A stretch of 64,000 nucleotides of DNA, from positions 1-64,000 of IMG/VR virus record IMGVR_UViG_3300035698_006717. One strand, written 5' to 3'. The translations under genes were made by a program, and so were the position numbers. How positions within the stretch are numbered: the first letter of the stretch is position 1; each line of letters starts with the position of its first letter. Source of the stretch: a virus. Below, piece after piece: positions 1 through 64,000 of the stretch. The notes under the pieces are model-generated. The model worked only from the letters and a program-made list of their open reading frames with translations. It was not told where the DNA came from and made no database searches.

Positions 1-910
1 AGTCTGCTTCTGAATCTAGTTCTGTAAGCCCATCTGCTTCAGTATCGGCATCTGAGTCTGCTTCTGAATCTAGTTCTGTAAGCCCATCTGCTTCAGTGTC
101 TGCCTCTGAATCTAGTTCTGCATCGCCTTCTGGAAGTTCATCAGAGTCTGCTTCAGAGTCTCCTTCTGTAAGCCCATCGGCCTCAACGTCAGCTAGTGAG
201 TCTGCTTCTGAATCTAGTTCCGTAAGCCCATCGGCCTCAACTTCTGCTTCTGAGTCTGCTTCTGAGTCTAGTTCTGTAAGCCCATCGGCTTCGGCATCAG
301 CTAGTGAGTCTGCTTCAGAGAGTGCGTCTAATAGCCCTTCTACGTCTGCTTCGGAATCAACCTCAGAGAGTTCTTCTGAGAGTCCTAGTGTATCGCCATC
401 GTCCTCAGAGAGTGCTTCATCGTCGGCTTCCGTATCGGCTAGTGAGTCGGCTTCTGAATCTAGCTCAGTAAGCCCATCGGCTTCTGTATCGGCATCAGAA
501 AGTAGTTCAGAAAGTAGTTCAGAAAGTAGTTCAGAGTCTCCTTCAGTAAGTCCATCTGCTTCCATATCAGCTTCTGAGTCTGCTTCTGAATCTAGTTCTG
601 TAAGCCCATCGGCTTCCATATCGGCTAGTGAGTCGGCATCAGAGTCTACATCAGCTTCAGCTTCAGCTTCTGCTAGTGAGTCGGCTTCTGAATCTAGTTC
701 TGTAAGCCCATCGGCCTCAACTTCTGCTAGTGAGTCGGCTAGTGAGAGTAGTTCAGAAAGTAGTTCAGAGTCCCCTTCTGTAAGCCCATCGGCTAGTGAG
801 TCGGCTAGTGAGAGTAGTTCAATATCTCCTAGTGCTTCTGAGTCGGCTTCTGAATCAACTTCGCCTTCTGCTAGTGAATCTAGTTCTGAATCTGCTTCAG
901 CTTCTCCTTC
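1..910 (+). repeat. Degenerate coding tandem repeat (SASESASESSSVSP units)
   Basis: Recurring blocks such as GAATCTAGTTCTGTAAGCCCATC and GCTAGTGAGTCGGCT, with no unique spacers. Confidence 0.95.
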
Positions 911-1340
911 AATCCCTACTAATGAGGATTACTCAAGTGAAGAGAATGCTACATTATCTTCAGATGATAGTGATCTTGGGATTCTATTTAGTCCTCAAGA
1001 CTATGCAGATGTTGATACAGAGAATCAGGATTATGTATACCAAGATTCTGATAATGGTAATTATGCTGTATTCCTTTTTAAGGATCAGTATGAAGCTTGT
1101 GTGAAGCATATTAGAGTTACATGGATAGGTAAGTCTACAAAATCAACTGATATTACGCCTATTAGCCTTCAGGTGTATAATAGAACTACTGAAGAATGGG
1201 AAACTGTTGATAGTTGTAATTGTGGACGTGTTCATAATGATAGCATAATTACGCTTACCGCTCTATTAGATATGAATATTAATGACTACTTAGATGAAAA
1301 TTATACTGTTGCTTATAGAGTCTACCAGCTAGATGTTTAA
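3..1340 (+). CDS. Serine-rich repeat virion protein (5'-truncated by window edge) with C-terminal globular beta domain
   Basis: Frame is open from position 3 (SASESSSVSPSAS...), so the GTG at 96 is internal. About 300 aa of S/A/E/P repeats precede a ~145-aa non-repetitive domain. Lies directly upstream of the neck genes. Confidence 0.8.
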   Translation, partial: SASESSSVSPSASVSASESASESSSVSPSASVSASESSSASPSGSSSESASESPSVSPSASTSASESASESSSVSPSASTSASESASESSSVSPSASASASESASESASNSPSTSASESTSESSSESPSVSPSSSESASSSASVSASESASESSSVSPSASVSASESSSESSSESSSESPSVSPSASISASESASESSSVSPSASISASESASESTSASASASASESASESSSVSPSASTSASESASESSSESSSESPSVSPSASESASESSSISPSASESASESTSPSASESSSESASASPSIPTNEDYSSEENATLSSDDSDLGILFSPQDYADVDTENQDYVYQDSDNGNYAVFLFKDQYEACVKHIRVTWIGKSTKSTDITPISLQVYNRTTEEWETVDSCNCGRVHNDSIITLTALLDMNINDYLDENYTVAYRVYQLDV

Positions 1341-1352
1341 GGGGATTACAAT

Positions 1353-1811
1353 ATGTCAGTTCAATTAGCCACAGATTATTGGGGGCATGAAGCATTAACC
1401 CCTATAGTCACTCCCATAGCTGCAAGGTATCTGCCTGAGTGGCTTACTATATTGAGATATAAAGATGAAGCATCAGTTAGCGGTTTTGGAGAAATGCCTG
1501 ATCCTGATCCTTCAGATATTGGTAATATACTGACACTTGGTCATGTTAAGGGTAGGATTAATACTGGTGACTCTCTAGAGCCTGATGTTCTAGGTACTAT
1601 GAAACAGCATGGAGCAGATACTACTGAGATGTGGATAGGTTGGTTTGCTATTCCAGTAGGGTTTGAGATCAAGAATGGTGATATTGTTATCAGTGTTACT
1701 GATGCTACTAGGATTTGGCAGATACAGTTCATAAACAGATATCCTGGTGGTACTATAAACCACCACTATGAAGCAAGGCTTCAGACAACTGAGGTATGGC
1801 GAGATGGCTAA
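1353..1811 (+). CDS. Putative head-closure / head-tail joining protein
   Basis: Size and position. C-terminal IKNGDIV...WQIQFI...HHYEARL pattern is typical of head-closure proteins. Confidence 0.6.
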   Translation: MSVQLATDYWGHEALTPIVTPIAARYLPEWLTILRYKDEASVSGFGEMPDPDPSDIGNILTLGHVKGRINTGDSLEPDVLGTMKQHGADTTEMWIGWFAIPVGFEIKNGDIVISVTDATRIWQIQFINRYPGGTINHHYEARLQTTEVWRDG

Positions 1812-2436
1812 ACCTGGTTCAATATACCCTTCTAAAAGGATCACAGGTAAGAATGTAGAAGTTCTTATTTCTGATAGCTTCATCAAGTTCTTAAGGTTAA
1901 CTGGTGAGAATACATACATCAAAGAAGTTCTTAGTGGTATGCAGAAGGCTGACGTTGTGGTGATGAATGAGACTAAAAAACAGATACAGACTATGAAAGC
2001 AGTATGGTCTGGATATATGAGGAATAGTATTTATGCTTGGGTTGACGCAAGTGATAGAAATCTAGGATTTTCTACTGGTACTATAACATCTTGGATTGGC
2101 ACTAAGGCTTGGTATGATATACTTGTTCACGAAGGGTTAGGGATACATTCTTCAGGAGGTGGTAAGAAAACAATACAGCCAGAATTCTCCCCTACTGCTT
2201 CCCAGAAAGCTATTGCGCCTAAGTGGAGAGATGTGAAACATATTGGTAAGAAGAAAGCAAAATCTAAAGGCCCAAGACGATTTATGAAAACAGCTTTGAA
2301 TAATTCTAGTAGGAAAGTATATACAGAATTAGCAGATGGAGTTATAAAGGGGATTAGGAACACTATTGCTTCTGGGTCAAAGATACCAAGGCAACGATTA
2401 GATAAAGCACTTTCCGCAATAAGTTTTGGAGCATAA
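1804..2436 (+). CDS. HK97 gp10-like neck/tail-completion protein
   Basis: VWSGYMRNSI, YDILVHEG and GPRRFMKTAL motifs; basic protein. ATG at 1804 chosen over 1768. Confidence 0.65.
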   Translation: MAKPGSIYPSKRITGKNVEVLISDSFIKFLRLTGENTYIKEVLSGMQKADVVVMNETKKQIQTMKAVWSGYMRNSIYAWVDASDRNLGFSTGTITSWIGTKAWYDILVHEGLGIHSSGGGKKTIQPEFSPTASQKAIAPKWRDVKHIGKKKAKSKGPRRFMKTALNNSSRKVYTELADGVIKGIRNTIASGSKIPRQRLDKALSAISFGA

Positions 2437-2437
2437 T

Positions 2438-2932
2438 ATGGATACTGTTGACGTAATTGAATCAATACGTAGCTACCTAGCTAATGATGATGACTTGAGA
2501 GCTTTGTTCTCTGGTGTAACTTCAGTCTCCCTTATGCTTAGGAGGATACTGTATCAGAATGCTCAGTACATTAGCATTGAAGATGGTTATCCGTTCCCTA
2601 TGTTATCTGTACAGTTAGATGAAGAAGATGAACCTACTTATGTACCATCTAACATAGTTAGATTGAATATAACTGTCCACAATTCTTGGAAGAACTCAGC
2701 TTGTGCGGAAACAAACGTCCGTATTAAGGATAGGGTTAGAGAATTGATGGCAAATAAGTGTAACACTGATGCTAAAAATGAAGCTATTAATAGTCAAGCT
2801 ACAGAGCTTGGTCTAGTTATCAAGGTAAGGCAGCTGACCTGGGTGGGTGCAGCAACTTACGAAGATAAGGAGCAAGGTTCTGAGAGGCTGCATAAAATTA
2901 GTTGTATAATACAGATGACTGTGGGAGATTAA
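2438..2932 (+). CDS. Putative tail terminator
   Basis: Immediately precedes the tail tube gene; IRSYLAND..L..L and YPFPML pattern. GGAG SD lies 6 nt before ATG 2438. Confidence 0.6.
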   Translation: MDTVDVIESIRSYLANDDDLRALFSGVTSVSLMLRRILYQNAQYISIEDGYPFPMLSVQLDEEDEPTYVPSNIVRLNITVHNSWKNSACAETNVRIKDRVRELMANKCNTDAKNEAINSQATELGLVIKVRQLTWVGAATYEDKEQGSERLHKISCIIQMTVGD

Positions 2933-2935
2933 GTT

Positions 2936-3409
2936 ATGTCCCTACAATTTGGCATCGGTAGCATGTTCACAGGCCCAAACAACGATGAAACGGAGTTTGG
3001 TTGTCTGCAGGGTGTTACCTTTGACTTTAGTTACGATAGGGCTACTCTATACTGTGGTGCAGGTTTGTATCCGTCAGATGTTCGGATTCATACTTCTACT
3101 ATTACAGGTAGAGCAACCTTTGCTGAAATTGATGCTGCTGCTTTCTTCACCATGATTGGTGGAAATGGCTATACTGATGGAGACACTGATATTGTAATTC
3201 TTAACACTACCAGCCCTGCGGCATTTAGGCTGAGAGTTGTTACGACTACTGACGGTGTTGCTATGACAGTACTCTTCAACCAGTGCCGTTCGGATTCACT
3301 TTCGTTCAGCATGGAGCGTACAAGTTACATCATTCCCGATTTTGGGTTCACGGCTTTTGCCGACTCTGGCGGTAATGTTGCTAACATTGTCCTTGGCGAT
3401 GCAAGCTAA
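2936..3409 (+). CDS. Major tail (tube) protein
   Basis: Canonical position terminator-MTP-chaperone-TMP. 157 aa, beta-rich (FGIGSMF...FGCLQGVTFDFSYD). Followed by a strong hairpin. Confidence 0.8.
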   Translation: MSLQFGIGSMFTGPNNDETEFGCLQGVTFDFSYDRATLYCGAGLYPSDVRIHTSTITGRATFAEIDAAAFFTMIGGNGYTDGDTDIVILNTTSPAAFRLRVVTTTDGVAMTVLFNQCRSDSLSFSMERTSYIIPDFGFTAFADSGGNVANIVLGDAS

Positions 3410-3423
3410 TTTAAGTTAATATG

Positions 3424-3501
3424 AGTAGGGAGTCTGAGGTTTGTTGTTTACTGGTTCAACAATCTAAGGCTCCCTACTATTATTTCAAATTTCAACCAGT
3501 A
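3424..3501 (+). promoter_or_regulatory. Long stem-loop (terminator/attenuator-like) with possible pseudoknot between MTP and chaperone
   Basis: AGTAGGGAGTCT (3424-3435) pairs with AGGCTCCCTACT (3467-3478). Loop TACTGGTT is complementary to AACCAGTA (3494-3501). Confidence 0.65.
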
Positions 3502-3519
3502 CACGAAGAGGTAGATTAA

Positions 3520-3990
3520 ATGGCTGAGTTCAAAGATAGTGAATTAAAGGGCGATGTTGCTGAAAAGATTAAGAAGATAACTGACGAAGTTGATACGTCC
3601 ATGCTGAAGGATGATAAGGAACAGGTTGATGAGGTTCTTGGAGAATCTAAGGGTTTGTTCAAGGCATCTAGATCTGGTAAGGAATATAATTTTATTCCTG
3701 TCAGTCTAAGGCAGATACCTGAAATAACACAATTGATAAATAATGTCACAAGCGTATTCACATCTGCTAGTGATGGTGCGAAAACTGATGCTGAGGTTCT
3801 TGATATCACTATGATGGAAAAAATGGCTAAGATAATTGCCATGGGTGTTAGAGAGAATATCGGTTATGAGCAAGTGATGGAGGAGTTCAGCTTAGGAGAC
3901 TTCCCTAAGTGCTTTGAACTGACATTGGACTTAAACGATTTTTTAGCAGGGATGAGGGACATCATGATGAAAAGGGTGCAGAGCGCCTAA
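3520..3990 (+). CDS. Tail assembly chaperone (gpG-like)
   Basis: Between MTP and TMP; acidic and helical; slippery heptamer near its 3' end. Confidence 0.8.
   Translation: MAEFKDSELKGDVAEKIKKITDEVDTSMLKDDKEQVDEVLGESKGLFKASRSGKEYNFIPVSLRQIPEITQLINNVTSVFTSASDGAKTDAEVLDITMMEKMAKIIAMGVRENIGYEQVMEEFSLGDFPKCFELTLDLNDFLAGMRDIMMKRVQSA
3939..3945 (+). promoter_or_regulatory. -1 programmed ribosomal frameshift site T TTT TTA
   Basis: Correct X XXY YYZ register in GAT TTT TTA (D-F-L). The -1 frame is open into ORF 4077-4469. Confidence 0.85.
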
Positions 3991-4469
3991 AAGATGTTCC
4001 TCACTATTCCAATAATTATTATTCGGACATAGTAGATATATTTGCAAAGAGATATGGATGGACAATTGAATATATAATGAATATGACCCGCGCCCAAGTT
4101 AGAGTACTTACAACAAGCGCAGGAGATCATGAAAGAATGCCTGATCCTGATTCTGATAAATTAGAAGATGGTGAAGTAATTGACCTTAAGGAAACTGGCG
4201 GTAAGTTTAAGAAGGCTAAGATTGAACAGAAATATCTTGATCTACTAAGAAAAGGCGTCAAACATCCTGGCAAGTGGAATATGTTTGGAGAGAAAGAAGA
4301 TGATGAGATAAAAGTTTCCGTACCTACTAGCAAAAGCCCAGTAAAGCCGCAAGGTTCCAAAAGCTCTCCTAGTAGCAAAGGGGATATGAGTGAATTTATT
4401 AATGCCGTAAGGCAAGCAAAAAATAAAGGTAAATCTGGAAATATTAAGTCAGACGGTTCAATAGGTTAG
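3942..4469 (+). CDS. Frameshift extension of tail assembly chaperone (gpGT-like C-terminal part)
   Basis: The -1 frame reads FSRDEGHH...DIVDIFAKRYGWTIEYIMNMTRAQV with no stop. The gpT-like motif lies upstream of the ATG at 4077. Confidence 0.8.
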   Translation, partial: FSRDEGHHDEKGAERLKDVPHYSNNYYSDIVDIFAKRYGWTIEYIMNMTRAQVRVLTTSAGDHERMPDPDSDKLEDGEVIDLKETGGKFKKAKIEQKYLDLLRKGVKHPGKWNMFGEKEDDEIKVSVPTSKSPVKPQGSKSSPSSKGDMSEFINAVRQAKNKGKSGNIKSDGSIG

Positions 4470-4477
4470 AACAAAAA

Positions 4478-7400
4478 ATGGCACAAGTAACTGTTGGAAC
4501 AATATTAGCAAAATTGGTGCTTGATCAGACCCAGTTTAAGGCGGCTCTAGGCGGTGCAGGAGCTGCCACAAAGCAGATGGGTGGATCATTAAACAGATTG
4601 TCTAATGGATTTCAGGGCATGAGCACTGAACTGTTTAGGGCTAGTGCAGTATTGACAGGAATGTCTGCTGGACTAATAGCCCTAAACAAATCTATAGCAA
4701 CTGTGGCATTAGGCTACAATAAGAACATGACAATCATCAAGGCAGTCACAGACGCTTCTGGAGAAGAGATGGAGCGTATGGGTATGATTGCTAGGGAGAT
4801 GGGTCAGTCTACTATCTTTGGAGCTACTAAGGCTGCAGAGGGTTTACTGGTTCTATCTAGGATGGGTCTAAAGGCTTCTCAGAGTATGCAGGTATTATCC
4901 CCTGCTATGAAGCTTGCACAAGGCCAGCAATCAGATATGACAGCTACTACCGAATTGCTTGTGCAACAGCTTAAGGCATTTGGTAAGGAAACTGACTCAG
5001 CTGATTCGTTTGCAAATGTTCTTGCAGCTACTTCTAGTAAGACTGCTGCAGATCTGACTAAGTTGAGTACTGCTCTTAGTTTTGCTGGCCCAATTGCTAA
5101 GTTGGCAGGATTAAGTTTTGAGGAAGTTAATGCTACTCTTGGTCTGATGTTTAATGCAGGTATCAAAGCTAGTAGAGCGGGTACTTCACTACGGTTTGCT
5201 ATTGCAGCGTTACTTGGTGCTACTTCTAAGTCTGCTAAGGCTTTAGGTAGATTGGGGCTAACAGTTAAGGATGTTAATCCTAATCTTAATAGCATGGAAG
5301 ATATACTGAAGACTTTAGCAACTAGGCTAGAGGGAACAAGCGAAAAGGCTCAGATTATATTTGATATATTTGGTAAGCGTGCAGCACCTGCTATGGGTGC
5401 CGTACTTAATGCAGTACTTAAGAATGCTGATGCATTTAGTGATCTTGAGACTTCTATTACTGGAACTAATGAAGTGCAGAGGCAGTTTGCAGAACAGCAG
5501 AACAGCTTTTTCGGCCAAGTCAATCTACTGAAAACTTCTTTGGAAGGTTTAGCAATTGAATTTGGAGAAGTTCTTTTACCTACATTCCAAAAAGGTATTG
5601 AGATACTTAAAGTATTGATAAAATCATTTAAGGAGATGCCTGACTTTGTCAAGAAGGCCATTGCAGGATTTGTAGTATTTGCTACAGTTGGCACTACATT
5701 ATTAGCAGCTCTGACAGCGTTAGCCTTTTCTATTAGTACCTTAATTGGGTTAGCAACTACTCTTGGCCCATATTTAGCAGGAATTGCGTTAGCACTAGGT
5801 ACATCTCTTGGGCCAATTACATTAGTTGTAGGAGCTATTGGATTATTGACTGCTGGCCTTATTGCGTTTAATGTTGCTGCAGGAATACAAAAAGAAAAAA
5901 CTGAAGCATTGGCCGAAAGTGTAGGGAGCTTAAATGATTCATATGTTAAAGCTGCATCTGCATTAGAGGCAGCAGAGAAGAAGAGATTTAATGCCAGAGG
6001 CTATGACCAAATAATTGCAGCAGAGAAGGAATTAGATAAGGCAAGGAAGGATGCAAGGACAGCGTTAGATCAATTAGTTACAAAACACCCTCAAGTAATA
6101 GCTTCCTATGATATGATGACTGGAGAGATTGATTTAAATGCAGAAGCTATTAGGAATTTGACGGCAGCAAGGAAAGCATCTGTTCTGGAAGAGCAAGATT
6201 TTTATGAAGTTGTGAAGAAAAATCTTGAAAATGAAATTTCACAGATGAAGTCAATAATTAAGTTATCTGGCGAGAAGAGGAGCAGAGCCAAGCAGACTCA
6301 GGAAGAAAAAGAATTTACACTTGAAGATAGGACTCGTGATAAGGATATTGGCGGGCCAGCTATGGGAATGGCTTGGGATGCTGCTAAGAGAGATACAAAA
6401 GAAGCTAAAGAAGAGTATGAAAATATCAATACTGTATACACTGAATCAGTTGCCAAGCTTAGATCATTACAGAAGGAGCTTGCAGGTCTTAAAGATCCAA
6501 CTGAATCAGCTTCTATGGTATCTGGAGAGCTTTCAGAGGAAATAGATGGTCTTGGTGATAAATCTGAAAAAACTATCACTAGGCTTACATCTTTAATTGA
6601 TAAAATTAGGGATTTGGAAGTCGAGCTTAAACAAGCTTCAGAGCAGTCTGATATAGATTTTGGCTTAATAAATGCAGATGATTTTTCTAAGTCTTTGGCT
6701 AAATTGGATGAAAAGTTTGGAAATCAGTTAGAATCATTTCAGAAGAAAGCAACTAAGGCTGGCGATAGATTAGCTAAAGCGTTGCAAGGAAGAGATGAAG
6801 ATGGAAAAATTATTAATCAGAAAGATGTAGATGAAGCTACTGCTGCTTTGGCTGACGTTACTTCAGAGATGACAGCTTTTAAAGATAACCAATCGGTTCT
6901 AGTTGATGCGATGAAAGAGAAATTGATTACTGATTATTTTGATGAGATTGAGGCAAAGAGCTTAGACACACAAGCAGTTATTGAGTCTACAAATGCTTCA
7001 TTGGCAACAGATTTAGAAACTAGGATGGCTGGTGAGCTTGTTGCAATAAAGTTAAGGCATGCAGCAGAGGTCAAGCAGATCAAAGAGCGCATAAAGCTAC
7101 AAATGCTTTATATTAAAACAGCCTCTGTGAATCCTGATACTGATCCAAGAGTATCTGCTATGCTTAAAGAACAGCTTATTGCTCTTGAAGCTGAGCAAGC
7201 TGCACTAGAGATGGAGAATGCAGCAGAGGTATCTGAATTTAAAATTAATTCCGCTAACACAGTTAACAAGATTATTGATGATGGAATACTAAAGCATCAT
7301 AAGTCAAGAGTGGATAATGAGAAAGCTGTTCTTAAAGAAACTAAGCGCCAGATATCAGCCTTAGAGGAGGCAAGAGATTCAGGTGTAAAGATTGATCTTA

Positions 7401-10138
7401 AGAATTTAGAAGATCTGAAAAATAAAAGGCTGAAGGATGAGGATGCAGTATATGTTGCGCAAGTCCAAACTGTTGCTAATGTTGCTGTTGCTGTTGGAGG
7501 ATTTGCAAGAACTATATTTGAAGAAATAAGTGGTACGACAGATGAGCTTACTGGAAAGATATTGGATAGTGCACAAGGTTTTGTCTCTGCTATAGCAGAA
7601 GGCTCTAAAGGTGGAGTTGTAGGTGCTGTCATAGGTGCTGCTACTGCAGTTGTTGTTGAAAGTATCAAGGCTATAAAATTTAACATGGAATTTGCAGATA
7701 AAGCTCTGGCTGCTCAAAAAGCTGCCGCTCTTGCTGCTGCTCAAGACTTACGGGAACTTGGAGTTGCTACACAGAAATTGAATAGAGATTTTACTTCATT
7801 TGCATCAGATATATTAGGCTTAGGCTCTAGTGAGCAAAGCTCTAATGATGCAGTAGATATAGCAGGTGAGAAATATACAGAATCTTTCACAGCTATACCA
7901 GGATTTGAAGATTATGATATAGAGGGAGCTTTTGATGAGCTATTTTCAAATGCCAAGATAGATGAAAATGGATTGGGCACAGTTACAGGTATATTTGACT
8001 CACTGTTCAGTAAGCTGCTTGACCCAGCTTCATTAATTCCTGTGTCTGGAGGAAGCGGCCCTGCTACAAGCGCTGATGGTACTGTTATAGGAACAGGGGT
8101 GCAAGTATCTAGAGGTGATAATCCAAATGATATATATTTTGAGTCAGAGTTTTTAAGGAATATAACCAACCTACTTTCACAGGTTGCCCCAGATGATCAG
8201 CTTGGAGCAGCTACTGCATTCTCTGAATTTGCTGGTACATATCTGTTGAATTCATTCCGAACTGAATTATATGCTCCTATAAATGCTATCTCTTCTGATT
8301 GGTCTGTTACTACTGATGAATTTATAGATGCAGTAAGTACTATGAGAGGTAGTATTGAAACCCTGCCTAGTTTTGTAAGTGATCTTGGCCCTAATATACA
8401 AAATGCACTAGCTGGTGATTTTAAAGTCCTAGCAGATTTAGAGTTCAACAAGAAGAGAGATAGAGCAATAGAGGGTGGCAACACTGATGCTATTGAAGGA
8501 ATTTTTGATCAATATGAAAATAGCTTGCTTACTATCCTTAATAAATTTCCAAACGTAACAGGATCTACAAGACTTTCTATAAATGACTTATTGACTCAGC
8601 TGCCAGGTCAAGAGGCTGCTGCATTAGCAGCATCTTCAGTACCTGCAGAATCTCCATTAGATCTAAGTGAAGTAACTGCTGCTGCAGATAAAATAGTTGA
8701 TGCCTTTACTGATGGGTACATAACATGGGAGGAAGCTAATCAGAAATTAGGTATTCTGAGGGATGCTGTTGATCAACTACCTGCTGGTATGCAAAAAGAA
8801 TTTGATGATATGTTAGATAGTATGTCCCTACTGCTAAGGAAAAGTGTTGGCGATAGGTTAGCTGAAGCGCAGAGCATACAAGGTGATATATCAGGTGAGA
8901 CAGATACATATAATGAAGATCTTGCAGGAATTGCTGAGGATACTGCTGATGTTATAAAAACTTGGAATGACCTTTTAGATAAGAGATCTGATATAATTAG
9001 TAAGTTTGAATCTGATGCTGCCAAGCTAGAGACTGATTCTTCTGATAGAGTAAGCGCATTAGAAGCTGAGAAGGCTGCTATAGTCGGAGTATTTGATTTT
9101 AGCGAGACACAAAGTAAAAGGTCTAAGAGGTTTGCTGATGCTAGAGGAGTTGAAAATAAAATACTTGAAGAAATTATAACTACACAGCTAAAGCTAAGTG
9201 ACCTTACTGAAAAGTTTGAATCTGATCTTGAAAAAGTTGGAGAAAAGATTACTGACCTTAAAGTAGAATATGGAAGTATAGAAGGTGTATATGAGCACTT
9301 TGCCAGTATTAGGGCTACAAGGGAAGCAGAGTATGTTGACTTCCTAACTACTCAGATTAGTTTACTTGAAACACTATTAGGACACCAGTTAGACTTAGGG
9401 CCAAATCCTCAGAATAGTATGGGTAGTGATTCTGAACTAGGTTCTCATATAGCAGGTATGGATTTGTCTAATGAGTTTCCTGATGTTGGTGATGTTGATA
9501 CTGATGCTAAATTAGCAGCAGTAGATGCCTTAGATGAATCTATTAGTAAGATAGTAGGGCCAATTGATCCATATAGCGGTGGCGCTGGTGGTGATACTAC
9601 TGGTAGACCTGAACCTGGTCCAGAAGGTATAGCAACTGTTGATGCATTTGGCGAAGAAGTACCACGTGGTACACATGTCCCAAATTTTATCTCACAATCA
9701 TTAATACCAACCAGAACAGACTTTGGAGAGACTGATGCTGTTGGTGCTGTTGCTCCAGTGTTTGATTTTAGTCAGCCAACTCCATTCCCTACTAGCGGTA
9801 GTAGTGTTAATAGCATGATAGAGAATGAGATGAATAATATACCTGCTGCTAATGGATTTAGTGGGATTGTAAGCAAGCCTACTCGGTTCCTAGCTGGTGA
9901 AGGTAGATTTCCTGAGATGGTGAATATAGATCCTTTAGATGGTATTCATGATTCTGCTCAAGGGTTAGGTAAAGGTGCAGGTACTACAATTGTACAAAAT
10001 GTTAACTTAGATTTAAGAGGGGCATACGGAGTAGACAATCCTGATATTGCTCAGAAGGTATGGAATAGAGTTTGGGAACCTGCAAGAAGAAGAACAATCA
10101 ATAGAGTTCTTAATGTCAGAGGTAAGGTAACAAGATGA
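4478..10138 (+). CDS. Tail tape measure protein (TP901-type core)
   Basis: 1886 aa. N-terminal VGTILAKLVLD, TP901-like core (AGIKASRAGTSLR), hydrophobic segments, coiled coils, and a C-terminal ANGFSGIVSKPTRFLAGEG..PE motif. Confidence 0.95.
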   Translation: MAQVTVGTILAKLVLDQTQFKAALGGAGAATKQMGGSLNRLSNGFQGMSTELFRASAVLTGMSAGLIALNKSIATVALGYNKNMTIIKAVTDASGEEMERMGMIAREMGQSTIFGATKAAEGLLVLSRMGLKASQSMQVLSPAMKLAQGQQSDMTATTELLVQQLKAFGKETDSADSFANVLAATSSKTAADLTKLSTALSFAGPIAKLAGLSFEEVNATLGLMFNAGIKASRAGTSLRFAIAALLGATSKSAKALGRLGLTVKDVNPNLNSMEDILKTLATRLEGTSEKAQIIFDIFGKRAAPAMGAVLNAVLKNADAFSDLETSITGTNEVQRQFAEQQNSFFGQVNLLKTSLEGLAIEFGEVLLPTFQKGIEILKVLIKSFKEMPDFVKKAIAGFVVFATVGTTLLAALTALAFSISTLIGLATTLGPYLAGIALALGTSLGPITLVVGAIGLLTAGLIAFNVAAGIQKEKTEALAESVGSLNDSYVKAASALEAAEKKRFNARGYDQIIAAEKELDKARKDARTALDQLVTKHPQVIASYDMMTGEIDLNAEAIRNLTAARKASVLEEQDFYEVVKKNLENEISQMKSIIKLSGEKRSRAKQTQEEKEFTLEDRTRDKDIGGPAMGMAWDAAKRDTKEAKEEYENINTVYTESVAKLRSLQKELAGLKDPTESASMVSGELSEEIDGLGDKSEKTITRLTSLIDKIRDLEVELKQASEQSDIDFGLINADDFSKSLAKLDEKFGNQLESFQKKATKAGDRLAKALQGRDEDGKIINQKDVDEATAALADVTSEMTAFKDNQSVLVDAMKEKLITDYFDEIEAKSLDTQAVIESTNASLATDLETRMAGELVAIKLRHAAEVKQIKERIKLQMLYIKTASVNPDTDPRVSAMLKEQLIALEAEQAALEMENAAEVSEFKINSANTVNKIIDDGILKHHKSRVDNEKAVLKETKRQISALEEARDSGVKIDLKNLEDLKNKRLKDEDAVYVAQVQTVANVAVAVGGFARTIFEEISGTTDELTGKILDSAQGFVSAIAEGSKGGVVGAVIGAATAVVVESIKAIKFNMEFADKALAAQKAAALAAAQDLRELGVATQKLNRDFTSFASDILGLGSSEQSSNDAVDIAGEKYTESFTAIPGFEDYDIEGAFDELFSNAKIDENGLGTVTGIFDSLFSKLLDPASLIPVSGGSGPATSADGTVIGTGVQVSRGDNPNDIYFESEFLRNITNLLSQVAPDDQLGAATAFSEFAGTYLLNSFRTELYAPINAISSDWSVTTDEFIDAVSTMRGSIETLPSFVSDLGPNIQNALAGDFKVLADLEFNKKRDRAIEGGNTDAIEGIFDQYENSLLTILNKFPNVTGSTRLSINDLLTQLPGQEAAALAASSVPAESPLDLSEVTAAADKIVDAFTDGYITWEEANQKLGILRDAVDQLPAGMQKEFDDMLDSMSLLLRKSVGDRLAEAQSIQGDISGETDTYNEDLAGIAEDTADVIKTWNDLLDKRSDIISKFESDAAKLETDSSDRVSALEAEKAAIVGVFDFSETQSKRSKRFADARGVENKILEEIITTQLKLSDLTEKFESDLEKVGEKITDLKVEYGSIEGVYEHFASIRATREAEYVDFLTTQISLLETLLGHQLDLGPNPQNSMGSDSELGSHIAGMDLSNEFPDVGDVDTDAKLAAVDALDESISKIVGPIDPYSGGAGGDTTGRPEPGPEGIATVDAFGEEVPRGTHVPNFISQSLIPTRTDFGETDAVGAVAPVFDFSQPTPFPTSGSSVNSMIENEMNNIPAANGFSGIVSKPTRFLAGEGRFPEMVNIDPLDGIHDSAQGLGKGAGTTIVQNVNLDLRGAYGVDNPDIAQKVWNRVWEPARRRTINRVLNVRGKVTR

Positions 10139-13100
10139 GCAAATTAGTTGCAAATTCAGATACCGTAAAGAGACTTGGTATAACAGGAATTGGTACAGAT
10201 GCAATAGGGCATAAGCTGTTATTGTTTGAACAGCTTGATGCTAAGATATTGCAATACAAACCTAATACTGGAAGTGGTGGCACCTACTATATAGAAGGTG
10301 ATGTTACCAGTTTCATATCGGACTATGATTCTTTTTGGGTCAGCAGTAGAAAGTCTGGAGATTTTAATGTAGTGGCAAAAGACTCTGCATCATATGACTC
10401 AGATAAATTATGGACTGAGCTAGTTCTATCTAGTACTGCTGAAGATAGCTCTACATTCAATACAGATATATCTGATGTTGGCGCTTACTTATGTGGGCGT
10501 ACTGATGTGACAGATCTTATTAAGGAAACATCTGAAATATCTAATCAGCTTGTTGAAGATGGATCACTAGGTAACTCTGTAGCAGCTCAGTATGGGTTCT
10601 CTTTATATGATACAGATAGGGTATACTTTGATAAGATTAATAGAAGTGGTAAATTGTATCCTAAAGATTCAATAACTGAATTGATGTCAGTAGCTTCTGA
10701 ATCTGAATACTCTCCTCAATCTGGAGTATATGAAACTTTCCTTAAGGTTGCAAACCTCACAAAATACTATACAGGTACTGATTTTGAGTATGGATATGTG
10801 GAGTTCTTAACTGGAGTGGCCGCTGGCAGTAAATCTCTTATCATAGGCAGTAACGGTTACAATTTGAAGGTACTAGGGCACCTTGCCAAGGACTTTAAAA
10901 ATGTTAGCGAGTATTCCCTACCTATTAGGGCCAAAGATCGTGTACGTGTGTTCAAATCGCCTACATATTGGTTCAGATTAGACTTATGGCATAGAGATTA
11001 CTTATCAGAGAAGTTACAGGTTGTTACAGGTAAACTTGATCTAGAAAGTGTATCCACTAATGATAAGGAACGTATAGTATCTGTTACAGGATATGGTACT
11101 GTAAAAGATATGATGAATAAGGATCTGTCAGATATAAACTTTGATGCAGGTTTGAACCTTCCTAGGCTTCAAGAAGTCAAGGCTTTGTATATAGATAAGT
11201 GTGCTAACAGATCTCTGAAGGTTATACAGAGGTCTGAAGTTGATCCAAATCCTCTTGCTTCTGTAAATGTTATGCAGGTAGGGTATGATGTTGACCCAGG
11301 ATGGCACTTTTTAGATTACAATCCTCAAGATAATATGTTTAGGTTTGATCTTGGTATATGGTTTGTTGCAATAGATGAAGGTAGCTTTGAGAAATCTACT
11401 AATTCTATATTTATCATAAGTAGGGATAATTCTTATGTTGCTGATGGATATGATTACCCAGCAGTATTGCCTGACCACACTCTTGAGTCTAACACTAATG
11501 AAGAGAATGTTAAGATTGAGAGGAAGTGGCACGGCAAGTGGTGTTCATTTACTATAGATGTGAAAGAAGATTTTTATGTTGGAGCTTCTCAATCTGATAG
11601 GCTTAAATTAGGAACAACTCACTTTAAGAAGTTTTCAGAACTACCTAGTGAGCCTTTCAGACTTATGTTTCGTGTAACTGAAGATAGGACTATAGCAGAC
11701 CAGACTGTTTTTTCATATTCTTATGATCACGGTGAATCTGTAGTTCCTAACCTGTTCTTTGATTATATATATGAACCTGGATCTGGAGCACAATATGATC
11801 GTGATTTGACTTATGATTTAGGTATGGAAGCTATGATGGATAGGAATACTGCTGACTCACTACCTTGGTATGACTCTGCAGGTGGAACTATGATGCAATT
11901 CTGGTGCTTCAATAAGTTTAATGGCATTATGCTTAGATTCCGTAATGATGATTACACATATAACTCTCAGACACTTAGAGCATTACAGCATACTATGTTA
12001 TTCCATACTAATGGATTAGGTCAAGAATTTGATGATGTTGGTTCAAATGTGAACCCTAGATTTAATGGAGGGTATTGTATTAGTTCTCCTGCTGCCAAGG
12101 ATACTTTAAGGTTAGAGACTTTTGATGATGATGCATCTCAGATAGTTGATGCTGATAACTTTTTAGATTTATGGCTACTTTCTACTAATGGTAGTAATTT
12201 TGGAGAGATACGCCAGATTGATACAGCATCAGAGCATACTGACAAAAGTCAGTTTGATCTTACTTTGAAATCTGGATTCAGTAACAATATAGCACAGTAT
12301 GATAAATTTACAGTAGTAAAGAAAAGCCAGAGTATTCGTGTTATAGATTTGTTTGATATATTTAAGGATGGCGAGTCTCCTGATGTATTAGCAGAAGAGC
12401 ACGGTGGCAATATTGCATCTGATACTTTTACAGATATAAGAGCTACCAATATAGATAATGTGTTATACTCTGATGTTGTAATTAAACCAGATAGCAAACT
12501 TCACATAGGCCATAGACACAAGTTCAGTTCGTTCATTGTAATGCTTGATACAAATACAACTCCTCTAAATGTTGACTATGCAGATATTGCTTGGCAGCTT
12601 AGAGAAGATTCTATAGAGGTAGAGTATTGGAATGGTTCAGCTTGGTCAAAGGCTTCTAATGTAGTAGTAGTACCCACTTCTGTTTCAAATATTGATGATA
12701 CTTCCTCTACAGTATATGACCAAGATGATAAGATAAAGATTAAGGTTCTGTTTGATGCAGATGCTTGGAATACTGGATCATATGATTATACAGATTATGC
12801 TGCTGGTGATTCTCCTTCTGATATAAATGAAGATGATCAATTTGTTGTTAGGGTTAGGCTTTCTAATTCTATGCCAGTAATATTAGACTATGTATGCTTG
12901 AGTGATTCACAAGAACTTAATGCGGCTATTGTATGGGATAATTTAGATGCTTGGCGCCCTACCGCAGTCAATACTGAGAATGGAGCAGTACTTGTTAATA
13001 ATTTAAATGAGATAGATGCTAATTTTATAGCATACGGTATATTCTTGAGAGCATTTGAGTCTCGTTCTGATTTGATATCTGCAAGACCTATAGAAAAACT

Positions 13101-16100
13101 TGTTGGATCTTTAGGGGATACCCTATATGCAGTAATTGATCCAAATAATATTGATCCAAATAATAGTACAGATTTACTTGTGTGCAATCCAGATAATAGA
13201 AACAATATTAGTTCAATTCCAGTCAATATAAATTACCACCACTTAATGAGCCAGATACTGGATGATTCAGGATTCAAATATAATAAATTAATCAAAAGCC
13301 AACTAGACCAGTATAATGATTTTGATGTCAACTCTGTAAATCTAATAGGTTCTAATTATGATGGAGCACTTCCTGTTAGAGTAGGCTGGGATAATGCACT
13401 TGTAGGAATTGACTTATCTGATCAAGCCTTCTCTGGTTCTTATCAGCATATATGTACTATAAGAGATAATGGAGAGTATAAGTCTTTTGCTGTACATGCT
13501 GATCTTGGCGGTATAGATATGTGGACTTCTACTGATCTGAAGAGTTGGACTAATCAAGGAGATGTTGTTGCTAATATTGGTGACTATAATATCATAGCAG
13601 TAGATGTAGTAAAGAATAAGAATGATCCTACATATGCCTTTTATCTAACTGCAGCAGATACTGCTGGTGTTAATAGGTACAAGATATTTGTCAAGACTAC
13701 TACTGATGAGACTACTGTAGATATTTCAACCTCTACTGAGATAATTGATCTTACAACTAAGAATGCTGGATCAGTATCAGTACTCAACATAAAAGGTCTA
13801 ACAACTGATTCTACTACTTGCAGAAGAATAATGTGGGTAACTGTTTATGATGGAGTTGCAGTAGATGGAAGTAATATTCCTACTGATGGAGCAGATATAC
13901 ATTTCTATCAGAATCTGAATGCAGCTATTACAGGAACGTATACGGCTAGTGGCGCTGCAACTGGTGGCGGTGGACTCAATCCTTCCTTTATAAAGGGCAA
14001 CTATGCTATAAATGTTGGGGATGATACTGACAATACTGACAATATGCATTTTGAAGTAGTATTCATAGAAGGCACTTCTGCCACTGAATTATATAAGTTG
14101 ATTGCTAATTATGGTGACAATGAATTAACTGGAACTTGGGATGGGCCTTATCCAGTAACATCTGAAGCATTCTTGGAAGGATTTTCTGTAATAAAAGATT
14201 CTACCATATACAACTTAAGGGACATAGCCGCTAAAGATGCATTCACCATGATACCCCCGACAATTGACGCATTTATCATGATAGGGTTGGGGAGTGGAAC
14301 TAATACACCTGAGATCAAGGCTATAGACCTAAAAGTTACAGATCATAGTTCGGCATATCTTAAAAGTGTCAAAGCTGAACTTAATGGATATGATTGGTTC
14401 CTATCTAACAATTATGATATTGAGCTGAATAGTAATACAAATCCTGCCAACTTATTCCTAGGATTCTCAAAGAAGTTTAGCAAGCTAGAAGCAATTACCT
14501 CTGACGTCAAATATAGCGACAAGCTAAAGCTAGAGTATTGGGATGGTTCAGCTTGGCAAGAATTTGATAATATATATCAGTTAAGAGAGACTATTACTGA
14601 TAGTGAGATATGGCCTTTGTTTGGGTGCTATTGGGATATACCTATTGATTGGAAATCTGATGATATCAGTAATGTTGATGATTTTGCATATTACGATTTA
14701 GATGTTAATGCTCAATCTCTATATTGGATCAAGGTTAGCTTATCTGACAGCTATGCTGCTGACTCTGCAGTTAATGTGAGAGGGTTTAAGAATTGTTACA
14801 CAAACTTATTCTTGACAAAAGATAGGAATCTTTATGTAATGGAGAATTGGTCTTATGTAAGGAATGTATACACATTCCCTAATGAAATAGATAAGGCGAT
14901 GAAGATTGATAGTATATCATATGATGAGGCTGCTAATTTAGTCCTTGTGAATCTTGTGCAAAAAGGTGTATATAAATATCTGATTGATCAGACTTATGTA
15001 TTTGATGTATATGGTAGACATCAGCAAAAGACTCCTATATGGGACTTAGGAGATATGCACATTACTCTAAAAGATACTCCTGAGTCTATCTATAGAGTAG
15101 GGCACGAGAATCAGGTTGACGCTACAACTGGTTCAGGATTTGAGAATTTTATGGTTAATGTTATTGGCGGTTTGAGTGATGCTTTAATTGAAGATTATTA
15201 TAGAGATGGTACTTTTTCAGGATTTGCCAAGGTAGGATATAATGTGCCAATTCCTAAACCTCAGTTCATTCGTAAGTTTTCAGCTAGGAATACTGATTGG
15301 GATTTGACAGGAGCATTTTGGGAAACAATATTCTTGAATAACATATACATATTCAAGACTCTATCTGCTTCCTCTTCACCCGCATCATTAGCCACTTATG
15401 TCATAGCTTCTCTGACTAATAGCGGATTGCTGAATGAAGAACTTGTTAACGCTCCATATAGGAAGGTGTTGCCAGGATTCTATTCACTTCTTGAGAGATC
15501 GCTGATGGGGCTTAATCTTAAGTATCATGTTCTTATAACTGATGTAATAGATGATGCGCCAATAGCTCCTGTTGAGGATGAGGATTATCTTGTAAGCCTT
15601 TATGCTTCTTCTGACTGGAGTTCGGTATTTGTTGGCAAGGTTAATGAGATTGCAACTTACAAGCCTGATACTCCTGAACAGTGGAGTATTTCTAAGCCAT
15701 CTGAAGGTACTATTATATTCATAGAATCTGACCAAGTATATAAGTGGTGGGACGGTCAAGAGTGGAGATCGTATGAGACAGATATAATCTGGCCTGGCAG
15801 AGAGGACATTGCTAATGAAGATGGCATAGGTCTAGAATTCACTATGGGGCAAACTGGAGTGAAGACTAAGCACTTTAGGAATCGTGATAGTAAGCCAACA
15901 AGGTTCTTGAACAATAATGTAAACCAGAGTTTTGATGATAAGATTGTATCAAGTTATCGGCACATTCCTATGGGAGTTGCAGATAGTACGGTTTTTGGGC
16001 ATCAAGATACAGGATGGTTCCCTAAGAATCTAAAGCCTACTTGTTCAGCAGATATGCCTGACCTTGCTTCGCTTAAGGATTCTAATGGGTTTACGGATGA

Positions 16101-17172
16101 TCGTAGAATATTGGAACCAAGTTCACCTGCTATGGTATTTGGATCTTATGAGTTCTTAGATGTTGAGTTAGGTGATTCTATTGAAAGAGAGGAGGCTGCT
16201 ACTGATGATGTCAACCCTTATGGTAATATGTCTATTAATGTATTCAAGCAGCAAGGTAGAGTAGCTAATTGGTTACATGCCTTATACTACGATGGTGCTG
16301 GTACTACATATACTGAGATAACAGATGATATGAATTATAAGGATTCTGGTAATAGTTATGATATGGATCATGCTGATGATGCTATATACCTTTGCCTTGA
16401 TAAGAAGTTCTTTTCTATAATGTTAGGTTCAAATTCAGATTTTATTACAGAACTTAAGTCTTTCGCTTATCTTGATACTACTGGTGGATGGACTGGTCTG
16501 ACTGTTGGCAATAATTCATATGGCAATTACAATACAAAAGATAATACTGATTCTGATCTATGGATGAAAAAAGTATTAGGTTCAAGTTACTATTGGGATC
16601 AATTTCTTAGGGATTGGGATCAAGAGACATTTCAGAGTGTGACTGGATATTGGATCAGAATAAAAGGTAGCGCTGCTGCTGGTAGTAAAATATTCTGGTC
16701 AGTAGTTAATGGATATACTATCTTTGACTCTATGAGATGGTGGCAGGATTATTCTACAGAGATTACTTCCACACTTGCTCCTACAATTATCGGTATAGCA
16801 GATGCAGACAAAAGATATTTTGATACGTTTGTTCCTATATCAATTGACTATGATGTATTCAGCAAAAGAGTTACTGGGTGTTTATGGAACTTCAATACTG
16901 ATCAGTACTATCCATTCTCAATACAATTTGACTCTACTAAATTGAAGACTGCAACTGATAATTATTGGAGTTGGGAGCTTAGTAAAATAAACATTATAGA
17001 TAGCGCCGCCTATAACTATTTTTATAAGGTACAAAGTATTAAGAGTACATCGCCTGTTGATAGCAAGGCCATACTAATTGATGATAGTAAGCCTGAGTCT
17101 ATAGCATATATGGCGAACATTAAGAATTTTGATTCTGGTGATGATCTATTTAATTTCCAGTTAGGTTCATAA
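10135..17172 (+). CDS. Giant multidomain tail-tip / baseplate-hub protein
   Basis: 2345 aa directly after TMP (ATGA overlap). Hub-like N-terminus, repeated EYWxGSAW beta modules and a DUF2793-like segment. Confidence 0.7.
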   Translation: MSKLVANSDTVKRLGITGIGTDAIGHKLLLFEQLDAKILQYKPNTGSGGTYYIEGDVTSFISDYDSFWVSSRKSGDFNVVAKDSASYDSDKLWTELVLSSTAEDSSTFNTDISDVGAYLCGRTDVTDLIKETSEISNQLVEDGSLGNSVAAQYGFSLYDTDRVYFDKINRSGKLYPKDSITELMSVASESEYSPQSGVYETFLKVANLTKYYTGTDFEYGYVEFLTGVAAGSKSLIIGSNGYNLKVLGHLAKDFKNVSEYSLPIRAKDRVRVFKSPTYWFRLDLWHRDYLSEKLQVVTGKLDLESVSTNDKERIVSVTGYGTVKDMMNKDLSDINFDAGLNLPRLQEVKALYIDKCANRSLKVIQRSEVDPNPLASVNVMQVGYDVDPGWHFLDYNPQDNMFRFDLGIWFVAIDEGSFEKSTNSIFIISRDNSYVADGYDYPAVLPDHTLESNTNEENVKIERKWHGKWCSFTIDVKEDFYVGASQSDRLKLGTTHFKKFSELPSEPFRLMFRVTEDRTIADQTVFSYSYDHGESVVPNLFFDYIYEPGSGAQYDRDLTYDLGMEAMMDRNTADSLPWYDSAGGTMMQFWCFNKFNGIMLRFRNDDYTYNSQTLRALQHTMLFHTNGLGQEFDDVGSNVNPRFNGGYCISSPAAKDTLRLETFDDDASQIVDADNFLDLWLLSTNGSNFGEIRQIDTASEHTDKSQFDLTLKSGFSNNIAQYDKFTVVKKSQSIRVIDLFDIFKDGESPDVLAEEHGGNIASDTFTDIRATNIDNVLYSDVVIKPDSKLHIGHRHKFSSFIVMLDTNTTPLNVDYADIAWQLREDSIEVEYWNGSAWSKASNVVVVPTSVSNIDDTSSTVYDQDDKIKIKVLFDADAWNTGSYDYTDYAAGDSPSDINEDDQFVVRVRLSNSMPVILDYVCLSDSQELNAAIVWDNLDAWRPTAVNTENGAVLVNNLNEIDANFIAYGIFLRAFESRSDLISARPIEKLVGSLGDTLYAVIDPNNIDPNNSTDLLVCNPDNRNNISSIPVNINYHHLMSQILDDSGFKYNKLIKSQLDQYNDFDVNSVNLIGSNYDGALPVRVGWDNALVGIDLSDQAFSGSYQHICTIRDNGEYKSFAVHADLGGIDMWTSTDLKSWTNQGDVVANIGDYNIIAVDVVKNKNDPTYAFYLTAADTAGVNRYKIFVKTTTDETTVDISTSTEIIDLTTKNAGSVSVLNIKGLTTDSTTCRRIMWVTVYDGVAVDGSNIPTDGADIHFYQNLNAAITGTYTASGAATGGGGLNPSFIKGNYAINVGDDTDNTDNMHFEVVFIEGTSATELYKLIANYGDNELTGTWDGPYPVTSEAFLEGFSVIKDSTIYNLRDIAAKDAFTMIPPTIDAFIMIGLGSGTNTPEIKAIDLKVTDHSSAYLKSVKAELNGYDWFLSNNYDIELNSNTNPANLFLGFSKKFSKLEAITSDVKYSDKLKLEYWDGSAWQEFDNIYQLRETITDSEIWPLFGCYWDIPIDWKSDDISNVDDFAYYDLDVNAQSLYWIKVSLSDSYAADSAVNVRGFKNCYTNLFLTKDRNLYVMENWSYVRNVYTFPNEIDKAMKIDSISYDEAANLVLVNLVQKGVYKYLIDQTYVFDVYGRHQQKTPIWDLGDMHITLKDTPESIYRVGHENQVDATTGSGFENFMVNVIGGLSDALIEDYYRDGTFSGFAKVGYNVPIPKPQFIRKFSARNTDWDLTGAFWETIFLNNIYIFKTLSASSSPASLATYVIASLTNSGLLNEELVNAPYRKVLPGFYSLLERSLMGLNLKYHVLITDVIDDAPIAPVEDEDYLVSLYASSDWSSVFVGKVNEIATYKPDTPEQWSISKPSEGTIIFIESDQVYKWWDGQEWRSYETDIIWPGREDIANEDGIGLEFTMGQTGVKTKHFRNRDSKPTRFLNNNVNQSFDDKIVSSYRHIPMGVADSTVFGHQDTGWFPKNLKPTCSADMPDLASLKDSNGFTDDRRILEPSSPAMVFGSYEFLDVELGDSIEREEAATDDVNPYGNMSINVFKQQGRVANWLHALYYDGAGTTYTEITDDMNYKDSGNSYDMDHADDAIYLCLDKKFFSIMLGSNSDFITELKSFAYLDTTGGWTGLTVGNNSYGNYNTKDNTDSDLWMKKVLGSSYYWDQFLRDWDQETFQSVTGYWIRIKGSAAAGSKIFWSVVNGYTIFDSMRWWQDYSTEITSTLAPTIIGIADADKRYFDTFVPISIDYDVFSKRVTGCLWNFNTDQYYPFSIQFDSTKLKTATDNYWSWELSKINIIDSAAYNYFYKVQSIKSTSPVDSKAILIDDSKPESIAYMANIKNFDSGDDLFNFQLGS

Positions 17173-17173
17173 T

Positions 17174-18769
17174 ATGGAAAACTTGATTGAGTACAAACGT
17201 ATCCTTTTTGGGTTTACGTCAGAGGGTGATGACAAGAGGATAATGGCATTCCAAGATGGCGGTAGCAAGGAGAGCCTATCTAATTCTAGTTTCAATTCAA
17301 ATGAAGAAGCTATTAACTTTATTATATGGGAAGGTGATTTATATGCTCTAGTGACTACAACATCAGAAGGTAGATTACTAAAGTTGTCAAATATAAATAC
17401 TGGTTCTGCTGATACTTGGGAAGAAGTTGTTGGGTATGTAGTTCTGAATGAGAGACTTGATGATTTTGTTTACCAAGCTAACTCAATAGTTATATTTGGA
17501 GCAACTAAGGTATGGGAGTTTGATGGTGATAATGCCATTGTTATAGATTCCATGCCAGGCAACCTGACAATATACTCTACTATATATTACCAGAGGAATG
17601 TTTATATATTTGGAGAGTACAATTCTACACAAGCTCTCTATAGTTGGAATGTAGATGATGGATTCATATCTTTAGATACTTCTGCTGATCTTATGGATTT
17701 GACAGGGAATTATAATCCGTATGGTAAGAAGCTGATCACTGAGTATATGGGCAAAATATACTATCTGTTTCTGATAGAGATTGCTGCTGTAGAATTAACG
17801 CTGAGATCATATAACCCATCTACTGGCCTGATTGTTAGTGAATATGTGTATGGAGATTTGTATGAAATTGCTACATCTTTGATAACATATGAAGGAATGA
17901 TTGTTCCAGTAACTTTTAATACTGACCAGTATTCAGCTAGTGTGAAAATTTTTATACCTGTAAAGTATGAAGTTGAGAACTCTCTAGTATCTGGTGATGG
18001 TGATGTAGCAGAGGCTCTGCTGAAAGTAGAATCTGATCCAATCTTTTCCAATAGGACTAAATCTTTGAGCGGTATACCAGCCTTTGATACTTTCCCTATA
18101 GTAGGAGTATTAAAGGGTAAGTTTGGGTATGCATTCAAATATGGGCATAGGCCTGAATTTTATACTGAGCTTACTAATGTAGATGCATTGCTTGACTTGA
18201 ATCTAAAAACTTTGATGGATGAACTTTGTAGCATGACTAACAATACTCTTAGTGTTGATGGTAGTAATACTGCAACTATTGCTAGTAGAGATGTAGTTGG
18301 TTATCCTAATAAGTTCAAGGAATATAATCTCAGTACTGATTATGGTGATGAGTACATAAGCAAAATAGTAGAAAGTGAAGCATACCCTAATAACTTTAGA
18401 AGGATTGTGATAAATTGGAGTAATGCAAAATGGGATACAAATAATCCCGTTGCAATTGGCTCAGTAGCTTCCCTAGGTAACGTATTTGAATTTGATTCAG
18501 TTCTGATAAATGATCCTAAGACTGCTCTGAATATAGCAAGGGTTCTGCTGAAGCAATTAGTATCTGTTGGCCAATTAGAGACTGTACTGTCCTTGGCTTA
18601 TTATCTTGAGAATTCTGATAACATTACTTATAATGTATCTGATGAATTCCTGTATATTGACAAGACTATTGAATATAAATTGTATAAGGTAATCCATAAT
18701 ATCAATAACATGACTACTACTTTGGTTGTTGTTGAAAGAATTCTTAGTGATGAGAAGGAGCTGATATAA
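17174..18769 (+). CDS. Tail-tip protein: beta-propeller plus hub/Tal-like C-terminus
   Basis: Propeller-like repeats (FIIWEGDLYA, IYYQRNVYIF, TEYMGKIYY), then LMDELC...NDPKTALNIARVLL...YKLYKVIHN, a hub-like tail. Confidence 0.6.
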   Translation: MENLIEYKRILFGFTSEGDDKRIMAFQDGGSKESLSNSSFNSNEEAINFIIWEGDLYALVTTTSEGRLLKLSNINTGSADTWEEVVGYVVLNERLDDFVYQANSIVIFGATKVWEFDGDNAIVIDSMPGNLTIYSTIYYQRNVYIFGEYNSTQALYSWNVDDGFISLDTSADLMDLTGNYNPYGKKLITEYMGKIYYLFLIEIAAVELTLRSYNPSTGLIVSEYVYGDLYEIATSLITYEGMIVPVTFNTDQYSASVKIFIPVKYEVENSLVSGDGDVAEALLKVESDPIFSNRTKSLSGIPAFDTFPIVGVLKGKFGYAFKYGHRPEFYTELTNVDALLDLNLKTLMDELCSMTNNTLSVDGSNTATIASRDVVGYPNKFKEYNLSTDYGDEYISKIVESEAYPNNFRRIVINWSNAKWDTNNPVAIGSVASLGNVFEFDSVLINDPKTALNIARVLLKQLVSVGQLETVLSLAYYLENSDNITYNVSDEFLYIDKTIEYKLYKVIHNINNMTTTLVVVERILSDEKELI

Positions 18770-19822
18770 ATGGCACTAACTCTTATTGATACAGTAACTC
18801 CGTTTATTACTGCAGGTTTGTTTTATGATGGAGCTAGATTTTATGCAAATCACCTTAATGATGGTTTACATTTGTATACTATGGGTGGTGGGGCTTTATC
18901 CGAAGCAGACTCAATAGATGATGGTGGAGTATATCACGGGCTATTTGTAGATGGTGAATTTATATATACTGCTAATCTTAGTGAAATTAGAGCATACAAG
19001 AGGACATTGCTAAATTTGGCTATTGTAGATACTGAGTCTACTGGTAGTAATATAGTTGATATTGTTAGATATAAGAATTATATTGTATCAGTGTCAACTA
19101 GTAGTGGTTTATATGCTCATACTTTTGATGGTACTACTCTGACTTATGTTGATAATTTTAATAGTGCCGTACTTATTGGCCAAGTTGGGTCTATTACTGC
19201 TGATGATGATTACATATATGTATCAGCTGCAGGATTTGCCTTTCAAAGTTTAAGTCGTTTCACCATTAATGGTGGAGTTATAACATTTGTCGATAGTGTT
19301 GATACTAGTTCTGCTGGTCGTGGAGTTTGTACAGATAAAAATTATGTAGGAGCTGCCTCTGTAACAACAGGGTTAGATGTGTTTAGGAAAACATCTGGAT
19401 CATTAGTTCATCTTGCAAATATAGATGATGGTGATAGTTATGATAGAGTAGCTAATATTGGTAGGTATTTTTTCTGTTCAATAAATACTGGTGATATTAG
19501 AGTGTATCAGCTGTCTGCTGACGAGACTAGCCTTGCTGCTGTTACTGATACTTCAATTGCTGGAGCTAGTCCTGTTATATTTGCTGGTGGCTCTTTCTTA
19601 TTAGCTGGTGACTCTACAGGTGGGGATGAAGAGTGGAGACTTTATAGCATGCCTGAGCTGAAACAGATTATCAATAGTGTGAAACCTTATAATGGTATGC
19701 TGTGTTTTGCTTCTGAGAATTCTTTGTATGATGGATTATTTGCTCATAGGTTAGATCGTGAAGCATTCAGCGGCGATGATCTTATACAATTAATAGAAGA
19801 CACTTCAGGGGAGAATTTATAA
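18770..19822 (+). CDS. Beta-propeller (LVIVD-like repeat) tail/receptor-binding protein
   Basis: ~40-aa repeats of the form x-DxxYIYxA...GLxxY...LxxVD. Confidence 0.6.
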   Translation: MALTLIDTVTPFITAGLFYDGARFYANHLNDGLHLYTMGGGALSEADSIDDGGVYHGLFVDGEFIYTANLSEIRAYKRTLLNLAIVDTESTGSNIVDIVRYKNYIVSVSTSSGLYAHTFDGTTLTYVDNFNSAVLIGQVGSITADDDYIYVSAAGFAFQSLSRFTINGGVITFVDSVDTSSAGRGVCTDKNYVGAASVTTGLDVFRKTSGSLVHLANIDDGDSYDRVANIGRYFFCSINTGDIRVYQLSADETSLAAVTDTSIAGASPVIFAGGSFLLAGDSTGGDEEWRLYSMPELKQIINSVKPYNGMLCFASENSLYDGLFAHRLDREAFSGDDLIQLIEDTSGENL

Positions 19823-21756
19823 TGTCGCTTTATACACAGGATTACGGTGGTTACACCCTCCCCTATAAGGAGAAGACCCCCGAACGGTATCAGGTTGAGG
19901 ACACGCTGTATAGGGCCTTGATAGATGCATTAGGAAGTGGTCTAAGCGGTTCGGGTACTATTAATACTATACCAAAGTTTACTCCTGATGGAACAACTCT
20001 TGGTGATTCTATTATTTCTGATTTCAATGGTAGGGCAACAGTAGCTGGTTCGCTTACAAGTAACCAAGATGTTGATATTGGAGATTCGTCAGGATTCGTT
20101 CATAATATTAATTTTCTAACTAGCTCTGTTAATGGTTTCCTTAGATGGTATCAGACAGGTGCTTCACCTTATAATCCTGCTTTTCAGTTATCAGATAATT
20201 TAATTATTGGTAAGGGTAGTGCTGCCACAGATTACAAGCTAGTGTTTCTTGGGAATGGTGGCCAAGGAGAAGTGTGGTGGATGAATACCGCCCAACATTT
20301 TAGGTTTAGTACCGCTGCACTTGGTGATGTTGGTATGGGTTTCTATGGTGGATCTAATTCTGGACTATTTACATGGATGGAGGATGAAGACTATTTCCAG
20401 TTTGCAGATGACATTTTAATGTCCACTAGTGAGAAGATTTATTTTCGCAATACTAATGTATATATTAGTTCTCCAATTGCGGATTACCTTCAGATTGACG
20501 GAAGTACCTATGTAGGCATTGAAGCCGACACTTCTATTGACTTTACAATAGGTGGTAGTACAGTAACCCAACAGAAATCAAACTACTTACTTGTTGGTAG
20601 TGGTGCTTTAGCACAAGGCTCACCAACGAATGTTAACTATACTCCGCTGATGGTTGGATCACAAGGTAATGCTAAAGTAACAGAGGATTTGATTGAGATT
20701 CTAAGGACTGTTAGGTCTACTGATATGGCAGACACTGGTACTGGGATATTATTTTCCCAGTATTATTATGATGCAGTTACTCCAGCAAGAGCTGCTGCTG
20801 GAAGAGTTGCAGTAGTAACGGATGGCAACTGGACATCTACTGCATCAACCCGTGAGTCTAGATTATCTCTGCAGGTAGCCAAGGCTGGATTGCTTACGGA
20901 AATGGTTTCAATAAATAGCTCTGGCTCTACAGTAACTGGATCGCTTACTTGGTCATCATCTAATTTCATAGCAGATAATGCATCTCACACTTTAATCTTA
21001 AGGAGTACTTCAGCGTCTAGTGCTGATTATGGGCAGCTATATTTAGCAGGAGGTGGATTGCCATCAAAGGCTCGCGGTTCTTATATACACCTTGCTGGCA
21101 TTAATGCTTCTCTTACACCAGGGCAAGTAACTGTTGTTGCAGGTGCAAATGGCAATATTGTTTTCAATACTTCTAAAATAACCTCTGCTACAAAGGTATC
21201 ATTTACTAATGGACTGTCTGCTGAAGTGGCTCATATTGACGCTGCAGGGAATATATTTGCTGTCGGTATAATGAATGTATCTCAGGTTACTGCTGGGACA
21301 GGATCTTATTATCTTGGGTCTCTGAAAGATCTAGCTCATGGCATAACTGATTATTTACCAACTGATGCTTTCTATAAGATAGCTCCTGCTAATGCAACTG
21401 GTGGCGGATGTATAATTACTACTGCTACAGAGCAAGATGTATCAAATGCTACACCGATGACTATGCGCGGAATACTTGGTGTTGAATGTAGCGATGGAAC
21501 TCTTGAGCCTACATTTGTTATGGATGGAGCAAGGAAAAGCGGGGCAAGCATAGCAGCATTGACTGTTAGCGATATTCTGCAGATTAAGAATTCAGGAACA
21601 ACTAAGTTGGCTATAGATAAGGAAGGTATACTGGCATTTAAGGGAACTATGGGGAATTCCACTTTAGACCCTACAACTGATAGTGCTGAGGATTGGATAG
21701 AGGTTGTGATTGGAACAACAACTTATTTTGTACCAGTATATTCACAATCCGTATGA
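19822..21756 (+). CDS. Tail fibre protein
   Basis: G/S/T-rich. SGTINTIPKFT..TLGDS start, short internal repeats (F.G....G...W), and a WIEVVIG..TYFVPVY C-terminus typical of fibres. Confidence 0.7.
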   Translation: MSLYTQDYGGYTLPYKEKTPERYQVEDTLYRALIDALGSGLSGSGTINTIPKFTPDGTTLGDSIISDFNGRATVAGSLTSNQDVDIGDSSGFVHNINFLTSSVNGFLRWYQTGASPYNPAFQLSDNLIIGKGSAATDYKLVFLGNGGQGEVWWMNTAQHFRFSTAALGDVGMGFYGGSNSGLFTWMEDEDYFQFADDILMSTSEKIYFRNTNVYISSPIADYLQIDGSTYVGIEADTSIDFTIGGSTVTQQKSNYLLVGSGALAQGSPTNVNYTPLMVGSQGNAKVTEDLIEILRTVRSTDMADTGTGILFSQYYYDAVTPARAAAGRVAVVTDGNWTSTASTRESRLSLQVAKAGLLTEMVSINSSGSTVTGSLTWSSSNFIADNASHTLILRSTSASSADYGQLYLAGGGLPSKARGSYIHLAGINASLTPGQVTVVAGANGNIVFNTSKITSATKVSFTNGLSAEVAHIDAAGNIFAVGIMNVSQVTAGTGSYYLGSLKDLAHGITDYLPTDAFYKIAPANATGGGCIITTATEQDVSNATPMTMRGILGVECSDGTLEPTFVMDGARKSGASIAALTVSDILQIKNSGTTKLAIDKEGILAFKGTMGNSTLDPTTDSAEDWIEVVIGTTTYFVPVYSQSV

Positions 21757-22241
21757 TAACAATACTGATACCTTTAGCAGATGGTGAATGTATTCACCCT
21801 TGGACTCTGAGTAGCATTGCCATGCAAGATGTTGAATGCCACTTGGTTCCAATTAGTAGGCCAAGGCAAGATAATTATAGGTTAAGTGAAGCAGAGTGCA
21901 GGAATGAACTGAAAAAATATGCTAGTGATCCATATGCCTTCTATTTAGATAGTGATGCATATTTCACTAGCCCTCATGATGTTAGTGATTGCATTCAGTG
22001 GCTACATGATAATAGTGAATATGGTGCTGTTGCATTAGATACCAAACACGCTGGTAGCATTGAGAAAAATGAGAGTAGGAAACACGTTATAATTGCAGCT
22101 ATGTGTGTTAGAAGATCTACACTTGATAGGATAGTTTTCAGGCAGAAGCCGCACGACTTGAAGAAATATTGTTTGTGCATAGCTTTTAATGAAGATGTGA
22201 AAATTAAATATTTGGATCACAGAGTACTAGGTGAATTTTAA
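21753..22241 (+). CDS. GT-A fold (family 2-like) glycosyltransferase
   Basis: MITILIP first strand, LSSIAMQ, AECRN...YAFYLDSD (DxD) and MCVRRSTL. ATG 21753 overlaps the fibre stop (ATGA). Confidence 0.65.
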   Translation: MITILIPLADGECIHPWTLSSIAMQDVECHLVPISRPRQDNYRLSEAECRNELKKYASDPYAFYLDSDAYFTSPHDVSDCIQWLHDNSEYGAVALDTKHAGSIEKNESRKHVIIAAMCVRRSTLDRIVFRQKPHDLKKYCLCIAFNEDVKIKYLDHRVLGEF

Positions 22242-22267
22242 TAACAATTAAACAGAAGGGCCAAAAA

Positions 22268-22714
22268 ATGGCTAAGAAGAATTATTCAAGGACTGATCTG
22301 ACAAACATCTTTATGACTATTACTGGATTGCTAAAGTTAGACCTGACTTTAACAGGAAAGTTTAGCTACAGTCTGATTAAAAATAAAAAATCATTGAAAG
22401 CAGAAGCAGAAGAGATAACAGAGATGTTGGGGAAATTGGGCAAGGATAGAAATTCTTTGCAGATTGCAAATTGCTCAAAGGATAAGGAAGGTGAACCTAT
22501 TATTGTTAATGATAATTATCAAGGTTTAGCTTATGGTATGAAACCTGAGTTTGATACTAAGATTGATGAACTTGATGATCAGAGGAATGCGTATCTTAAA
22601 GAGGATGTTGAGGTTGATATATGGGAGTATGATGGAAAAATAGATCAGAAGAAGATCCCTATTATGTTTCATGAAGGTTTGTTTGATTTGTTTGGTGAAG
22701 AAATTTTTGATTAA
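22268..22714 (+). CDS. DUF1617-like helical phage protein
   Basis: GKFSYSLIKNKKSL...DKEGEP...LKEDVEVDI pattern, common after fibre genes. Confidence 0.5.
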   Translation: MAKKNYSRTDLTNIFMTITGLLKLDLTLTGKFSYSLIKNKKSLKAEAEEITEMLGKLGKDRNSLQIANCSKDKEGEPIIVNDNYQGLAYGMKPEFDTKIDELDDQRNAYLKEDVEVDIWEYDGKIDQKKIPIMFHEGLFDLFGEEIFD

Positions 22715-22734
22715 GTTACTGATAGGAATTGATT

Positions 22735-23112
22735 ATGGAATTATGGTTGAAAATAATTGTTGCAGCGTTGCTTGGTTCAGCTATTTCAGCTTTAATAACT
22801 TACTTCATGTCTACCAGAAATATGGAAAGTGCAATGAGGCGGGTTACTAAGGAGTTTATGGAGGAACATTTGAATTATAAACACAACATAAAGATAATGG
22901 GTAATGATGATATGTGGAGAACTGCAAAGGTAGCTATCAAGGAACACAAGGATACTTGTGGGGAATCTCTCAAAGGAGAACTTGATAAATTAGATGATAA
23001 GGTTGATGGAATAGTTAGGACTCAAGTTAGACATAATACTGAAATATCTATGATGAATAAGACACTAGGTGCAATAGCGCGTAAATTGAATGTAGTTGAA
23101 GGAGAGCAATAA
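22735..23112 (+). CDS. Membrane-anchored coiled-coil protein (holin-like candidate)
   Basis: N-terminal TM helix LWLKIIVAALLGSAISALITYF followed by coiled coil. Confidence 0.45.
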   Translation: MELWLKIIVAALLGSAISALITYFMSTRNMESAMRRVTKEFMEEHLNYKHNIKIMGNDDMWRTAKVAIKEHKDTCGESLKGELDKLDDKVDGIVRTQVRHNTEISMMNKTLGAIARKLNVVEGEQ

Positions 23113-24038
23113 TGAGTTTACCAGATCCGCAAACACAAGTATGGGTAGATGAACACGTTGGTGGATCTTCAGATGATCCTGTTATCTTGCATCTTACTGA
23201 AGAGAACTTAATGTCCAACGGTGACTTTGAAAGTATCCTTAGTGGATGGAGTAATGAATCAGGTACGGCTCCTAGCAGAGTTGATGCAGGTAGCAATGCT
23301 GCTAAGGGTAACTATGTAATGAGATTGCAGACTGCTTCTGCTACACATTGGACAGTAGCTTTTTCTGGTACCAAGATATTGCTTACTGGATTTGTTAAGT
23401 TTATAGATACTGCTGCCGCAGGTAGCTTTGATATAGATCTGTATATAACAGGAGATGCTAATTATGTAGCTAGTCCTGCTGCAAAACACGTATCTGTTAC
23501 TATTAATTCTGAGGATGCAATAGTTGATGAGACAGGTTACTTTGCTCATTTCTATGCTGAGTTGGAAGCAGTTGCTGGTAGCTATGTGCACATTAATTTT
23601 GGTTGTGATACTGATGTTGAAGTTCAGATTGATGATTTGAGACTATATGAAGTAACAAAGAATGTAGCTCTCTATAAGCCTAATAGAATGTCTCTAAGGT
23701 ACCAAGCATTAGTTGATGCTGATTATGAAATGTATGATGGTTCCAAGAAAGCATTTCTTAGAGGATGGCGTCCAATATACTCTATAGGGTATGATTATAT
23801 TGATGCAGCTGGTGTTGTTAATACTATTGGACTTTCAGAGAGCCTGTTTAATTATTTGATCCCGCACTCTAATAATTTGAGCGGTGGATATGTAAGAGGA
23901 ATTGCTGACTTTGATGCTAAGCCCTTTGCTGGTAGGTATCTAGGCCATCAACAGGATTTGCAACTTGAAGGAATTTTTATACAGAAGTACAAAGCAAGAG
24001 AATACGGCAGCACTTATTTTACAGTAGACGCTGCCTGA
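23112..24038 (+). CDS. CBM-containing virion protein (possible evolved distal tail protein)
   Basis: NLMSNGDFE..SGW...VQIDDLRLYEV is CBM4/9-like, followed by a Dit-like YEMYDGSKKAFLRGWR segment. Confidence 0.5.
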   Translation: MSLPDPQTQVWVDEHVGGSSDDPVILHLTEENLMSNGDFESILSGWSNESGTAPSRVDAGSNAAKGNYVMRLQTASATHWTVAFSGTKILLTGFVKFIDTAAAGSFDIDLYITGDANYVASPAAKHVSVTINSEDAIVDETGYFAHFYAELEAVAGSYVHINFGCDTDVEVQIDDLRLYEVTKNVALYKPNRMSLRYQALVDADYEMYDGSKKAFLRGWRPIYSIGYDYIDAAGVVNTIGLSESLFNYLIPHSNNLSGGYVRGIADFDAKPFAGRYLGHQQDLQLEGIFIQKYKAREYGSTYFTVDAA

Positions 24039-24068
24039 TAGTATATATATTTGAAAATAGATTAAACA

Positions 24069-24097
24069 TTTCTTCAGAGTTATTATCTTACTATATT
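24069..24097 (+). promoter_or_regulatory. Candidate sigma70-type promoter, class B
   Basis: TTTCTT-17 nt-TATATT in the gap before the replication module. Confidence 0.5.
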
Positions 24098-24127
24098 CTT
24101 ATTAGGGAGATAAGATACTAACACATT

Positions 24128-25894
24128 ATGATCAGAATATTTAGAAACAAAAAAGACCAAGAGAAGGTCAACGTAGAATTCCAGTCAGCAGATAGCTTCT
24201 TTGTTATCAAGAATATTATATCATCCTTTATAGGATCATATTACAATAAAAGGGATAGGACTTGGAGAGTAGATATAGATGATACTGACGATCTGCTTAA
24301 AAAGTTAGTTGAGGTTAATGGAGAGATAGTCCAAGTTGATCTGGAAATATTTAAGGTATTTGATCTATTCAAGGAACGTAGGGCTGAAGTACTTGATCTG
24401 AGGAATAGATTAGATGGTATGGATAGTGGCATAAAGCTCAAAGAACCTTATAGCCTATTACCATTTCAGCATGTTGGAGTAGAATTCCTATATCAAGTTA
24501 GAAAGGGTATTGTAGCTGATAAGGTAGGTCTAGGTAAAACCCTTCAAGGCTTATGCGCTGCTTTGAAATTAATTAATGAAGGTGAAGCTAGTAAGTGTCT
24601 GATAGTTGTGCCTGGAACTTTGAGAAAGAAATGGAAAAGGGATATCATGAAATTCTTAGAGGTTCCTGAGCCTTTGATAATTGAAGGATCTCCTACTAAA
24701 AGGCAAGGTTTGTATGAGAAGTGGATGGGTAATGGTGATCCATTTGCTATAATATCTGATGATACTCTGAAAAGAGATTGGGAGAATTATATACAGAATA
24801 ATGTAGTTCACCCTTTTGGTATCATAGTAGATGAAATACAGAGAGAGAAAAATCCTCAGTCTAATCGCTCTTTGAAAATTAGGGAAGTAGCTGAGCATAA
24901 ACTATGTAAGTTTAGATTTGGCCTTTCTGCTACTTATGTTGAGACTGGATTAGAGAATCTTTTTGGAGTAATGCTAATTATAGATGAGTCAATATTTGGC
25001 AATAGTTTGTTCAAGTTCTCTACTAAGTATATACAGCTGAATGAGTATACTGGTAAGGTAGTAGCATATAAGAATGTGGAAGATGCAACTAAGAGAATGA
25101 AGTATGTGGCAATAAGACGCCATAAGGAGCAGGTTAAAGATCAGATGTCAACCTTCCTCCCTAAAGTGAACGTAAATACTCTTTGGGTGGATTTGAATAA
25201 GGAACAAAAGCAAGTCTATAATGAAGTAGTTGCTAGAGTTGCTGATAATATCCTTAATATGGAGAAGGCTGATAAGATAAGAATGGCTACCGTATTGACT
25301 GAGCTTAATTATCTGAGACAAGTATCAATATCTACTGAGCTAATTGGACATGAAATATCTTCTTCTGTAAAGATGGATGTTTTAAAAGAAATGCTACCTG
25401 AGATAATTGAAGAAAATAAGGTGATGATATTTTGCCATTATACTGGGTTTGTGGATCAGATTGAAAGAGAACTGACGGCTATGGGTATTAAGTGTATTGC
25501 TATGCACGGTAGCCGCACGGAAGGTAAGTCAAATAACCGTCAAGATATGATAGATAAGTTCTCAAATTCTAAGGACATAAATGTATTGGTAACTTCAGAT
25601 ATTCTTAAGGAAGGAGTTGATGTACCTGCTGCAAGCTACATTATCAATACTGACATATTATGGAACCCTGCTGGAATGGTTCAGCGTGCTGGACGGATAG
25701 ACCGATTGAATCAATCTGCTGAGAATATATTTGTTATCAATATATGGTCAGAGGCTGGTATTGAGAAGGATATGTTTGATGTGGTATACAAAAGAGAGGA
25801 GTTAGCTAATCAAGTAATGGATGATGGGTTCAAAGAAAAGAGAGTACGGAAATTATCATTCAAGGATATCAAAAGAATGCTCAGGAGAGTATAA
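24128..25894 (+). CDS. SNF2-family helicase with N-terminal HARP-like domain
   Basis: ADKVGLGKT, IVDEIQ, LSAT, EGVD and QRAGRIDR motifs; N-terminal GSYYNKRDRTWRV. Confidence 0.9.
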   Translation: MIRIFRNKKDQEKVNVEFQSADSFFVIKNIISSFIGSYYNKRDRTWRVDIDDTDDLLKKLVEVNGEIVQVDLEIFKVFDLFKERRAEVLDLRNRLDGMDSGIKLKEPYSLLPFQHVGVEFLYQVRKGIVADKVGLGKTLQGLCAALKLINEGEASKCLIVVPGTLRKKWKRDIMKFLEVPEPLIIEGSPTKRQGLYEKWMGNGDPFAIISDDTLKRDWENYIQNNVVHPFGIIVDEIQREKNPQSNRSLKIREVAEHKLCKFRFGLSATYVETGLENLFGVMLIIDESIFGNSLFKFSTKYIQLNEYTGKVVAYKNVEDATKRMKYVAIRRHKEQVKDQMSTFLPKVNVNTLWVDLNKEQKQVYNEVVARVADNILNMEKADKIRMATVLTELNYLRQVSISTELIGHEISSSVKMDVLKEMLPEIIEENKVMIFCHYTGFVDQIERELTAMGIKCIAMHGSRTEGKSNNRQDMIDKFSNSKDINVLVTSDILKEGVDVPAASYIINTDILWNPAGMVQRAGRIDRLNQSAENIFVINIWSEAGIEKDMFDVVYKREELANQVMDDGFKEKRVRKLSFKDIKRMLRRV

Positions 25895-26091
25895 TGAAAA
25901 TAGAAATGTATAAGAATCACATTGCTGGAATGATAGCATTCCAAGTTCAAGAAGATGAACCTGATAAGGTAGATACTATAATTGTTACCACCAATAATGG
26001 TAATAGGTATGAAGTTACTGAGACGCGGAATGGGTCATTAAGTCTTCACTCTATTGGGGCAAGCCGTGAAAAGCAAGAAAAAACCTTTTAA
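25894..26091 (+). CDS. Hypothetical protein
   Basis: Coupled by TAATG overlap. Confidence 0.55.
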   Translation: MKIEMYKNHIAGMIAFQVQEDEPDKVDTIIVTTNNGNRYEVTETRNGSLSLHSIGASREKQEKTF

Positions 26092-26767
26092 AGATGTAGA
26101 GATTACATCTCCGTATGTGACCTATACAAATATAGATTATCGCATACGGTACAAGCTACTTAACAATCAAGTAAAGATAGATCTGAAAGAGATAATAGAC
26201 AAGATACTTACTGATGCAGGCATCACAGGATTTAATACAAATCAAGTTGAGTTTACTATCCCTTATGATATTGATGATGCCGCTTCTGATAAGACGTTCT
26301 CCCTATTGGTTGATAAGAAAAGGTTTCAGATTAGATTGCCTGAGTTTCAGGTTATTGCTAACAACCAGCAGAAGATAGATTGGGATAATACGCATCCGCA
26401 TAGATGGTCAAAGTCACAGTGGATAAAGTTTATTGAAAAGAAGTTTTGGGATACATACGGATTTGAATCTGTGGAGCTTAATTTAAGGGGCCGCCAAGGG
26501 GCCACTAGGAGAGGCAAACTCTTCGGCCTAATAGATAACCTAATTCGTAAGATCAAGGGCTTAAACAGCCTTGAGTGTGATGAGAGTAGCGTTGTAGAAT
26601 ATATTGTATGGGTCTTCTCTCATAAGGGGTCTAAAGTATCCCTATCTATGGGATTAATCTGTGCTGACCCTATAATACAAGAATGGGTGCTATGGAAGAG
26701 AAAGCAGATATCCAATAAACCTGCTAAGAAATCTAAAGGTTTGCATTCAAAATGGAGAGATGAATGA
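26054..26767 (+). CDS. Hypothetical protein (possible replication initiation factor)
   Basis: 237-aa ORF immediately upstream of the loader-helicase-primase genes. Confidence 0.5.
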   Translation: MGQAVKSKKKPFKDVEITSPYVTYTNIDYRIRYKLLNNQVKIDLKEIIDKILTDAGITGFNTNQVEFTIPYDIDDAASDKTFSLLVDKKRFQIRLPEFQVIANNQQKIDWDNTHPHRWSKSQWIKFIEKKFWDTYGFESVELNLRGRQGATRRGKLFGLIDNLIRKIKGLNSLECDESSVVEYIVWVFSHKGSKVSLSMGLICADPIIQEWVLWKRKQISNKPAKKSKGLHSKWRDE

Positions 26768-27246
26768 GCAAGTATATAGATGATCTATTTAAATCAGCTG
26801 GGATACCATCAGCAGTAAGCATGAAGGGTGTAGATTTGAAGTCTAGTAAGAAATGGGCCGTGACTAAGAAATTTATTGAAGGCAGTGGGAATTTAGTTCT
26901 TCTAAGTGATGAACAGTACAAGTATGTGATTAAGATTATGAGACTGAAATTACTATCTCATCCTGATAAGGTTATGAGTATGGTCACATTTAATAACATA
27001 TACTTTCTGACATTTATGGAATTGTTGAATAAGTATGGAGATAGAGATGTGATAGCAATATCAAATATTAGCGTTACTGATTCTGAACATAAGAAAAGAG
27101 TTGTGTGTAGTTTCATAGATTGGATGCTTGTAGAAGGCAAGCAGATTCTGCTATCGTCAAGTAGCTTAGATGTGTTTGCCGAAAGCGTAGAATACTCATG
27201 GGATACTATTGACAATAATTTTGATGTAATACAATATAAGGGGTAG
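26764..27246 (+). CDS. Degenerate DnaC/IstB-like helicase loader
   Basis: AGIP start, DVIAISNI and FIDWMLVEGKQILLSSS follow the DnaC/IstB layout, but Walker A and B are not recognisable. Directly precedes DnaB. Confidence 0.45.
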   Translation: MSKYIDDLFKSAGIPSAVSMKGVDLKSSKKWAVTKKFIEGSGNLVLLSDEQYKYVIKIMRLKLLSHPDKVMSMVTFNNIYFLTFMELLNKYGDRDVIAISNISVTDSEHKKRVVCSFIDWMLVEGKQILLSSSSLDVFAESVEYSWDTIDNNFDVIQYKG

Positions 27247-27247
27247 C

Positions 27248-28699
27248 ATGGAATATATCAATCTTAAATTAGAGCGTAGTGTCCTGAGGTGTATTTTCTA
27301 CCATAGGGACTTACTTATAATGCTGATAAATAAAGGGACGTTCCCTATGGAGGCATTTGCCGATAAATCCATAAGGAATATTTGCAAGATAGTTGTATCA
27401 TTCTTTAATCATAATGGTAAGGTTATAAGTAGAGATCTGCTAATAATGTATATTGGTAGGTATGCTACCAGTCAGAAGAATGCTTCATTATTTATAGAGA
27501 AGATGGAATCTGTAGTTGATAATACTCTTAATAATGAGCCTGACGAAAGAGAAATTGATTTATTTGATAACCATGTAAGTGAATTAGTTATACTGCTGAA
27601 TGCTCGTATGCTCCAAGAATATCAGATGGAGTTATTTGAGAAGGTAGACACTAATGATATAGATGGTGCTAAGAAGCTGATACATACATTTAGGTTTATT
27701 GATGATGATGAGGGTATAGATAAGGGTGAATTCATAGAAGACTTTAAGGAGAGGGAAGACCTCATATTGAGGAAGCATAATAACCCTCTTGAGTATCAGC
27801 TAGTTGCTACAGGGATACCTAAATTAGATGAAGCTCTTGATGGTGGCATTGATAGAGAATTTACAGTTATAGCTGGACACTCTAATGATGGTAAGTCTAT
27901 GCTGACTACACAAATTGCTACTAATATTTGGAGAATGAAAAAGAATGTAGTATTTGTTACTGTTGGGGAAATGAATAAGAATAGTGTACAGAATAGAATT
28001 GATAGCAATATTGCAGATATAGATTTCAAATTCTTCCGTAATCCGAATACCCATTATGATCCTGGCACTCATGAGCAATGGAAGAGAGCTATTGAAGATA
28101 TTAAGAAGACAGCAGGGCTTTTGAAGATAATTGAGTTTAGGAAGACTGCTACAGTAGCAGATGTTATCCAGAAGACTTATGAGACTATGCATGAATGGGA
28201 TCAGCCAATCCATGTTTTGATAATTGACTCTTTGGATAACCTCCAAGCCACTATGAAGAAGGGTGTTAAGGATTGGATGTCATATGAAGAGATATGTTGG
28301 GATACTTTTCTGATAACCAAGAATTTTAGGAACCACAATAAGATGAGTGGGATACCTGTTATTGCTACTACTCAGCTTAAGAAAGCTAACAAGGAAATAT
28401 CAGATAGCAATAAGACTAGGCACTTGAGAGAAGATGATGTTGGTTCATCTCCTTTCCAATATAGGTATTCTGAACTATTTATAGGTATGAAGAAGCACGG
28501 AGAGATACCTCACGAAAGTGAGCTGCAGATTATGAAGGGCAGAGGAGTTGGTAAGTCAACTGGGATAGTCTGTCATAATAATTTCCCTTTTGGTAGGTAT
28601 CACGATCCAAAAGTTGAAAGTGTTCATAAAGCAGAATTAGATAATGCAAGGAAGGCTGAAGCTGTTAAGGATATAGAATATGAACCAGATGAGGATTAG
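27248..28699 (+). CDS. dnaB: Replicative DNA helicase, DnaB-like
   Basis: TGIPKLDEALDGG, GHSNDGKS (Walker A), GEM, IIDSLD, IPVIATTQL and KGR motifs. Confidence 0.9.
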   Translation: MEYINLKLERSVLRCIFYHRDLLIMLINKGTFPMEAFADKSIRNICKIVVSFFNHNGKVISRDLLIMYIGRYATSQKNASLFIEKMESVVDNTLNNEPDEREIDLFDNHVSELVILLNARMLQEYQMELFEKVDTNDIDGAKKLIHTFRFIDDDEGIDKGEFIEDFKEREDLILRKHNNPLEYQLVATGIPKLDEALDGGIDREFTVIAGHSNDGKSMLTTQIATNIWRMKKNVVFVTVGEMNKNSVQNRIDSNIADIDFKFFRNPNTHYDPGTHEQWKRAIEDIKKTAGLLKIIEFRKTATVADVIQKTYETMHEWDQPIHVLIIDSLDNLQATMKKGVKDWMSYEEICWDTFLITKNFRNHNKMSGIPVIATTQLKKANKEISDSNKTRHLREDDVGSSPFQYRYSELFIGMKKHGEIPHESELQIMKGRGVGKSTGIVCHNNFPFGRYHDPKVESVHKAELDNARKAEAVKDIEYEPDED

Positions 28700-29662
28700 A
28701 TGAGACCAGAAGAAGTAGTAGACTGGACAGAACTATTGAGCGATAATGATTGCTCTGGAATTATAGATTACTCAGATTGGGTAATGTGTCACTGCCCATT
28801 TCACGATCAAAGTGATAATATTAGGCCATCATTTGGAATACATAAAGAGAGTGGTACTGGCAACTGCTTTGGATGTGGCAAGCATAGTTGGAGTGAGATA
28901 TGTGAACTATTTGGAATGGAAACTGAGGAGTTCATAGAAGGAGTCAAAGAGACTACTTGGGCTATGTTCAAGAAAAAGGTTCTCAATAGAGGAACCAAAA
29001 AGAAGTTCAAAAGGTTTTCCTTACCAGAAGGTCTTGATGATACCAATACGGAGTTTATTGAATATATGATGAGAAGGGGTATAGACTCTCAGATACTTAA
29101 AAGATTTGGAGTTACATATTGCTTTGATCGCAATTCCAAATATTTCGAGCACATAATATTCCCTATTGTTGATGAGAAGGGAATCTTGTATTTTCAAGGA
29201 CGCTATATAGGTGACAAGGATTGGTTGGCTAGATGGCGCCAACCTAAAGATTGTGCTAAATGGAAAACGTATTGGGGATGGGAAGAATACAAGGATCGGG
29301 AAAGTGTGTTCTTTGTTGAGGGGGTATCTGATGCAATAAAGATGGTTCAATTAGGCTTCCCTGCAATTACTGCAAAGAACTTTTCCCCACATCAGATAAG
29401 TATGATATTGGGATCAAAGATCAAAAATATATTCCTTTGTTATGATAATGACCCTGCAGGAAGGACTCTTCAGAGTAAGCAAGGATATGACATACACTTT
29501 ACTGCTAAGGCTAAATGGATATTGCAAGATTCGGGTAGAATGATCTTTGATGTTAAGCTGCCTGCTAACATAAATGATCCTGGTGATCTTGCTCATTCCA
29601 ACGATTTAGTAGATTGCAACTCAATAATTAGGGAATATGCTGATACTTTCTACGCTGTCTGA
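28700..29662 (+). CDS. dnaG: DNA primase (CHC2 zinc finger + TOPRIM)
   Basis: CPFHD...PSF...CFGC, FQGR, VEGVSDA, CYDND and DPGD motifs. Confidence 0.9.
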   Translation: MRPEEVVDWTELLSDNDCSGIIDYSDWVMCHCPFHDQSDNIRPSFGIHKESGTGNCFGCGKHSWSEICELFGMETEEFIEGVKETTWAMFKKKVLNRGTKKKFKRFSLPEGLDDTNTEFIEYMMRRGIDSQILKRFGVTYCFDRNSKYFEHIIFPIVDEKGILYFQGRYIGDKDWLARWRQPKDCAKWKTYWGWEEYKDRESVFFVEGVSDAIKMVQLGFPAITAKNFSPHQISMILGSKIKNIFLCYDNDPAGRTLQSKQGYDIHFTAKAKWILQDSGRMIFDVKLPANINDPGDLAHSNDLVDCNSIIREYADTFYAV

Positions 29663-29682
29663 TAGAAAGTTAAAGAAAACAC

Positions 29683-29711
29683 TATTTACAGTAAGACTTT
29701 TTAGTTATATT
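29683..29711 (+). promoter_or_regulatory. Candidate promoter, class B
   Basis: TATTTA-17 nt-TATATT, followed by an AAGGAG SD. Confidence 0.5.
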
Positions 29712-29737
29712 ACTATTACTTAAAGGAGAGACTAAGA

Positions 29738-30607
29738 ATGGCACGTTCCTTATCAAAGGAGTCTAGGTATGAAAAACTAAGCCTTCCATTTCTTTACAAG
29801 CTATGCCACGAACGTGAAATTAAGGGCTACTGCTTTAAAGATGAAGGGGAAGTCATAAAAATGCTAACTGAATATGATGTAGAAAATGATGATACTGATG
29901 AACAAATTAAACCTGAGGAGAGTAGAATGGGGAAAGATGAAATTGAAGACCTTGATGACGACATCACACTTGATGATGATGACATCGGGGAAGATGAAAC
30001 TGTAACTGAAAAGGTGGAGAAACGCCTTGCTGGTGATGGTGAAGCTGGAGATGATCTAGATGATCTTGATGATCTAGACCTTGATGATGAACCTTCTGAG
30101 GCTGCTGTTGAAGAAGTTGCTGAAGAAGTTGTTGAAGAAGTTATTAGCGAAGATGATGCTGGTATTGACGATCTTGATGATGAAATTGATGCTCTTGATG
30201 ATGAATCAGAAACAGAGACCAAGGAGACAAAAGTGGCACCTAAGAAGACTGAGAAAACTGAAAAGAAGGTAGCGCCTAAGACTGAAAAGAAGGCTGCTAA
30301 GACTGAAAAGGCACCTCGCAAAAAGATCGGTGATGATCCTGATGCAACTTCGCCTTTCGTTCCTACTACTGCTGGGCATTTCGTATTTATGACTCTTCTC
30401 AAGTCTGCTGGCAAAAAGATCAGCCTTGACAAGATTGCAGAAGTTGCTAACTCTGCAATTGAGAAGAAGCTTGGAGCAGAAAAGCTCCCCAAGGACACTA
30501 AGGCTAAGGCTAAGATCATCATCGGTGAGGTCAATAGCGGCAAGCGTGGTGACAAGTGGGGAAAGTTTGAAGTAGCTGATGGTAAGGTAACGCACGTTCC
30601 TGCGTAA
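29738..30607 (+). CDS. Acidic/basic nucleic-acid-binding-type protein (HeH-like N-terminus, D/E tract, K-rich linker, wHTH-like C-terminus)
   Basis: Compositional blocks visible in the translation; has its own promoter candidate and terminator. Confidence 0.7.
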   Translation: MARSLSKESRYEKLSLPFLYKLCHEREIKGYCFKDEGEVIKMLTEYDVENDDTDEQIKPEESRMGKDEIEDLDDDITLDDDDIGEDETVTEKVEKRLAGDGEAGDDLDDLDDLDLDDEPSEAAVEEVAEEVVEEVISEDDAGIDDLDDEIDALDDESETETKETKVAPKKTEKTEKKVAPKTEKKAAKTEKAPRKKIGDDPDATSPFVPTTAGHFVFMTLLKSAGKKISLDKIAEVANSAIEKKLGAEKLPKDTKAKAKIIIGEVNSGKRGDKWGKFEVADGKVTHVPA

Positions 30608-30630
30608 AGTCTTTTACGCTGTAATGTTTG

Positions 30631-30665
30631 ACTGGAGGGTAGTTGCTTGCCCTCCAGTTTTCTTC
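30631..30665 (+). terminator. Intrinsic terminator-like hairpin
   Basis: ACTGGAGGGTA / TGCCCTCCAGT stem followed by TTTCTTC. Confidence 0.75.
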
Positions 30666-30684
30666 ACATTTAAAGGATACTGTC

Positions 30685-31188
30685 ATGCTAACTTTAGTAG
30701 AAGGTTTGAATTGTAGTGGTAAGACTACATATATAAAAAATCACAAATCACAAGTAATAGATACTTGGTATGCAAACCCACTAAGATGGGACAACTCAAA
30801 GAATTTGCTTATGGGTTCTTTAGAGAAGAAGGAATATTATGGCATAGGCGTATATGAAACTATACTGAGAATGTTCCTCAGCTCATATAGTGCACCAGAT
30901 TATTATTGGGATAGAACTTGGATATCAGCTTATGTATATAAGACTTTGACAAAACCTTCTTTTGATTTTATTTCTGACTTATACTGTGAAAATTGTGTAA
31001 AGGTTATTTGGCTAGATACAAATCCTTTTATCTGTAAGGATAGGTGGGAAGCAGAGAACAAGAAAGATGAAAAGGATTATGTTGTTAATTTTGATTGGAA
31101 GGGGTTGAGAGATGAATTTGAAACTGTAATGACAGAGTTAGATAAAATGGGGATGAATGTTGAAGTAATAACAAACTATGGAGTATGA
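30685..31188 (+). CDS. dNMP / thymidylate kinase-like P-loop kinase
   Basis: LVEGLNCSGKTT and WDRTWISAYVY; AAGGA SD before ATG 30685. Confidence 0.8.
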   Translation: MLTLVEGLNCSGKTTYIKNHKSQVIDTWYANPLRWDNSKNLLMGSLEKKEYYGIGVYETILRMFLSSYSAPDYYWDRTWISAYVYKTLTKPSFDFISDLYCENCVKVIWLDTNPFICKDRWEAENKKDEKDYVVNFDWKGLRDEFETVMTELDKMGMNVEVITNYGV

Positions 31189-32020
31189 AATGAAAAGATT
31201 CACATCAGGGAAGTTCCCTAAGTTGTCTGTATTATTGTATGCGCCTCCTATCTTCCCAGAGAAGGTTATAGCGCATAACTATCTTGAGTGTATTGAAGAT
31301 CGCCAGATAGATGATCCTACTGAGATTGATCTTGATGAAGCCAAGAAGATAACTGAATGGGTTATTAAAGGCGGCCATACTCCTGCTCTAGAGAGTTTGT
31401 ATATGGGGTTCAATATTAGAGGAATGAGTAAAGTAGTTTCTCACCAGATAGTACGGCATCGGATAGGGGTAAGTATAGGACAGAGGACACAAAGGGCTAA
31501 CTCAAAAGAGTACCTTGGCAAGTTTGCAGATGGAGAGCATTATATATTGCCTCCAAGTATAACTCTTGACACTTGTACTATTGACCCCAAAACGCAAGAG
31601 AATTTGAGAGAGTACCTGCAAGCTGCTCAAGATATATATAATGAATTGATTGAGCAAGGAGTATCTGAGGATGAGGCCAGATATATCATACCGCAAGGTG
31701 CAGAGACTTCTATGGACTTCAATATAATATTGAAAGCACTTATGGGAACAGCATCTACAAGATTATGCCATCTTATGCAGGGAGAGATGGTTGAAGTATT
31801 CCGATTGATTAAGAAAGCGGTTGATGATTGGCACCCTGGTATTGGTAGCCTTCTAAAACCTATTTGTATGGTAACAGGTAAGTGCAACCGTAATGAGAAT
31901 AATCCTATTGATGGCCATCCCCACGGAGTATGTGAGCTTACTGTTCGTGGATTGGTACCGCCAAGGGAAAAGGATGACACCTTCAACTTAACAAAGTATA
32001 GCAAAGATGCCGACAAGTAA
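31178..32020 (+). CDS. thyX: Flavin-dependent thymidylate synthase ThyX (divergent)
   Basis: GHTPALE, SHQIVRHR...QRTQR, EDEARYIIP and QGE motifs. Confidence 0.85.
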   Translation: MEYEMKRFTSGKFPKLSVLLYAPPIFPEKVIAHNYLECIEDRQIDDPTEIDLDEAKKITEWVIKGGHTPALESLYMGFNIRGMSKVVSHQIVRHRIGVSIGQRTQRANSKEYLGKFADGEHYILPPSITLDTCTIDPKTQENLREYLQAAQDIYNELIEQGVSEDEARYIIPQGAETSMDFNIILKALMGTASTRLCHLMQGEMVEVFRLIKKAVDDWHPGIGSLLKPICMVTGKCNRNENNPIDGHPHGVCELTVRGLVPPREKDDTFNLTKYSKDADK

Positions 32021-33344
32021 ACAAGGGAATATGGCGGAACTGGTAGACGCTGAGGATTTAAAATCCTCTAGCCTAGGCTGTGGGGGTTCGACTCCCCCTA
32101 TTCCCAAAATCATAATATTGGGAGCTGGCCCATCTGGTCTTATTGCTGCAAATTATTTGAAGTCTAAAGATATAGATTTCAAAATTATAGCAAAGGATGG
32201 GCACGGGTTCTCTAACATATCTACTCATGACTTCAAGTTTAAACTTGGTCAACGTACTATGTTCTATACTGATAGGATGCATAGCTTCCTTGAAGAGATG
32301 AACAATTATGCTGTTGAAAGTATGAATTTGAGTGATAGTATTGGTGTTGTATTTAAGGGAAAGTTGCACAAGTATCCTATACAGAATAATTTGAAGACAC
32401 TATCAATTAAAGATAGGCTGAGTTTCTTCATTAGCTATATTTTCAGGAGTAAGACAAAAGAATCTGATTATGCAAATTGGTCTTGTGCTAACTACGGTAA
32501 TTGGTTTGCTAACAACATACTACTTCCTCATACAAATAAAACTCTTAAAGAGGATTTGTATACTATTAATGCAGAATCGTATGGGAAGAAAGTTGTCAAG
32601 CTTGAATTGCTGAAGAAGAAAAGTAATTTGGCATTTGAAGAGCCTGATAAGATTCTTGCAAGGTTAAGAAAGAATGTTGAAATTCACATACAAGATGAAT
32701 TAGTTACAAGTATTGATACTAAATGCAAACAAGTTAGCCTTCAGTATAAGGGATGTGCTAGATTTGAAGATTATGATATACTGATAAATACTATTCCTAT
32801 ACTATCACTTATAGATCTGATGGAGTATCAGAATGATATCATAGAAGTAGCTACTAAAAGCCTTCAGTATAACAATATGTTTGCTGGAGTATTCATTATG
32901 CCGACTGCTATGATAAAAACTGATATGAGTATCATATACTTCCCAGAGAGAGATTACACTTTCTCAAAAGTCAATATAGATAGGCGTAATGGAATAACTG
33001 TTATAGTGTGTGAGTGTTCATTCAGAAGGAATGATGAGGACAAGTTTTCCTGTACTGCTTACAAAGAGAAGTTCCTTGAGCGCATAGAGTATGATTTGAA
33101 GAAGGCAAGATTGATAAGTAGTGATATGTTTGTATCTATTCAGAGAGATTATAAGATCATATCGCCTTGCTACATTATTACTGATAAGGATTACAATGCA
33201 AGTAATTCCTTCCTACAAGCTCACTTTGAGCACAAGGGCATTTTCAATTGCGGTAGATTCTCACAGTGGGTACCATGGATGAGAGTAGAACATAGCTTAG
33301 AAAGGATGGATAGTATATATGACAGTATTCTCAGGAGAATGTGA
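32007..33344 (+). CDS. FAD-dependent oxidoreductase, UDP-galactopyranose mutase / HemY-like superfamily
   Basis: IIILGAGPSGL, KYPIQNNL, LINTIP and CGRFSQW motifs. Start is ATG 32007 or 32031; both read through the tRNA. Confidence 0.8.
   Translation: MPTSKQGNMAELVDAEDLKSSSLGCGGSTPPIPKIIILGAGPSGLIAANYLKSKDIDFKIIAKDGHGFSNISTHDFKFKLGQRTMFYTDRMHSFLEEMNNYAVESMNLSDSIGVVFKGKLHKYPIQNNLKTLSIKDRLSFFISYIFRSKTKESDYANWSCANYGNWFANNILLPHTNKTLKEDLYTINAESYGKKVVKLELLKKKSNLAFEEPDKILARLRKNVEIHIQDELVTSIDTKCKQVSLQYKGCARFEDYDILINTIPILSLIDLMEYQNDIIEVATKSLQYNNMFAGVFIMPTAMIKTDMSIIYFPERDYTFSKVNIDRRNGITVIVCECSFRRNDEDKFSCTAYKEKFLERIEYDLKKARLISSDMFVSIQRDYKIISPCYIITDKDYNASNSFLQAHFEHKGIFNCGRFSQWVPWMRVEHSLERMDSIYDSILRRM
32025..32106 (+). 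tRNA. tRNA-Leu, anticodon TAA (no encoded CCA)
   Basis: Acceptor stem GGGAATA/TATTCCC plus discriminator A; D arm TGGCGGAACTGGTAGACGC; anticodon arm GAGGA-TTTAAAA-TCCTC; long variable arm; T arm GGGGG-TTCGACT-CCCCC. Confidence 0.93.
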
Positions 33345-33525
33345 TGGCTGTGGGAATTTAACCACTACATATTGCAATGGTAGCTTAGTGCTGAGAAAGA
33401 TTGTGAAAGTGGTAAGAGGTCTATTTATTGAAGATAGAATAATATTCTGTCCAGTGTGTGCCAAGGAAGGTAAGAAGATGATCAAGGCTCACAATCGTAA
33501 GATGAGGGGAATAGATGTCAAATAA
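33319..33525 (+). CDS. Small zinc-ribbon protein
   Basis: CxxC...CxxC; overlaps both neighbours. Confidence 0.6.
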   Translation: MTVFSGECDGCGNLTTTYCNGSLVLRKIVKVVRGLFIEDRIIFCPVCAKEGKKMIKAHNRKMRGIDVK

Positions 33526-36500
33526 AGATTTTGCACATATCCATTTGCATACTGAGTTCAGCTTCCTAGATGGGTTCAGTAAGGTATGGGATGATGACCA
33601 TAAAGAGCCGTCTGACTTGCCTTTACGCATAGCAGAGATAGGCCAGAAGTATTGCGCCATAACTGATCACGGTTCTACTGCTGGTTGGATTAGATTTGAT
33701 AAGGCTATGAAGAAAGTTGGTGTATCTCCTCTATTTGGTGTAGAGGGATATTACTGTGATGATATGAGTGTTAAGGGATTAGATGAAACTAGAAAGCTAG
33801 ATGCTACCAGAGGATTAACTAATGCCAAGGAAAAGAAAGCTGCCACTAAGAAGATGGAAAAGGAGTTGGGGCTAAATAAGAGAGCGCACTTTGTAGCCTT
33901 GGCTATGAATGCTGATGGCATACAAGAAATATTGAAGTCAACTTCCATAGCTGCAACAGAAGGATTCTATTACAGGCCAAGATGGGATTTTAGCCTAATA
34001 AAGAGTATGAAGAATTGCATCATAGGAACAGCTTGTGCTGGTGGCATTCTAAACTATTGGTGCAACAGAGAAGACCTGCCTATGAAGGAACGCTTACAGA
34101 TGGCTGTGAGAGAGGCTAAGAAATGGAAAGATGAATTAGGCGATAGGTTTTATCTTGAATTGCAATCCATAGATTGGTCAAGACAGACCAAGTATAATAA
34201 GTTTATTTGGAAGATAGCTCAGCATTTAGATTTGCCTTGCTACCTTGCTAATGACTCACATTATGTTAAGGCAGAGGACTGGGAAGCTCATGATATTCTT
34301 TTGGCAATACAGTCGGCTCACGGAGTACCTTCAAAGGATGCTCTGAATAATCCTGATAGGCTTAGATATGATATGCATGATCTATATGTCAAGACTAGGA
34401 AGGAAATGGCTCAGAGCTTTCTTGCTAGAAATGATGTAGATATATATGGTAAGAGTAACATATCAAAAATGTTAGACTGTACACTTGAGATAGCAGAGCG
34501 TTGCCATCATTCTGTGAATAAGAAGAAAATGATCATGCCTGCAATAGAGGTTCCTGATTTTGCTAAGTTGGATAAAACAAAAACTACTGATGATGATAGA
34601 AAGAATTATTTGAAGTATTTGTGCAAAGAGGGATGGCAGAGAAAAATTGTCCCTTATGTATCCAAGAAGGATAGAGTAGTATACAAAGAGAGACTGAAGG
34701 AAGAACTTTATCAGATCATTAGCCAAGGGTTTACCCCTTACTTCATTATGTGTAATGGTCTGATGAAATGGTCTGATGAGAAGGGCATAGCAAGAGGCCC
34801 TGCGCGTGGTAGCTCTGCTGGCTCCCTAGTAGCATACCTGTTAGATATAGTAATGGTAGATCCAATTCCTCACAAGCTATTGTTTAGTAGGTTTATTGAT
34901 CCAAACCGTACTGACTATCCAGATGTTGATATGGACTTTGGGGATTGGAGAAGGGGAGTGATTGTCCAATACTTTGTTGAGAAGTATGGCAAGGAGAAGG
35001 TTGCTATTCTTGGTAACAATATGACCTTCAAACCTAAGATGGCTCTCAAGGATGTTGCTAGGCTATATGGAGTTCCTATATTTGAAACACAAGAGCTTTG
35101 CAATTTAGTTGTGAATAGATCTGGAGCAGATAGTAGGCTGAGTTTCTGCGTTAAGGATACTTTTGATCAGCATGAGTTTGCTAAGGAATATGCTAGGAAG
35201 TATCCCAAGGTGGCAAAATTCTCTCAGCAGCTAGAAGGGCTAAAGAAGATACAGGGAGTACATGCTGCTGGAGTAGTTATAGCGGATGGAGACATAACTC
35301 AGTATACATCTATGAGATATGACAAAAGACAAAAGGACTTCCTAATTGCTACCATAGATAGGTATGACTGTGAAGATATAGGTCTACTAAAGATGGATAT
35401 ATTGGGATTGAATACTATGTCTGTACTTCAAGAGTGCCGTGTACTTATAAAGGAAAGGCACGGAGTATGGATAGACTTTGAGGAATTATGTAGAGATGTC
35501 ACATATAAAGGTGGAGATAAGAAAACATATGAGGCATTTGCTGACGCAAGGACTACTGGTATATTCCAGTTCAATAGCCCTGGCCTGACTCGTTTAGCCA
35601 AGCAAGTGAAGATAGAGAACTTTGATGAGATAAGTGACTGTACAGCCTTACACAGACCTGGCCCAATTCACGCTGGAGCTATGAATAGGTATCCTGCCCT
35701 AAAGAGTGGTGAGTTGGAGAAGTTTGACCCTTTGCACAAGATTGTAGAGGAAGAAACGCAAGACACCTATGGGCTAGTTATCTATCAAGAGCAGGTTATG
35801 CAGATAGTAAGGCGGTTGGGTAAGTTTGATTGGGCCCAAACAAATACAGTTCGTAAGGTTATGAGTAAGTCTGGTGGAGCAGAATACTTTATGACCAACT
35901 TCTGGCCTACCTTTAAGAATGGCTGTGCTGATGAAGGATTGGATGAAAAGACTGCCCTAAAGATATTCCATAGAATTATGAGCTTTGGATCATGGGCCTT
36001 CAATAAGTCACACTCTATCTCGTATGCGTTTGTTTCTTACTTTTGTATGTATATGAAGGTAAACTATCCCATAGAGTTCTGTACTGCTTATATGAATAAG
36101 GTAAATGATACAAGCGGTGAGAATGTACCTAAGATGGTGTTGGAGGCTCAGAGATTAGGGATCGGTATGAGAGAACCTGACATCAATATATCCAAGAGTG
36201 GATTTGTTATTGAGGGAAATACTATTGTATCAGGGCTGAGTAAGATAAAGAATGTAGGAGCAAAAGCTGTTGTTACTATATTGGAAAATCAGCCGTTTGA
36301 TGGTATTGTAGATTTTCTGATTAAGATAGACAATCGTGCTTGCAATAAAAGATCTGTAGAGAACTTGGTTAAGGCAGGAGCTTTTGATTCATTTGGTTAT
36401 GATAAGGGAGCTTTACTAGAGAATGTTGAAGCAATACTGAAGAATGTCAAGAAGGGTAATGATAAAAGCCTCAATATTGCTAAAGAGTTTGTAGATGGAT

Positions 36501-37492
36501 GTATGGGGGAAGAGAGCTTATCTGAGCAGCAAGTAGCTGAGCTTAAAACTGGGGTTTCCCCAGTATCAGTAGGTAAGCATATAACTAGATATTATGATGA
36601 TGTTGTAGATAGTTTAGCATCTCATGTTAGAGTTACTAGGCTTATTGACATAGAGTTAGATGATGCTGCACAAGTACAGCAGCAGCAACAAGAGAACCAA
36701 TCTCAAGTTAAGAGATTAGATGTATGGATAACAGGTCTATTGACTCATGTTGACTTGAAAAGGTTATCGCAGGAGGTCAAGGAAGTTATTGATACTGGCA
36801 AGGAAGAAAGATATGCGTTATGTAATCTAGAGGATGGTACAGACTTCATAGTATTATCTCTCAAGAAAGGCATATATACAAAATATGAGCAGGAACTGTT
36901 CAACTTTATGGGGAAGGTTGTTCTAGTTAGAGGAACTGTGAATAAGGGTTGGAAGAAATGTTTTGTTGATACCATATATATAATGGATGATTTGAGAGCA
37001 TACCTTGATGGTGGACACAAACCTTTCAACTATGATTATGAATATTTGTTCAAGCATCCTCTGAATAGATACTTTGATAAAAAGGGTGGGATTGCCAAGA
37101 TAAAGGCTAAGTGCGGCTGTGTTGATATGATAGATGTCACTACTCTACCAATAGGCCAGAGTATTTGGGCTATGGGGATAATATCTGATATACAAACATT
37201 TGTAGGTAGACCTACAAGTAAAATACCTGGCAAGAAATTTTACTGGATATTCTTTGAGGATGATACATTCTGTGGGAGTTTTATGGTATTCCCTACGGAT
37301 AAAAGGTTCAAGGCTATGAAGAAGGATATATTTGAATTGTATAAGTCTCACGATCCGTTCCTATTGCAGATACAAAGAGATATGAGTTTTAAGGAAGGAG
37401 ATAGACAATACAAGCAGGTATGTATATCTATTGATAAAAGATCTAGTTGGGAAGATATGATCCGTAGACCATTTAAAAGGAGGAAAAAATAA
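33515..37492 (+). CDS. dnaE: DNA polymerase III alpha subunit (family C)
   Basis: PHP domain HIHLHTEFSFLDG / TDHG / NDSHY; RGSSAGSL, PDVDMD, HAAGVV, KMDILGL, YQEQVM, FNKSHS; HhH; OB folds. Confidence 0.97.
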   Translation: MSNKDFAHIHLHTEFSFLDGFSKVWDDDHKEPSDLPLRIAEIGQKYCAITDHGSTAGWIRFDKAMKKVGVSPLFGVEGYYCDDMSVKGLDETRKLDATRGLTNAKEKKAATKKMEKELGLNKRAHFVALAMNADGIQEILKSTSIAATEGFYYRPRWDFSLIKSMKNCIIGTACAGGILNYWCNREDLPMKERLQMAVREAKKWKDELGDRFYLELQSIDWSRQTKYNKFIWKIAQHLDLPCYLANDSHYVKAEDWEAHDILLAIQSAHGVPSKDALNNPDRLRYDMHDLYVKTRKEMAQSFLARNDVDIYGKSNISKMLDCTLEIAERCHHSVNKKKMIMPAIEVPDFAKLDKTKTTDDDRKNYLKYLCKEGWQRKIVPYVSKKDRVVYKERLKEELYQIISQGFTPYFIMCNGLMKWSDEKGIARGPARGSSAGSLVAYLLDIVMVDPIPHKLLFSRFIDPNRTDYPDVDMDFGDWRRGVIVQYFVEKYGKEKVAILGNNMTFKPKMALKDVARLYGVPIFETQELCNLVVNRSGADSRLSFCVKDTFDQHEFAKEYARKYPKVAKFSQQLEGLKKIQGVHAAGVVIADGDITQYTSMRYDKRQKDFLIATIDRYDCEDIGLLKMDILGLNTMSVLQECRVLIKERHGVWIDFEELCRDVTYKGGDKKTYEAFADARTTGIFQFNSPGLTRLAKQVKIENFDEISDCTALHRPGPIHAGAMNRYPALKSGELEKFDPLHKIVEEETQDTYGLVIYQEQVMQIVRRLGKFDWAQTNTVRKVMSKSGGAEYFMTNFWPTFKNGCADEGLDEKTALKIFHRIMSFGSWAFNKSHSISYAFVSYFCMYMKVNYPIEFCTAYMNKVNDTSGENVPKMVLEAQRLGIGMREPDINISKSGFVIEGNTIVSGLSKIKNVGAKAVVTILENQPFDGIVDFLIKIDNRACNKRSVENLVKAGAFDSFGYDKGALLENVEAILKNVKKGNDKSLNIAKEFVDGCMGEESLSEQQVAELKTGVSPVSVGKHITRYYDDVVDSLASHVRVTRLIDIELDDAAQVQQQQQENQSQVKRLDVWITGLLTHVDLKRLSQEVKEVIDTGKEERYALCNLEDGTDFIVLSLKKGIYTKYEQELFNFMGKVVLVRGTVNKGWKKCFVDTIYIMDDLRAYLDGGHKPFNYDYEYLFKHPLNRYFDKKGGIAKIKAKCGCVDMIDVTTLPIGQSIWAMGIISDIQTFVGRPTSKIPGKKFYWIFFEDDTFCGSFMVFPTDKRFKAMKKDIFELYKSHDPFLLQIQRDMSFKEGDRQYKQVCISIDKRSSWEDMIRRPFKRRKK

Positions 37493-37836
37493 TGGGTGAG
37501 CGAATGGAAGATTATGTGAAGAAACTTAATGGTGAGGAAGGTACTGTTACTGTTGAGAAGGATGGTAGGAAGATAGTGCTTACTGTTGGGCTACTAGGAG
37601 ATGTTAGGGTTAAAAAGAAGAAAGAGAATATCAGGCTTATAAAGTTGGTTGATGAGATAGATAAGGAAATATGGTATTCCAAGTGTAAGGGTTTAGTCAT
37701 GAAGGCATATCTATTCCCAAAACACGTTGATGCTCTTTCTGTTACATTTCCTGACTCTACTGTAATTTCTGGTGAGCATTTTGATTTGGTAAAATATTGG
37801 GATCATGCAAGGAATGATGATATTAGATTAAAATAA
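37492..37836 (+). CDS. Hypothetical protein
   Basis: GGAGG SD and TAATG coupling. Confidence 0.6.
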   Translation: MGERMEDYVKKLNGEEGTVTVEKDGRKIVLTVGLLGDVRVKKKKENIRLIKLVDEIDKEIWYSKCKGLVMKAYLFPKHVDALSVTFPDSTVISGEHFDLVKYWDHARNDDIRLK

Positions 37837-37839
37837 CAT

Positions 37840-37868
37840 TTTGTTCATAAACCGTAATCTATTATATT
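37840..37868 (+). promoter_or_regulatory. Candidate promoter, class B
   Basis: TTTGTT-17 nt-TATATT before the recombination cluster. Confidence 0.45.
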
Positions 37869-37889
37869 ATAGTAGTAGGAAAATTAAAC

Positions 37890-38405
37890 ATGTCATTTAA
37901 AAATATGCAAGATGGGCTAAAGAGCCTTACAGACAAATATAGCAAGGAGCTTGATATTGAAGGGCTGCTGGACATATCTGATTCAATATCAGAAGATCCT
38001 GCCGCTTTGTCATATGAGATATCAAGGCAGCCAGCCATATATGCATATGTAGCTAATATGAAAAGAATTGCTGAATCAAATTGCGACAAATTAAATGATA
38101 AGTTGGAAAGGTTCAAAGATAGTAAGCTGAGAGTTATAACTGAATATCTTAAATCTGATGGTGTTGCCAAACCAACGGCAAAGATGATTGAAACTAGATT
38201 CAATCAGCACTTTAAGGATAATGAACTTTACAAAGAATTAACTGGTCAAATTAAAATGTGGAAGACCAGAAAGGAGATGGTGGCAATAGTATTGAAATCT
38301 ATAGATAGCAGAGAGCAAAGTTTCAAGTCTTTAAGCTATATGATGGATACTATGGTTAAAACTGGTTTAATGTATCCTAAACCATCTAAGCGTAATGGAG
38401 TTTGA
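37890..38405 (+). CDS. UvsY-like recombination mediator
   Basis: Helical; QPAIYAY...TAKMIE...SIDSREQSFKSL pattern; adjacent to SSB and RecA. Confidence 0.55.
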   Translation: MSFKNMQDGLKSLTDKYSKELDIEGLLDISDSISEDPAALSYEISRQPAIYAYVANMKRIAESNCDKLNDKLERFKDSKLRVITEYLKSDGVAKPTAKMIETRFNQHFKDNELYKELTGQIKMWKTRKEMVAIVLKSIDSREQSFKSLSYMMDTMVKTGLMYPKPSKRNGV

Positions 38406-38643
38406 GATGCTGAAGTTTGGTAGGAAAGCTGTTGATACAGTTACAGGATTGGAAGGTAAGATTACTGGATTTGCCAAATATATGACAGGCTGCAACCAGT
38501 ATGCATTAGAGTCTTGTGAAAATAATGAAATTAAGGCAACTTGGATTGATGAGCAAAGAGTTAAGTATGTAGGAGATATGACAAAGAAAATTGTGCAGAA
38601 GAAAACTGGTGGGCCACAAAGAACTCCACCTTCTAGACACTAA
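38395..38643 (+). CDS. Small SH3-like phage protein
   Basis: DTVTGLEGKITG..YMTGCNQY...WIDEQR...TGGP motif. Confidence 0.65.
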   Translation: MEFEMLKFGRKAVDTVTGLEGKITGFAKYMTGCNQYALESCENNEIKATWIDEQRVKYVGDMTKKIVQKKTGGPQRTPPSRH

Positions 38644-38663
38644 TAACAAAAGGAGAAACCACT

Positions 38664-39584
38664 ATGGGTTTCAGAGATGGCAAGGGCGGCGATTCAATTG
38701 CAAGGCATCTATTCAAGCCAGAGAATGGCAAGACGTATGTTATTCGTATTTGGCATGATACCTTGGAGCAGTGGTCAGAGTGCTGGCCTACTTTCATAGG
38801 TGATGATGGTAATAAGATAATGCGCAGATTTGTCGGTAGTGATGGTTTCGCTAACTTCAAGCCTATTAATGATTTCAAGAAGGCAGTTAAGATTACTGAG
38901 ATGTTTGCCAATATTGAGCCAGAGAGAGAACGCAAGCGGCTTATTGGTAATTGGAATGCTGGGCATCAGAATGCTTCAATTGTTATTATTGGTACTGAGC
39001 AGACTGTTAAGGTTGATGGTAAGACTAAGCGTAAGATTGAATGGGATAAGGATGCAAAAATCTATCCTTTTGGTTCCACAGTATACAAGCAGTTGTATGC
39101 TATTAACCATAACCCTAATAATATTGAGAATGCTGAGAAGGTCAAGCAGCTTGCTGGTAAGATGTCTGATGGTGGTGATGGAGAAGGACTGCTTTGCACA
39201 GACGTTTATGCACTTCGCCTTACCAAGACACGGACTGGCCAGAAGACAGATTTCACTACCGAAGCAGATAAGCTGTGCGGGCCTGTGAAGAGTATCAATA
39301 ATGCGGAAGAGATTGAGAAGGTTCTGGCTGGATTTATTGAGCCTAGCCCTGAGAGCGAAATTGAACAGTATCTCTCTAATAATAGTGAAGGCGCTTATTC
39401 TGGTTCAGGTGCTGAAGCTCAATCTACTGAAGAGGAAGTTGATGAGCCATCTACTAAGAAGAAGACTGCAACTGTTGAAGAGGATTCTATTGAAGAAGAA
39501 GTTGTAGAAGCTGAAGTTGTAGAAGAAGCTGCTTCTGGTGAGATGTCTGAAGATTTGGATGATCTTGAGATAGAAGATCTCTAA
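38664..39584 (+). CDS. Single-stranded DNA-binding protein (gp32-like, acidic tail)
   Basis: FKPENGKTYVIRI, FGSTVYKQL and LTKTRTGQKTDF, with a very acidic C-terminus. Confidence 0.7.
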   Translation: MGFRDGKGGDSIARHLFKPENGKTYVIRIWHDTLEQWSECWPTFIGDDGNKIMRRFVGSDGFANFKPINDFKKAVKITEMFANIEPERERKRLIGNWNAGHQNASIVIIGTEQTVKVDGKTKRKIEWDKDAKIYPFGSTVYKQLYAINHNPNNIENAEKVKQLAGKMSDGGDGEGLLCTDVYALRLTKTRTGQKTDFTTEADKLCGPVKSINNAEEIEKVLAGFIEPSPESEIEQYLSNNSEGAYSGSGAEAQSTEEEVDEPSTKKKTATVEEDSIEEEVVEAEVVEEAASGEMSEDLDDLEIEDL

Positions 39585-40064
39585 GTGAAGCTGAAAGAAT
39601 GCAAAAGGTGCGGCCTCTGTAAGGGGTCGCACTATTCCCTTTCAAAAGGCAGAAGCCAAGCTTCTGTTATGTTCATATTCCATAGGGAATCTACAGATGA
39701 TGTTGGTAGATATAAGGAGCAAGAATTTATTAGGAATTTGGATCGCAAGTTGGATCATGATTGGTATAAGGCATACGCTATAAAATGCTGTAGTACTACA
39801 AAAGCTAAATTGAGTCACCTTAATAAATGTAGCGTATGGATCCAAAAAGAATATGAGCAAGTTGATCCATATCTAGTAATTCTAATGGGGATGGCTCCTG
39901 CTATTGCTTTATTGGGGAAAAGATATGGCAAGTTAGTACAGAATGCTTTTTACATTAGAGATGGTAAAAGATTCTTTGTAGGTGAAAGAATTAATGGTGA
40001 TATGAAAAAGCTTGATAAAAATGCTTCGGTACTATATGAATACATCAAGAGATACTACACATAA
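39585..40064 (+). CDS. Family-4 uracil-DNA glycosylase-like protein, catalytic motifs degenerate
   Basis: CKRCGL, ASVMFI, AIKC and CSVWIQKEYEQVDPYLVILMG; no GExPG or HP motif. Confidence 0.65.
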   Translation: MKLKECKRCGLCKGSHYSLSKGRSQASVMFIFHRESTDDVGRYKEQEFIRNLDRKLDHDWYKAYAIKCCSTTKAKLSHLNKCSVWIQKEYEQVDPYLVILMGMAPAIALLGKRYGKLVQNAFYIRDGKRFFVGERINGDMKKLDKNASVLYEYIKRYYT

Positions 40065-40073
40065 GGATTCTAC

Positions 40074-41090
40074 ATGCCACCGAAAAAGAAATCAGAACCA
40101 ACTACTTTCAATAACATAGATGATCTTGTCAATAAGCTAGAGAAGGATCATGGCAAAGGCACCATTATGACGCAGGGCCGTAAGGCTCTAGATGATGTTA
40201 AGTTCATTCCTACAGGGCTGGTGAGCTTAGACTGCGCCTTGGGTGGTGGTATACCTTCTGGTAGGATGATAGAGTGCTACGGGCCAGAGAGTTCAGGCAA
40301 AACCTCATTCACATTACACTGCATAGGTATTGCTCAGCGCCTAGGTAGAACTGCTATGTTTATAGATGCTGAGCATAGTTATGATCCTAAGTATGCTGAA
40401 AAATTTAGAGTTGATAATGAGAAGCTACTTCTCAACCAGCCTGATTCTGCCGAACAGGCTTTGACTATAATGGAGACTTCTGTACAGAGCGGTCTAGTGA
40501 ATCTGATAGTATTAGATTCTGTTGCAGCATTAGTTCCTCAGAGTGAAGTGGAAGGAGAGATGGGAGATGCTCAGATGGGCAAGCAAGCTCGCCTTCTATC
40601 TCAAGCTTGTCGCAAGCTGACTTCTATTATTGGTAAAACTGATTGTACTGTAATATGGATTAATCAGATTCGTATGAAGATAGGTGTTATGTTTGGTAAT
40701 CCTGAAACTACTACTGGCGGTAATGCTCTGAAGTTCTATTGTTCTCAGAGAGTTGATGTGCGCCGTATAGGTAGAATACCAAAGGCCAAAGAATCTATAA
40801 TGACTGGTATGCTTCAGCGTTTCAAAGTAGTCAAGAATAAGGTAGCACCGCCTTTTAGAGAATCAGAGATTGAACTATATTTCAAGAGTGGATATGATTC
40901 TATAGGAGATACTGTATCAGCTGCAGTAGACTTTGATATAATCCAAAAGGCTGGAGCTTGGTATAGTTATGCTGGGGAACGTCTTGGCCAAGGGTTAGCT
41001 GGAGCAATAAAGGGATACCGTCAACTGGACAAGGAAAATAGGCGCACTATTAAGAAGAAGCTGAAAGAATGCTATGAGGCTAATGCGTGA
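40074..41090 (+). CDS. recA: Recombinase RecA
   Basis: GPESSGKT, FIDAEH, DSVAALVP and NQIRMKIGVMFGNPETTTGGNALKFY. Confidence 0.98.
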   Translation: MPPKKKSEPTTFNNIDDLVNKLEKDHGKGTIMTQGRKALDDVKFIPTGLVSLDCALGGGIPSGRMIECYGPESSGKTSFTLHCIGIAQRLGRTAMFIDAEHSYDPKYAEKFRVDNEKLLLNQPDSAEQALTIMETSVQSGLVNLIVLDSVAALVPQSEVEGEMGDAQMGKQARLLSQACRKLTSIIGKTDCTVIWINQIRMKIGVMFGNPETTTGGNALKFYCSQRVDVRRIGRIPKAKESIMTGMLQRFKVVKNKVAPPFRESEIELYFKSGYDSIGDTVSAAVDFDIIQKAGAWYSYAGERLGQGLAGAIKGYRQLDKENRRTIKKKLKECYEANA

Positions 41091-41293
41091 TTATCAAGAA
41101 TGATATTAAGGGACGTAAGAGATTTGATGAGGATGTTCTTGAATGGGATAGATGTTACATAAATGGATTTGAGATAACTGAAGATATGAATGGTGCATTA
41201 AAGATAAGGGATGCTGAATGTATGAATGGTGAGAGAATGGTGGTATTGCCATCAGTATCCAACATTATTGGAATAACAAGGGTTAAAATATGA
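41087..41293 (+). CDS. Hypothetical protein
   Basis: GTGA coupling to recA. Confidence 0.55.
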   Translation: MIIKNDIKGRKRFDEDVLEWDRCYINGFEITEDMNGALKIRDAECMNGERMVVLPSVSNIIGITRVKI

Positions 41294-41499
41294 AACTTGT
41301 GACAAAATTTGATTATCTTGATTATGTTAGATTGGAAGATGTTGGGATGAAGGGTAGGATAGTGAAAATTGAGTTCAGCGGTGGCATAGTCTATAAAGTT
41401 GAATATTGGTTACATGAGGAAATTAAAACTGTATATGTGTATGAAGATGAAATTGAGACATGGAATACTGAATTCAGAAGAATAGGGTTATCAAAATGA
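41290..41499 (+). CDS. Small SH3-like hypothetical protein
   Basis: TKFDYLDYV...YKVEYW...YEDEIE; ATGA coupling. Confidence 0.6.
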   Translation: MKLVTKFDYLDYVRLEDVGMKGRIVKIEFSGGIVYKVEYWLHEEIKTVYVYEDEIETWNTEFRRIGLSK

Positions 41500-42476
41500 A
41501 AATCTTACTAACAGCTGATTGGCACTTAAAACATAAGCATCCATTCTCTCAAGTGGTAGAGGGCAAGGTGTGGGATGAATTATTTGAAGCAAAAATGAGA
41601 GTTCTTTGGGAGCTTCCTAATATTGCGAAGAAAGAAGATGTTGATTGGGTAGCTATAACTGGTGATATATTTGATAACACAAATCCACCTGAAGCTATCA
41701 AAGCAGAAGTTTGTAAGTTATTGGATAAGTTCTCTTGTCCTGTTTTCATAATAAACGGTAATCATGAAACTGCTAGCTTTGGCAACCATGCCCTTATGGA
41801 TATAGGCCAAGCATATAAAAGTACTACCAGTAAGAAGTCTCACGTATTTGTATATAATGACCATAATGTTACTGATGGAATAGGTATGTTCCATATAATG
41901 ATGGAAGGCATAGATGAAAGATACAGAAATGTCATTAAGTTTGAGGATTCTAGATTTGCTGATTGCAATACAATACTCCTTGGAGATTATCATGCTTTCT
42001 TCAAGAAGAATTATGGTGGTAAGACTTTTGTCTATCCTGGCACTCCATATCCCACTCGTTTTGGTGAAGAAAATCATTCTGTTTGTATTTTGGAGTGTGA
42101 CGCTCAAGGAAATACAAGAAATAGTAAACAGGTTGAAATACCCTCATATAAATTCCTTGAATGTAACACGAGTGATATTAAAAAGACAATTGGGGATGCC
42201 GATGCAAAAGGCTTTCAGTATGTACTTAAAGTCAGGACTACTGCAAAACCAGAAAATATGAATAAGATAGCTTTGAAGCTACGGGAGTATAAGGTCAAGC
42301 TGAGCAAAAGAGAAAATTGCTTAGACTTTGTATATTCTATAAAGGCGGCAAAAGTTGTAGCTGAGTTAGAAGATGTGAGCAATAGATCTGTTGAGGATGT
42401 TGCTCTTGAGTACATAGGTAACAATTGCATGTATCCTGAAGAAGGTAAGGCTTTGTTTAAGGAGTTAATGACGTGA
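41496..42476 (+). CDS. SbcD/Mre11-like metallophosphoesterase nuclease
   Basis: TADWH, GDIFD, GNHE, LGDYH and YPGTP...FGE motifs. Confidence 0.9.
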   Translation: MKILLTADWHLKHKHPFSQVVEGKVWDELFEAKMRVLWELPNIAKKEDVDWVAITGDIFDNTNPPEAIKAEVCKLLDKFSCPVFIINGNHETASFGNHALMDIGQAYKSTTSKKSHVFVYNDHNVTDGIGMFHIMMEGIDERYRNVIKFEDSRFADCNTILLGDYHAFFKKNYGGKTFVYPGTPYPTRFGEENHSVCILECDAQGNTRNSKQVEIPSYKFLECNTSDIKKTIGDADAKGFQYVLKVRTTAKPENMNKIALKLREYKVKLSKRENCLDFVYSIKAAKVVAELEDVSNRSVEDVALEYIGNNCMYPEEGKALFKELMT

Positions 42477-42910
42477 GTTATCCTACAAAAAATGTTACTG
42501 GTGTATTTGTAAATGGTGAAAATGTATCTCACCTAATTGATCCTGAAAGTATTGAAATAGATTGGCAGTTTGATAGAACTAAATTGTATTGTGGTGGATC
42601 AGATTACCCTAATGATGTTAGAGTGAATGGTTATCATCCTAAAATTAAAATGAAAACAACATTTATACCAAAAGGTGAATTTGAATTTGATATAGATTTG
42701 AATAAAGGTGCTGAGAAGATACATTTTAATAGATGTATGGTAGATTCTTCTGAAGATGGTGAATTGACTTTGAAGGCTTTTGTAGATAATAATGGTGGTG
42801 TAGGTAGGATTGATTTGAAATTGGATTGGACAGAAAAGTACTTCCCTACATTTTTGAAATGGTTCAAGAATTTAAGGCGGTACTGGCGGAAGATTAAGGG
42901 CGAAGCATGA
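42473..42910 (+). CDS. Shortened paralog of the major tail tube protein with basic amphipathic C-terminal helix
   Basis: Three collinear blocks match ORF 2936-3409. AAGGAG SD; GTG start overlaps the sbcD stop. Confidence 0.8.
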   Translation: MSYPTKNVTGVFVNGENVSHLIDPESIEIDWQFDRTKLYCGGSDYPNDVRVNGYHPKIKMKTTFIPKGEFEFDIDLNKGAEKIHFNRCMVDSSEDGELTLKAFVDNNGGVGRIDLKLDWTEKYFPTFLKWFKNLRRYWRKIKGEA

Positions 42911-43086
42911 GCGCTGGCAAAGGTAGTGCAAGGCGTCAAGAAGATACAAAGGCTATCCGTGATAGATGGCCTATGGATAAGAAGCCAGTTGGTGAAACAA
43001 AGTTTGGTAACTTTTATATGTGCATTAATTGTTACAAACCTGTCATAAATGGAAAGAAGTGCCCAAGATGCGAATCACAAGAATAA
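42907..43086 (+). CDS. 59-aa zinc-ribbon protein (not in ORF track)
   Basis: MSAGKGSARR...CINC...CPRCESQE; ATGA overlap with the upstream gene. Confidence 0.65.
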   Translation: MSAGKGSARRQEDTKAIRDRWPMDKKPVGETKFGNFYMCINCYKPVINGKKCPRCESQE

Positions 43087-44927
43087 AAGCTGAGAATCTA
43101 TTCAGCTGGGAAAAACTAGATATTAAATTTGAAGATGGCACATATTCTCTTACAGGCGAGAATGGTTGCGGCAAGTCTTCTATCTTTGAGATTATTACTT
43201 GGATTGGATTCAAGAAAACTACCAAGAAGAATGTCAAAGGCGATTATGGTAAGAATAATGGCTGGGGGGAATTAGAGTTTGATAATGGTGAATATGTCAT
43301 TAGAAGAAATACCAAAGAACCTATGAGGATATTAGTTAATGGAGAGGAAGCTGAGCAGGATTATGTTGATAATATCCTAGGGTGCCATTATGATACTTTT
43401 ATGGCATCTATTATGTGCAACCAGAAAAGAGTATCTTCATTTATAAATGAGAAGACTGATACTGGTAAGGCTAGGATATTTGGAGAGATGTTAGGAGCAG
43501 GTAGCCTTGACAAAATTAGATCTAAGGTAAGTAAGCGCAAAAATGAGAGAGAACTAGAGTTTGAAGGTGCGCGCAGTAAGTTTGAACTTTTGACTGAACA
43601 GGTGGATACTGCTAAGTTAAAGTTTGGAGGTAAAACTCCAAAACAGTACAAGGCAGTTATTGAAAGGGACAAGGGTGAATACCACAAGCTAGTAGCAGGG
43701 GAAAAGTTGCTACAAGATAAGGTAGATAAGGCATATGATATAGCAAATCTTTGGAGAAACTATGAAAGCTCTCATGTAGAATATAATAAGGCTTTGTCAA
43801 AACGCAGCAATACGGAGACTGAATTAAAAGAGTCCAAAGATAAATTTGATACTATGGAGATACCTGATGAAACTGGGGCAGGTAAGTATGCGGGTATGTT
43901 GGTTAAGGCTGACAAGATATACCAAAAACTATCTACTGAAGTAATTTACCTTGAAGCAGATATACAAAAGCTAGAAGACATCAAGAGTCTAGGTGAAGGG
44001 GAATGCCCTACTTGTGGTGAGAAAGTTACCATTAAGAAGATTGAACATATTCAAGGTATTATTGATAGATATGGAACAGATCTATACAAGCTTGAAGAGA
44101 AACGCGCTGAGATAGATACTAAGGTTGCCAAAATTAAGGTCAAGCTTAGAAAGATGAAGGAATATGAGGATGAATGGCAAGAGTCAAGGAAAGATGCAGT
44201 ATTCCTACAGCGTATCATAGATAACCTACCCAAGATAATTAAGGTTGAACCTCCTAAACAAGAGAAGATGGACGTTTCAGAGCTTAAGTCAGATCTAGCT
44301 AGGAGCCGCGATAAGGCGTTTGAACTTAAGGGGGGTATAAGGGATAGGGTAAACGTATTGAAAGGCTATATAGAAGCTGAGAGGAGCTTAAAAGCGGCTG
44401 AAAGTATCTATAGGGATAGGGAGAAGGAATACTATGTAGCAAAATGGTTGTTCACTTCCCTACCTTTGATAAAACTTATGTTTATTGAAGAGAATAAGAT
44501 GGTGTTGGAGAATGCTATTAATGAATACTTGTCTACTATGAATGTACAGTTCATGGTTAAGATTGATACACAAAAGGAAATGAAATCAAGGAAAGAGATT
44601 AAGGATGAATTCTCATTCCAAATATTAAGCTCTAACAGGAAGGTTGATAAGGCAGATTTATCTGGTGGAGAGGAGACAATAATACTACTTGCTACTCAGT
44701 TTGCTATTAATGATCTGATTAATCCTAATTTGAAGCTAGAAATATATGATGAGATTTATGGAGCATTATCTGACAATAATGTCAGCACAGTAGTAGATGC
44801 TATAAAGGATAGAGGTGAGTCCAAACAGATATTCACTATATCCCACAAACCTGAAATAAGTAACTCATTTGATAGTTCCATTCTAATCAAAAAGAATGAG
44901 GAAGGCAGTTATGTTGAAAGAATTTGA
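43068..44927 (+). CDS. SbcC/Rad50-like ATPase
   Basis: GENGCGKS, coiled coils, CPTC zinc hook, LSGGE, DEIYGAL and ISH motifs. Confidence 0.92.
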   Translation: MRITRIKAENLFSWEKLDIKFEDGTYSLTGENGCGKSSIFEIITWIGFKKTTKKNVKGDYGKNNGWGELEFDNGEYVIRRNTKEPMRILVNGEEAEQDYVDNILGCHYDTFMASIMCNQKRVSSFINEKTDTGKARIFGEMLGAGSLDKIRSKVSKRKNERELEFEGARSKFELLTEQVDTAKLKFGGKTPKQYKAVIERDKGEYHKLVAGEKLLQDKVDKAYDIANLWRNYESSHVEYNKALSKRSNTETELKESKDKFDTMEIPDETGAGKYAGMLVKADKIYQKLSTEVIYLEADIQKLEDIKSLGEGECPTCGEKVTIKKIEHIQGIIDRYGTDLYKLEEKRAEIDTKVAKIKVKLRKMKEYEDEWQESRKDAVFLQRIIDNLPKIIKVEPPKQEKMDVSELKSDLARSRDKAFELKGGIRDRVNVLKGYIEAERSLKAAESIYRDREKEYYVAKWLFTSLPLIKLMFIEENKMVLENAINEYLSTMNVQFMVKIDTQKEMKSRKEIKDEFSFQILSSNRKVDKADLSGGEETIILLATQFAINDLINPNLKLEIYDEIYGALSDNNVSTVVDAIKDRGESKQIFTISHKPEISNSFDSSILIKKNEEGSYVERI

Positions 44928-45306
44928 AAAATTAGTCAAGATCTGTAAGAAGTCTAATGCGTTGGAGTTTGTTACAGAAGGTGAAGTTGAAAATAATATA
45001 GGGGAAACTGAAATTGGAATCTTTACCAAAGGATTTGGTGTGGTATTCAAGAAAAAGAATTCTGAAGGAAAACCAGCAGAAGAAATTGACAATCCTGATA
45101 ATGAAGTTGAAGCTGAAGCTGAAGAAGTAAATGCTGAGATGCCTGAAGATGGCATAACAATAAATGGTAAAGTTCAAAAGGTTAAAGGTGAAGTTGGTAT
45201 GAGAATTAAAACTGATACTGGCATAATTGAATTCTTTGTTCCTGAGATTGATGCTTTCTTTGGCGATGGTGATGAAGTAGAGATGAAGTTGGTTAAGAAT
45301 GCCTGA
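44911..45306 (+). CDS. Hypothetical acidic protein
   Basis: ORF with SD, overlapping the sbcC end. Confidence 0.55.
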   Translation: MLKEFEKLVKICKKSNALEFVTEGEVENNIGETEIGIFTKGFGVVFKKKNSEGKPAEEIDNPDNEVEAEAEEVNAEMPEDGITINGKVQKVKGEVGMRIKTDTGIIEFFVPEIDAFFGDGDEVEMKLVKNA

Positions 45307-45601
45307 AGGGAAGGCTGATAAGGAATTCTTTGATGAGATACTTGGAAGAGTAGACTGGGACTACTTCCTACCTGATGTTATTGATTTGAAAGATAAGATT
45401 ACAATAGCTATGCTGATAGAACTTAACGCTACTCAAGCGCTGATGTGTAATTTGTTGAATGAAAATATGGAAGATAATAATAGAGCAGGAGCAGATTGTG
45501 TTATCTGCCCAGATTGTAAAAATGAAGTAGTGCCAGACGCTTTGGGCTACTGCCCTAAATGCAAAAGTGATTTAGCAAGGTTTCTTAAAAAAGGTGCCTA
45601 G
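45299..45601 (+). CDS. Zinc-ribbon protein
   Basis: CPDC...CPKC. Confidence 0.6.
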   Translation: MPEGKADKEFFDEILGRVDWDYFLPDVIDLKDKITIAMLIELNATQALMCNLLNENMEDNNRAGADCVICPDCKNEVVPDALGYCPKCKSDLARFLKKGA

Positions 45602-45621
45602 CATTTAGGGACATAAAGTTA

Positions 45622-45650
45622 TTTACTTGGTGGATAGTTTCTATTATATT
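45622..45650 (+). promoter_or_regulatory. Candidate promoter, class B
   Basis: TTTACT-17 nt-TATATT in an intergenic gap. Confidence 0.55.
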
Positions 45651-45657
45651 AGGGGTA

Positions 45658-45939
45658 ATGATGGCTAGATTTCATATGTATAAAAAGGTGATAACTTGGG
45701 AGCAATTGTGGAAATGTTGCAACCATAGGAAGTTATGTAGGTTCTGTGACATCATAACAGATGAATGTGAAGATAAGGATTGCAAGCCAAATAATGATAC
45801 AAAAGCTAGATGCCCAATATGGAATGGTATGCTAGAGAATTTGGTTATGGTTCGTAAGGATAACTATAGAAGGGACAATAATGGACAGGAAAGACCGCAC
45901 CAGAAGTTCCATGATGAGAAAAGAGATAGTCAAGATTGA
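45658..45939 (+). CDS. Cys-rich hypothetical protein
   Basis: Seven Cys residues, CPIW motif. Confidence 0.55.
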   Translation: MMARFHMYKKVITWEQLWKCCNHRKLCRFCDIITDECEDKDCKPNNDTKARCPIWNGMLENLVMVRKDNYRRDNNGQERPHQKFHDEKRDSQD

Positions 45940-46026
45940 GAATGGCTATGAGTTCTACTCTGATGGTACTATGAAGAAGATTGAAAAGGAAGCTGATAAG
46001 AAATCCTCAGATACTTTGGAGAAATA

Positions 46027-46578
46027 ATGAAACTGTTAGGACTTGATGTATCCAAAGCTAGAACTGGATTCTGTCACTTTGATGATGATACACTTGGAGC
46101 ATATGGTGCTATAGAGTGCCCTAAAAATTTGAGTAAAATTAAGCAAGATACTCCTGAGTTTGCCGAGTTACTTTGGTGGTACTTTAAGGAGGTAAGAAAT
46201 TTAGTGAAAGGATTTCAGCCTGATATCATAGTTCTTGAGAGATTAAATCTTGAACACAATAGGGCTGCAAAAACAATAATTCAATTTCACGCAACAGCTA
46301 TTTTGGCTGCAAAAATACCAGTTAGAGGTATACTGTTAGGATACATACATAATAAAACTGCCAAGGCTAAGTTCAAAGCCAACACTAGAGTTAGAGATGT
46401 TGACCCTAGTGTAATTGCAAAAATGAAAGAGCATAAAATAGACAGGCATGTTAAGATTCTTATGGTTGATGCTATTAATGAAAAGTATGGCTTAAATTTA
46501 ACATACAAGCAAGATGATGAGGCTGACTCAATAGCCTTAGTTGACACATATTATGCCAAGGAGATATGCGGTGAGTAA
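46027..46578 (+). CDS. RuvC-like Holliday junction resolvase
   Basis: LGLDVS..TG, IVLE and DDEADSIAL catalytic pattern. Confidence 0.85.
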   Translation: MKLLGLDVSKARTGFCHFDDDTLGAYGAIECPKNLSKIKQDTPEFAELLWWYFKEVRNLVKGFQPDIIVLERLNLEHNRAAKTIIQFHATAILAAKIPVRGILLGYIHNKTAKAKFKANTRVRDVDPSVIAKMKEHKIDRHVKILMVDAINEKYGLNLTYKQDDEADSIALVDTYYAKEICGE

Positions 46579-46945
46579 ATATGATGGAATGACAATAGAA
46601 GGTCTGATGGAAGAGTTTAAGAGAAAGAATATGCCGCTGCCATCTGGATCAGTAGCAAAGGAGCTTATAGGCTTACTACAGGAAAGGGATAATCTTGTTA
46701 CCAATATTGGCAATGTTGGTAACACTACTGAGAAGTATCCTGAGACAAAATTCAATAATATCGCAGTTGCGTCATTCTTCTACATTCTTGGGAAATTGTG
46801 TATCAAGTATGATGAGGAATTATACCTTGAGATTGATACAGTAAGACAGCAGTGTCATTTGAAGGAAGGGTATGCTCTTAAGGATTTTGATGTCAATGTT
46901 TGCGATATTAGTTATTCCTACAAGAAGGGCAAAGGGAAGAAATAA
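46541..46945 (+). CDS. Hypothetical protein
   Basis: ORF filling the space between ruvC and the endolysin; the true start may be slightly downstream. Confidence 0.55.
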   Translation: MTHIMPRRYAVSKYDGMTIEGLMEEFKRKNMPLPSGSVAKELIGLLQERDNLVTNIGNVGNTTEKYPETKFNNIAVASFFYILGKLCIKYDEELYLEIDTVRQQCHLKEGYALKDFDVNVCDISYSYKKGKGKK

Positions 46946-47337
46946 TGCCAAAATTTAGCAATAGTTCTAATAGTAAATTGCACACATGCAATGCTGGCCT
47001 TATTTCAATATTTGAAGATGCTATTGAAATATTTGATTGTAAGGTTCTATGCGGCCACAGATTGGAGGCTGAACAGAACGCTCTATATGAGCAAGATTAT
47101 TCTCAGCTACAGTATCCTGAATCTAAGCATAATGTATTCCCTTCTATGGCTGTAGATGTAGCTCCATATCCAATTGATTGGGATGATACAAGAAGGTTCT
47201 ATTTATTCGCTGGCCTCATTAAGGGTATTGCTTATGGTGCTGGACTTGATATTGTATGGGGTGGAGATTGGGATAATGATACACAAGTCAAAGATAACAA
47301 GTTTAATGATTTAGTCCACTTTCAACTTGGAAGGTAG
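46945..47337 (+). CDS. Endolysin, M15 family L-Ala-D-Glu peptidase
   Basis: GHR..EQ, SKH...AVD, WGGDW and DLVHFQL; catalytic domain only. Confidence 0.9.
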   Translation: MPKFSNSSNSKLHTCNAGLISIFEDAIEIFDCKVLCGHRLEAEQNALYEQDYSQLQYPESKHNVFPSMAVDVAPYPIDWDDTRRFYLFAGLIKGIAYGAGLDIVWGGDWDNDTQVKDNKFNDLVHFQLGR

Positions 47338-47339
47338 CA

Positions 47340-47966
47340 ATGCCCAGTACAGATAAAAGGAAGCATTCAACAAAAGCAAAGAAACGGTTTGAAGAGAAGT
47401 ATCTTCTCACAGATGACCGTAGCAACCCGTATTATATGTATGTACCAAATAAAACTGATACAGACACATTACGGAAACTGATGGATACTCGCAACTATAT
47501 CCGTATTATGACACAATTGGACAAAAACCAATACATAGTTGCTCAGTATTATATCTATACTGAGGGTGATATATGGATGTGCGGAGATTCCCTAACATTC
47601 AATCAGAATCCTGATAAGAAGATATGGTGCGAATGTTTGTGTATGCCAAGGAAAGATAAGTGCATATGCTATGAAGAAGCTACTAATGAATTTCTGAGCG
47701 TATGTCCAGAGTGTAAAAAACTTGGTATATTTATCAAGGATACCGCCTTTAAATGTAAGCATTGTGATTTTGTCCTTAGATGGAATTTGGTAAGTGATCT
47801 ACCTTTTGCCAAGATACCGTGCCAGTATTGCCCTAGAGAGATAGGTTGGGATAAGGCTCAGAATATTAGGGAGTTGGTGATTAAGCATTTGGTCAATAGG
47901 TCTCACATAGTTGCTCAATATCAAGAAAAAAAGATTGAAGAAATAATGGAGGGTGAAGGTGAATAA
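47340..47966 (+). CDS. Multi-zinc-finger hypothetical protein
   Basis: CxCxC, CxC and three CxxC motifs. Confidence 0.65.
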   Translation: MPSTDKRKHSTKAKKRFEEKYLLTDDRSNPYYMYVPNKTDTDTLRKLMDTRNYIRIMTQLDKNQYIVAQYYIYTEGDIWMCGDSLTFNQNPDKKIWCECLCMPRKDKCICYEEATNEFLSVCPECKKLGIFIKDTAFKCKHCDFVLRWNLVSDLPFAKIPCQYCPREIGWDKAQNIRELVIKHLVNRSHIVAQYQEKKIEEIMEGEGE

Positions 47967-48144
47967 TTGGATACTAACATTAATAAATAAACCTAAGACA
48001 TCTGAAGATGCTATGGCTTTGGGTCACAGATATTGGAGCTGGTGGTGTGAGCAACGCGGCGTTATTGAATTACCAACTGACCCAGAAAATAGAAATCCAT
48101 TTTTAAAAGAAGAGTATTCAATTAAAGGAGTTGGTGATGAATGA
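47953..48144 (+). CDS. Hypothetical protein
   Basis: GGAGG SD; overlapping chain of ORFs. Confidence 0.5.
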   Translation: MKVNNWILTLINKPKTSEDAMALGHRYWSWWCEQRGVIELPTDPENRNPFLKEEYSIKGVGDE

Positions 48145-48355
48145 ACTACAGAAGATTAAAAAATTCCAAGACCCTAATGTTAATATTGGTGATTTGAATA
48201 GTCTAGTTGACATACTTAATGCTATGGTTGGTGTGATCAATACATTCAGTAAGCAGGTAGAGTTTACTAACTCTGCTATCAAGAAGTTTGATATGCAGAT
48301 GCAGGAGATTGATAAGGTTGTAACTGAAATGCTAGAACAGGAGAAGGAATCATGA
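48131..48355 (+). CDS. Coiled-coil hypothetical protein
   Basis: AAGGAG SD; heptad pattern. Confidence 0.55.
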   Translation: MVMNELQKIKKFQDPNVNIGDLNSLVDILNAMVGVINTFSKQVEFTNSAIKKFDMQMQEIDKVVTEMLEQEKES

Positions 48356-48777
48356 GTGAGCTTACTGATTCACAAGGCATAAGCCTGAATCCCACTAGGA
48401 ATGTAAAACGCAAATATGAGAAGTATTGCATATGCGTTGAGTGTGAAAAATTTTCAGTTCAATCTAATCTTGTCGTAAGATACCTATGCACTAGATGCGG
48501 AAGGGGTAATAATGCTGAAGAAGCTGTTTCTAGATTTGCTGAATGGGATAAGGGTGAGTTAGAGCTTACGGATAAGTCACAAGCCCCTGCCCTAGTTAGA
48601 GTTGATGGTGGCAAGTTGGCATATACTAAGTTCAGAGATGAGATGCAGATCCGTAGTGATATGTTTGTAGGTGGGAAAACTAGAGACTCTATGGGATCTC
48701 ATAATTTCCGCAAGCAGTTGAAGAGAGAGCTAATGCATGAGAAAGCATATCGTGGTGAGAAGTCGGATGTAGATTGA
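48352..48777 (+). CDS. Zinc-ribbon protein
   Basis: CVEC...CTRC; ATGA coupling. Confidence 0.6.
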   Translation: MSELTDSQGISLNPTRNVKRKYEKYCICVECEKFSVQSNLVVRYLCTRCGRGNNAEEAVSRFAEWDKGELELTDKSQAPALVRVDGGKLAYTKFRDEMQIRSDMFVGGKTRDSMGSHNFRKQLKRELMHEKAYRGEKSDVD

Positions 48778-49169
48778 TAATGGATAAAGAATGGATACAA
48801 CACCTCAGTGATAAGGATGCATACTATAGGCTGTATGCTGAGTTTCTGATGAAGGTCTATAATGATATTTTAACAACAAGTGATTTTAGGAGTGCCTTTT
48901 ATAAATGGTTGGTTGAAGGTGATGGTTACTACAGAGAGAGGCTGAGGAGTCATTTTGAATCAGTCAATTGGCTTTTGAATTATTCAATTGGGTCAATTTG
49001 CTTTGAAGTATTAAAAATCAATCATCTTAGGATAGAGGATGTAGAAAAGTCAATCTATCGCAAAATGCAATCAAATAAGAAGTTCAATAAATTCTTTGTA
49101 AGTTATGGAAATGAAATAGAGCGGGTGGTTCATGATACCGAAGAACAAGAATGCTCTGAAAAACTTTAA
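48774..49169 (+). CDS. Hypothetical helical protein
   Basis: Coupled ORF. Confidence 0.55.
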   Translation: MIMDKEWIQHLSDKDAYYRLYAEFLMKVYNDILTTSDFRSAFYKWLVEGDGYYRERLRSHFESVNWLLNYSIGSICFEVLKINHLRIEDVEKSIYRKMQSNKKFNKFFVSYGNEIERVVHDTEEQECSEKL

Positions 49170-49581
49170 GGGCTTGATTGATAAGCAGCAAAGTACCATA
49201 GTAAAGGCTAAAGCTGCAGGCAAGCCAAATCCAAAGTATGAATCTATTACTGGTACTTGTATGTGCTGTGATAGAGAAAATATTAGGATTGCTAAGAAGA
49301 TTGAGATGCTTTGCTCTTATTGTTATAATTGGTGCCACAAATACATATTAGATAATTATGGATACTATTCTAGCAAACACCTAGCGGTAGCAATGTGTGC
49401 ATTTCAGAATTCTATAGAATGTAGGTTTTGCCATAAGGAACTCCCCCGTATCAAGGAGGATGGTGCTATAAGGAAGGGCAAACCAATATGCGATACTTGC
49501 TATGAGATATATAAGGTGGCCCGTGAGTCGGGGAAGAGAGAACGGGAAAGAAACAAATACAAGAGAAGGGATTTTGCATAA
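49132..49581 (+). CDS. Double zinc-finger basic protein
   Basis: Four CxxC motifs. Confidence 0.6.
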   Translation: MIPKNKNALKNFKGLIDKQQSTIVKAKAAGKPNPKYESITGTCMCCDRENIRIAKKIEMLCSYCYNWCHKYILDNYGYYSSKHLAVAMCAFQNSIECRFCHKELPRIKEDGAIRKGKPICDTCYEIYKVARESGKRERERNKYKRRDFA

Positions 49582-50024
49582 TGGGTGAGAATAAGTTTGG
49601 TTTTATAAACCATACTATTGATAAAATACACGGTGCTGAGCCTTATGTTAGCTTTGTATTAGATTTCAGCAATCTACTGGATCATGATACATTACATCAT
49701 AGTATCATAGTAGATTTTGATGACTTATCAAATCTAAGTAAGGTGAATAATATCAGAGGATTTATACTGTTCATGCCTTTCCTATATGAACAGGATGTTT
49801 CTAAAATTATGAATCGTATAAACAAAATGGAATGGAAGGGGAAGGTTCTGATATTTGATATCAAGAGCAATTGCGCGCAAGATTGGATAAGGAAGGTTCC
49901 TACTCTGCCTGGCATGAGTCTGAGGGGTGTAGAAGATATTGAGCAGAACTTTTTTGTAATGAGATGGAATAAGTTTAGGAATGTTAAGGAACACTTAAAA
50001 TATGATAATGCGGAGATATCATGA
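49581..50024 (+). CDS. Hypothetical protein
   Basis: TAATG coupling. Confidence 0.55.
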   Translation: MGENKFGFINHTIDKIHGAEPYVSFVLDFSNLLDHDTLHHSIIVDFDDLSNLSKVNNIRGFILFMPFLYEQDVSKIMNRINKMEWKGKVLIFDIKSNCAQDWIRKVPTLPGMSLRGVEDIEQNFFVMRWNKFRNVKEHLKYDNAEIS

Positions 50025-50104
50025 TATCTCGCAATATATTTGCGATAAAGCAGATATTATCAGGCATCATGATATCCCGCAATATATTTGCGTTAAATCA
50101 GATA
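50013..50104. repeat. Tandem 39-bp direct repeat containing palindromes
   Basis: Copies at 50018-50056 and 50066-50104 differ at 3 positions. GAGATATCATGATATCTC is a perfect palindrome; CGCAA-N5-TTGCG occurs in both copies. Confidence 0.9.
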
Positions 50105-50116
50105 GGAGCATAAGTC

Positions 50117-50917
50117 ATGGGAGGATTCAGAGGAACTCAAAAAGCAGCTGTGGATAAGGTGATATCAGAAGACAAGCAGCCAGCTGGTAAGAGCACTTGC
50201 AATGCAGTTAGGAAGAACAGTGACGGATATTGTAAACTGCCAGGTGTTGAGGAATTTAGTAGATGTAGGTTACATGGTGGATCTAATGAGTTAGCTGTTG
50301 ATATATTCAGAAAGGCTATGCCTTTGGAGAAAGCTGGCAAGCTTGAGGCTTTGCTGAATGATACTATGAGTATGGATAATGAGCTTGCTGCTGCTAAGAC
50401 TATGTTAGTTCAAGAGCTTGAGAATTACAATAGGGCAAATTATGTATTGAACTCTTATGTTGAGCAGACTCCTGCGCGTCCTACTCCTGACGATCCTGAT
50501 TTTGAGCGTGAGATGGTATCATATAATATTGCAACTGAATTGCATGCCATTATTATGGATAAGGCAGAGAATATGAGAGACAAGTCTTTTGATAATTCTC
50601 AGAAGCTGATTCGTATTCTAAGTGAGGGAGTTACCAAGAATAATAAGATCAAGGAAGGTAACAAATTCCAGCTTGATGTTAAACAGATTAGCAGACTACT
50701 CAAGATACAGCTAGAGGCTCATCAATATTGCAAGGGGTGCCCGAAGTTGAAGTTAGTAGTGACTCATATTAAGGAGCACACTCAAGATATACCTCTGAAC
50801 CCCAATTTCTCTAAGAAGAATAAGGAAGCAGTTGGCCGCAGAGCCTATAAGGATTTGGTAAGTGAAGTTGAGAGTAGAATGGGTGGCGCTGAGGAAGCTG
50901 AATTTGAAGTAGAATAA
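50117..50917 (+). CDS. HGGxSTG-type zinc-knuckle protein, probable terminase small subunit
   Basis: CNAVRK..GYCK.P....RCRLHGG followed by SMDNELA and a helical region; C-terminal EAEFEVE. Confidence 0.55.
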   Translation: MGGFRGTQKAAVDKVISEDKQPAGKSTCNAVRKNSDGYCKLPGVEEFSRCRLHGGSNELAVDIFRKAMPLEKAGKLEALLNDTMSMDNELAAAKTMLVQELENYNRANYVLNSYVEQTPARPTPDDPDFEREMVSYNIATELHAIIMDKAENMRDKSFDNSQKLIRILSEGVTKNNKIKEGNKFQLDVKQISRLLKIQLEAHQYCKGCPKLKLVVTHIKEHTQDIPLNPNFSKKNKEAVGRRAYKDLVSEVESRMGGAEEAEFEVE

Positions 50918-50951
50918 AATCAATACTCTTCAGTTTAAACAGAGGTATACT
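50916..50951 (+). promoter_or_regulatory. Repeated promoter, class A (copy 1)
   Basis: AAAATCA-ATACTC-TTCAG..17 nt-TATACT. Confidence 0.75.
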
Positions 50952-50998
50952 ATAGATATATAGCGATAGCTAACTGAACTAGAAAGGCTGAACTAATT

Positions 50999-51364
50999 AT
51001 GCTTCTCGCTGACCATGAATTCAATTTTCCAGAGGACAGGATGACAAATGCTATTAGAAGTAGGTTTGCGATAATGCTATCTTTGAATGGTATATGCAAA
51101 TCTGATGTGTATGAACTTTCAAGAACCGATGGGAATTTGCTTGCAGTATGGAATAGATTTTATGAAGAATGGAAGAGTGATAAATCAGATTACTGTATGA
51201 GAGACTTTGCATTTATGTATGAGTGCTACAAATATGAGGAAGTAAAATTCACCATTTGGAGAACATATGCTATGTGGAGATTCCTTATGCGTAGCGCAGT
51301 TAGGATAATGAGGTTTACTATACCAGTAACTCTAGTAATTGGGGCCTATATCTATTTCAACTAA
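50999..51364 (+). CDS. Hypothetical protein with C-terminal TM segment
   Basis: First gene after a class A promoter; hydrophobic C-terminus. Confidence 0.6.
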   Translation: MLLADHEFNFPEDRMTNAIRSRFAIMLSLNGICKSDVYELSRTDGNLLAVWNRFYEEWKSDKSDYCMRDFAFMYECYKYEEVKFTIWRTYAMWRFLMRSAVRIMRFTIPVTLVIGAYIYFN

Positions 51365-51464
51365 AATTCAGCTATTTGAACGTATCGGCCTAGGCTATAT
51401 TAAAGGTAAGGGAGGAAGGTACTATGTTTTCAATTGTAGCAGCTGAACTGAAGGGTGCAGAATA

Positions 51465-51773
51465 ATGAAACTACAAGACTTATTTGAAGAAGCTGAGAAG
51501 GCAAGAAAGAAAACTGAATTGGTAGCAAAGCCACTTTATGAAGATTGGCATAATAAGCTAACAGATGCTATAGAGTATGCTTTCAAAACCAAAAAAGGTC
51601 AAGACATATGTGGCCTACCCACTACTCCACTAAGGTTCAAATTTAAAGATGGAACAGTATTTGAAGTAAGACCTGCATATATGAATGCGCAAGGAGATTT
51701 CAAGAATGGCGTATTTAAATGGAGTGCAGGCGAAGTTTTCACGCTGAAGAAGATTCCTACACAACCATTTTAA
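51465..51773 (+). CDS. Hypothetical protein
   Basis: Coupled to a 13-codon mini-ORF at 51424-51465. Confidence 0.6.
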   Translation: MKLQDLFEEAEKARKKTELVAKPLYEDWHNKLTDAIEYAFKTKKGQDICGLPTTPLRFKFKDGTVFEVRPAYMNAQGDFKNGVFKWSAGEVFTLKKIPTQPF

Positions 51774-51783
51774 CGAGAGGAGT

Positions 51784-51999
51784 GTGATGTGGTGTAAGAT
51801 AGTTGTTAAGTTGAAGGTAAGAGATCATAGTTGGTGGGAGGATATACCTGATGAGATTATGAATAGCGATGAACTATTGTCTAAATTTATTAAGACTGTC
51901 ACCGACATCTTCAAACCGATAGATGTTGAGGTATATCCTGAAGAGCAAATTAATATGGAAGGAATTGTAAATGGGCAAGAGGCCAAAAACGAAAGCTGA
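51784..51999 (+). CDS. Hypothetical protein
   Basis: GAGGAG SD. Confidence 0.55.
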   Translation: MMWCKIVVKLKVRDHSWWEDIPDEIMNSDELLSKFIKTVTDIFKPIDVEVYPEEQINMEGIVNGQEAKNES

Positions 52000-52531
52000 A
52001 GTTACTCCTGAAATTGTTGAAGAAAAACCAGCAGAAGAAATTCAGCCTGAAGAAATTCAAGTTGAAGAAACTCAACCAGAAGAAGTAAAGCCAGAAGTAG
52101 TTGATGAAGAACCTGTGGTATATGACAATACAGGAAAGCTGTTCCTGAGATATTTCTTCTCTAATGAGTCAGTATCTTCCAAGGTCATTACCAAGCTGAA
52201 CAAGAAAGTGTATTTCCCCAAGAATCCTAATATCAGCCCAGGCTGGTATGTTACATCTGTGATAGAAGAGAAAGATAAGTATGGTGTGATGGATGCTATA
52301 CCTATTACAGAAGTTCCTGATGAGCTTTGGGGTAAGAAGATCATAAAAGGTATTTTCATTAAGCCTAATTATGAGAAGGGTGTTATGGAGATCCACAGAG
52401 CTATGCCGAAGGATAAGTTGAAGACTGAGGAGTCTCCAATTATTCACACGGTTCCTCTGAATATGCCCAACTATACTTCTGGTAATACTATTGAGAATAT
52501 TATCCAGAGTAAGAAGGACAATAAAAGATGA
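51971..52531 (+). CDS. Hypothetical protein with EEIQP acidic repeats
   Basis: N-terminal (E/P)EEIQPEEIQVEETQPEEV repeats. Confidence 0.65.
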   Translation: MGKRPKTKAEVTPEIVEEKPAEEIQPEEIQVEETQPEEVKPEVVDEEPVVYDNTGKLFLRYFFSNESVSSKVITKLNKKVYFPKNPNISPGWYVTSVIEEKDKYGVMDAIPITEVPDELWGKKIIKGIFIKPNYEKGVMEIHRAMPKDKLKTEESPIIHTVPLNMPNYTSGNTIENIIQSKKDNKR

Positions 52532-53022
52532 CTTCAAAGAAGCTACCGCCTGAAACAACTTCTGATTATTATGGTAGCTACCCACAAGTCTTCAAGCATT
52601 TGAAGAAACTAGGAGACAGAGACCAAGAGTGCGGTGTATTGGTCACTTTGGATAAGGGGTGCTTCTTAATCAAGAGGCACCTCATCTCCTTGGGTGGTTG
52701 GAATGAAGACTCTACTGATCTCAAAGTTCTGTTTAATAGAATAGTTGCTGATAAGGCAAGTAGGTTCCTATTTGCTCACAATCACTCTAACGGAGTTGCT
52801 GCTGTAAGTAAACCTGATGTAAGATTTACCATAGCAGTAATATTCATAGCAGACTTGTTAGAAGTAGATTTTATGGATCACGTTATATTTCCTTACAAGA
52901 GGGAGCCTGTAAGTATTAAACAAAAGTATCCACAATTATTCAAGAGAAACTATCAAGAAGTATTCACAAAGGCAACTAACAAATTTCTACCAAAATATTA
53001 TGAGCAAACAGAGATTGAATGA
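52528..53022 (+). CDS. RadC-like JAB domain protein
   Basis: DQE...LD...ISLG...AHNHSNG...S..D...DHVI. Confidence 0.85.
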   Translation: MTSKKLPPETTSDYYGSYPQVFKHLKKLGDRDQECGVLVTLDKGCFLIKRHLISLGGWNEDSTDLKVLFNRIVADKASRFLFAHNHSNGVAAVSKPDVRFTIAVIFIADLLEVDFMDHVIFPYKREPVSIKQKYPQLFKRNYQEVFTKATNKFLPKYYEQTEIE

Positions 53023-53251
53023 AATAGCTGCTAAATGGTATAAGTATATTGACGAACACGATAATTTGTATGGTCATGATATACCTGCTGTTAAATCCAA
53101 TAAGTCAAGAAATCCACAAACGTCTGTTATACCAGCAACTCCAAAAGAGAAAGTGGTATACATTATCCGCTGCAATGTTTGTTGCCAGCTTGGTGATGCT
53201 GGAAGTGGTGCTGCCAAGATCTGTGACGCTTGCAGGAAATTAAAGTCATAA
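53000..53251 (+). CDS. Zinc-finger hypothetical protein
   Basis: CNVC...CDAC. Confidence 0.55.
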   Translation: MSKQRLNEIAAKWYKYIDEHDNLYGHDIPAVKSNKSRNPQTSVIPATPKEKVVYIIRCNVCCQLGDAGSGAAKICDACRKLKS

Positions 53252-53277
53252 CTCTTCAGGTAGTTCAACTGTATACT
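53242..53277 (+). promoter_or_regulatory. Repeated promoter, class A (copy 2)
   Basis: AAAGTCA-TAACTC-TTCAG..17 nt-TATACT. Confidence 0.8.
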
Positions 53278-53464
53278 TCCTTATATAAGCGACTAACCGA
53301 AGGGATTTGATGATGGATGATAAGAAGCCGAGACTGGGAGAACAGCAAGTGTTTGGCCCGCAGTTTAGAGTCTATACTATGCGCGGCTGGGTTATTTGTG
53401 ATACAAAAAAGGAAGTGGAATCTGAGATGCTTGAGATAGAGTCTATGTTGGAAAAGAAATAGAT

Positions 53465-53500
53465 AAAGTCATTACTCTTCAACTTAAATAGATATATATT
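53465..53500 (+). promoter_or_regulatory. Repeated promoter, class A (copy 3)
   Basis: AAAGTCA-TTACTC-TTCAA..17 nt-TATATT. Confidence 0.8.
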
Positions 53501-53641
53501 ACTTTTATAACTGGAAGGGATCTTATGCTAACTACCTATCACTTAACAGAGGAGTTTGAAAAAAGTCTGAGAAAGTATGAGAGACTCTGCCGAAAACTAA
53601 AGTTAATTTCCCATTAAACGCATTAACAAAAGGAGCCTATC

Positions 53642-53974
53642 ATGGCTGACAAGAAAACTAAGAAGACTGTTGCAAAAGCTAAGACGACTGAAGAAGCACC
53701 GCTTGAAGTTAAAAATGAGAAGAAGCTGGAAGGCTTGACGAATGCTACTGTGGCTACTGGTGTTATTTCCTTTAAAGATGGTTCGGGTTCGGCGGATCTT
53801 CTCTCTCTGATTGTAAAGCACGGCTTCATCCGTGAGAAGGTTATTGAAGCTGGTGAGAAGCTGAAGCTGGCTGGTAAGGCTTTTGCTAAGTCTGACGTTA
53901 CTGCTAAGTATAACAAGGTTGCTGGGATCATAAAGAATCTCCAGAACGCTGGTTTTAAACTTCCTACTGCGTAG
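53642..53974 (+). CDS. Basic K/A-rich putative DNA-binding protein
   Basis: AAGGAG SD; K-rich N-terminus; followed by two hairpins. Confidence 0.7.
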   Translation: MADKKTKKTVAKAKTTEEAPLEVKNEKKLEGLTNATVATGVISFKDGSGSADLLSLIVKHGFIREKVIEAGEKLKLAGKAFAKSDVTAKYNKVAGIIKNLQNAGFKLPTA

Positions 53975-54055
53975 CACTCTGGTCTTTTCCTTTCTTCCAG
54001 AGTGCCTGAGAGGGCAGAGCGTTGGGGTACGTTCTGTCCCTCTCTTCACATTTAA
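53974..54055 (+). terminator. Double hairpin, terminator-like
   Basis: GCACTCTGG/CCAGAGTGC, then GAGAGGGCAGAGCGT/ACGTTCTGTCCCTCTC followed by TTCACATTT. Confidence 0.7.
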
Positions 54056-54072
54056 CTAAGGAGCATGTTATA

Positions 54073-54528
54073 ATGCTATCGCATATCAAACGAAATTTTC
54101 AAGAGATTAAGGGGCTGATAACTCCTGATGATGTTAGTGGTGTAATTTCAGTATCAACTGATAATAATCGCAAAGCGTGTGAGATTGTTGATAAACTTCT
54201 CAAGCATGAAGCTGAAAAAGTCTACCAAGAAGTTAAGATTGATTGTTCAAGTTGCAATTTGGTATTAAATGGAGAACTAATAGTTGATCATGATTCAGAT
54301 GGAAATTTTGGAATAAATTTCTGCCCAGTTTGTGGAATGGAACTGAATCATGAGGTTGATAGTATTGTTGAGGTAACACTTCATGTTAGTGTCACTCACA
54401 AGAAAAATGATGATCCTGAAGACCTTGTTGGAGATTTTGACTTTGATGCAACTTCTCAGCGTAATATGAATATTGATATTAGTGATATAGATATTCAAGA
54501 TACCAAACTTATAAGTACAGGGAATTGA
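54073..54528 (+). CDS. Zinc-ribbon hypothetical protein
   Basis: CSSC...NFCPVCG; AAGGAG SD before ATG 54073. Confidence 0.6.
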   Translation: MLSHIKRNFQEIKGLITPDDVSGVISVSTDNNRKACEIVDKLLKHEAEKVYQEVKIDCSSCNLVLNGELIVDHDSDGNFGINFCPVCGMELNHEVDSIVEVTLHVSVTHKKNDDPEDLVGDFDFDATSQRNMNIDISDIDIQDTKLISTGN

Positions 54529-54743
54529 TTATGAGCAAATTAGAAAAACTATCTGAAGCCTATGGGATGACTATAGAAGAGATGCTAAAGCAGTCTGTAA
54601 TGGATGGCTGTTCCCCTGCAATATGTATGAAGGAAGGATGTGATTACACTACTGATATGGAACCTGATCAAGAACGCGGGTACTGTGATGAGTGCGGAGC
54701 TAATTCTATGAAGTCTGTCTGCATCATAGTGGGGATAATATAA
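54525..54743 (+). CDS. Small zinc-binding phage protein
   Basis: PAIC...C...MEPDQ..GYCDECG motif. Confidence 0.65.
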   Translation: MIMSKLEKLSEAYGMTIEEMLKQSVMDGCSPAICMKEGCDYTTDMEPDQERGYCDECGANSMKSVCIIVGII

Positions 54744-54910
54744 CATGTATTCAATAGTAAGATATTACTTTGATGATGAACACCCAGACAGCAAAAAGGT
54801 TATCAAGACAGGACTAACTTTAGGAGAAGCTCAAGCCCATTGTAATCGAGAGGATACTCATGAGGATGGTGTTTGGTTTGATGGCTATGTGAAAGACTGA
54901 AAGGAACATT

Positions 54911-55231
54911 ATGGATATCAATAAAAGAGAAATTGAAGATATTAGGAAGATGGTAGATGCTGTTGAGGGATTCTCTAGGATGGTCAATAATATGGGCTTC
55001 TCAGAGAAAGAGTGTGCAGAGCGCGTTGCCAAGGAATTTGTAAGAAATCACAGAACTCTTCAGCAGAGTATGGTAAAATTCATAACTCAAGTTATTATTG
55101 AGATCCATACTATTACAAAGGCTAGTCCTATTATGTTTGAGGATCTGAGGAATAAGGCTGCTATGGACTGGATTCACGATACTGCTGAAGATACTGTAAG
55201 TGCAGACCGTTACCCATTCCCTTTTGTTTGA
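54911..55231 (+). CDS. Small phage protein (HRTLQQ motif)
   Basis: HRTLQQS...DLRNKAA...FPFV; GAAAGGA SD. Confidence 0.65.
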   Translation: MDINKREIEDIRKMVDAVEGFSRMVNNMGFSEKECAERVAKEFVRNHRTLQQSMVKFITQVIIEIHTITKASPIMFEDLRNKAAMDWIHDTAEDTVSADRYPFPFV

Positions 55232-55243
55232 AAGGAATTGAAA

Positions 55244-55672
55244 ATGAATATTAGTACCCAAATTGATGCAGAAGCTATTATGATTGAAGCTATCAACGCA
55301 GCAAATGCTGCTGGAGAAGATAAGCTGAGACAGCTTATGGGAGAAGGCCCGCAATTTGATGTAAGGAATGGCGAACGTGTAGTTGGCCATATGTTAGATG
55401 TGTGCGGTGGAGCTTGGGTGAAGATACAAGATGGCAGAAGCCCTCTAATCAGCGCTCTGAAGAAGATTGGTGTTAAGGATGGTAGTGGTAGCTATAAGGC
55501 TCAGGACTATTCTTGGTGGATTAGCAAGGCACATGGAACTGGGTATAACCTCAATATCAGAACTCAAATTAATCGTCAGGAAATGTCAGTTAATGTTGCT
55601 ATTGCTAACGCTGTAGTAACTGTACTTGCTATTCACGGATTTTCTTCTGGCGTTCACTCTTACGTTGATTAG
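55244..55672 (+). CDS. Small phage early protein
   Basis: VCGGAWV...QEM...A.A...L pattern; GAAAGGA SD. Confidence 0.65.
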   Translation: MNISTQIDAEAIMIEAINAANAAGEDKLRQLMGEGPQFDVRNGERVVGHMLDVCGGAWVKIQDGRSPLISALKKIGVKDGSGSYKAQDYSWWISKAHGTGYNLNIRTQINRQEMSVNVAIANAVVTVLAIHGFSSGVHSYVD

Positions 55673-55681
55673 GAGAAGGTT

Positions 55682-55948
55682 ATGGAAAATGTTGCATCTA
55701 ATGAGAGTGGGTGGTATGTTAATACCGAAGAGATGAAAATACTTTGGTGTTATAAGCGTGATGCTATTCCTAATGGAGCGGTTGTTCACAAGGTATGGTT
55801 TGATACGGCAAAAGAGTTCCGTCTATACCTACACTACCGTATGGATGAGACTGCAAGAACACTTGGTCTACTTATTAGTGATATGAAGGATATGGAAAAG
55901 AAATATGCTGAAAAAGCTGAAATTAAAAGTGAAGTGCAGGTCGGTTGA
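55682..55948 (+). CDS. Hypothetical protein
   Basis: AGGAG SD. Confidence 0.55.
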   Translation: MENVASNESGWYVNTEEMKILWCYKRDAIPNGAVVHKVWFDTAKEFRLYLHYRMDETARTLGLLISDMKDMEKKYAEKAEIKSEVQVG

Positions 55949-56504
55949 CTGCCCAGCTTTTGAAGATTGTGAGCAGTTACCTACCATAGTAACTACCCAT
56001 ACGGGCAAGGTTGAGAAGCTGAGGTTTCTATTTGTTGGGGTATCCTCTGAAGAGGCTGCTTCACTACAGAAAGTTATCTCAGCAGTCACAGCTAAACTTG
56101 GAGCTGTCTTTAACTATGCGGTAACATATATGGTGCGTGATGATGTTCCTTTGAGATTCTATCTTGATAAGGAAAGCAAATGCTGCTATAAATATCTGTA
56201 TAGAGATATTGCATATTTGAAGCCTAATGTGATAGTTGCTCTAGGAATTGGCCCAAATAATTTACTCAATAAATTTGCTGGTGGAACTGAGTCTGGTTTC
56301 CCTGCAAGTAGTTTTCATGGTTCCCTATGGCCAAGCAATATAGGTGGATACCCAAATGAGATACCTATGCTGTATACTTACAATACTAGTTCTGGCAAGT
56401 TAAAGTCAATTGCCAAAGATTTGATTAAGGTATATGGTTACTTGAAAGAATTCAAATGTAATCTAGACATCATAAAGATTTCAAAAATGGAGAATGAAAG
56501 ATGA
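55905..56504 (+). CDS. Second degenerate family-4 UDG-like protein
   Basis: C..C, FLFVG, TYMVR, CYKYLYRDIAYLKPNVIVALG and PMLYTYNTS; catalytic residues missing. Start may be GTG 55929. Confidence 0.6.
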   Translation: MLKKLKLKVKCRSVDCPAFEDCEQLPTIVTTHTGKVEKLRFLFVGVSSEEAASLQKVISAVTAKLGAVFNYAVTYMVRDDVPLRFYLDKESKCCYKYLYRDIAYLKPNVIVALGIGPNNLLNKFAGGTESGFPASSFHGSLWPSNIGGYPNEIPMLYTYNTSSGKLKSIAKDLIKVYGYLKEFKCNLDIIKISKMENER

Positions 56505-56604
56505 ATGATTACAATACCAAAGATAGGAAACTTGTATATATCAGCTGTGTAACATTTTGCGCAATAATTATTGTTTTGAGTTTAGCCCTGATATGGGAGG
56601 CGTT

Positions 56605-57090
56605 GTGAGGATTTCAGAATTAGCTATGTGTTTGAAGGAACTAGAGATAATCAAGTGGCGCCTGATTAACGGAGATTTTATTGAGTGGGATGAGATGTTG
56701 TCTGGTAAAAGGAATTGGCTGAGCGAGAAGGATAGACCACCACAGTATTACCTTGTTAATGAATTCCCGTTCAATTCTGCTTTCTGTTACATGTTCAGAG
56801 ACTATCAGATTATAGATAGGAAGATTGTTAGATCTGGCAAGCCTTACAATACATTTAACTGTCTCTGCCCTCTGTGGCCAAAAGGTAAGAACTGCCATGA
56901 TATTCACAAGCCTCAAAAATTCGTTATTGACCAGATTGAATCAATACCAATAGAGACTATTATGAAAATAATCAAGAAGATACCTCTACATAGGGAACAG
57001 CTGAAACTGAAGCACCTATCTAGTATTTGGAACTTTCATTTAAAGGATAAGGTAGTTGGAAGTAGCAACTCTTTGGGTAACGATCTCTAA
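56605..57090 (+). CDS. Cys-containing hypothetical protein
   Basis: GGGAGG SD before GTG 56605. Confidence 0.55.
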   Translation: MRISELAMCLKELEIIKWRLINGDFIEWDEMLSGKRNWLSEKDRPPQYYLVNEFPFNSAFCYMFRDYQIIDRKIVRSGKPYNTFNCLCPLWPKGKNCHDIHKPQKFVIDQIESIPIETIMKIIKKIPLHREQLKLKHLSSIWNFHLKDKVVGSSNSLGNDL

Positions 57091-57183
57091 GCCCCGTAGA
57101 GAGCTTGCAGCTATTATACCCTACTAGGATACCTCTAGACTATTTCAAGCGGTTTAAGGACTATTACAAGGAGCTTAAATAAG

Positions 57184-58221
57184 ATGAGAAAGGTAGATAC
57201 GAAAGGGAGCGGTGAAAGATTGTGGAGTAAATTTGGGTTTGAATTTACTTTTGTACACAAGGCTCCATACTTTAATTGTAATGAAATTTCTTGTTCTAAA
57301 TGCCCAGAGCGGCACAACGATGAGATATGCGGTAGTGTTCCTACTTCTACTTGCTATTATGATCAAATAGCTCCTTTCAGAAGAAAACTTCACATAGATA
57401 AATTCTTTCACAGTACTAAAGTAAGTAATGATCAGTCTATTGAATTGAATACTCCACCTTTCAATTCCATAGATGATATCCATGAGTATTATTGCAAATT
57501 ATCAAGTTTTATACAGCGTATGCCTTTTGTAGCTAAGTCAGATACTAGGTATGGAGGTGGCGGTCATATCCATGTAGAAATACCCAAGAGGATGATACAT
57601 GATGAACTGTACAAGTTTAAGTTCTTTGTCAACTTGTTTTCTGATGTGAGTAATAGACCATATTTGAATTGGATGTTTAATGAATATGGTGATAACATAT
57701 CTGCTGAGCCGTATTTGCTTAATGATGATTTGTGTGATAGTTGGAGTGATGATGTTGGTATGCATCTGATGAAATGTAAAGGTTTTGACTTTTGGAAGCC
57801 TGTTGGCGGTTATTGTATTACCAATAGCTGTGATTTTGGAAGACTAGAAGATTGTGATTGGGGAACAAAAGGAACCGCTATCAGCTATTCACCTGCACAG
57901 TATGAAAAACCAGATACAATTGAGTTTAGGATATTTGACGCACAAGCTACTTGGGAAGAGCTACTGAGTCATGTATTATTTGTGAACAGATATCTACAGT
58001 ATATAGATCAAATAACCAGAAAAAATGTCAGGATACCAGTTACAGTTAGGACTAGAAAACAAGTACTTGGGAAATCAGTAGCCAATAAGTGTGTTGGTGA
58101 ATTCTATAAGTTCATCTCAGTTCTTGGGCTGCCAAGTTCCCTATACAGATACTGTGAGCAGAACTACTTGGATAGAAAAGCTATTGGGTGCTTGTTACCA
58201 GAATGGGTAGATGAATTATAA
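57184..58221 (+). CDS. Putative amidoligase (glutamine synthetase-like COOH-NH2 ligase)
   Basis: FGFEF, IELNTPP, GGGHIHV and TIEFRIF motifs. Confidence 0.75.
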   Translation: MRKVDTKGSGERLWSKFGFEFTFVHKAPYFNCNEISCSKCPERHNDEICGSVPTSTCYYDQIAPFRRKLHIDKFFHSTKVSNDQSIELNTPPFNSIDDIHEYYCKLSSFIQRMPFVAKSDTRYGGGGHIHVEIPKRMIHDELYKFKFFVNLFSDVSNRPYLNWMFNEYGDNISAEPYLLNDDLCDSWSDDVGMHLMKCKGFDFWKPVGGYCITNSCDFGRLEDCDWGTKGTAISYSPAQYEKPDTIEFRIFDAQATWEELLSHVLFVNRYLQYIDQITRKNVRIPVTVRTRKQVLGKSVANKCVGEFYKFISVLGLPSSLYRYCEQNYLDRKAIGCLLPEWVDEL

Positions 58222-58222
58222 T

Positions 58223-58258
58223 AAAATCATAACTCTTCAGCTAATTCAGATATATACT
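58223..58258 (+). promoter_or_regulatory. Repeated promoter, class A (copy 4)
   Basis: AAAATCA-TAACTC-TTCAG..17 nt-TATACT. Confidence 0.8.
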
Positions 58259-58289
58259 ACTTCTATACCCTTAAAGAGAGGAGCCTACT

Positions 58290-58679
58290 ATGGCTTGGAA
58301 TCCTAGTAAGAAGAAGTGGGAAAGAGATCCAGAACTTCCTGCCCGTAATACCCTTAAGTGGATAGGGCTTACGAGTGAAGAGAAATATGACGTTAATCTT
58401 CAGTTGGGTCATAGCTGGGGATTCCAGAACGTAATACGTGACGTAGAGAACGCCCCGAATGTTGCTATTGAGAAATACTGTGGAGCCTTTCGTATGGGAT
58501 TTGGGAAGAAGATAACTATTGATCCTGTTATCCGTAACGCTCTAAGAAAAGAGTTGATGAAGCGTTGCCGTGAAGGAATCTATATCTTTGCCTCTCGTAA
58601 TGAGAAAAGAAAGCTGAGACCTGTAGCTCGTATGCATGATGGAGCACCGACTGGTAAACTCGTTAAAGAATCTGCCTGA
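58290..58679 (+). CDS. Basic hypothetical protein
   Basis: GAGGAG SD, after a class A promoter. Confidence 0.65.
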   Translation: MAWNPSKKKWERDPELPARNTLKWIGLTSEEKYDVNLQLGHSWGFQNVIRDVENAPNVAIEKYCGAFRMGFGKKITIDPVIRNALRKELMKRCREGIYIFASRNEKRKLRPVARMHDGAPTGKLVKESA

Positions 58680-58687
58680 TGGCAACA

Positions 58688-58735
58688 GGGGGGATTGGGT
58701 GCTTATTGAAGCATCGGAATCCCCCCGTATTATTT
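58688..58735 (+). terminator. GC-rich hairpin, terminator-like
   Basis: GGGGGGATT..GTGCTT / AAGCAT..AATCCCCCC followed by GTATTATTT. Confidence 0.6.
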
Positions 58736-58897
58736 GAAGGAGGGTTAATGCTATTCTGGTATTTTTGCGCGGCTCGCAACTCTGAACCTTGTTATACTGA
58801 ATTAGATTCAGATGATGATCTAGATTTCAATTACAGAACTGGTGGTGATGGATTCTTTACTGTTGATATTTATGTGGGATATTGAAAGGATAGTGCT

Positions 58898-60138
58898 GTG
58901 AAGATTCAAGATCTAGAGAACGGAATGGTATCCATGACTAGGGTTAGCCCTATTGATGGGAAAGAGAATACCATGATTATTGTATTGGATATGATCAGCT
59001 TTATGGCCTCGCATGCTATATGGGTAGGAGGTACGGATGTGCAAGGTGCTTTCCCTACCCTATCTGCAGATGAGCGTGAATTCATACGTATTGGCATCAC
59101 ACCTGATCAGTCTAAGGAGATGTATGAAGATGAAGAAGTTTAAAGTTAATGGAGAATGCTTTTGCGAGGGAGGGACTTATGAGGCTCGTTCTCCTATGGA
59201 GGCTATGTACAAGCATCTCAAAGATGAGAAGAATATAAGTTTGGAGTGTTTCATGGAACCTATATTTAGTGGTAATGTAAAATTAACCACTATAATAGAT
59301 GGAATAACTGTTTGCGGCGGTTATGAGATAAGGGAGATGAAGTAATGAAAATAGTATCTCCCAAAACAAAAGTAGAATACATAGTAAGATGGCAGAAATT
59401 CGGATGGGTAGGATCTGCTATCAATGTGTATGTTAAGAAGAAGCTATTTAGTAAGATACCTTACAAGAAGCGTGTATGGCAGATATTTGGAGAAACTTTC
59501 TATGATATGGAAAGGATGTTCCCTGACAAGCTAACAGAACTATTCCATAAAGCCATGAATGAATATGAAGAGTATGTAGAGGCTTGGAATAATTCATTAA
59601 ACAAAGGAGATTGAATGCTGACACCAAAAGACTATCTGACCGCTCTTGATGTTCAAGATGCTTGTAATCTTTCAGGCGTTGTCCTCTCATTTATGGGAGC
59701 TTTGGACAAGATTAGAGAGGAAGTGAAGGATACAGATAAGATCAATAAGCATCCTATATGCGTTCTATATTCTGACAAGATTGCTCACCTAACAGGAACT
59801 CAATCTTATGCTGTTACTGCTGTAAGTGAAGCATATCAGGCCTGTCACGATAGGAGTCCTGAATGAAAGGATACAAAGTATTTGACTATGTACTACCTGT
59901 TTGGTCAATCTGTCCTCTAGTAAATGCTGATACATCTTCAACTACTGATGAGGATGATAAGAAGCTTGATAAGTTTCAGGAATGCCTTAATGTCAATATG
60001 GAAACTCTGGAGGCCAAATCTTGGACAATAGATTGGCCAGATTCTGTTGATTCTGCCAAGTACTTTTCTACATATAATGAAGTTGATGGCTATCTTGGAG
60101 CAGACGTTGTTGGTGTAAAGATCTACTTTTTCTATTAA
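58898..60138 (+). other. Run of five small coupled early-type ORFs (58898-59143, ~59130-59345, 59345-59614, 59615-59866, 59863-60138)
   Basis: SD motifs and overlapping start/stop codons; no recognisable function. Confidence 0.6.
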
Positions 60139-60172
60139 AGTCATAACTCGTCAGCTCATTCAAAGGTATATT
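60137..60172 (+). promoter_or_regulatory. Repeated promoter, class A (copy 5)
   Basis: AAAGTCA-TAACTC-GTCAG..17 nt-TATATT, then leader TATACCCGAACCGA. Confidence 0.8.
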
Positions 60173-60203
60173 CTCTTTATACCCGAACCGATAGGAGTCT
60201 GAT

Positions 60204-61326
60204 ATGACTGATGGAGAGAAGAAGATTGTTGAGGATTTCGTTCACCATGATATTAGAGATGAGCCTCATGTAATGACAACTATCGGAGATGTGTTTGATG
60301 ATGTTAATGTATTTATGAAGAATATTACTGATATTCATAGAGAAGAGAATCGGTTGCTGAAACTTTTGAGAAGCGGAGGGATAGGTGCTTGAATTTTCTG
60401 ATGGAATGAGTATTGATACTTCTGGTGATCTGAGAGTAATCTATAAGTCTGATGGATACTATGTTGTAGGTAATGGAATGATGTGCCCTGTGGATAGTCC
60501 TGAAGAAGGCAAAAGTCTGATGGAAGGGATGTCAAAAGATGGGTCAGCCACTAGGTAATGGAGGGTTTATACTTGATAAGCCTCCTGAGATTAACGCCTT
60601 CCGTTTGTTGGCGTTGAAGGGAAGACTAAAGCTTGAAGTGAATACTGGCCTGAAGTTTAGTTCTCGTGGCCCAGCAACTGGTAATATGGTAAGGAAGGAA
60701 ATTGGTTCAACTACTCGTAGTAAGGCAAAGCTGTTGGCTGAATTTGAGACATACTTGAGACAACTAGGTGTATTGAATGATGGGAAGGAGTAACCTATGA
60801 AGTTTATGCTCATACTGATATCTGTTCTATTATTTACCATTAATTCATATTCCGCTGAAATTGAAACATTTGTAACCTTGAGTAATAATCCTGATGCTGG
60901 TTGCGTGTTGATTACCTATTTGGATTATAGGCTATCTGAGGATGAGCCAAATACATATTCTTTGGTAAAGCTGTATGCTGAAGGGTGGAGGTTGGTTCAA
61001 GTAATCAGCATACCATCTTATAGAAGCAACTTATATGTTTACTACATGGAAAGGATCGGAAAGTGATTTATTATGCAATCCGTACAAAGTACTCTTCAGG
61101 AGTCAAAGGCTCCAGATGTATGGCTAGAGAGGCTGATGGTAGATCAGTATATATACCTTGGGGGTATGAAGTTAATTGTGACAAGAATCATCAGAATGCT
61201 GTGAGGAAACTTTGTGAGAAGTTAGGATTGTATGGTAAGCTTGCGTCAGGGTCTTTTAAGGGAGAGTTTGTTCACGTCTTTGTAGAAAGATATTACCAAT
61301 CTAAGTGTATTGAATTTGTTAACTAA
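60204..61326 (+). other. Small early-type ORFs (60204-60392, 60539-60793, 60797-61066 with signal-peptide-like N-terminus, 61063-61326)
   Basis: SD motifs; MKFMLILISVLLFTINSYSA resembles a Sec signal. Confidence 0.6.
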
Positions 61327-61328
61327 AG

Positions 61329-61364
61329 AAAGTCATTACTCGTCAGGTGTTTCAGGTATATCTT
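61329..61364 (+). promoter_or_regulatory. Repeated promoter, class A (copy 6)
   Basis: AAAGTCA-TTACTC-GTCAG..17 nt-TATCTT, then leader TATACCCGAACCGA. Confidence 0.8.
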
Positions 61365-61395
61365 ACCCTTATACCCGAACCGAGGAGAGCTGATT

Positions 61396-62646
61396 ATGGA
61401 ACTGCCGAAGAATGTTTGCGCATCGCTGGCTGATAAGAAGCTAATAGTTGATGAGACTAAGAAACTTCTTGCTTATGCGCATGTTGCTGATGATAACCTT
61501 ACTTGGCGCTTCCTAGCGGAGATGTTGGAGAATTCCTGCCGAGCTAATGCTGTTATTCAACTAGATTATTCCGAAGATGGTAGAGAAGGAAATAAGACTT
61601 GGTATATTATAGAAGGGATGGGGATGGGTGAGAAGTTCCTCTATATTGACTGTTCTAAGGCTGATACTCCTAATTGGGAATATTCTTGGAGTGCTATCTA
61701 TGATTTGAGAGATGAGAACTGATTATGATCTCAAATTGGAAGTGGAATTTAGTAATGAGATGTATGGGTACGTGGATGGATTGGTATAGAATAGGGTATG
61801 GTGAATGGTTGGGGGGAGAGCTGGTTACTCTTCCCCCGTTTTTACATGAAAGTATTTATCATGGATGTTATGACTGCTCCCTTGGAAGAACTACAAGCGT
61901 ATGTTGACTTCTTACATGAGGAGTGGGTAGATGATCTATTCTATTCAATATATGATGTAGTTGCTGAAGAACGCAACCGTGTTGAATCTATCATAGAGTT
62001 GAGATCTAACCCCTGAAAGGATTTATCATGGAATTCAGAGGATTAACCAAACAGATGATCATCCCTATCGCTAGGCGGGAGGCTAATTTGTGTAACGCTT
62101 GGTGGATACTAAGAAACGCTCAGAAAGCTAATAATCCTGAAATTACTGCTCAAATGAAAGCTATGGCTAAAGACTTCATAGCTAGAAAGGACACGTGAAT
62201 GGCTCTGTCAAAGATGGATAAGAAGGTACTTGCTGATATGTATAATTCTCTAAGAGCAACTATAATGGCTTGCGCTTCAGAAAGTATTGCTTGTGTCAGG
62301 TAAGCTGATGCTTGTGATAGTGTTGTACATGATAACATTAAGATATGGATGGACAAAGATGACTAAAATTCAGATAGTCCCAAGAATAGGTGATATTGTT
62401 ATAGTCAATTACAAATATATGGTAGCTGATCAAGAGTCTAGTCAGTTTGTTGATTATATATTCAAGCACGTTGCTTTTGCTGGCGCTATTTCTTCATGGA
62501 GGTACTGCTCTACTAAGCCAAGCCTAAGTAGTGTTGTTGTTACATTTGGTACTGTTCAATTTAATTTCTCCGTCATCGAGCTTATTTGGACAGGACTCAA
62601 TATAGGATCTGAAAATCCTCATTATGTTGAAGTAAACTACCTATAA
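61396..62646 (+). other. Small early-type ORFs (61396-61722, 61725-61907 and further short ORFs to 62646)
   Basis: Follow a class A promoter; SD motifs. Confidence 0.5.
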
Positions 62647-62785
62647 TCTTCAAACTCCTAGGAAGCCCGTAGAGCTTAGACAAGATCTAACCCTATCCTA
62701 GTACGCCTAAACCCCTTTCAAGACCGTAGCGAGCCGCCTAGGAGCTTGTAATAGGCTTGTAGGTATAGAACCGAACCCGTAAAAG

Positions 62786-62821
62786 AAAGACATTACTATT
62801 CAGTCAGTTCAGATATACCTT
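62786..62821 (+). promoter_or_regulatory. Repeated promoter, class A (copy 7)
   Basis: AAAGACA-TTACTA-TTCAG..17 nt-TACCTT, then leader TATACCCGAACCGA. Confidence 0.75.
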
Positions 62822-62853
62822 ATACCTATACCCGAACCGATAGGAGATGAAAG

Positions 62854-63036
62854 ATGGCTAGGATTTTTTGGGACGCCATAGTAGGTGAAGTATTCTTACC
62901 CTTGTGGTATCGGATATTTTGTAGAACAGTTTGTAAGATTTTTAGTCACAAACCTATGCGTAGCTTCCCTCCTGATTCAAATAGTAGTAATTGTATTGAT
63001 ACCTATTGTGAACGATGTGGCAAGTATTTGAACTAA
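62854..63036 (+). CDS. DUF1660-like small zinc-binding protein
   Basis: CKIFSHK...CERCG. Confidence 0.55.
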   Translation: MARIFWDAIVGEVFLPLWYRIFCRTVCKIFSHKPMRSFPPDSNSSNCIDTYCERCGKYLN

Positions 63037-63054
63037 CCCCTAGGAGAAGATGAA

Positions 63055-63345
63055 ATGAATAAGCAGGAAGTGAAAGATAAGCTGTTGTACTTTGTTCGTC
63101 AGTACGGAAGACGTATTTCCTTGCCAGGTATATATAGTGATGCCTCTGGTATAGGTTCTTTGAGGACTGAAGGTTGTTCTTGTTGTGCTACTTCCTTTAG
63201 GTATTCAAAACACGATTGTGATGAAAATGACGCTGCAGATGAAATAATTCAATCCTTTACCATGGATGAACAAATAGAAATTGTTAAGGAGAGCTTGAAA
63301 GCAACTATCAAAGAGTACGGCCTTACCCCTTCTGACTTGGAGTAA
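63055..63345 (+). CDS. Hypothetical protein
   Basis: AGGAG SD; GCSCC motif. Confidence 0.6.
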   Translation: MNKQEVKDKLLYFVRQYGRRISLPGIYSDASGIGSLRTEGCSCCATSFRYSKHDCDENDAADEIIQSFTMDEQIEIVKESLKATIKEYGLTPSDLE

Positions 63346-63543
63346 TACCCTAATAACCCTTGAAAGGTGTTAAAATGATTAGATACACTATAAAGCAAGT
63401 AGTTATGTAGCTGTAACAAACCTTATTTATGAACAGCTACGGTGTACACCAGCTGATCTAACAAAAATTCAAAAGAAATTGCTTATAGCTTGTAATAACA
63501 TGCTAGAACTACTCAGAACAATAAAAAAGGAGGTAGAATCAAA

Positions 63544-64000
63544 ATGAGCAAAAATGATAATGAAGAGTGGACAACAGAAAAAGCTCTCAAGGCTTTTGCT
63601 AGCCATAGGTTTAGAGGCATTAATGTAAAAACAAAAGAAAGTATGAGGAGCATTTTGGATAAACTCAATCTAACAAAAGATCAATTGAAGAAACTCAACC
63701 TACTAGAAAAATCAATTCTCAAATGGGAGCAAAATCAACTTATAGCTTCAGAGATGTCAACATTCACAGATCCAGAGAACTACCCACTCCTAAAGGGACA
63801 ATTCATTATAGAAGCAGATACTTGCCCTCTATGCGTAGAATACAATATTGGCTTAACAAATAATAAGATATGCTTAGAGTGCCCTATCTATCAGATGAAC
63901 AGTAACCATAGAGTGTGTAGAGGTACACCTTATATGACGGTAAGCAGATTCATGCTATCTCCAATTCCCAATTGGGAAGGTGTACATTCCGCTTCAAAAG
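63544..64000 (+). CDS. Cys-rich hypothetical protein, 3'-truncated by window edge
   Basis: AAGGAGGT SD; open to the window end; SILKWE...CPLC...CLECP...CRGTPY. Confidence 0.65.
   Translation, partial: MSKNDNEEWTTEKALKAFASHRFRGINVKTKESMRSILDKLNLTKDQLKKLNLLEKSILKWEQNQLIASEMSTFTDPENYPLLKGQFIIEADTCPLCVEYNIGLTNNKICLECPIYQMNSNHRVCRGTPYMTVSRFMLSPIPNWEGVHSASK

Follow-up and report, generated by a model that had tools for sequence, protein, structure and literature searches.

How can a conserved enzyme gene be translated when its only remaining canonical start codons lie inside or before a tRNA gene on the same strand? This question is raised by the genome of an uncultured phage (virus record of 105,409 bp, complete by CheckV, 38% GC), of which we analyzed the first 64 kb, hereafter the window. 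We searched the window and related loci for the history of this junction and for the start codons that remain available to the enzyme.

A tRNA-Leu(UAA) gene inside an open reading frame

The region of the junction contains the following features:

31178-32020, + strand: thyX, a flavin-dependent thymidylate synthase homolog (Pfam Thy1, E = 6.5e-29), with stop TAA at 32018-32020
32007-33344, + strand: the whole open frame as seen by a gene caller (ORF calling), 445 aa, with no stop across the tRNA
32025-32106, + strand: tRNA-Leu(UAA) of type II with a long variable arm, discriminator A32106 and no encoded CCA (ARAGORN, Rfam)
32106-33344, + strand: conserved core of a flavoenzyme, 412 codons plus stop, UDP-galactopyranose-mutase-like (24-sequence alignment, PDB profile, Foldseek)
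32106-32120, + strand: junction AAA ATC ATA ATA TTG, followed by GGA GCT GGC; it encodes beta-1 (residues 35-38) and has AAA at the position of the relatives' ATG

The initial annotation had described a complete tRNA-Leu(UAA), free of in-frame stops, inside the open frame of an FAD oxidoreductase on the same strand, and our analysis bears this out. ARAGORN called a tRNA-Leu with anticodon taa at 32025-32106 (+ strand) as the sole tRNA of the window, and no second tRNA was found in the complete virus record. The Rfam model RF00005 was matched over its full length (model positions 1-71) at E = 1e-11 with a score of 58.2 bits, the gathering score being 29, and the frame 32007-33344 runs through the tRNA without interruption. 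Relative to the homologous tRNA of the closest related locus (L003), 7 of the 29 base pairs differ on both sides, as compensatory changes, and none is broken, which suggests that the tRNA has been under selection in both lineages. Taken with the ARAGORN and Rfam calls, this comparison shows a genuine tRNA whose structure is maintained by selection.

Two further differences from the L003 tRNA were observed. The encoded CCA of L003 is absent from the window (32106-32108), so that maturation of the window tRNA must rely on a CCA-adding enzyme of the host together with a 3' endonuclease. The acceptor stem has changed from GGGGGTA in L003 to GGGAATA in the window (32025-32031), with the 3' strand (32100-32106) changed to match. 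This shifts the run of G away from an ATG internal to the tRNA (3 nt vs 1 nt in L003), which would favor initiation at this codon but could also be due to chance.

The window has matches among Logan contigs from salt-lake metagenomes. Contigs over 31850-32155 and 32011-32163, originating from two salt-lake runs of different studies, reproduce the junction with 0 differences, which excludes an assembly slip, and the same variant was found unchanged in runs dated 2018 and 2019. These salt-lake runs also contain contigs of L003-like and L005-like relatives (window 31994-32161), indicating that at least three junction variants co-occur in that habitat. Among INPHARED phages, no relative of the locus was found and matches were limited to the tRNA. 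The genome-contig search returned only Nitrospiraceae proteins at 20% identity and gave no pointer to the host.

The C-terminus of ThyX (KYSKDADK followed by the stop) agrees with that of its relatives, so the TAA at 32018-32020 is the native stop. No terminator-like site was detected in 30620-34000, and thyX, the tRNA, the enzyme gene and dnaE are not separated by one. A promoter-like sequence inside the tRNA (32088-32116; 9/12 match) was discarded: the region contains 12 matches, vs 14.0 in shuffles.

Conservation of the flavoenzyme

We aligned the window protein from K34 onward with 23 homologs (41-68% identity). The homologs begin with M or MK followed by four hydrophobic residues and GxG, and this beginning corresponds exactly to the end of the tRNA. 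All 40 invariant columns of the alignment (40/40) are retained in the window protein, as are 35 near-invariant family positions. The AF2 model presents a mean pLDDT of 87.9 and places beta-1 at residues 35-38, whereas the added residues 3-27 have a pLDDT below 50; natural homologs with short tails exist, such as P0011 with about 10 residues. Since the 40 invariant residues are kept and the fold is predicted with confidence, the enzyme is probably still needed and made.

A PDB profile search matched UDP-galactopyranose mutase (UGM) with E = 3e-12 over the N-terminal FAD-binding half, and Foldseek aligned the model to 4dsg and 4dsh with TM scores of 0.76-0.77 at 16-18% identity. The Rossmann beta-1, the GxGxxG FAD site and the overall UGM fold are all recovered by profile, model and Foldseek, and by predicted fold the enzyme is UDP-galactopyranose-mutase-like. 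It resembles UGM of the eukaryotic type (PDB 4dsg, 3ukk) in overall fold and in the N-terminal FAD-binding half, but with so low an identity the likeness is known from fold and profile. A further difference from UGM is that the phage enzyme gene invariably occurs together with a phage thyX and a kinase gene. PHROGs contain no family for the enzyme. A search of IMG/VR with the single protein returned no match, and a search with the alignment returned one relative, which lacks the tRNA.

The kinase-like protein, a divergent ThyX and the UGM-like flavoenzyme (window 30685-33344) are encoded as a conserved, tightly coupled group of three that immediately precedes dnaE in eight related phage loci. 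Their association suggests a shared pathway, perhaps in nucleotide modification.

Open frames across other phage tRNA-Leu(UAA) genes

In a control set of 54 other phage tRNA-Leu(UAA) genes, 17 (~31%) have no stop in the frame that begins at tRNA position 7, and an open frame is therefore ordinary by itself. However, the frames that are open across the control tRNAs extend at most 97 codons beyond them. The longest (L065, the one inspected) contains a separate ATG past the tRNA, and none of the 54 controls carries a long gene that is fused downstream of the tRNA and lacks a start of its own. The window thus resembles gene-caller artefacts in that an ORF overlaps a same-strand tRNA through a frame that can be open by chance, but differs from them by the conserved 412-codon enzyme that follows the tRNA without its own ATG. 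The unusual feature of this locus is the missing start of that gene.

The codon TTA at 32058-32060 overlaps the anticodon (32059-32061). The initial annotation had pointed out that the anticodon loop is read as the very codon that this tRNA decodes. The reading is accurate, but it follows automatically, in one of the three frames, from U33 and the UAA anticodon.

Evolution of the thyX/enzyme junction

We further compared the junction across JGI/IMG loci. The order acidic protein, kinase, thyX, enzyme, small ORF and dnaE is common to eight metagenome or virus loci. In six loci without a tRNA, the enzyme starts at -4 to +1 nt from the thyX stop, and 5-8 codons precede GxGxxG. Starts that overlap or touch the thyX stop in this manner suggest that thyX and the flavoenzyme are translationally coupled in these relatives. 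For comparison, the nearest ATGs in the window are located 10 nt past the thyX stop and 14 nt inside thyX.

Among the relatives examined, a tRNA-Leu(UAA) at the junction was found only in L003 (contig Ga0207997_1000030) and in L004, which are identical to each other and closest to the window (68% amino acid identity). Their genes follow the same order, with the tRNA between thyX and the enzyme, at 49-83% amino acid identity to the window, and their tRNA is homologous to that of the window and lies at the same junction. After the tRNA, however, L003 presents an encoded CCA and a 13-nt spacer, CTAAGGACTCAAA, in which a ribosome site (AAGGA) and a TAA in frame occur; the enzyme then begins as ATG ATT GTA ATA TTA GGC. 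In L003 and L004, the enzyme frame is closed by stops in both the tRNA and the spacer. Relative to L003, the window lacks 17 nt after the tRNA and has AAA in place of the ATG. The initial annotation had proposed to align homologs from related phages as a check on whether the tRNA and the open frame are conserved, and they are not: the two relatives with a tRNA carry in-frame stops and a normal downstream ATG, a pattern that the initial annotation had itself named as refuting its proposal, and the others have no tRNA. Since L003 and L004 have their own ribosome site and ATG, the fusion of tRNA and enzyme represents a derived state of one lineage. From the compared loci, it appears to be an oddity of that lineage and not a conserved regulatory device. 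As only one independent relative carries the tRNA, the sequence of events proposed below draws on two lineages.

These results bear on the function first proposed for the arrangement, an evolved switch or feedback that would sense the supply of tRNA-Leu(UAA), e.g., after attack by a host anticodon nuclease, through competition between tRNA maturation and enzyme translation. Part of that proposal holds, as the geometry allows a given transcript only one of the two fates: processing of the tRNA at its 3' end would behead the enzyme message. TTA also represents 25% of the leucine codons genome-wide, so that the tRNA matters to the phage, and one TTA lies over the anticodon loop. But this last codon is forced by the tRNA itself, the enzyme gene uses TTA for only 3 of its 33 leucine codons, a sugar-mutase-like flavoenzyme has no link to tRNA supply, and the arrangement is absent from the nearest relative. 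We therefore consider an evolved sensor highly improbable.

The loss of the ribosome site and of the ATG raises another explanation, namely that the deletion ended useful translation of the enzyme and that too little time has passed for the orphaned gene to decay. The disordered tail, which has no look of selection, and the restriction of the arrangement to a single lineage are in line with a disused gene. On the other side, 412 codons have stayed intact in a genome of 38% GC with all invariant and near-invariant positions kept, the AF2 model is confident, the variant recurs unchanged between the two dated runs, and the length of the deletion is exactly the one needed to rescue the frame. Taken together, these observations make an orphaned gene rather unlikely.

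The frame that spans the tRNA is also open in L003, where it forms a separate 33-codon ORF (L003:2903-3001) instead of being fused to the enzyme. This ORF starts at the tRNA-internal ATG (positions 7-9), covers the tRNA and the spacer, and ends with a TGA that overlaps the enzyme ATG (ATGA). Through this ORF, coupled translation may be passed on across the tRNA, and the passage of ribosomes over the tRNA may thus predate the fusion. The open tRNA frame shared by L003 and the window is only suggestive, with a chance of roughly 0.1 each in two related lineages that are not independent. In L005, a 122-aa ORF (L005:2627-2995) lies at the same thyX/enzyme junction and likewise ends on the enzyme ATG (ATGA). 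The thyX/enzyme junction seems to be a repeated insertion site.

Candidate start codons of the enzyme

As the initial annotation had stated, the window sequence contains no ATG or GTG between the tRNA and GxGxxG, and the only canonical starts in frame are two ATGs upstream:

32007-32009, + strand: upstream ATG, 14 nt into the end of thyX, without SD-like sequence (anti-SD duplex -0.4 kcal/mol)
32023-32027, + strand: SD-like AAGGG, formed by two spacer nucleotides and tRNA G1-G3, 3 nt before ATG 32031 (anti-SD duplex -4.5 kcal/mol)
32031-32033, + strand: ATG at tRNA positions 7-9, 10 nt past the thyX stop; its use would add 25 residues before beta-1

We evaluated these starts against anti-SD duplex energies at long genes of the phage (median -5.8 kcal/mol) and at random positions (-2.1 kcal/mol). 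Among all candidates, ATG 32031 is alone in having an SD-like sequence, and it is most likely the present start of the enzyme. Two properties speak against it: the spacing of 3 nt is short, and folding of the tRNA buries both AAGGG and the ATG in the acceptor stem. The site at which RNase P is expected to cut (32024/32025) falls within AAGGG. SD sites are in use in this phage, with the motifs AGGAG, GGAG and AGGA concentrated at positions -14 to -9. ATG 32007 is a possible but weak start, which would add 33 residues.

After the tRNA, the near-cognate candidates are limited to ATC 32109, ATA 32112, ATA 32115 and TTG 32118, all without an SD sequence. A start at TTG 32118 would remove beta-1 according to the AF2 model, in agreement with what the initial annotation had claimed, whereas ATC 32109 would keep it. 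Another explanation that we weighed is that translation begins at ATC 32109 (M-I-I-L-G-A-G) or ATA 32112, the tRNA frame being open by chance and the tRNA and gene merely abutting as in a very tight operon. Indeed, the relatives begin exactly there, their M being aligned with K34/I35, and in an alternative alignment (CAAAATC in the window, CAAAATG in L003), ATC 32109 descends directly from the ATG of the relative. An open tRNA frame is common enough, as seen in the control set, and in E. coli reporters that offer a good ribosome site, AUA, AUC and AUU initiate at 1-2% of the level of AUG (bioRxiv 10.1101/063800). However, confirmed non-canonical starts in E. coli number just two, both AUU (bioRxiv 10.1101/063800). 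The anti-SD energies of +0.4 kcal/mol at ATC 32109 and +2.2 kcal/mol at each of ATA 32112, ATA 32115 and TTG 32118 are poorer than those at 81-99% of random positions, and the genes of this phage do make use of SD sites. No terminating ribosome would arrive nearby for coupling, and 3' processing of the tRNA would leave a message with a 2-nt leader and no AUG. A near-cognate start is thus rather unlikely.

Two other routes were dropped. A thyX-enzyme fusion through a +1 frameshift at AAG-TAA-A offers no slippery re-pairing, and the GGGGG of the T-arm, which might have served ATC or TTG as a ribosome site from afar, is 20-29 nt off and paired.

A scenario for the fusion and its consequences

The reading that we favor, to which we give about an even chance, is that ribosomes make the enzyme on unprocessed transcripts by starting within or ahead of the tRNA, most probably by a restart at ATG 32031 after thyX, and that the mutual exclusion of tRNA and enzyme is a side effect of a tolerated deletion. 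The common ancestor of the phage and of the L003 lineage would have gained a functional tRNA-Leu(UAA) between the coupled thyX and flavoenzyme genes, L003 representing the state in which a ribosome site and an ATG downstream of the tRNA serve the enzyme. A net 17 nt would then have been lost from the window lineage, comprising the encoded CCA of the tRNA, the AAGGA site and the spacer, with the old ATG turned into AAA. As 17 equals 2 modulo 3, this loss put the enzyme into the frame that opens at the ATG of tRNA positions 7-9.

Based on the positions of these elements, we infer that unprocessed thyX-tRNA-enzyme transcripts are now the source of the enzyme. A ribosome that terminates on thyX at 32018-32020 would cover and melt the 5' acceptor strand, and could restart 10 nt further on at ATG 32031 with the aid of AAGGG; a start at ATG 32007 appears less likely. 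It would then cross the tRNA sequence, and the enzyme so made would carry 25 (or 33) additional, disordered residues. When a transcript folds instead, RNase P and the 3' endonuclease would cut it, which would release the tRNA and destroy the enzyme start. This partition would be a by-product of the tolerated deletion, with no evolved sensor. The initial annotation had stated that ribosomes must read through the tRNA; this is still the best reading but falls short of proof, with a weak start at ATC 32109 and a silenced gene as less likely alternatives. In addition to the points raised above against ATG 32031, an open frame is a roughly one-in-three event (17/54), which means that a disused gene could have been fused in frame by luck, and the alternative alignment derives ATC 32109 from the relative's ATG.

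A more far-reaching form of this reading is that a working tRNA gene also supplies, on the same strand, the initial 25 codons of an enzyme gene that works as well, with every transcript split between the two, and that ribosome passage is older than the fusion, the mini-ORF of L003 relaying the coupling from thyX. We put it forward as a tentative possibility.

Comparison with known systems and significance

Cotranscripts of tRNA and mRNA are found in the thrU-tyrU-glyT-thrT-tufB operon of E. coli and in the tRNA region of T4. A processing model for such cotranscripts is presented in PMC2190699. As in these two systems, the phage tRNA would be cotranscribed with a protein gene and freed by RNase P and 3' nucleases. 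In contrast, the protein gene of those systems keeps a leader, a ribosome site and an AUG past the tRNA, and the window phage has none of these. In mitochondrial tRNA punctuation, the excision of tRNAs sets the ends of the mRNAs, and, as in the window, no spacer separates the tRNA from the coding sequence. But mitochondrial mRNAs begin at a usable start and are read by a ribosome adapted to leaderless messages, whereas excision in the phage would leave AAAUC and no AUG. A small literature search for described cases of a tRNA within a coding sequence in phages found nothing specific.

For annotation, trimming the coding sequence to the end of the tRNA would yield a gene without a start. If the gene is silent or initiated at ATC, the locus would be a small curiosity of one uncultured phage. 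If the enzyme does start at the ATG inside the tRNA, the same strand of DNA would encode a functional tRNA and a translated coding sequence, a natural arrangement that to our knowledge is undescribed. It would also provide an example of a phage rescuing a gene after the loss of its start signals, and a natural system in which the ribosome competes with RNase P and 3' nucleases on a single transcript.

Follow-up and report, generated by a model that had tools for sequence, protein, structure and literature searches.

The open reading frame described here was found in the genome of an uncultured 105-kb phage, of which a window of 64 kb was analysed; all coordinates refer to this window and are collected in Table 1. 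The ORF codes for 145 amino acids and is located between sbcD and sbcC, outside the tail module and 39.5 kb away from the gene of the tail tube protein, with which it is compared below. Its two ends are closely joined to the neighbouring genes. The GTG start overlaps the sbcD stop by 4 nt (GTGA), and the TGA stop overlaps the ATG of the zinc-ribbon ORF, again by 4 nt (ATGA). The Shine-Dalgarno sequence AAGGAG precedes the GTG start by 8 nt; according to a sequence alignment its counterpart in the related phage L004 serves the zinc-ribbon gene. All these elements were read directly, which bears out the original prediction of a good Shine-Dalgarno sequence and of translational coupling far from the tail module. 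Since translation is coupled to sbcD, the product should be made together with the recombination genes and not with the tail genes. For sbcC, the TTG at 43029 given in the ORF-finder listing was rejected as start in favour of an ATG further downstream.

The GC content (0.326) and GC3 (0.233) of the 145-aa ORF are the lowest among the genes of the window, the GC content of the tube gene being 0.45. By our own estimate 145 open codons at 33% GC are expected by chance with a probability of about 1e-5. With its open frame, the overlaps at both ends and the good Shine-Dalgarno sequence the gene looks maintained.

Table 1. Genes and sequence features at the sbcD-sbcC junction and the reference tail tube gene (residue numbers of blocks and helix are those of the 145-aa ORF, except for block sequences ascribed to the tube).
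Feature	Position	Strand	Evidence or remark
sbcD, Mre11-type nuclease subunit	41496-42476	+	family searches
Shine-Dalgarno sequence AAGGAG	42459-42464	+	direct reading and alignment; within the 3' end of sbcD
Accessory ORF, 145 aa, tube-derived	42473-42910	+	sequence reading, BLASTP, hhalign, HMM, MAFFT, AF2, VIA
Block 1, residues 25-52, conserved strand / Gly-turn / strand	42545-42628	+	BLASTP, HMM, MAFFT
Block 2, residues 85-92, FNRCMVDS (tube: FNQCRSDS)	42725-42748	+	significant only jointly with block 3
Block 3, residues 102-115, AFVDNNGGVGRIDL, last beta-hairpin of the tube domain	42776-42817	+	hhalign, HMM, shuffles
New basic amphipathic helix, residues 124-142 (19 residues), absent from all tube proteins	42842-42898	+	MAFFT, moment, AF2
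Zinc-ribbon ORF, 59 aa, CxxC...CxxC	42907-43086	+	57% identity in relative L004
sbcC, Rad50-type ATPase	43068-44927	+	start is the ATG at 43068
Major tail tube protein, 157 aa, reference homologue	2936-3409	+	gene position and family profile

The tube gene is flanked by a Neck1/tail-completion gene on one side and by ORFs in chaperone position and the tape measure gene on the other. We found 23 orthologs of the tube protein at 55-88% identity and collected 26 in total, and the profile of this family matches the HFTV1 tail tube protein gp35 (PDB 9fkb), a distant relative of solved structure, with an E-value of 0.0048. BLASTP aligns the 145-aa ORF with the tube protein over 40 aa (E 7e-9), and hhalign against a 24-member tube family pairs residues 25-116 with tube residues 25-154 (probability 93.7%, E 1.8e-7, 89 columns). 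Most of the signal is found in block 1, which reaches 27.6 bits (E 1e-10) with the family HMM. Block 3 alone is detected at E 0.012-0.03, and block 2 alone is not detected by the family HMM. Blocks 2 and 3 together (residues 54-117) gave a mean Smith-Waterman score of 34.3 against the C-terminal parts of the tube proteins, in comparison to 22.4 +/- 2.3 for shuffled sequences (n=300, z 5.1), none of which reached the real score. For the N-terminal 24 residues no similarity to the tube was seen. The MAFFT alignment is the same as that of hhalign and collinear, with gaps in the ORF at tube residues 57-84 and 125-133. The identities counted earlier for the three collinear blocks (12/21, 5/8 and 7/14) are correct by direct reading, and the proposed deletions of about 27 and 9 aa agree with the roughly 25-28 and 9 missing residues indicated by both programs. 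Judged by these alignments, the 145-aa ORF is truly homologous to the tail tube family, in shortened form.

The earlier assumption that it was copied from the tube gene of the same phage is, on the other hand, not supported, at least not as a recent event. The ORF is no closer to the phage's own tube protein (29% identity, 37 bits) than to those of other phages, which reach 30% and 40 bits, and the identity to every member of the family lies between 25 and 30%. In the tree the ORF is placed on a very long branch outside the entire tube family. No similarity between the ORF and the tube gene was detected at the DNA level, and the GC content of the two differs. With a protein identity of about 28%, synonymous sites are saturated.

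Seven of 35 invariant family columns are kept by the ORF, and six of these seven fall into block 1 (D30, C40, G41, Y45, D48 and R50), where the family has ten. Outside this block D120 is the sole survivor of about 25 invariant residues. The family motif ERTxYxIPDFGF is lost, its ERTxYxIP part being deleted and DFGF replaced by ELTL, and the LGDAS at the C-terminus of the tube is replaced by a 27-aa tail. The deleted segment of 25-28 residues probably includes the tube helix. That 6/10 invariants are kept in block 1 at an overall identity of 25-30%, with only D120 left elsewhere, indicates selection on block 1, which we infer to be probably the conserved (inter-ring) beta-hairpin of the tube. 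It is unlikely that the product is an ordinary tube subunit, because the most conserved motifs of the family are gone and the closest relative has no such ORF at this locus; in this respect the original prediction still stands. It also described a gained basic, aromatic and amphipathic tail, with which our data agree: the helical hydrophobic moment of residues 124-141 is 0.74, the 28-residue tail (118-145) has a net charge of +5, and AF2 models the helix with block-mean pLDDT values of about 69-89.

The AF2 model of the whole ORF consists of six strands and the helix and is of medium confidence (pLDDT 60.7), with values below 50 for residues 30-64, which include block 1. Among the best 50 matches of the VIA search, nearly all are Hcp proteins or tube proteins of phage tails or injection systems. 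The top one is the YSD1 major tail protein (Z 9.1, rmsd 3.2, 106 residues aligned), and the HFTV1 tube reaches Z 5.9. With Foldseek no match at E <= 0.001 was obtained for the ORF model; the top two rows are the SPR tail tube protein with E 0.05-0.07. The tube-like fold expected earlier was thus recovered at medium confidence, and it is not independent of the sequence homology, since the tube family was used as alignment for the model. On the basis of this model the product is predicted to have a beta-sandwich tube domain of the tube/Hcp fold superfamily. Leads from the ESM Atlas were weak: in one cluster 14% of the members carry Phage_tube_2. For the tube protein itself the quality of the AF2 model was too low for use (pLDDT 39.9). 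The complex prediction for tube protein and ORF product scored 0.27 against a mark of 0.32, a value that speaks neither for nor against such a complex.

We also looked for orthologs of the ORF. None were found by tblastn in 50,697 phage records, neither with the ORF nor with the tube protein as query, among 5.8 billion protein clusters (word-indexed search), or by scans of IMG/VR with the ORF and with SbcC. No prophage copies turned up when genome contigs were scanned with the tube profile. A full HMMER search of 1.84 billion representatives likewise gave no ortholog; its three unrelated matches (Big_3 Ig-like, Listeria-Bacteroides and SH3 repeats) were rejected as summed-repeat artefacts, because each of these repeat proteins aligns over and over with one short stretch of the query, a different one in each case. 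The ORF has no match in Pfam and PHROGs, and a PADLOC match to NYN (E 0.018) is at chance level. The same paralog, envisaged by the original prediction for the sbcD-sbcC position of related phages, was looked for and found in none of the databases searched.

The closest relative, L004, whose SbcD is 75% identical, has the zinc-ribbon gene alone at this site, the two loci being distinguished by a clean 438-nt indel. The complete 89.7-kb genome of another relative contains the tube gene only. Among 11 distinct relatives sbcD and sbcC are adjacent in seven, and the other four have a small ORF inserted. The earlier view that the ORF splits a usually adjacent gene pair overlooks that cassettes are taken up at this site. 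In L010 the insert is a DNA methyltransferase (phrog_11619, E 3e-33), and other small ORFs are found in L004, L009 and L012. Phages of this group have a hot spot of accessory genes at the sbcD-sbcC junction, and the zinc-ribbon gene is its older occupant. The 83-aa junction ORF of L012 was considered as a second tail-derived cassette and dismissed: its match to a Pfam tail terminator (E 7e-4) is sub-threshold, it has no PHROG match, and it showed no similarity to our window. The 18-nt stretches at 42456-42473 and 42871-42888 form an imperfect direct repeat, which does not stand out from the background of such repeats and was rejected as a mark of insertion.

Variable slots of this type typically house counter-defence or competition genes, and immune sensors of conserved virion proteins, tail tubes included, are widespread in bacteria. 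Our best guess, which is a tentative one, is that the ORF encodes an accessory tube mimic competing for tube-recognising proteins. The gene itself is real, lineage-specific and accessory; it derives from the tail-tube gene of a siphophage and almost certainly provides no tube building block any more. With the beta-sandwich core and block 1 kept, its product may display the conserved tube surface, bind a partner that recognises tube monomers and in this way rival the genuine tube protein. The likeliest target would be an immune sensor by which the host detects tail tube proteins, in which case the mimic would be a non-activating decoy with a role like that of DSAD1 against DSR2. DSR2 senses tail tube proteins, and Avs16 does so via a conserved inter-ring beta-hairpin (PMC13581612). 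DSAD1 occupies the tube-binding pocket of DSR2 and thereby blocks it (PMC10973363). For the 145-aa ORF we infer the non-polymerising state, early or middle expression, the binding partner and the decoy effect. Two points speak against a decoy: a retained epitope that is sensed could equally trigger the sensor early and harm the phage, and the basic amphipathic helix is left unexplained by a soluble decoy. More generally, stripped-down tube homologues outside tail modules may form a recurrent, undescribed accessory class that mimics the tube surface, either as sensor decoys or as cappers of competitor tails. We regard this wider reading as doubtful; the 145-aa ORF would then be an example with an added helix for putative binding of membranes or nucleic acids.

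Competition between phages, a somewhat unlikely explanation in our view, would make the product a poison or capping subunit that interferes with tail assembly, or a membrane-associated superinfection-exclusion factor. As a poison it would dock via the kept block on tube rings or on the complex of tape measure protein and chaperone and make extension impossible; as an exclusion factor it would keep its tube-like domain on the inner membrane by means of the amphipathic helix, in contact with the incoming tail tip or tape measure protein from a related phage. Phage-encoded blockers of tail assembly are known, namely Tab (PMC10884400) and Tai (PMC11364771). The retention of the core and of the most conserved block with the loss of the other invariant motifs is the pattern expected for a dominant-negative subunit, the strength of the helical moment and the charge of the tail fit peripheral membrane binding, and the ORF sits in an accessory slot with its presence varying between close relatives. 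Because it is equally distant from all tube family members, its product could also act on relatives. However, a poison subunit endangers the tail of its own phage too, unless this is prevented by its timing or specificity, the ORF has no signal peptide or transmembrane segment, and the helix may rather lie against the beta-sandwich, filling the room left by the internal deletion. Unlikely, to our mind, is a neutral or decaying passenger, i.e. a fragment of a tube gene that was caught by illegitimate recombination at the junction of sbcD and the zinc-ribbon gene and is open by chance or recency. Such an origin is suggested by the restriction of the ORF to one genome in the databases searched, its extreme divergence, the two internal deletions that removed invariant motifs, the low GC content and the closest relative, which does without it. 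An intact frame of 145 codons in AT-rich DNA, a good Shine-Dalgarno sequence and the exact overlaps with both neighbours speak against it, as do the uneven divergence, with block 1 conserved and the remainder drifted, and a model with a compact beta-sandwich and a well-formed amphipathic helix.

The tube-like fold and the homology to the tube family would also suit a minor component of virion or assembly, such as a tube-like ring or an adaptor encoded outside the tail module, or a control of the phage's own tube polymerisation. A diverged structural duplicate, T5 p140, provides a precedent (PMC10038345). We nevertheless find this very unlikely. The known structural duplicates lie in the tail module and not, like the ORF, in a distant recombination block, the most conserved motifs of the family are lost, and the ORF is absent at this site in a relative with a probably about 83% identical tube protein as well as from the 89.7-kb relative, so that its product is no core tail part. 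Equally improbable is a tube fold repurposed for DNA transactions, in which the product, as a ring or part of one with a lumen wide enough for DNA and with a basic C-terminal helix, would aid or regulate SbcCD together with the zinc-ribbon protein, for instance by binding or protecting ends. The lumens of tube and Hcp rings do pass dsDNA, the ORF is translationally coupled within the series sbcD, zinc-ribbon ORF and sbcC, and its aromatic and basic tail is a putative nucleic acid binder. The junctions of relatives hold unrelated cassettes, the methyltransferase included, so the position implies no functional link, and the SbcCD of seven relatives works without any insert.

If the tube mimic is indeed a decoy, a decoy derived from the target itself would be a simple escape from sensors that requires no change of essential structural proteins. 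If it caps or poisons tubes, it would represent a new type of inter-phage weapon and a natural tool for studies of tube polymerisation. Even a neutral remnant would document how cassettes enter the sbcD/sbcC junction of this phage group at a 4-nt start/stop overlap. With 145 aa, one conserved block kept and one helix added, the ORF is a small construct that can be tested.

Compared with the tube family, the ORF shares the collinear homology, the six invariants of block 1 and a modelled beta-sandwich that matches tube and Hcp proteins. It differs in its low identity, the lack of the two internal segments, the added tail, the AT-richness and in not being a core gene, as it is absent from the L004 locus and from the complete genome of the 89.7-kb relative (G001). 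T5 p140 is likewise a highly diverged and stripped-down duplicate of a tube protein (pb6), with 9% identity to it, a missing Ig-like domain and a ring in the tail tip; its gene position served as an argument for its role (PMC10038345). In contrast to the ORF, p140 has its gene within the tail module, is conserved among the T5-like phages and forms a ring of the virion (PMC10038345), while the ORF lies outside the tail or baseplate module, is not conserved across its group, occurs in one genome only and lacks the conserved ring-contact motifs. Tab of Pseudomonas prophages and Tai of lambdoid phages and PICIs resemble the ORF as small accessory genes in variable 'moron' loci, and both interfere with the tail assembly of competitors, Tab through the tape measure protein (PMC10884400, PMC11364771). 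They were described in temperate elements and are not presented there as tube homologues. DSAD1 of SPbeta-like phages remains the model for the decoy reading, as it occupies the sensor pocket and prevents activation; it is described as a functional mimic and is not called a tube homologue there (PMC10973363), whereas the 145-aa ORF is, by its alignments, a true homologue of the tube.

The ORF between sbcD and sbcC, called the paralog in the following, resembles the major tail tube protein of the same phage in three collinear stretches (blocks 1 to 3), whose identity counts had been given correctly in the original prediction. Block 1 (residues 25-52) matches the tube protein by BLASTP with an E-value of 7e-9. 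In an HMM test it scores 27.6 bits on its own (E 1e-10); block 3 alone reaches E 0.012-0.03, and block 2 alone was not detected in that test. Hhalign places paralog residues 25-116 on residues 25-154 of the tube family (probability 93.7%, E 1.8e-7), the two gaps spanning about 25 and 9 residues. The same collinear alignment with two internal gaps, as originally proposed, was independently obtained with MAFFT, which puts the gaps at tube residues 57-84 and 125-133. Residues 54-117 compared with the C-terminal parts of tube proteins give a z of 5.1, a score reached by 0 of 300 shuffles, and the homology therefore extends past block 1; residues 1-24 show no similarity to the tube family in this comparison. 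The data support a shortened protein derived from a tail tube. Residues 93-126 (42749-42850, SEDGELTLKAFVDNNGGVGRIDLKLDWTEKYFPT) also resemble the last two strands and linker of Big_3-type Ig-like repeats, with 15 of 34 positions identical to the best repeat of a 2600-aa surface protein; this likeness was judged to be a common beta-hairpin motif and not homology.

The reference protein itself is, by its sequence matches and gene neighbourhood, the tail tube protein. A Neck1/tail-completion gene (phrog_5) lies upstream of it, and two chaperone-position ORFs and an 1886-aa tape measure protein (phrog_1533, E 1.8e-75) follow downstream. It has 23 metagenome orthologs with 55-88% identity, whose profile matches the tail tube structure solved for HFTV1, an archaeal siphovirus (PDB 9fkb, E 0.0048; PMC12494034). 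On their upstream side the neck genes adjoin the gene of a long low-complexity protein (3-1340, SASESSSVSPSAS...) made of Ser/Ala/Glu-rich repeats, whose C-terminal domain is globular. It extends past the start of the window.

The AF2 model of the tube protein is unusable (pLDDT 39.9). That of the paralog (pLDDT 60.7) contains strands at 8-14, 17-22, 68-76, 79-92, 97-103 and 111-115 and a helix at 124-142, with low confidence for residues 30-64, and fits a tube-type beta-sandwich over residues 3-117. Foldseek returned nothing at E <= 0.001 for this model, its top rows above that value being the SPR tail tube protein. In an exhaustive VIA search the best match was the major tail protein of YSD1 (Z 9.1, rmsd 3.2, 106 aligned), and almost every one of the 50 leading entries was an Hcp or a tube protein of a phage or injection system, among them those of HFTV1 (Z 5.9) and SPP1 (Z 5.7). 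Since the input alignment of the model consisted of the tube family, fold and sequence homology are not independent lines of evidence.

The paralog had been described as a copy of the phage's own tube protein, a view which is not supported; it is not a recent copy. Over aligned columns it shares 25-30% identity with each of 27 tube proteins; the value for its own tube is 29.3%, that for three others 30.2%, and by BLAST bit score its own tube ranks only ninth. A maximum-likelihood tree groups the phage's tube with its close orthologs and places the paralog outside the tube family on a very long branch (paralog-tube distances 2.7-3.1, tube-tube maximum 1.24). No DNA-level similarity was found between the two genes, and GC and GC3 are 0.326 and 0.233 for the paralog versus 0.454 and 0.392 for the tube gene (window GC 0.379). 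Possible histories are an old duplication lost elsewhere, very fast divergence, or acquisition from a phage, as yet unsampled, whose tube is related.

The underlying IMG/VR virus record, of which the window covers the initial 64 kb, comprises 105,409 bp and is rated complete; all large ORFs in the window lie on the plus strand except two short ones, which are possibly not genes. Pfam and PHROG matches establish the identity of SbcD and SbcC. The start codon of the paralog overlaps the sbcD stop by 4 nt (GTGA) and is preceded at 8 nt by AAGGAG, which bears out the predicted ribosome binding site and translational coupling, while its stop overlaps the ATG of a zinc-ribbon ORF. The latter overlaps sbcC by 19 nt, as the N-termini of related SbcC proteins place the true sbcC start at ATG 43068 and contradict the TTG at 43029 chosen by the ORF finder. 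Joint production of the paralog with the recombination genes is supported by this reading of the sequence.

Coordinates of the paralog, the tail tube gene and the ORFs at the sbcD/sbcC junction of relatives
Feature	Position	Strand	Remarks
Paralog ORF	42473-42910	+	145 aa, GTG start, TGA stop
Zinc-ribbon ORF	42907-43086	+	59 aa, CxxC...CxxC
Tail tube protein	2936-3409	+	157 aa; neighbours and profile match
Zinc-ribbon ORF	L004:5978-6208		sbcD/sbcC junction
39-aa ORF	L009:3319-3438		sbcD/sbcC junction
162-aa DNA methyltransferase	L010:1394-1882		junction; phrog_11619, E 3e-33
83-aa ORF	L012:5987-6238, same in L011		sbcD/sbcC junction

No ortholog of the paralog was found in 50,697 phage records, 5.8 billion protein clusters, 1.84 billion representatives and IMG/VR; three matches from the exhaustive search were repeat-protein artefacts. 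The closest relative covering the region, the 58-kb metagenome contig L004 (SbcD 75%, SbcC 65% identical), has nothing in the gap except a 76-aa ORF homologous to the zinc-ribbon one, and the DNA alignment gives a clean 438-nt indel. Its junction reads ...AAGGAGTTGATGGT-ATGAGT-GGGAAAGG, that of the window ...AAGGAGTTAATGAC-GTGAGT...[paralog]...GAAGC-ATGAGC-GCTGGCAAAGG; with its insertion, the paralog therefore came to use the Shine-Dalgarno sequence and overlap that had belonged to the zinc-ribbon gene. In the complete 89.7-kb relative G001, sbcD and sbcC lie side by side, and there is a single tube-like gene. The expectation that the paralog interrupts a usually adjacent pair holds for 7 of 11 distinct relatives; the other four carry differing small ORFs, the start of each overlapping the sbcD stop by the same 4 nt. 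The junction is thus an accessory-gene slot, a cassette hot spot, and the paralog a lineage-specific accessory gene, whose position implies no link to SbcCD.

An imperfect 18-nt direct repeat (14/18; 42456-42473 and 42871-42888), the downstream copy of which is a degenerate sbcD 3' end plus Shine-Dalgarno lying 19 nt upstream of the start codon of the zinc-ribbon ORF, may be an insertion scar, but it does not exceed the noise expected for repeats of such length. For the 83-aa ORF, Pfam gives a possibly accidental match to the tail terminator family PF25685 that stays below threshold (E 7e-4, 20 bits versus a cut-off of 27). Ahead of sbcD, two small ORFs (41087-41499; MIIKND..., 68 aa; MKLVTKFDYLDY..., 69 aa) stand in reverse order in L004 (4314-5004), with a Gly/Arg-rich ORF between them. 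The window encodes a RecA of 338 aa (40074-41090), L004 one of 620 aa (2455-4317). The approximately 280 extra residues lie inside the P-loop (GPES/C...VVHN/SGKT), run from a Cys to a His-Asn that precedes Ser, and include HNH-like motifs; they look like an intein missing from the window RecA.

Only 7 of 35 tube-family invariants are kept, namely D30, C40, G41, Y45, D48 and R50 in block 1 and D120 of CRSDS. Lost are the tube 57-84 segment with the sole helix of the poor tube model (H67-73), the most conserved family motif ERTxYxIPDFGF and the C-terminal LGDAS. Block 1 has a strand/Gly-turn/strand pattern, is disordered in the monomer model, and would represent the conserved beta-hairpin of tube proteins, which forms the interface of stacked rings and is contacted by the sensor Avs16 (PMC13581612). 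Nothing in the tube proteins of the MAFFT alignment corresponds to the last 28 residues. The basic amphipathic tail noticed earlier is indeed present, with a helical hydrophobic moment of 0.74 for residues 124-141 and a net charge of +5 for the tail (residues 1-117, -5; tube protein, -10). These data support a non-core tube-derived protein which kept one conserved tube element and acquired a new amphipathic helix. As a candidate alternative to membrane binding, the tail would pack on the beta-sandwich and replace the deleted internal segment.

What such a protein does can only be ranked. That it is a neutral remnant seems rather improbable: the open frame of 145 codons in 33% GC DNA has an estimated chance of ~1e-5, and together with the exact overlaps at both ends, the uneven conservation and a compact model with helix it favours a maintained gene, a homologue of the tail-tube family with a putative accessory, non-structural role. 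That the protein is, like T5 p140 (PMC10038345), a minor component of the virion or an assembly factor is improbable, and repurposing for DNA transactions, at a slot whose cargo varies, equally so. Somewhat more credit than to a remnant may be given to tail-assembly interference or superinfection exclusion, which would explain the amphipathic helix better than mimicry does.

Our tentative first choice, itself far from assured, is competitive mimicry, in which the paralog would compete with the tube monomer for a protein that recognises tubes, a host sensor being the most plausible. It is suggested by the counter-defence-type cargo, a methyltransferase, held by the slot in a relative, by the existence of the tail-tube sensors DSR2 and Avs16 (PMC13581612), and by a precedent: the protein DSAD1 occupies the tube-binding pocket of DSR2 and thereby blocks it (PMC10973363).
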